A stretch of DNA of 15,391 nt. Origin: Nitrospirota bacterium (GTDB lineage: Bacteria > Nitrospirota > UBA9217). A program made the position numbers and the translations under genes. Where the stretch lies: positions 1 to 15,391 of the forward strand of contig JAOUEV010000073.1 of assembly GCA_029858565.1 (NCBI GenBank), given 5' to 3'. The notes beneath the pieces are model-generated. The model saw only the letters and a list, made by a program, of their open reading frames with translations, had not been told where the DNA came from and made no database searches. This document shows positions 1 through 15,391 of the stretch, piece after piece; within the stretch, counting starts at the first letter, position 1, and every line of letters begins with the position of its first letter.

Positions 1-266
1 ACCGTGAACGCCACAAAAGCATTCTCGCCCATGTACGGCGCTATCGCGAACGGACGATTGGCATAGATGCCCATGAGCAGCGTGCCGATAAAGGCCGTCA
101 GGATCGTGGCGACCATTGAGGGGCCGAACGGCATGCCTGCGGCCTCAAGGATCTTCGGGTTCACGATGATGATGTAGGCCATGGTGACGAATGTCGTGAT
201 CCCGGCGATGACTTCCTGGCGGATAGTGGTGTTGTGCACTTCTAATTTGAAGTATTTACTCAGCAT
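1..266 (-). CDS. NCS2/AzgA-family purine permease (N-terminal part; runs off the left edge)
   Basis: Hand translation from ATG at 266 (GAGG RBS upstream): MLSKYFKLEVHNTTIRQEVIAGITTFVTMAYIIIVNPKILEAAGM...ANRPFAIAPYMGENAFVAFT. This matches the AzgA/PbuG-type N-terminus (E.AG.TTF.TMAYI..VNP.IL; AP.MG.NAF). Confidence 0.9.
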   Translation of the reverse strand, partial: MLSKYFKLEVHNTTIRQEVIAGITTFVTMAYIIIVNPKILEAAGMPFGPSMVATILTAFIGTLLMGIYANRPFAIAPYMGENAFVAFT

Positions 267-313
267 GGGCACCTCAAGAATGGATTTGCGTAGCTGTTTA
301 TTGCGACACCAGG

Positions 314-946
314 TCAATCATGAAAGGTGATACGGGAAATGCAGCCCTCGGCGCGAGACGATGTGTGCTGTGAGTTCACCTGGAATCGCAAACCGCTGAT
401 GTCGCCGGGGTCTTTGCCGAACAGTCGACGGAAGTCATCCTTGAGGTTCCGCGTAACTTCCATCCATTCCTTAAGTTTATTGGTCTTGTTCGCGACAACG
501 AGAATCTTGGCAGTGACGACCAAAGGCACAGAGAATTCGCCCTCCGTGCCGATAGGTGCATTGGTGTCCCAGATGTAATCGATCGCGTACCGGCCGCCGA
601 AAGCGACGACCATCTGCGCGGCCTGATCATCGGTTGAAGAATTCCGCAGATCTCCCTTAGGAGGGAGAACATCGGCCCGCCACCGGAAGGTGACGAAAGG
701 ATATTTATTAATATCGAGATCCATATCGCGCTGCAGGGAAAATGAAGAGTCAACACTGTCCAGGCAAATCGCCGTCGTATTCCCGTCGCTCATCTTGACC
801 ACCTTCGGTGTCCCTGATTTTACTTTGATTCTCCATTCCGCCGGAGAACCGTCGGAATTCAGCTTGGAGCCATCGAGTGCTTCAATGGTCGCGGCAGCGG
901 CACTGGATGCAACAAACAGAGCAACAACAAGAACACAGCGATACAT
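314..946 (-). CDS. DUF3047-domain secreted protein
   Basis: Signal peptide followed by DUF3047-like motifs (YP...F.WR, DD.AA...V.F, YIWD, W....RNL.DDFRRLFG.DP). ATG at 946 with GAGG RBS is preferred over TTG at 952. Confidence 0.8.
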   Translation of the reverse strand: MYRCVLVVALFVASSAAAATIEALDGSKLNSDGSPAEWRIKVKSGTPKVVKMSDGNTTAICLDSVDSSFSLQRDMDLDINKYPFVTFRWRADVLPPKGDLRNSSTDDQAAQMVVAFGGRYAIDYIWDTNAPIGTEGEFSVPLVVTAKILVVANKTNKLKEWMEVTRNLKDDFRRLFGKDPGDISGLRFQVNSQHTSSRAEGCISRITFHD

Positions 947-962
947 TTTCAACCTCGATTCA

Positions 963-992
963 AAGATAGCAAGTTCACCTACTAGTGTGCAA
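963..992 (-). promoter_or_regulatory. Candidate sigma70 promoter for the DUF3047 gene
   Basis: TTGCAC-18 bp-TATCTT with extended -10 TGn on the minus strand. Confidence 0.35.
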
Positions 993-1031
993 TCTGCGAT
1001 GAGTCAACTAAATAATAATTACGTCTTGAAA

Positions 1032-1088
1032 CATGAACACGGGCCTGACGCGCCGCATGGCGCGTCTCTGTCGAGGCTCAGGTTATTT
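1032..1088 (-). mobile_element. Integron attC site 1 (57 bp)
   Basis: Minus strand AAATAAC-CTGAGCCTCGACAGAGACGCGCCATGCGGCGCGTCAGGCCCGT-GTTCATG. Has AAC/GTT core boxes and imperfect arms with an extra C in L''. R'' overlaps the TAA of the cassette ORF. Confidence 0.8.
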
Positions 1089-1614
1089 ATTTGCTGATTC
1101 TGATCTGATCCATTTTGGGGATAATTTTGTTCAATCCCGAAAGAGCTTCATATATCATCCTGTTGTTTCTCTTATCTGCACCTTTTGCAATTTTATCGCT
1201 CGGGTAAGCCCGCTCTATTCTAATTATGTTTGCAGGTCGATTATCCCAGTATGGGCCGATGTTAATTACAGTGTCGGGATGATCAAAAGATGACAAACTT
1301 GTCCAAAAAGCACCCATATAGCATCTAACGCCGTTTGCGACAACGATAAAAGATCTACCATGGACACCAATATCTTCTACCGTTGGTAATTTCCTTTTTC
1401 CCGCATCCGTTAGCACAATCTCATGTTTATTCCAATCGTATGAAATGATATCTGCGGCAGTGATTATCGGCTTTTTATTCAGGATTGCCTTATGCAAATT
1501 ATCAGTCTTGTTTTCGGTTAGATAAATTTCAAACGTCGGATTTGTCGCCGTGATACCTAATCGTGAGACGATCAATAGGAATAGCAGGATTATTATTCTG
1601 TGACTTAATCTCAT
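1087..1614 (-). CDS. Gene-cassette hypothetical secreted protein (175 aa)
   Basis: AT-rich ORF with a signal-peptide-like N-terminus and AGGTG RBS. Bounded by GTTATTT upstream and its complement AAATAAC downstream. Confidence 0.85.
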   Translation of the reverse strand: MRLSHRIIILLFLLIVSRLGITATNPTFEIYLTENKTDNLHKAILNKKPIITAADIISYDWNKHEIVLTDAGKRKLPTVEDIGVHGRSFIVVANGVRCYMGAFWTSLSSFDHPDTVINIGPYWDNRPANIIRIERAYPSDKIAKGADKRNNRMIYEALSGLNKIIPKMDQIRISK

Positions 1615-1626
1615 GATTCACCTATA

Positions 1627-1685
1627 AAATAACACCGACGTGAGGGGCGCGGCTTTTCGCGACCCTCTCGACGGAGTCGTTATAC
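1627..1685 (-). mobile_element. Integron attC site 2 (59 bp)
   Basis: Minus strand GTATAAC-GACTC-CGT[C]GAG[A]GGG[T]CGCG-AAAAGC-CGCGCCCCTCACG-TCGGT-GTTATTT. The 13-bp stem is perfect once three extrahelical bases are removed. Confidence 0.9.
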
Positions 1686-1695
1686 GTCGTCATCG

Positions 1696-2235
1696 TTATG
1701 AAATGCGATAAATAACATTGTCGAAATTATTGTCATTCGCAACTTCAAGCGCTTGAAAGGCCGCAGGGTTTAATGATTGCTTTCTGTATGTGATATCATC
1801 CTCTTCATCTGAATGTCTTCCGTTCGCATTTGTGAAGCTCACTTCTAGTGGGGTATCGACAATGGCCAATATCCCTTTTGCGATATTCAGAGCGTCGGCA
1901 GTTGTATAAGCACTATCACCCCAAAAATCAAAACGCAAATCACTTACCTCTTGCTTTCTTGAAAATAGGTAGTGAATGAGAAAATAAGGAATTAGAATGG
2001 AAAGCAATGGTATCCAAATCACATAAATAACTACCTTTATTCCTACGGGGATTTTCCACCGAAACACTTTGAATAGCTGCTTGATCGGAAGAACAAGGCT
2101 TGAAAGTTGGCTGTTCCTATCAATTAATTCATATTGCGGGGTAGGAGTGGACCTGACAAGTTCTTTAATTTTGCCCTTTAAAATAGCTTTAGGGACAGAC
2201 GTGTTGAATTTGCAACTGAGAGTTACCTCGATCAT
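1696..2235 (-). CDS. Gene-cassette hypothetical membrane protein (179 aa)
   Basis: AT-rich ORF with a central hydrophobic segment (VVIYVIWIPLLSILIPYFLIHYLF). Bounded by GTTATACGT and ACGTATAAC. Confidence 0.85.
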   Translation of the reverse strand: MIEVTLSCKFNTSVPKAILKGKIKELVRSTPTPQYELIDRNSQLSSLVLPIKQLFKVFRWKIPVGIKVVIYVIWIPLLSILIPYFLIHYLFSRKQEVSDLRFDFWGDSAYTTADALNIAKGILAIVDTPLEVSFTNANGRHSDEEDDITYRKQSLNPAAFQALEVANDNNFDNVIYRIS

Positions 2236-2261
2236 CGCGATTCACCCTTATTCTTACCTAC

Positions 2262-2319
2262 GTATAACGCGCGCGTGAGGAGCGTGTTTTTCGCGACTCA
2301 CTCGACGCGCAGGTTGGCA
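2262..2319 (-). mobile_element. Integron attC site 3 (58 bp)
   Basis: Minus strand TGCCAAC-CTGCGCGT[C]GAG[T]GAG[T]CGCGAAAAACACGCTCCTCACGCGCGC-GTTATAC. Same architecture as attC2 and clearly related in sequence. Confidence 0.9.
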
Positions 2320-2355
2320 TTACTTCCGATCTGCATGCTCAGTTCTATTCCGCTA

Positions 2356-2865
2356 TTAACCGTAAGTTGGTTCCGGTATATTCTTCAAGACCCAGGGAGC
2401 AGTTACTATGAGTTCAATTTGAAATGCATCACTAGCAGGGTCGTCACCTACAGAAGGCTCAATTGGCAAATAAATGACTGGGCTAATTAAAATACCACAC
2501 GCATTATCGACCGATTCACCACGTTCAACTTTTGGAAGACCGACTAATTTTCTTAAACTATTTGTGAAACTTTTATGGCCCGCTAAAACTTTACCAAAGC
2601 AAACATGAGCCACACTGTAATAATGGAATCCAGGTTCTTTTCTCGCAGTATGAACAAGGTAAACTTCCTTTTGTATGTCTATGCCTAGCTTTTCATAAAG
2701 ATCGATAATCTCTTGAGGATAAATTTTGCTTTTTACAGCTGCGAAATTATCATCCGTATCGCTATTTGGTAATTCTGCAGGGGGAGGAATACTGATACCT
2801 TTATAGAAATTACGATTTTTTTCAAATTCATAATCGAGCTTCCATTTTTTGTAGGAACAAATCAT
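2356..2865 (-). CDS. Gene-cassette hypothetical protein (169 aa), first cassette
   Basis: AT-rich ORF followed by attC3, with an AAGGG RBS-like sequence upstream. Confidence 0.8.
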   Translation of the reverse strand: MICSYKKWKLDYEFEKNRNFYKGISIPPPAELPNSDTDDNFAAVKSKIYPQEIIDLYEKLGIDIQKEVYLVHTARKEPGFHYYSVAHVCFGKVLAGHKSFTNSLRKLVGLPKVERGESVDNACGILISPVIYLPIEPSVGDDPASDAFQIELIVTAPWVLKNIPEPTYG

Positions 2866-2888
2866 CTGAATTAGCCCTTTTTGATACC

Positions 2889-2953
2889 AGACAACCAGTG
2901 TTTATCTTGCCGTGCGCGGCAAGTAAAGTACGGATTTTCGTTCTTTACTTGCC
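2889..2953 (-). other. Candidate attI-like site with repeated GGCAAG(A)TAAA motif
   Basis: Minus strand ...AGATAAA-CACTG-GTTGTCT lies directly before the first cassette (compare attI1 CCCTAAA-ACAAA-GTTRRRY). Motif copies are at 2901-2911, 2918-2928 (inverted) and 2943-2953. Confidence 0.4.
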
Positions 2954-3133
2954 CTGCAAATATCGTGCATTAAATCGGTCGTAAGTTGTTTAAATGATTC
3001 TCTAGAGCCCAAACCTACGAATTGCGAGCCGTAACCTGCAAGCCCTGATGTCATCTGCTGTATCATGATTTCAGGAAGAATCTCTTGCTCGACGACTATA
3101 TCATACTTCCACTATTACAAACAACCTCATCTT

Positions 3134-3637
3134 TTACAGCTCCTTCAATATGACATCCCCTATCGGCTTCCTCTCTGCCATTCCGCCCTTCCCTTCCGGA
3201 TGCCCCAGCGCAACGACTGCCATCAGTTCATACTGATCAGAAAGTCCGCACAACTCCCGCACCTGCTTTGCGCTCTTCAATATCTCACCAAGCCAGACGC
3301 CTCCGAGCCCCATCCCGTGAGCAGCAAGCAGCATGTTCTGGATGCACGCTCCCATGGACTGGTGGTCCTTGGTCTCATGGTACATTGCTTCCTTGTCGAT
3401 GAATACAACGATACAGGCAGGTGCTTTGTCGATAACGTGGGAGTACTTGGTAAGCGATGATAGTTTGTGCAGGAGATCTTTATTCTGGATCGTAACGAAC
3501 CGCCAGGGCTGATTGTTCAGGCCTGAAGGGGCCATAGTGCCGGCTTTGATGATCTCCCGGAGCTGTTCCCGGGTCACGGGCTGGTCAGTGAATTTGCGAA
3601 TACTGCGGCGGGTATGAAGTCCTTCCAGAAGGTCCAT
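3134..3637 (-). CDS. Nitroreductase family protein (FMN-dependent)
   Basis: RRSIRKF, APSGLNNQPWRF and QNMLLAAHGMGLGGVW motifs. True start is MDLLEG at 3637 with a G-rich RBS; the upstream ORF extension is repeat-derived. Confidence 0.93.
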   Translation of the reverse strand: MDLLEGLHTRRSIRKFTDQPVTREQLREIIKAGTMAPSGLNNQPWRFVTIQNKDLLHKLSSLTKYSHVIDKAPACIVVFIDKEAMYHETKDHQSMGACIQNMLLAAHGMGLGGVWLGEILKSAKQVRELCGLSDQYELMAVVALGHPEGKGGMAERKPIGDVILKEL

Positions 3638-3668
3638 ATTAGCCCCCCAAAATAATATCAAAGGCATC

Positions 3669-3803
3669 TCGCGCAAAGCCGCAAAGTCGCAAAGTGAAAG
3701 CAACATCAAGTAGATAGTGATATTCTTGTAAGTCTTTTAGAAGATACAGAGGCTTGGTCTTAGATTCCCTTGCCTTTCTTAGCGCCTTTGCGGCTTTGCG
3801 CGA
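3669..3803. repeat. Intergenic palindromic element with arms of 3 x 8-mer (NCGCAAAG)
   Basis: gcgcaaag ccgcaaag tcgcaaag (3671-3694) faces cttagcgc ctttgcgg ctttgcgc (3778-3801). Perfect 18-bp inverted repeat at 3669-3686 / 3786-3803. Confidence 0.9.
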
Positions 3804-3837
3804 AACAGCTTTTTGCCTTGGCAGTTCCGTTCGGCTG

Positions 3838-4593
3838 TTATTGTATGACTCTTCTTCGCATCAACCTGAACGGCACCGGCGCCAGGGCCGTGGCAACGAC
3901 CACGATCCAGACGATGTTGCCGACAACGCCGGAAACATGGCCAGCGGAGAATGCCCGGCAGACGTTCACCAGATGATAGAGCGGCGTGAACCAGGCGATG
4001 CCGGCCACGGCCTTGGGAAGGGTCTCGACAGGAAAGAAGATGCCCGAGAACAGGAACAGGGGCGTCATGAAGAGCGTATAGAAGTAGCTGAAGGAATCGA
4101 TGCCCGGCACGAGCGCGGCGGTGATCATCGAGACCTCGGCGAAGATAAGGCCGCAGAAGAAGATGACCGGTATCGTGAGCAGCAGCAGCGGCGAGTCCAC
4201 AAGCCCGAACAGGGCGACCACGACCATGATCGTGATGCCGTACATGACGCTCTTGACCGCTGCCCAGGCAAGTTCCGCGGCCACCAGTTCGTCGATCCCC
4301 ACCGGCGTGGCCAGAATCGCGTCAAAGGTCTTCTGAAAGGTCATGCGGATATAGGTGCCGTAGGTACATTCATAGACCGCAGCGAACATGGACGACGAAG
4401 CGATGATGCCCGGTCCGATGAATTTTATGTAGGGCACACCGTTGATGTCGCTCACGAACACTCCCAGACCCATGCCCATTGCCACGAGGTACAGGATCGG
4501 TTCGATGAAGTTCAGCGCGAAGCTGGACTTGTACAGCTTGGTATAGACCGTCCAGTGCCGCTGCAATACTCTCCAGGCGCCCTTAATCCGCAA
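3838..4593 (-). CDS. ABC-2 type transporter permease (NodJ-like)
   Basis: Multiple TM segments with EP.LYL..MG.GLG, TFDAILATP, FSGIFFP and PLYH motifs. TTG start overlaps the ATPase gene end. Confidence 0.9.
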   Translation of the reverse strand: MRIKGAWRVLQRHWTVYTKLYKSSFALNFIEPILYLVAMGMGLGVFVSDINGVPYIKFIGPGIIASSSMFAAVYECTYGTYIRMTFQKTFDAILATPVGIDELVAAELAWAAVKSVMYGITIMVVVALFGLVDSPLLLLTIPVIFFCGLIFAEVSMITAALVPGIDSFSYFYTLFMTPLFLFSGIFFPVETLPKAVAGIAWFTPLYHLVNVCRAFSAGHVSGVVGNIVWIVVVATALAPVPFRLMRRRVIQ

Positions 4594-5314
4594 GGTTCCT
4601 CCCGGTCAGCTTGAGATAGACCTCCTCAAGGTCGCCGCTGTGCTCGCTCATAAGGTTCCCCGGACTGTCAATGGTCACGATCTTTCCCTGGTCCATGATC
4701 GCCACACGGTCGCAGAGCTGCTCGGCCTCCTCCATGTAATGGGTCGTGAGCAGCAGGGTCGTGTTCTTGAACTTGAGCTGGTTCAGCTTGTCCCAGACCG
4801 CTCGCCTGCTGTGGGGGTCCAGGCCCGTGGTCGGTTCGTCCAGGATCATGAGCTCAGGGGAGTTTACCAGCGCCCGGGCGAGCATCAAGCGCCGCTTCAT
4901 GCCTCCGGAAAGTGCTTTGATGTTCACACGGTCCTTATCCTGCAGTTCGACGAACTGAAGCAGCTCGTTCGCAACGGGAAGGGATTCCTTTTTCAGGATA
5001 TCGAAGTACCTGCTGTAGACTATCAGGTTTTCGAGCACGTTCAGATCGGGGTCGAGGTTGTCCTCCTGGGGCATGACGCCCATGCGCGCTTTTATGGCTG
5101 AGGGCTGCTTTGTCACATCGAGATCAAAGACCGCAACTGTGCCGTTCGTTGGCGGCAGAAAGCAGGAAATGATCTTCATGACCGTGGTCTTGCCCGCTCC
5201 ATTGGGGCCGAGAAAACCAAAGCATTCTCCCGGCGCAATGGAAAAGGAAACATCCTGCACGGCCTTGACAACGCCGTAGTCCTTTGTGAGGTTCTTGACT
5301 GATACGATATCCAT
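4583..5314 (-). CDS. ABC transporter ATP-binding protein (NodI-like)
   Basis: Walker A GPNGAGKT, signature LSGGM, Walker B LMILDEPT, H-loop TTHYMEEA. Confidence 0.95.
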   Translation of the reverse strand: MDIVSVKNLTKDYGVVKAVQDVSFSIAPGECFGFLGPNGAGKTTVMKIISCFLPPTNGTVAVFDLDVTKQPSAIKARMGVMPQEDNLDPDLNVLENLIVYSRYFDILKKESLPVANELLQFVELQDKDRVNIKALSGGMKRRLMLARALVNSPELMILDEPTTGLDPHSRRAVWDKLNQLKFKNTTLLLTTHYMEEAEQLCDRVAIMDQGKIVTIDSPGNLMSEHSGDLEEVYLKLTGRNLAD

Positions 5315-5428
5315 GAGGTCATTGACGGCGGAGACATCGGCCCGCGAAAAAGTGCTTTATTATAGCCCGAAAGACAGGATTAGAAAAGAGCAGATATCGT
5401 GCGGATAACATAGAACTGCCAAATCTTT

Positions 5429-5524
5429 TTATCTCGCACGAAGCCACGAAGGGTATCTTTAAAATCTGATTCAACTATTCCGGGTTGGTCTTTCTTCGTG
5501 GCTCCGAGGCGACCTGCGAGATAA
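5429..5524. repeat. Intergenic palindromic element with 8-mer units (NCACGAAG)
   Basis: ttatctcgca (5429-5438) pairs with tgcgagataa (5515-5524); agccacgaag (5442-5451) pairs with cttcgtggct (5494-5503). Begins with TCTCGC, like the element near 3667. Confidence 0.75.
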
Positions 5525-5557
5525 GCCGTTCTCAGTGACCATTCTATACTTAAGCAA

Positions 5558-6661
5558 TCACCCTTCAACGATCTCCGCCTCGATGACATCAACATCAACA
5601 AGCGCGGACTCAGGCGGCGGCAGGTTCCGGTCCAGGAAAATGTTCCAGATCCTGCTGCGGAGCGCTTCCTTATGCTGATCAGGACACTGACGGTACAGGA
5701 TGCGCAGCAGGGCCTCGATAGCGGCATAAGGTTCCGCTTTGATATCAACCACCCGGTCATCGTCGGCCAGGGTGAACAGCGCAGGGTAGCTGCCGTCGGG
5801 ATGGAAGAACCGCATGACCTTCACGACCCGGTCTTTTCCCAGGACGTCCCGCAGGGCAGTCAGCGAATCGTTCAAAGCTGATATTATTGCGGGAACGCTG
5901 TCCCGGAGGCTCGCGATGATGTCGAGACCGACCGGCAGGTTCTCCATCTTTTCAAGAAACTGGGGCACCAGGTCCCCGCTGATGACGCCTCCATGCTGCG
6001 GAGCTATCGCGAGCGGAGCAGGATCAAGTTTGCGGATCCTCGATACGGCCAGCCGCAGCGCATCATTGCCCGGCATGTAGAGCTGATGGAACGCCTTGAT
6101 GCCGGTCCAGCTTGAAGCCGTGGCCTCCAGGCTCGCGGCAGCGACACCGGCAAAAAGGTCCCCCGAGAAGAGGATGCGGGACTCCGGATCGTAGACCATG
6201 CAGGCGCCGCGGAAATGGCAGAACGGCGTCGGGACGAACTGGATCTTCTGACCTGTCGGCAGTAGGGTGCGCAGATCGCGCAGTTTCTCGACAGCATGAA
6301 AGTTCCTGCGGCTGATGCCGTAATACTGCGCCAGACGCCAGGTCTCCTCAGTCATGAGAACGACGATCCCGTCATGCATCTTCACGAGAGCGGCGGCGTT
6401 CGCGCCCACGTCCGGGTCCTGATGGTTCACGGTGATGGCATGGAGATTATCGATGCCGCCTATCAGGGACTTGACGTTCTTCACGACCGCTTCAAGATCG
6501 CAGGGCGGACCGGGGTCCACCAGCAGGTTGAAGATGCGGCCCTTCCCGCGGAAGGTCCGGAGATAGACGTTCCGCCGCAGGAACTCCCCTGCCGCGGTCC
6601 CCACCCAGTGAACGTCAGTTGCGATCTTTTTCGGTCCGAGCATGTTCACACTGTCAGGCAT
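5558..6661 (-). CDS. MBL-fold di-iron protein (ODP / FprA N-terminal-like) with C-terminal extension
   Basis: DPG, NHQDPD, PFCHFRG, FSGDLF, FHQLYMP and APQHG motifs. No flavodoxin motif is visible in the tail. Start MPDS at 6661 with GGAAAGG upstream. Confidence 0.8.
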   Translation of the reverse strand: MPDSVNMLGPKKIATDVHWVGTAAGEFLRRNVYLRTFRGKGRIFNLLVDPGPPCDLEAVVKNVKSLIGGIDNLHAITVNHQDPDVGANAAALVKMHDGIVVLMTEETWRLAQYYGISRRNFHAVEKLRDLRTLLPTGQKIQFVPTPFCHFRGACMVYDPESRILFSGDLFAGVAAASLEATASSWTGIKAFHQLYMPGNDALRLAVSRIRKLDPAPLAIAPQHGGVISGDLVPQFLEKMENLPVGLDIIASLRDSVPAIISALNDSLTALRDVLGKDRVVKVMRFFHPDGSYPALFTLADDDRVVDIKAEPYAAIEALLRILYRQCPDQHKEALRSRIWNIFLDRNLPPPESALVDVDVIEAEIVEG

Positions 6662-6706
6662 CGCTAACCGCCTTTCCATTCGATCAAAAAGCAACCAAAT
6701 ACCTTT

Positions 6707-6783
6707 TTTCGACACTGAGCACACTGACAAATTATGACAAAGCATGCGGGTCATAGCTTTTATCAGTGTCCTCAGTGTTGAAA
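6707..6783. repeat. Intergenic palindromic element with 9-mer units (ACACTGA core)
   Basis: tttcgacactgagcacactga (6707-6727) versus tcagtgtcctcagtgttgaaa (6763-6783): 19 of 21 positions complementary. Inner tatgac/gtcata stem. Confidence 0.85.
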
Positions 6784-6789
6784 TTGGTC

Positions 6790-6969
6790 TTATGTTTTTC
6801 TTTTCTGATCGTCCTTCTTGTCAGATTCCTCGTCATCATCATCGAGCATCCGGTACTTGGGACGTTCAGCGTCATCGAACTGTCCGCTCTTCGCGGCCCA
6901 GAGGAACAGGAACCAGGCGGCGAACCCGAGGCAGAGCGACAGCAGGATCAGGCTGACCAGGCTGCTCAT
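6790..6969 (-). CDS. ccoS: cbb3-type cytochrome oxidase assembly protein CcoS (59 aa; not in ORF track)
   Basis: Hand translation MSSLVSLILLSLCLGFAAWFLFLWAAKSGQFDDAERPKYRMLDDDDEESDKKDDQKRKT. Has the W..KSGQFDD signature and an ATGA overlap with the ccoI stop. Confidence 0.92.
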   Translation of the reverse strand: MSSLVSLILLSLCLGFAAWFLFLWAAKSGQFDDAERPKYRMLDDDDEESDKKDDQKRKT

Positions 6970-9401
6970 TGTCGCACCTTCGCACGCAGGGAATTGCCCA
7001 CCACGCTCAGGGAGCTGAGCGCCATTGCGGCCGCGGCGACAATGGGATGCAGAATGCCCATGACCGCCAGCGGGATAGTGACGACATTGTAAAAGAACGC
7101 CCAGAACAGGTTCTGCTTGATCACGTTGTAGGTCCTTTTCGCAAGACGGACTGCAAGGGAGACCAGCCGTAGGTCGCTGCGCATAAGCACCATGTCCGCG
7201 CTTTCGAGAGCTATGTCGGTCGCCCTTCCCATGGCGATACCCACTTCAGCCTCGACCAAAGCGGGAGCGTCGTTGATGCCGTCTCCGACCATGGCGCAGG
7301 AGCGGCCTGCGTCACGGAATGCTTTCAGGTCCGCGGCTTTCTCCAAAGGCGTGCGTTTTGCCTTGACCTGTCCGATGCCCACGGCGTGAGCAATCGCGTC
7401 CGCTGTTGCCTGAGCATCGCCGGTGATCATTACCGCGTCCAGGCCGTCTCGCGCAAGCATCTCCATGGCCTCCCGCGCCTCGGAGCGCGGCACGTCGGAA
7501 ACGGCGAAAATGCCCGCCAGCTTCCCATTACAGGACAAATATACCACAGTTGCACCCGCTGTTTCCCTGTTCAGCGCATCCCTGGTCAATTCGTCATCCA
7601 TATCTGAACCCGTAGTTGCCGGAAGAGCGAATTCCCTGTTCCCGACGACCAGCTGTTTGCCGTCGATCGTTCCCTGAATGCCCTTTCCCGGCACCGCCGA
7701 GAACCCGGCGGCCTCCTCAAGATCAATCCCCCGAACCGCATCCACGATCGCCTTGCCCAGGGAATGTTCAGAATACCGTTCCAGCGACGCGGCAAGGGCA
7801 AGCGCTTTACTGTCGGTCATTCCGATCCCCCGGTAATGGACCAGCGCAGGCTTTCCCAGGGTGATCGTGCCGGTCTTGTCGAACACCACGAGATCGATCT
7901 TCCTCGCTCGTTCGATCACATCCCCGCCCTTGATCAGCACGCCTTTTGACGCGCCATAGCTCGTGCCGATGAGGATCGCCAGAGGTGTCGCGAGACCGAG
8001 CGCGCAGGGACAGGCGATCACCAGGACCGATACCGCATTCATCACCGCGACGGACGCGCCCGCTCCGGTCAGCCACCAGTAGGTTGCGGTGCAGAAACTG
8101 ATCAGGAGCACCAGCGGTACGAATATCCCGACGACCTTGTCCGCAAAGGCCTGCACCGGCGCGCGACGGGCCTGCGCGTCCTCCACCGCCTTGATGATCC
8201 GCGCAAGGACTGTTTCGTTCCCGATCCTGGTCACTTCGTAGATAAAAGCGCCATAGAGATTGACCGTGCCGCCGAAGACCTCCGCTCCGGCTGTCTTTGA
8301 CACGGGATGGGACTCGCCGGTCAGCATGGATTCGTCCGCTTCCGATGCTCCGTGCCGCACAATGCCGTCGAGCGGAACTTTCTCTCCCGGCAGCACCTCG
8401 ATCAGGTCTCCCGGCCGCATTGCAGACACGAGGGTCATCACCCGTTCTGCGTCGTGATATCCGGCCTCCCCTGTTATCCCGGCAACGACCTTCCGCGCTT
8501 CCCGCGGCGCCAGCGAAAGGAGCCTCGTCAGCGCTTCCGAAGCTTTGCGCTTTGCGCCTGCCTCGATGAACCTGCCGAGCAGGATGAGCGTGATGATCAT
8601 TGCCGAGGTGTCAAAATAGACCTCGCCGCCCGCGAACATCTGATAAATGCTGTAAACATAGGCCGATCCCGCGCCGGCGATGATCAGAACGTCCATGTTA
8701 AAGGTGAAGTGGCGGATGCCGCGCAGCGCGCCCTTGAGAAAGGGCCAGCCTGCATAGAAGAGTACCGGAGTGGTGAGCGCCAGGGATATCCAGTGGAACA
8801 GGTCCTTAAGACCGGCCTCGATGCCCTGGAAATATCCCGCGTAGAGCGCGGCAGAGTAGATCATCTGCTGCATGGAGAAGAACGACGCGGTGCCGAAGCG
8901 GATCAGCAGGTCCCGGGAAGCCTTTTTCTGTTCTTCCTCGAAGGCTCCGGCAACGAAGGGTTTGGGCGTGTACCCGATGGAGGTGATGCGGTGGAGGACC
9001 GCGTCGAGCCCGGTCTTCCGGGGATCCCAGCGGATCCGTGCCCGGTGGGTGGCGTAATTCACCTGGGCGAATGTCACGCCCCCGGTCTTCTGGAGCACCC
9101 GCTCGTTCAACCAGACGCAGGAAGCGCAGCGGATGCCGTCCAGTATGATATCGACCTCGATATCGTCGCCCGCGGGCCTCAGAGATCCCGAGAACGCGGC
9201 GCTGTCGATCGCGACTTTCGCCGCCGGCCCCGGCACCCAGTCTTTGCGCCGTTTGTAGAAATCGTCAAGGCCCTCGTCGTTGATCAGGCGGTAAACGCCC
9301 TGGCAGCCGTGGCAGCAGAAGACCTTCTCCTCGCCCTTGACCTCATCATGCACCGCCTCGCGCTCGGGGAACTCGATCAGGCAGTGATCACATCTCGGCA
9401 T
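6966..9401 (-). CDS. ccoI: Cu-translocating P1B-type ATPase, CcoI/FixI type
   Basis: N-terminal CDHC...FCCHGC, HMA CASC, TGES, CPCALGLATP, DKTGT, GDGINDAP, YN and MALSS motifs. Start MPRCDHC at 9401; adjacent to ccoS. Confidence 0.92.
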   Translation of the reverse strand: MPRCDHCLIEFPEREAVHDEVKGEEKVFCCHGCQGVYRLINDEGLDDFYKRRKDWVPGPAAKVAIDSAAFSGSLRPAGDDIEVDIILDGIRCASCVWLNERVLQKTGGVTFAQVNYATHRARIRWDPRKTGLDAVLHRITSIGYTPKPFVAGAFEEEQKKASRDLLIRFGTASFFSMQQMIYSAALYAGYFQGIEAGLKDLFHWISLALTTPVLFYAGWPFLKGALRGIRHFTFNMDVLIIAGAGSAYVYSIYQMFAGGEVYFDTSAMIITLILLGRFIEAGAKRKASEALTRLLSLAPREARKVVAGITGEAGYHDAERVMTLVSAMRPGDLIEVLPGEKVPLDGIVRHGASEADESMLTGESHPVSKTAGAEVFGGTVNLYGAFIYEVTRIGNETVLARIIKAVEDAQARRAPVQAFADKVVGIFVPLVLLISFCTATYWWLTGAGASVAVMNAVSVLVIACPCALGLATPLAILIGTSYGASKGVLIKGGDVIERARKIDLVVFDKTGTITLGKPALVHYRGIGMTDSKALALAASLERYSEHSLGKAIVDAVRGIDLEEAAGFSAVPGKGIQGTIDGKQLVVGNREFALPATTGSDMDDELTRDALNRETAGATVVYLSCNGKLAGIFAVSDVPRSEAREAMEMLARDGLDAVMITGDAQATADAIAHAVGIGQVKAKRTPLEKAADLKAFRDAGRSCAMVGDGINDAPALVEAEVGIAMGRATDIALESADMVLMRSDLRLVSLAVRLAKRTYNVIKQNLFWAFFYNVVTIPLAVMGILHPIVAAAAMALSSLSVVGNSLRAKVRQ

Positions 9402-10056
9402 AGAACCTGATCCCCTTCGCAAGATAGTAAAGCCCCATGACAACGACCATGATGCCGCCGGCCCGCTGGACCGCGGCGCGCATCCGCGAGCTGAGCCACG
9501 TGACCGCGGCCCCGAAGAGCAGCAGCGCGGGGACCGTTCCGGCGCCGAATGCAAGCATGGTGACGGCGCCAGCGGCAGGGGACCCGGCGCCCGCCGCCGC
9601 GATGAAGACCGTATAGGAAAGACCGCAGGGCAGCAGTCCCATGAGAAGGCCCAGGGGAAGGAAACGGGCCCGGGAGCCGAGCGAAAGCACGCGGCTCGCC
9701 GCGCTCAGCACGGCGTTGTTGTGGCGTTCGATCCACTTCGTGCTTCCGAAAAGGCCTGCGATACTGAGCCCCATGACCGTCATGACCAGCCCGGCAAGGA
9801 CCAGGACGACCTGCTGGATGCCCATCATCCTGCCGGCGACGTTCACAAAGGAGCCCGCAAGGCCCATGAGCCCGCCGATCACCGCGTACGTGATGATGCG
9901 CCCTGCATGATATAGGAGTTGAGGAAAGAAGCCCGGTCCGGGATCGGATGCGGTGCGAAGCGCGGTCATGGCAACGATCGGGCCGCACATGCCGATGCAG
10001 TGGCCGAATCCTCCTGCCAAGCCAGTGGTGAACGCAAGGAAGAAGCCCGCCTCCAT
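9388..10056 (-). CDS. DsbD_2 / TauE-SafE-like membrane protein of cbb3 assembly clusters
   Basis: GHCIGMCG, YHAGRIITY, GLLPCGLSY and FGAGTVP motifs. Start at 10056 in a TGATG overlap. Confidence 0.88.
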   Translation of the reverse strand: MEAGFFLAFTTGLAGGFGHCIGMCGPIVAMTALRTASDPGPGFFPQLLYHAGRIITYAVIGGLMGLAGSFVNVAGRMMGIQQVVLVLAGLVMTVMGLSIAGLFGSTKWIERHNNAVLSAASRVLSLGSRARFLPLGLLMGLLPCGLSYTVFIAAAGAGSPAAGAVTMLAFGAGTVPALLLFGAAVTWLSSRMRAAVQRAGGIMVVVMGLYYLAKGIRFYAEM

Positions 10057-10535
10057 CACTCCACCTCGAACAGGAACGGGACCGACACCGTCCTTCCTGC
10101 CCGCCGTATGTCGATGGTCGCCCTCCAGAGCTTCTCGCCGCTGGGGCACCGCACAATCACGCCCATCCCCTCGTATCTGCCGGCCGAACGGGATTTCAGG
10201 ATGATGGTGTTCCTTCCCATTACCATGCCCGGCATGGTCAGGTCCACGGAGACCGCGGCATCCACCGGCGCCTGCGCCGTGGTCAGCAGCGAAACGGTGA
10301 AGGAGAGCTCCCGCATGGTCATGACCGGCCGGGGGGTGATATCCAGCGACACGATGAGATTCTGCACAGCCGTCCGGCAGGGACCGTCATTGATCCGGCA
10401 CCAGGCAACAGCATTGTCATCAACAGCGGGAGCGGAAGCGCGAAGCAGCATCAACAGGACGAACAGGGCCGCCAGAGGCAGGCGATACAGCCTCCCGGAG
10501 TTCGATCGGGTAGCGCGGTCCGTTGCAGGAAGCAT
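10056..10535 (-). CDS. YtkA/FixH-like periplasmic protein
   Basis: N-terminal hydrophobic segment with DLTMPGM...GRYEG...C...W motif. Translationally coupled within the cco accessory cluster. Confidence 0.65.
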   Translation of the reverse strand: MLPATDRATRSNSGRLYRLPLAALFVLLMLLRASAPAVDDNAVAWCRINDGPCRTAVQNLIVSLDITPRPVMTMRELSFTVSLLTTAQAPVDAAVSVDLTMPGMVMGRNTIILKSRSAGRYEGMGVIVRCPSGEKLWRATIDIRRAGRTVSVPFLFEVE

Positions 10536-10537
10536 GA

Positions 10538-10705
10538 TCAGCGGGAGGCCTCGTGGTCGTCATCGTCCAGCATGCGGTATTTCGGAAGCTCAACCCTGTC
10601 GGCATCTTCCTTCCGCTTCGGCCAGTAGTAGTGGATGATGATCACGACGAGCGTAATGGACAGAACGGCCGTGAAGGCGAATTTCAGCCAGGCATTCAAA
10701 AGCAT
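10538..10705 (-). CDS. ccoQ: CcoQ-like cbb3 oxidase small subunit (55 aa; not in ORF track)
   Basis: Hand translation MLLNAWLKFAFTAVLSITLVVIIIHYYWPKRKEDADRVELPKYRMLDDDDHEASR. Single TM helix followed by YY..KRK...E.PKY.ML.DD. GGAGG RBS 5 nt upstream. Confidence 0.75.
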   Translation of the reverse strand: MLLNAWLKFAFTAVLSITLVVIIIHYYWPKRKEDADRVELPKYRMLDDDDHEASR

Positions 10706-10874
10706 GTCATCCTCCCTCGCGTCTGCATCGGCAGACCATGGTCTTTGTGTTTATTTTACCACGTCCGGTACGCACCTCGCTACGTTCGTTCGTCAGGCAC
10801 CCCGTCCGGAGGAGCTTCCTGTCCAGAGCCGCAGCCTTTGGTCCCGTCTGTGGCCCCTCAAGCGGCACGCGGTG

Positions 10875-11960
10875 TCAATGAGACGAGCGCCCCTCATCAG
10901 TCCCGCCGGCCACCGGAGCCGCGGACGACGCTGATGCGGCGATATCGAGGATCGCCACGCCGTCCAGGTACTCCTTCGTCCGATACTCCGTCAGCTGCAG
11001 CAGCTTTTCGATACAACTGTTCATGCGCAGACACTGGTCCCTGATGGTCTCGATATCCTCCCTGGCCACCGGCTCCTGCAGCCTGACGCTGTCCGCCAGC
11101 ATCTCGAGCCGGCAGTGGACCACCGTCATCGGCTGACGCATCTCGTGGGCCACGGCGCCCGCGAGCTCCATGGCAGCCGACAGTTTATGCTGAAGGATGC
11201 TCCTGCGCATCTCCGCGGTAAGCCGTTTCGAGAGCAGCCACGCCACGACCGCGGTTGACAGCAAACCGATCACTCCGATGATCGCCAGGGAAATGAGAGA
11301 ACCCCGTGTGTGGGCATCCCGGATCGCGTCATACTTTCCCCGGGGGATCCGTATGCTGATCCCTCCCTTGACATCGCCGACCTGATACCCCTGCTGTCCA
11401 TGGCATCTCAGGCAAGGCCGCTCGATCCGCAGCGGGATGACGGCCCGGTAGACCGGACCACCTGCCTCCTCGAATGTCCCGTCGGATTCCGTTCCCTCGC
11501 TCCCCGAGAGCACCCCAAGGACGTGCGTTTCCCATTCGTCCGGCGCGTTGGCGGGATTCAAGGGATGTCGCCCGATGATCCGGAACGAGGCGCCCGACCG
11601 CTGGCGGGAAATGGCCGACAGCTGCCGGCTCATATACGCGGGATTGATCTTGGTGTACCGTTTCCCGTCAACAGTCACGATGTCCCGATCGGGATCTGCC
11701 AGGTAGGGATTGGGCGGGACCTCGGGCGTGACCGCCGCATAGAGCCCTCCGTGCGATGCATTCCACAACCGCGCGACGGAGATCTGCTCATAGATGGCGC
11801 GGGATGTCTCGCGAAGAACGCTCAGTTCCGCTTCCTCGGAACGGCGCGCCTCGCGCAGCGACAGGAACGTCAGCAGGCCGGCTACAATGACCAGGAACGG
11901 CGCCAGGAGGAACAGGAATGCATGCTGCCCCTTTGCGGACGTCAGCATACGGTCGACCAT
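10875..11960 (-). CDS. DUF3365 (Tll0287-like) c-heme sensor with HisKA phospho-acceptor domain but no ATPase domain
   Basis: TM - NPAYMSRQ...PLNPANAPDEWE...CLRCH...GDVKGGISI - TM - H-box AHEMRQPM. Stops without N/G1/G2 boxes. Start is uncertain (12002, 11960 or 11948; 11960 has an AAGGG RBS). Confidence 0.82.
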   Translation of the reverse strand: MVDRMLTSAKGQHAFLFLLAPFLVIVAGLLTFLSLREARRSEEAELSVLRETSRAIYEQISVARLWNASHGGLYAAVTPEVPPNPYLADPDRDIVTVDGKRYTKINPAYMSRQLSAISRQRSGASFRIIGRHPLNPANAPDEWETHVLGVLSGSEGTESDGTFEEAGGPVYRAVIPLRIERPCLRCHGQQGYQVGDVKGGISIRIPRGKYDAIRDAHTRGSLISLAIIGVIGLLSTAVVAWLLSKRLTAEMRRSILQHKLSAAMELAGAVAHEMRQPMTVVHCRLEMLADSVRLQEPVAREDIETIRDQCLRMNSCIEKLLQLTEYRTKEYLDGVAILDIAASASSAAPVAGGTDEGRSSH

Positions 11961-12116
11961 GGATGCCCTTGCCGATGTGGCGCTGTTCACCTGCCTGCTC
12001 ATGGCCGCGGAGCGGGCGGTGAGACCGCCCTGCCCTCCCGTGCCTGTGCATGCAGCGCTCCGAGCATTTCCTGCGTCGCACGGCTATATTGGATTATTAC
12101 TATCCTTATTAGCGGC

Positions 12117-12145
12117 ATAATACTCGTTCCTGCCGGTCGCGTCAA
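12117..12145 (-). promoter_or_regulatory. sigma70-type promoter upstream of the heme/HisKA sensor
   Basis: TTGACG-17 bp-TATTAT on the minus strand, in an intergenic region. Confidence 0.65.
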
Positions 12146-12299
12146 GCAATTCCGCCTGCGCGCAGCAGGGAGCCGTCTGCAGGCCAGGGCATATCGCGGC
12201 CGGTCAGCGGGCGCGAGAGCGAAATGACGGAACCTCATAGGGCAGGCGCGCCGCTGGCTGCCGCGATCTTTCTTCAACGGCGCTCCGGTGGGCGGGTTA

Positions 12300-13211
12300 T
12301 CAGTGCTTCTTGAGCGCGTCCAAAGCGTTCTTGGCGCTCATCCGCACAGTATCCATCCCCTCATACAGCCTATCGATCTCGTCATCGGTGTTCCGGCGGT
12401 ATTCCCGGGACAGGTCCATGTCCAGATTCCCCACGGCCATTTTCTGCGCCAGCATCGTCATCCTGCCGATCCTGTTCATGATCAGACGCCTGAACAGAAT
12501 GAAGCTGACCAGGAGCACGGCGGAGATCAGCGCGAGCAACGCTATCGTTGCGGCCGGGGAAAGCGAGAGGAGCGGCGGGGCGGGAAGGCTCACGGTTATG
12601 ATCCCCCGGATATCCCCTTCACGGTAGCCAAAACCGCGCCCCACGCCGTACTTGTCCACCACTTCCCGGGGCGCGTCTTTGGGCGAGCCGTGGCATCGCA
12701 GACAGGGTTTGGCAACCATAACCGGGATGGCAAACCGGTAGGTCGATCCCTCGTAGACTTCCTGAAAGTCCTTCCGTTCGCTCTCCGGACGGAGGAGATC
12801 AAGCTTGAAGGCATGGATCGCAGCGGATTCGAAGGCATCCGGACTGTTCTTCGCGTTCCGGTAATTATCGCTTGTCACACGGAAGCTTGCATGAGACCCT
12901 GTCCGTGCTACGATCTGTGACAGTTCCCGGGTAGCCAGGGCCGGGTTCTTTGAATAGAACGTCCTGCCGCCCGTACCCGTCTGTCCCAGGTAATCGGCCA
13001 TGTCCGGCTGCAGCGCATCCACCCACACGACACCGGCCCCAGCGACCCAGCTGCGAAACGCGATGACCTGCTCCGCGACAGCGCGAGCCGTGTTCCGGAG
13101 CATGGTCTCCCGCAGGCTCCACATTGCGATGGCGCCCGCCGCCATGGTCATGCCGATAACGATCAGGATGATCGCGATGAACTTCACGTTCAGAGATCTT
13201 GCTCGAAGCAT
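12300..13211 (-). CDS. DUF3365 (Tll0287-like) c-heme sensor with HAMP domain and no output domain
   Basis: AAGGAG RBS before ATG 13211. TM - KNPALATRELS...NSPDAFE...CLRCHG...GDIRGII - TM - HAMP (...GNLD...DEIDRL), then stop. Confidence 0.85.
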   Translation of the reverse strand: MLRARSLNVKFIAIILIVIGMTMAAGAIAMWSLRETMLRNTARAVAEQVIAFRSWVAGAGVVWVDALQPDMADYLGQTGTGGRTFYSKNPALATRELSQIVARTGSHASFRVTSDNYRNAKNSPDAFESAAIHAFKLDLLRPESERKDFQEVYEGSTYRFAIPVMVAKPCLRCHGSPKDAPREVVDKYGVGRGFGYREGDIRGIITVSLPAPPLLSLSPAATIALLALISAVLLVSFILFRRLIMNRIGRMTMLAQKMAVGNLDMDLSREYRRNTDDEIDRLYEGMDTVRMSAKNALDALKKH

Positions 13212-13266
13212 ACGAGGGTCTCCTTCTTTGGTCCGCGTGCCGTGCTCCCCGGAGAGAGCAACGATG

Positions 13267-14286
13267 CTAGCCGCCGATCTGCGACAGGGATACCAGGGAG
13301 GGCGCCGTCGTACCCAGCCGTTCGATGAAATGTCCTGCAGGTTTGGAACGAACAGCCTGCTCGATGAGGTCCGCGAGGTCCCGGTCGGCCGACCGCCGGC
13401 GCAGGTGCGGCCGCACATCGATGATCTGGTCCGAGAAAAGGCAGGGCCGGAGCTTGCCGTCGGCGCTGAGCCGAAGGCGGTTGCAGGACCCGCAGAAATG
13501 GTCGCTCACAGGGCTGATGAACCCGATCACGCCGCGCGCGCCGCTCAGGCGGTAGTTCCGCGACGGACCGCCTCCGCGGAACAGAAGCGGCGTCAGCCTC
13601 CCCAGGGACGCCACCTGCGCCCGCACCTCGCCGCTCGTGACGCAGTCGGTCCTTCTCCAGGCATTCCCCCCTGTCGGCATGAACTCGATGAACCGTATAT
13701 GGAAGTCACGCTCATAGGTCAGCCGGGCGAAGTCCCTGACCTCATCATCGTTGATGCCCCGCAGGGGGACCATGTTGATCTTGAGCGGAGCAAGTCCTGC
13801 TTCCACGGCGGCCTCGATCCCGCGCCAGACAGTGTCAAGCGCGCCTCCCCGCGTGATGTTCCGGTAGCGCTCCGGATCCATCGTGTCGAGGCTCACATTC
13901 ACCCGGTCCAGGCCCGCATGTTTCAACTGCTCTGCCATCCCTTCCAGCAGCAGGCCGTTCGTGGTGATGCTGAGGTCGCGGATGCCGACATCCTGCTTCA
14001 GAGCGCGTATCAGGGACAGGATGTCCCCCCGCACCAGCGGCTCGCCGCCGGTGATCCGCACCTTCCGGAGCCCGTACCGGTAGGCGATCTGCACGAACCG
14101 TACGATCTCCGTCGTGGAGAGCACCTCATGCTTCTCCATGCAGTTCACGCCCGCAGCAGGCATGCAGTAGACGCACTTGAGGTTGCATCGATCGGTAACG
14201 GAAATACGGAGATAATCGATCCTGCGGAGCGTCCCCTCCCCGGGGACCGGAAGGACGGCCGGCATGCTGCTCCTCGTGCACCCCAT
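13267..14286 (-). CDS. moaA: GTP 3',8-cyclase MoaA (radical SAM)
   Basis: YLRISVTDRCNLKCVYC, TGGEPL, FCGSCNRLR...PCL and C-terminal IGG. GAGGAGG RBS. Confidence 0.96.
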   Translation of the reverse strand: MGCTRSSMPAVLPVPGEGTLRRIDYLRISVTDRCNLKCVYCMPAAGVNCMEKHEVLSTTEIVRFVQIAYRYGLRKVRITGGEPLVRGDILSLIRALKQDVGIRDLSITTNGLLLEGMAEQLKHAGLDRVNVSLDTMDPERYRNITRGGALDTVWRGIEAAVEAGLAPLKINMVPLRGINDDEVRDFARLTYERDFHIRFIEFMPTGGNAWRRTDCVTSGEVRAQVASLGRLTPLLFRGGGPSRNYRLSGARGVIGFISPVSDHFCGSCNRLRLSADGKLRPCLFSDQIIDVRPHLRRRSADRDLADLIEQAVRSKPAGHFIERLGTTAPSLVSLSQIGG

Positions 14287-14299
14287 CTCACCCTCCTCG

Positions 14300-15391
14300 C
14301 TATTTCCCGAACGGACAGACCGGATACCGGCACTCCGGGCAGCCGAGGCACAGTCCGCCGTGCCCCGGCTCCGCGAGCTCCCGCCGTCCGATCCGCTCGC
14401 CGGCCAGAACCCGCGGCAGGATCAGGTCGAACACCGTGGTCTTGTGATACATGCCGCAGGCGGGAATGCCGAGGATCGGGACGAGCGAAGGGTGACGAGT
14501 GACGAGTGCCTCCTCGTTGCTTCTTGTCTCCTGTCCCTCGTCTCTTGTCTCAAGATACGCTACCAGCACCATCGCTCCCGGCAGGACCGCGGACCCGTAG
14601 ACCGCGTCCCGCGCCCCGAGATCCCTGATCGCGAACCGGGTCACATCATCGGGATCCACGGACATGCCTCCGGTGGTGATGAGCAGGTCGGCGCCCGCGG
14701 CCAGGAGCTCCCGCAAACGGTCCTCGATATATTGCTTGTCGTCAGGCGCATAGTAAACGCCGACGATCTCGCCATGGTATTCCTCGATCTTCCTCGTGAT
14801 CACCGGCGCAAAAGCGTCCTTGATCCTTCCGTGGTAGACCTCATTGCCCGTGATCACGATGCCGGCGCGCGGCTTCCGGAGCTCCTTTATTTCTATTACT
14901 CCGGTTGATCGCGATGACGTTTGCTGTTCCGGAAGTTTCTCCGTGTCCCCCTGTCCCCGCGTCCCCGTGTCGGCTTTTACGCATTTCGCGATTCTCACCG
15001 CTTCCTCGACGATATTCTTCTTGATCACCAGCGGGATTGCGCGCGTCCCGGCGACGATCTGGTCCTTCCTCACGATGCTGTTGCCGTGCATCGAGGCGCA
15101 CATGACTTCGCCCAGCATATTGAACTGCAGGAGCGCCTCACGATCGATCCGGAGCAGTCCGTCGCGGTCAGCGACGATGTTGATCTTCCCTTCCTTCGGC
15201 TCCCCCTGGATGCGGACCCCCTCTCCCATGAGCGCCCGCGCCAGCGCAAGGGCGGCGTCGTCCTCGTGCAGCTCGTCATCGGCGATCCTGACCAGGGAAA
15301 GATGCTCCTTGCCCAGGCGACGCAGATGGTCGACATCCTCCGGCCGGACGACATGCCCCTTCCTGAACGCCCTCCCCTTGAAGTCGCCGGG
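14300..15391 (-). CDS. MoeA-like molybdopterin-binding protein (5' end outside the window)
   Basis: Frame stays open to the window edge (PGDFKGRAFRKGHV...LHEDDAA). TGNEVYHGRIKD, TGGMSVDPDD and LPGAM motifs, and a C-terminal GGLCLGCPECRYPVCPFGK Cys cluster. Confidence 0.9.
   Translation of the reverse strand, partial: PGDFKGRAFRKGHVVRPEDVDHLRRLGKEHLSLVRIADDELHEDDAALALARALMGEGVRIQGEPKEGKINIVADRDGLLRIDREALLQFNMLGEVMCASMHGNSIVRKDQIVAGTRAIPLVIKKNIVEEAVRIAKCVKADTGTRGQGDTEKLPEQQTSSRSTGVIEIKELRKPRAGIVITGNEVYHGRIKDAFAPVITRKIEEYHGEIVGVYYAPDDKQYIEDRLRELLAAGADLLITTGGMSVDPDDVTRFAIRDLGARDAVYGSAVLPGAMVLVAYLETRDEGQETRSNEEALVTRHPSLVPILGIPACGMYHKTTVFDLILPRVLAGERIGRRELAEPGHGGLCLGCPECRYPVCPFGK
14480..14549. repeat. 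Intragenic palindromic element: 4 x 7-mer facing 4 x inverted 7-mer
   Basis: gacgagc gaagggt gacgagt gacgagt (14480-14507) faces tcttgtc tcctgtc cctcgtc tcttgtc (14522-14549). Confidence 0.85.
14939..14970. repeat. Intragenic tandem 4 x 8-mer (consensus CCCCGTGT)
   Basis: ctccgtgt ccccctgt ccccgcgt ccccgtgt; encodes DTGTRGQGDTE. Confidence 0.85.

Follow-up and report, generated by a model that had tools for sequence, protein, structure and literature searches.

Small integron cassette arrays that lack an integrase of their own (CALINs) are an already known kind of element, and a question left by Cury (2016) and Loot et al. is whether they arise by insertion in trans at attG sites or by the decay of complete integrons. 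This question is raised again by an AT-rich segment with three co-oriented genes near one end of the stretch of DNA analyzed here (15,391 nt in full, hereafter the window), which belongs to contig C36 of the source genome G000. The segment is, with a probability of about 0.9, such an array placed between ordinary chromosomal genes, and the window adds one member to the class.

Three attC sites and their recombination footprint

An AAC...GTT palindrome had been described after each of three AT-rich, co-oriented ORFs, and these palindromes were recovered on the + strand, counted with 7-nt boxes, at 2262-2317 (56 nt), 1627-1685 (59 nt) and 1032-1088 (57 nt). The outer boxes sought were an R'' ending in AAC and an R' beginning with GTT, about 57-141 nt apart, and both were present in 3/3 window sites: the attC of cassette 1 (2260..2321, AAC at 2266-2268, GTT at 2311-2313), that of cassette 2 (1625..1687, AAC at 1631-1633, GTT at 1679-1681) and that of cassette 3, which forms the distal end of the array (1030..1090, AAC at 1036-1038, GTT at 1082-1084). 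Spaced 595 and 635 bp from start to start, they give three attC sites in a row, a CALIN being defined by at least two that are no more than 4 kb apart.

The Rfam scan of the whole window at gathering scores gave no matches, the library apparently holding no attC family. The sites were scored with R1, an in-house covariance model that was trained on 17 attC-like sites of G000 and on none of the window. The classification as attC and CALIN rests on R1 and not on the curated attC model of IntegronFinder, and R1 is not fully independent, since its sites had first been collected by an nhmmer profile seeded on the three sites of the window. In the R1 alignment (17 sites), 90.8% of the cells are paired, against 29-52% when the partners are slid; compensatory changes were found in 9 of the 16 pairs, the covariation score was reached by 0/500 shuffles, GTT is invariant and AAC nearly so.

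A covariance-model check had been proposed, and R1 recognized all three sites on one strand only. These were its only strong matches in the window, all on the + strand and each directly 3' of a minus-strand ORF, with 65.2 bits (E = 1.9e-20) for the attC of cassette 1, 42.4 bits (E = 1.9e-12) for that of cassette 2 and 58.9 bits (E = 3.1e-18) for that of cassette 3. The scores of 42-65 bits on the + strand compare with at most 9.8 bits on the - strand, a value reached at the attC of cassette 1. The three sites fit R1 over its full length, with a hairpin backed by covariation, and folding of the + strand as DNA gave, relative to shuffles, z = -3.65 for 1030-1090, -3.99 for 1625-1687 and -2.10 for the remaining site. 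Single-base bulges (G, then T/A, then T/A) are confined to the 3' arm of the + strand, all three ORFs lying on the - strand; the 3' arm of the cassette 1 attC carries three of them (A, A, G). Extrahelical G and T bulges are a feature of canonical attC sites. Folded as single-stranded DNA, each attC would form a hairpin in which the AAC and GTT boxes pair and one arm carries single extrahelical bases, and the recombinogenic bottom strand would be the + strand of the window.

Integron integrases cut between the G and the TT, so the start box of a cassette is the exact complement of its end box. This complementarity had been pointed out in the initial annotation and was found again in the cassette at 1038-1632 (GTTATTT and AAATAAC, 7/7) and in that at 1633-2267 (GTTATACGT and ACGTATAAC, 9/9), the cassette at 2268-2894 being less clean (5/7). 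An exact complementary box arose anywhere in the mononucleotide-shuffled interval in 4.25% (7-mer) and 0.44% (9-mer) of cases. The two boxes of a single attC, as placed in the array, match only in part, also as first noticed, and agree at 0-2/4 positions outside AAC/GTT. The exact boundary boxes support the proposal that they are the footprint left by recombination at G^TT. Among adjacent attC pairs in G000 (n = 7), 3-4/4 positions were complementary in four and 1/4 in the other three, and the two boxes of the same site in situ (n = 22) matched on average at 1.23/4 positions. The same footprint was observed in the relative G001, in which GTTAGGTGC and GCACCTAAC agree 9/9.

Cassettes and their encoded proteins

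The array consists of three promoter-less cassettes, possibly four, arranged head to tail on the minus strand, each with one ORF and one attC of ~60 nt. Cassette 1 (627 bp, 2268..2894) contains an ORF (2865->2356) for a cytoplasmic protein of 169 aa, P0001; cassette 2 (635 bp, 1633..2267) encodes an orphan of 179 aa with one central hydrophobic segment, P0002 (2235->1696); and cassette 3 (595 bp, 1038..1632) encodes P0003 (1614->1087), a protein of 175 aa with a signal-peptide-like N-terminal segment, hypothetically a secreted protein or lipoprotein. A Shine-Dalgarno-like purine run precedes the ATG by 4-17 nt in all three ORFs. The G+C content is 34-46% over about 900-3100, versus about 54-60% in the flanks and 57% in the whole genome, so that the array lies about 15-20 points lower. 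Scanning 250-3900 revealed neither a promoter nor a terminator on the minus strand, and the cassettes, if expressed at all, would rely on read-through of the co-oriented ABC-nitroreductase genes.

Judged by sequence comparison, the three cassette proteins are near-orphans. A single homologue of P0001 (46% identity) was found among 5.8 billion clusters; P0002 had no homologue in the first search and one weak match in an exhaustive one (27% identity, E = 1e-5); and the 10 homologues of P0003 (30-61% identity) are all unnamed or 'hypothetical'. No family of Pfam, NCBIfam or PADLOC was assigned to these proteins or to the 54-aa ORF mentioned below, and a search of genome contigs for loci related to P0003 yielded 64 pattern stretches, 0 of them confirmed. 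The AlphaFold2 model of P0001, based on a two-sequence alignment, was unusable (mean pLDDT 35.3, pTM 0.26). Among Atlas neighbors, taken as leads only, P0001 lies close (score 0.93) to hypothetical clusters, one of them auto-named 'toxin-antitoxin system protein', and P0003 (0.90) to 'hypothetical' and 'lipoprotein family' clusters.

The extent first given to the array, 1032-2895, holds for the three cassettes, and its upper limit may lie at 3124 instead of 2895. A fourth, proximal short cassette of 230 bp (2895..3124, minus strand) is possible and unproven; it would contain a 54-aa ORF (3066->2902) and an atypical palindromic site of 103 nt at 2889-2991. It is favored by the boundary boxes GTTGTTT (3125->3119) and AAACAAC (2991->2985), exact complements (7/7) of a kind arising in 1.6% of shuffles, and by the low G+C content, which continues past cassette 1 into this proximal segment to about 3100, and by these two features only. 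The atypical site folds with a z of about -3.4, but its minimum free energy structure leaves the R boxes unpaired, and R1 did not match it (6.5 bits, partial).

The proximal segment is not a widespread element: a 133-nt query of it against 41 genomes found only the locus C60 of G000 (86% over 69 nt) and two weak matches. At C60, a nitroreductase paralogue (33% identical) is followed by a 69-bp copy of the segment (85.5% identical), beyond which lies a low-G+C array with attC sites. The C60 locus was counted as adding to the reading, set out below, of the gap as a landing pad.

Integrase genes elsewhere in the genome

The window had been reported to be free of an integrase, and this was upheld by a six-frame TIGR02249 search of the genome (E <= 0.001), which gave no match on C36. 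The absence of intI within 4 kb was verified only rightward, over 12 kb, because just 1,029 bp separate the array from the left contig end. The other ORFs of the window are housekeeping genes. A complete integron, which would have an adjacent, divergent intI together with attI and a Pc promoter, is absent from the window: the array is headed by a co-oriented nitroreductase gene, and neither an attI nor a promoter was identified.

Elsewhere in G000, six-frame TIGR02249 matches were obtained on contigs C137, C128, C26, C51, C41 and C5. The genome-wide search suggested at the outset thereby uncovered two intact IntI genes, on C137 and C128. Their proteins score 380.1 and 353.6 bits against a TIGR02249 cut-off of 265, have no internal stops and align in one stretch each (model positions 8-313 and 3-313), Xer models matching in two stretches only. 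The C137 protein aligns to the integron integrase structure 2A3V (IntI4) over residues 3-301 (E = 5.7e-75), including the H-x-x-R and Y motifs. Each gene adjoins an attC on the canonical side and strand: C137:91-151(+) beside IntI at C137:1629-2552(+), and C128:4416-4480(-) beside IntI at C128:1626-2561(-). At 80 public loci with 67-82% identical IntI, 38 R1 matches were found, in 19 loci, and 37 of the 38 were upstream of intI and on its strand. Since two intact IntI genes lie elsewhere in the genome, each next to an attC of the same family, the window cassettes could be mobilized in trans; the C137 and C128 integrases could both excise and re-insert them.

The attC sites of G000 number 39 with R1 at E <= 0.01 and are spread over at least 22 contigs, many as single sites deep inside large contigs. 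The R1 family was present in 21/24 other sampled genomes of the host family versus 3/16 outside it, with up to 61 sites per genome.

Flanking genes and the variable gap in relatives

The claim that the array sits between ordinary chromosomal genes was borne out, with a nitroreductase gene upstream and a permease gene downstream that are both conserved in relatives. The nitroreductase-family gene (3134..3709, minus strand; PF00881, E = 3e-34) has its stop codon 8 nt ahead of the first GTT boundary, and its true start is probably near 3646, orthologues aligning from residue 19-25. It had been thought to occupy the place of a divergent intI; instead, it runs in the same direction as the cassettes and is a conserved chromosomal gene, 73-79% identical in G001, G002, G003 and G012, in ABC-ABC2-nitroreductase synteny. 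Seven other nitroreductase loci (60-67% identity) were omitted from the gap comparison, as they are non-syntenic and without ABC neighbors. Downstream, the 5' part of a xanthine/uracil-family permease gene (3..266, minus strand; PF00860) runs off the contig end, and the permease is 76-93% identical in G001, G002 and G012, where it is the first gene beyond the variable gap.

A DUF3047 gene (314..952, minus strand; PF11249) separates the permease from the distal attC; it is the only copy in G000, and its best relatives are about 41% identical and on contigs other than that of the nitroreductase. It may have been acquired and is outside the conserved frame. It was rejected as a further cassette, as no attC follows it and R1 gave no match at 11 DUF3047 loci of relatives. 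A comparison of the nitroreductase-DUF3047 interval between relatives had been proposed as a check; variable content was found, an invariant three-gene block, which would have spoken against the array, was not, and the frame gene proved to be the permease and not DUF3047.

The content of the gap differs from genome to genome. In G002, of the same genus, the nitroreductase-permease gap is only 128 bp and has no attC; a 49-nt AAC...GTT candidate for a decayed attC, spotted there by eye, was discarded, R1 having no match in the gap at E <= 1. The gap of G012 holds a lactonase-like gene and an attC at 75.9 bits, that of G001 an LEA_2 gene, a 127-aa ORF and an attC at 23.4 bits, and that of G003 an MntA/HepT-like pair. 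The cassette contents of G000, G001 and G012 have nothing in common.

Origin of the array

The origin somewhat favored, at little better than even odds, is that IntI inserted cassettes into the chromosome at a secondary site beyond the nitroreductase stop, after which the array would have grown or turned over at its attC sites. A bolder version can be offered only tentatively and is rather unlikely: the gap after the stop would be a lineage-conserved landing pad for cassettes, either a hot spot for attG insertion or a cryptic site resembling attI, and different genera of the probably Nitrospirota family would have used it repeatedly and independently, even where no IntI was found in the genome. 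The integron of this clade would then work as a dispersed system in which one or two integrases serve dozens of small arrays and single cassettes around the chromosome, in place of a single array bound to a platform. If this were true, the 3' context of the nitroreductase gene, or a short element, would have a targeting role.

Insertion has to be weighed against a history of loss, in which the array is the relic of a complete sedentary integron whose intI/attI platform, between the nitroreductase gene and the first cassette, was later deleted, leaving the cassettes as a decaying remnant. This is rather unlikely, although it has several points in its favor. Loss of intI is one of the routes to CALINs listed by Cury et al. 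(2016; PMC4889954), although in the 2016 survey, as given there, 95% of CALINs had no nearby intI pseudogene. The attC-bearing inserts in the same gap of two genera (G000/G001 and G012) would fit an old, vertically inherited array, but they share no cassette content and the same-genus G002 has its short gap without attC. The 103-nt site at 2889-2991 might represent an attC or attI in decay. Against the relic, a mere 8 nt separate the nitroreductase stop from the first GTT boundary, and a remnant of the platform has no room there. Moreover, TIGR02249 stayed without a match on the contig (E <= 0.001) although stops were tolerated in the search, and the nitroreductase gene is co-oriented, with ABC-ABC2 synteny conserved on its side.

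An assembly artifact, in which repeated attC sequence would have led cassettes of the genome's true integron to be misjoined to chromosomal DNA, is very improbable. Draft assemblies do inflate CALIN counts (Néron et al., 2022; PMC9024848), G000 is a draft of 144 contigs with many attC matches at contig ends, and the attC at 2265-2315 is repeated in the source run (depth 50.4 versus 12.5). Nevertheless, both flanks are on one contig in the same order as in relatives, the independently assembled relatives have attC sites in the same gap, and the cassette proteins are also recorded on a contig of 40,958 nt. In run X1, a contig of 13,554 nt covers 250-3700 with 0 differences and an even depth of 12.5, which is weak support, as it probably derives from the same data as the assembly.

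In four metagenome runs there are contigs whose similarity to the window is limited to the attC at 2265-2315 and breaks off precisely at its boxes, which speaks for the array. Joints left by excision or by an empty site did not appear in the metagenome contigs; since contigs drop rare forms, this was counted neither for nor against excision, and stretches without cover in X2-X4 were given no weight. Short pieces identical to cassette 2 were also observed in X2 and X4, and one 96% like cassette 1 in X3.

The notion that the palindromes are another intergenic repeat (REP-like, a MITE end or a transcription terminator) behind three horizontally acquired genes is close to refuted: the sites are indeed G+C-rich hairpins 3' of ORFs, like terminators, and have no Rfam family, R1 being home-made, but no T-run follows the stems, the terminator scan was empty on the minus strand, R1 scoring is strongly strand-asymmetric with bulged bases conserved on one arm, AAC/GTT is near-invariant over 17 sites, the cassette boundaries carry the footprint of a circular intermediate, the matches beside IntI genes are almost all on the canonical side and strand, and the attC family tracks IntI-bearing lineages.

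Comparison with known systems

The reading of the window as a CALIN makes it ordinary in kind, with no resistance or virulence genes, but also a clean natural example, with both flanks present, an empty site in a same-genus relative and other content in three more. Together with the two intact integrases elsewhere, the flanks, the empty site and the variable cassettes make it a usable test case for the origin of CALINs. The three near-orphan proteins enlarge the pool of cassette genes without known function.

The superintegron of Vibrio cholerae is a sedentary chromosomal integron with homogeneous attC sites (VCRs) of about 120-130 nt. As in that system, the attC sites of G000 are lineage-specific and similar to one another, most cassettes are orphans with a higher AT content than the host, and the integrase is of the same IntI family. 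Unlike it, the window has no adjacent intI, attI or Pc, only 3-4 cassettes and attC sites of about 60 nt, and instead of one large array the sites of G000 are scattered over its contigs. The cassettes of mobile class 1 integrons, for example that of attC-aadA7, have short (~60 nt) attC sites whose primary sequence is unrelated to those of the window. The window sites resemble attC-aadA7 in length class, AAC/GTT boxes, imperfect hairpin, extrahelical bottom-strand bases on one arm and an ORF on the top strand. They differ from it in their three single-base bulges, 3 bp apart, and in that the stretch adjacent to the R box is mostly paired, with no open central spacer.

An uncultured, probably Nitrospirota family thus carries a homogeneous family of ~60-nt attC sites, in a phylum hardly sampled in complete-genome surveys. 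In the papers retrieved on integrons and attC sites in Nitrospirae, no account of such arrays was found, which is not proof of their absence in print. The 2022 survey of complete genomes counts 2,961 CALINs, and those it reports for Nitrospirota are only 2, both in one Nitrospira genome (PMC9024848). The distance to an integrase is set at 4 kb for CALINs in IntegronFinder and was 10 kb in the 2016 pseudogene search, and arrays of fewer than 6 sites make up 83% of CALINs, as stated in these surveys (PMC4889954; PMC9024848). Like catalogued CALINs, the array of the window is small, its cassettes are of no known function and free of resistance genes, and complete integrons occur in the same genome. 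Unlike most of them, it belongs to a probably Nitrospirota lineage and was classed by an in-house model.

The closest parallel to insertion at a secondary site is found in the attG insertions and SALINs described by Loot et al. (bioRxiv 10.1101/2022.09.11.507474). As in the cases presented there, the window cassettes directly adjoin ordinary chromosomal genes and have no platform, a bare GTT located 8 nt past a stop codon forms the first boundary, many attC sites of the genome are single, and IntI would act in trans. The use of attG was shown there by experiment for IntI1 in E. coli, whereas for the window we only infer it. Finally, the attG landscape as described is very broad; in contrast, three related genomes have this one gap filled, a pattern that looks more like a hot spot or an inherited array.

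Three gene cassettes and their recombination sites

The window makes up the complete contig C36 (15,391 bp). Its G+C content falls to 34-46% across about 900-3100, in a draft genome (G000; 3.9 Mb, 144 contigs) of 57% G+C. Three ORFs are arranged head to tail there on the minus strand, at 2865 to 2356 (cassette 2268-2894), 2235 to 1696 (cassette 1633-2267) and 1614 to 1087 (cassette 1038-1632). Each has a purine-rich, ribosome-binding-like run ahead of its ATG, and within 25-45 nt past its end stands an imperfect palindrome, rich in G+C, with AAC and GTT as its outer limits. The initial annotation had described the box that starts a cassette as the exact complement of the box that ends it, with a merely partial match of the two boxes within one attC (the cassette recombination site). 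Both observations were reproduced: on the minus strand, the cassette with ORF 1614 to 1087 starts with GTTATTT and ends with AAATAAC, the one with ORF 2235 to 1696 starts with GTTATACGT and ends with ACGTATAAC, and within a single attC the boxes agree in situ at 0-2 of 4 positions outside AAC/GTT. The boundary boxes of cassette 2268-2894 were less clean (5/7 complementary). The cassette boundaries bear the G^TT footprint, and folding of the plus strand as single-stranded DNA gave z = -3.65, -3.99 and -2.10 against dinucleotide shuffles for the sites at 1030-1090, 1625-1687 and 2260-2321, respectively.

An nhmmer profile seeded on these three sites and iterated on G000 collected 40 similar sites (E≤0.01) on 23 contigs, and 17 of them, none from the window, were aligned to build an attC covariance model, R1. 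RNAalifold folded this alignment into a hairpin with single-base bulges restricted to the 3' arm, and the AAC/GTT pairs were added to the structure before the covariation tests. Paired cells amounted to 90.8%, versus 29-52% when the partners were slid; compensatory changes were present in 9 of 16 pairs, and the observed covariation score was attained by none of 500 shuffles. R1 is partly dependent on the window, as its training sites came from a window-seeded profile, and contributes structure and strand information absent from that profile. Searching the window with filters off, R1 returned three full-length matches, all on the plus strand, at 2260-2321 (65.2 bits), 1030-1090 (58.9 bits) and 1625-1687 (42.4 bits); every other match, including the reverse strand of site 2260-2321, scored 9.8 bits or less. 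In the whole of G000, 39 sites were detected at E≤0.01. The extrahelical bases of an attC lie on the bottom strand and the cassette genes on the top strand; in agreement with this polarity, the bulged bases of the window sites are on the 3' arm of the plus strand and the ORFs on the minus strand.

Metagenome assemblies were also compared. In X1, probably the source run, a single contig holds the entire stretch with 0 differences, and three runs from other studies (X2-X4) contain small parts of it only. Further contigs in all four runs match about 2265-2315 alone, with unrelated sequence on both sides, and their loose ends at 2264-2266 and 2306-2315 are the attC boxes, which is the pattern expected of a recombination site common to many unrelated cassettes. 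A joint skipping a cassette was not seen in the metagenome contigs; as rare forms are dropped in contigs, this speaks neither for nor against activity.

Integron integrases of the host genome and its relatives

The window had been described as lacking an integrase, and a six-frame search of G000 with NCBIfam TIGR02249 (integron integrase; cut-off 265 bits) bore this out, as no match was found on this contig. Two intact intI genes lie elsewhere in G000, at C137:1629-2552 (plus strand) and C128:1626-2561 (minus strand), both above the cut-off and free of internal stops. Their translations scored 380.1 and 353.6 bits, each in one stretch covering nearly the whole model, and were matched by the XerC/XerD models in two stretches only, the pattern that an IntI-specific insertion would give. 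Over residues 3-301, the C137 protein aligns to 2A3V, an integron integrase of solved structure (E 5.7e-75), and the aligned part takes in the H-x-x-R motif and the tyrosine motif. An R1 site (C137:91-151, plus strand) directly follows a 275-aa ORF of 39% G+C divergent from intI, and another (C128:4416-4480, minus strand) comes after an ORF of 174 aa that diverges from the second intI; both arrangements are the canonical integron layout.

The association was examined more widely in 80 public loci with IntI 67-82% identical; most of their records name Nitrospirota or Thermodesulfovibrionia MAGs, and some name Desulfobacterota. R1 had 38 matches (E≤0.001) in 19 of the 80, of which 37 were upstream of intI on the coding strand and one downstream on the opposite strand. 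Among 40 sampled relatives, R1 sites (E≤1e-5) were present in 21 of the 24 from the same family, up to 61 per genome, and in 3 of the 16 outside it; IntI above the cut-off was found in 11 of the 24. Therefore, the placement beside IntI and the family-wide distribution identify the repeats as the attC sites of an IntI clade that resides in this lineage. The three window sites, right in structure, polarity and spacing, are members of this attC family.

Other features of these genomes were recorded. A tyrosine recombinase at C26:193-1005 matched the IntI model in two parts only (positions 2-180 and 235-313), so it is without the IntI-specific middle; the best-scoring attC of G000 (C26:3164-3227, 80.3 bits) lies 2.2 kb from it, on the non-canonical side and strand. 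The relative G012 (100% complete, 10 contigs) has 15 attC matches and no IntI at E≤1e-60. C67:90-122 and C137:70-100 share a run of about 30 nt with CTTCAAC at its end, placed before two different attC bodies, and the box is present again on C69 near 882; therefore, one cassette start follows different attCs, which suggests cassette shuffling, duplicated cassettes or assembly-collapsed strain heterogeneity.

A variable locus between chromosomal genes

Annotation of the remaining ORFs agreed with the earlier view that the array is flanked by ordinary chromosomal genes: an ABC transporter pair, an ODP-family metallo-beta-lactamase-fold protein, a P-type ATPase, DsbD_2, two sensor proteins, and MoaA-like and molybdopterin-binding proteins. 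The window's annotated genes include no transposase or recombinase. Both sensor genes (10875-13418), adjacent on the minus strand, encode a Tll0287-like sensor domain, which is combined with HisKA in one and with HAMP in the other. As listed, the second (ORF 12300-13418) shares about 150 nt with the MoaA-like ORF 13267-14286, so a start further downstream is probable for it. The interval from the ABC-2 permease gene to the nitroreductase contains an inverted repeat with 35-nt arms at 3660-3694 and 3778-3812, which are 83% complementary and separated by 83 nt. Its left arm is highly repeated in the metagenome contigs (depth 43 versus 12.5 in X1; 236 in X2), with loose contig ends exactly at 3660 and 3694. 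The 153 bp of 3660-3812, unrelated to the attC family, look like a MITE-like element or the ends of one.

The ABC-ABC2-nitroreductase order is kept in four relatives, three of the same genus (G001, G002, G003) and one of another (G012), and in three of the four the permease of the window's left end comes after the nitroreductase and the gap. Seven further nitroreductase loci (60-67% identity), without the ABC genes and not syntenic, were left out. The gap is 128 bp with no attC in G002. In G012 it measures 1.57 kb and contains a gene for a lactonase-type beta-propeller as well as an R1 site (75.9 bits); in G001 it measures 1.54 kb and contains an R1 site (23.4 bits) together with an LEA_2 protein and an ORF of 127 aa. 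In G003 (contig C49, locus L036, 186-798) the nitroreductase is followed by a toxin-antitoxin-type module that pairs a nucleotidyltransferase (PF01909) with a HepT-like RNase (PF01934); the 185 bp remaining to the contig end contain no R1 attC. Relative to the nitroreductase, the gap attCs of G001 and G012 are oriented as those of the window are. The last G001 cassette opens with a 9-nt box exactly complementary to the one that closes it, and the G012 boxes match at 8/9 positions by eye and 6/7 by script. All of the gaps differ in content; therefore, the invariant block in relatives that would have refuted the cassette array is not seen, and the locus is hypervariable at cassette grain.

The DUF3047 gene (314-952), the only copy in G000, lies past the last attC and before the permease, and has no attC of its own. 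It has no counterpart at this position in the relatives, and its best relatives, in the same genus, are about 41% identical and located elsewhere, while the neighbouring genes are 73-88% identical. This gene may have arrived together with the array.

At the proximal end, the nitroreductase stop is followed after 8 nt by GTTGTTT (3125 to 3119), to which AAACAAC (2991 to 2985) is exactly complementary, a match found in 1.6% of shuffles. Since the boxes are exact and the low G+C extends to about 3100, the 230 bp of 2895-3124 may be a fourth cassette, with an ORF of 54 aa and a palindromic site of 103 nt. This site was not recognised by R1 in the unfiltered window search, and its fold leaves the outer boxes unpaired. 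A 69-nt stretch (3012-3080), covering the start of the 54-aa ORF, is 85.5% identical to C60:11693-11761. The C60 copy directly follows a nitroreductase paralogue (33% identical to the window's) and precedes a block of low G+C in which two R1 sites lie. In the 40 relatives the 69-nt stretch was not found apart from two weak matches.

Cassette proteins and proposed origin

The three cassette proteins are near-orphans, and AT-rich genes of this near-orphan kind typically make up cassette content. The first cassette protein (P0001, 169 aa) had one homologue (46% identity) among 5.8 billion clusters; the second (P0002, 179 aa), with one central hydrophobic segment, had none there and one weak match (27%, E 1e-5) in an exhaustive search; the third (P0003, 175 aa), with a signal-peptide-like N-terminus, had 10, all unnamed or 'hypothetical'. 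No Pfam, NCBIfam or PADLOC family matched any of them, their Atlas neighbours were unnamed clusters, and the AlphaFold2 model of P0001 was unusable (pLDDT 35).

The cassettes may have been inserted by the C137 and C128 integrases acting in trans, and could still be excised as circles and moved by them. Insertion at a secondary site downstream of the nitroreductase gene, rather than loss of a local platform, would have started the array; secondary-site insertion was shown experimentally for IntI1 by Loot et al. (bioRxiv 10.1101/2022.09.11.507474). Because no promoter-like or terminator-like site was found on the minus strand in a scan of 250-3900, any expression would depend on read-through from co-oriented upstream genes.

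Comparison with known arrays

The array falls outside the definition of a complete integron and is a CALIN, an integron cassette array without its own integrase, in the terms given by Cury et al. (2016, PMC4889954), with its distal side covered by only 1 kb of sequence. In addition, five single attC sites of G000 (C18:38143, C41:53937, C62:53329, C88:32486 and C19:33362), deep in large contigs (56-184 kb) and far from contig ends and IntI, resemble the SALINs described in the preprint of Loot et al. (bioRxiv 10.1101/2022.09.11.507474). CALINs numbered 279 in the 2016 survey (PMC4889954) and 2,961 in that of 2022 (Néron et al., 2022, PMC9024848), with about half on replicons also encoding IntI according to these two reports; they are common, and therefore the present array adds to an already known class. 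The complete-genome survey of Néron et al. (2022, PMC9024848) gives two CALINs for the whole phylum Nitrospirota. The host is probably of this phylum, judging by the record names of the IntI relatives. Its lineage is thinly sampled in such surveys, and cassettes recurring in one intergenic gap across genera offer a useful natural test of how small CALINs originate.
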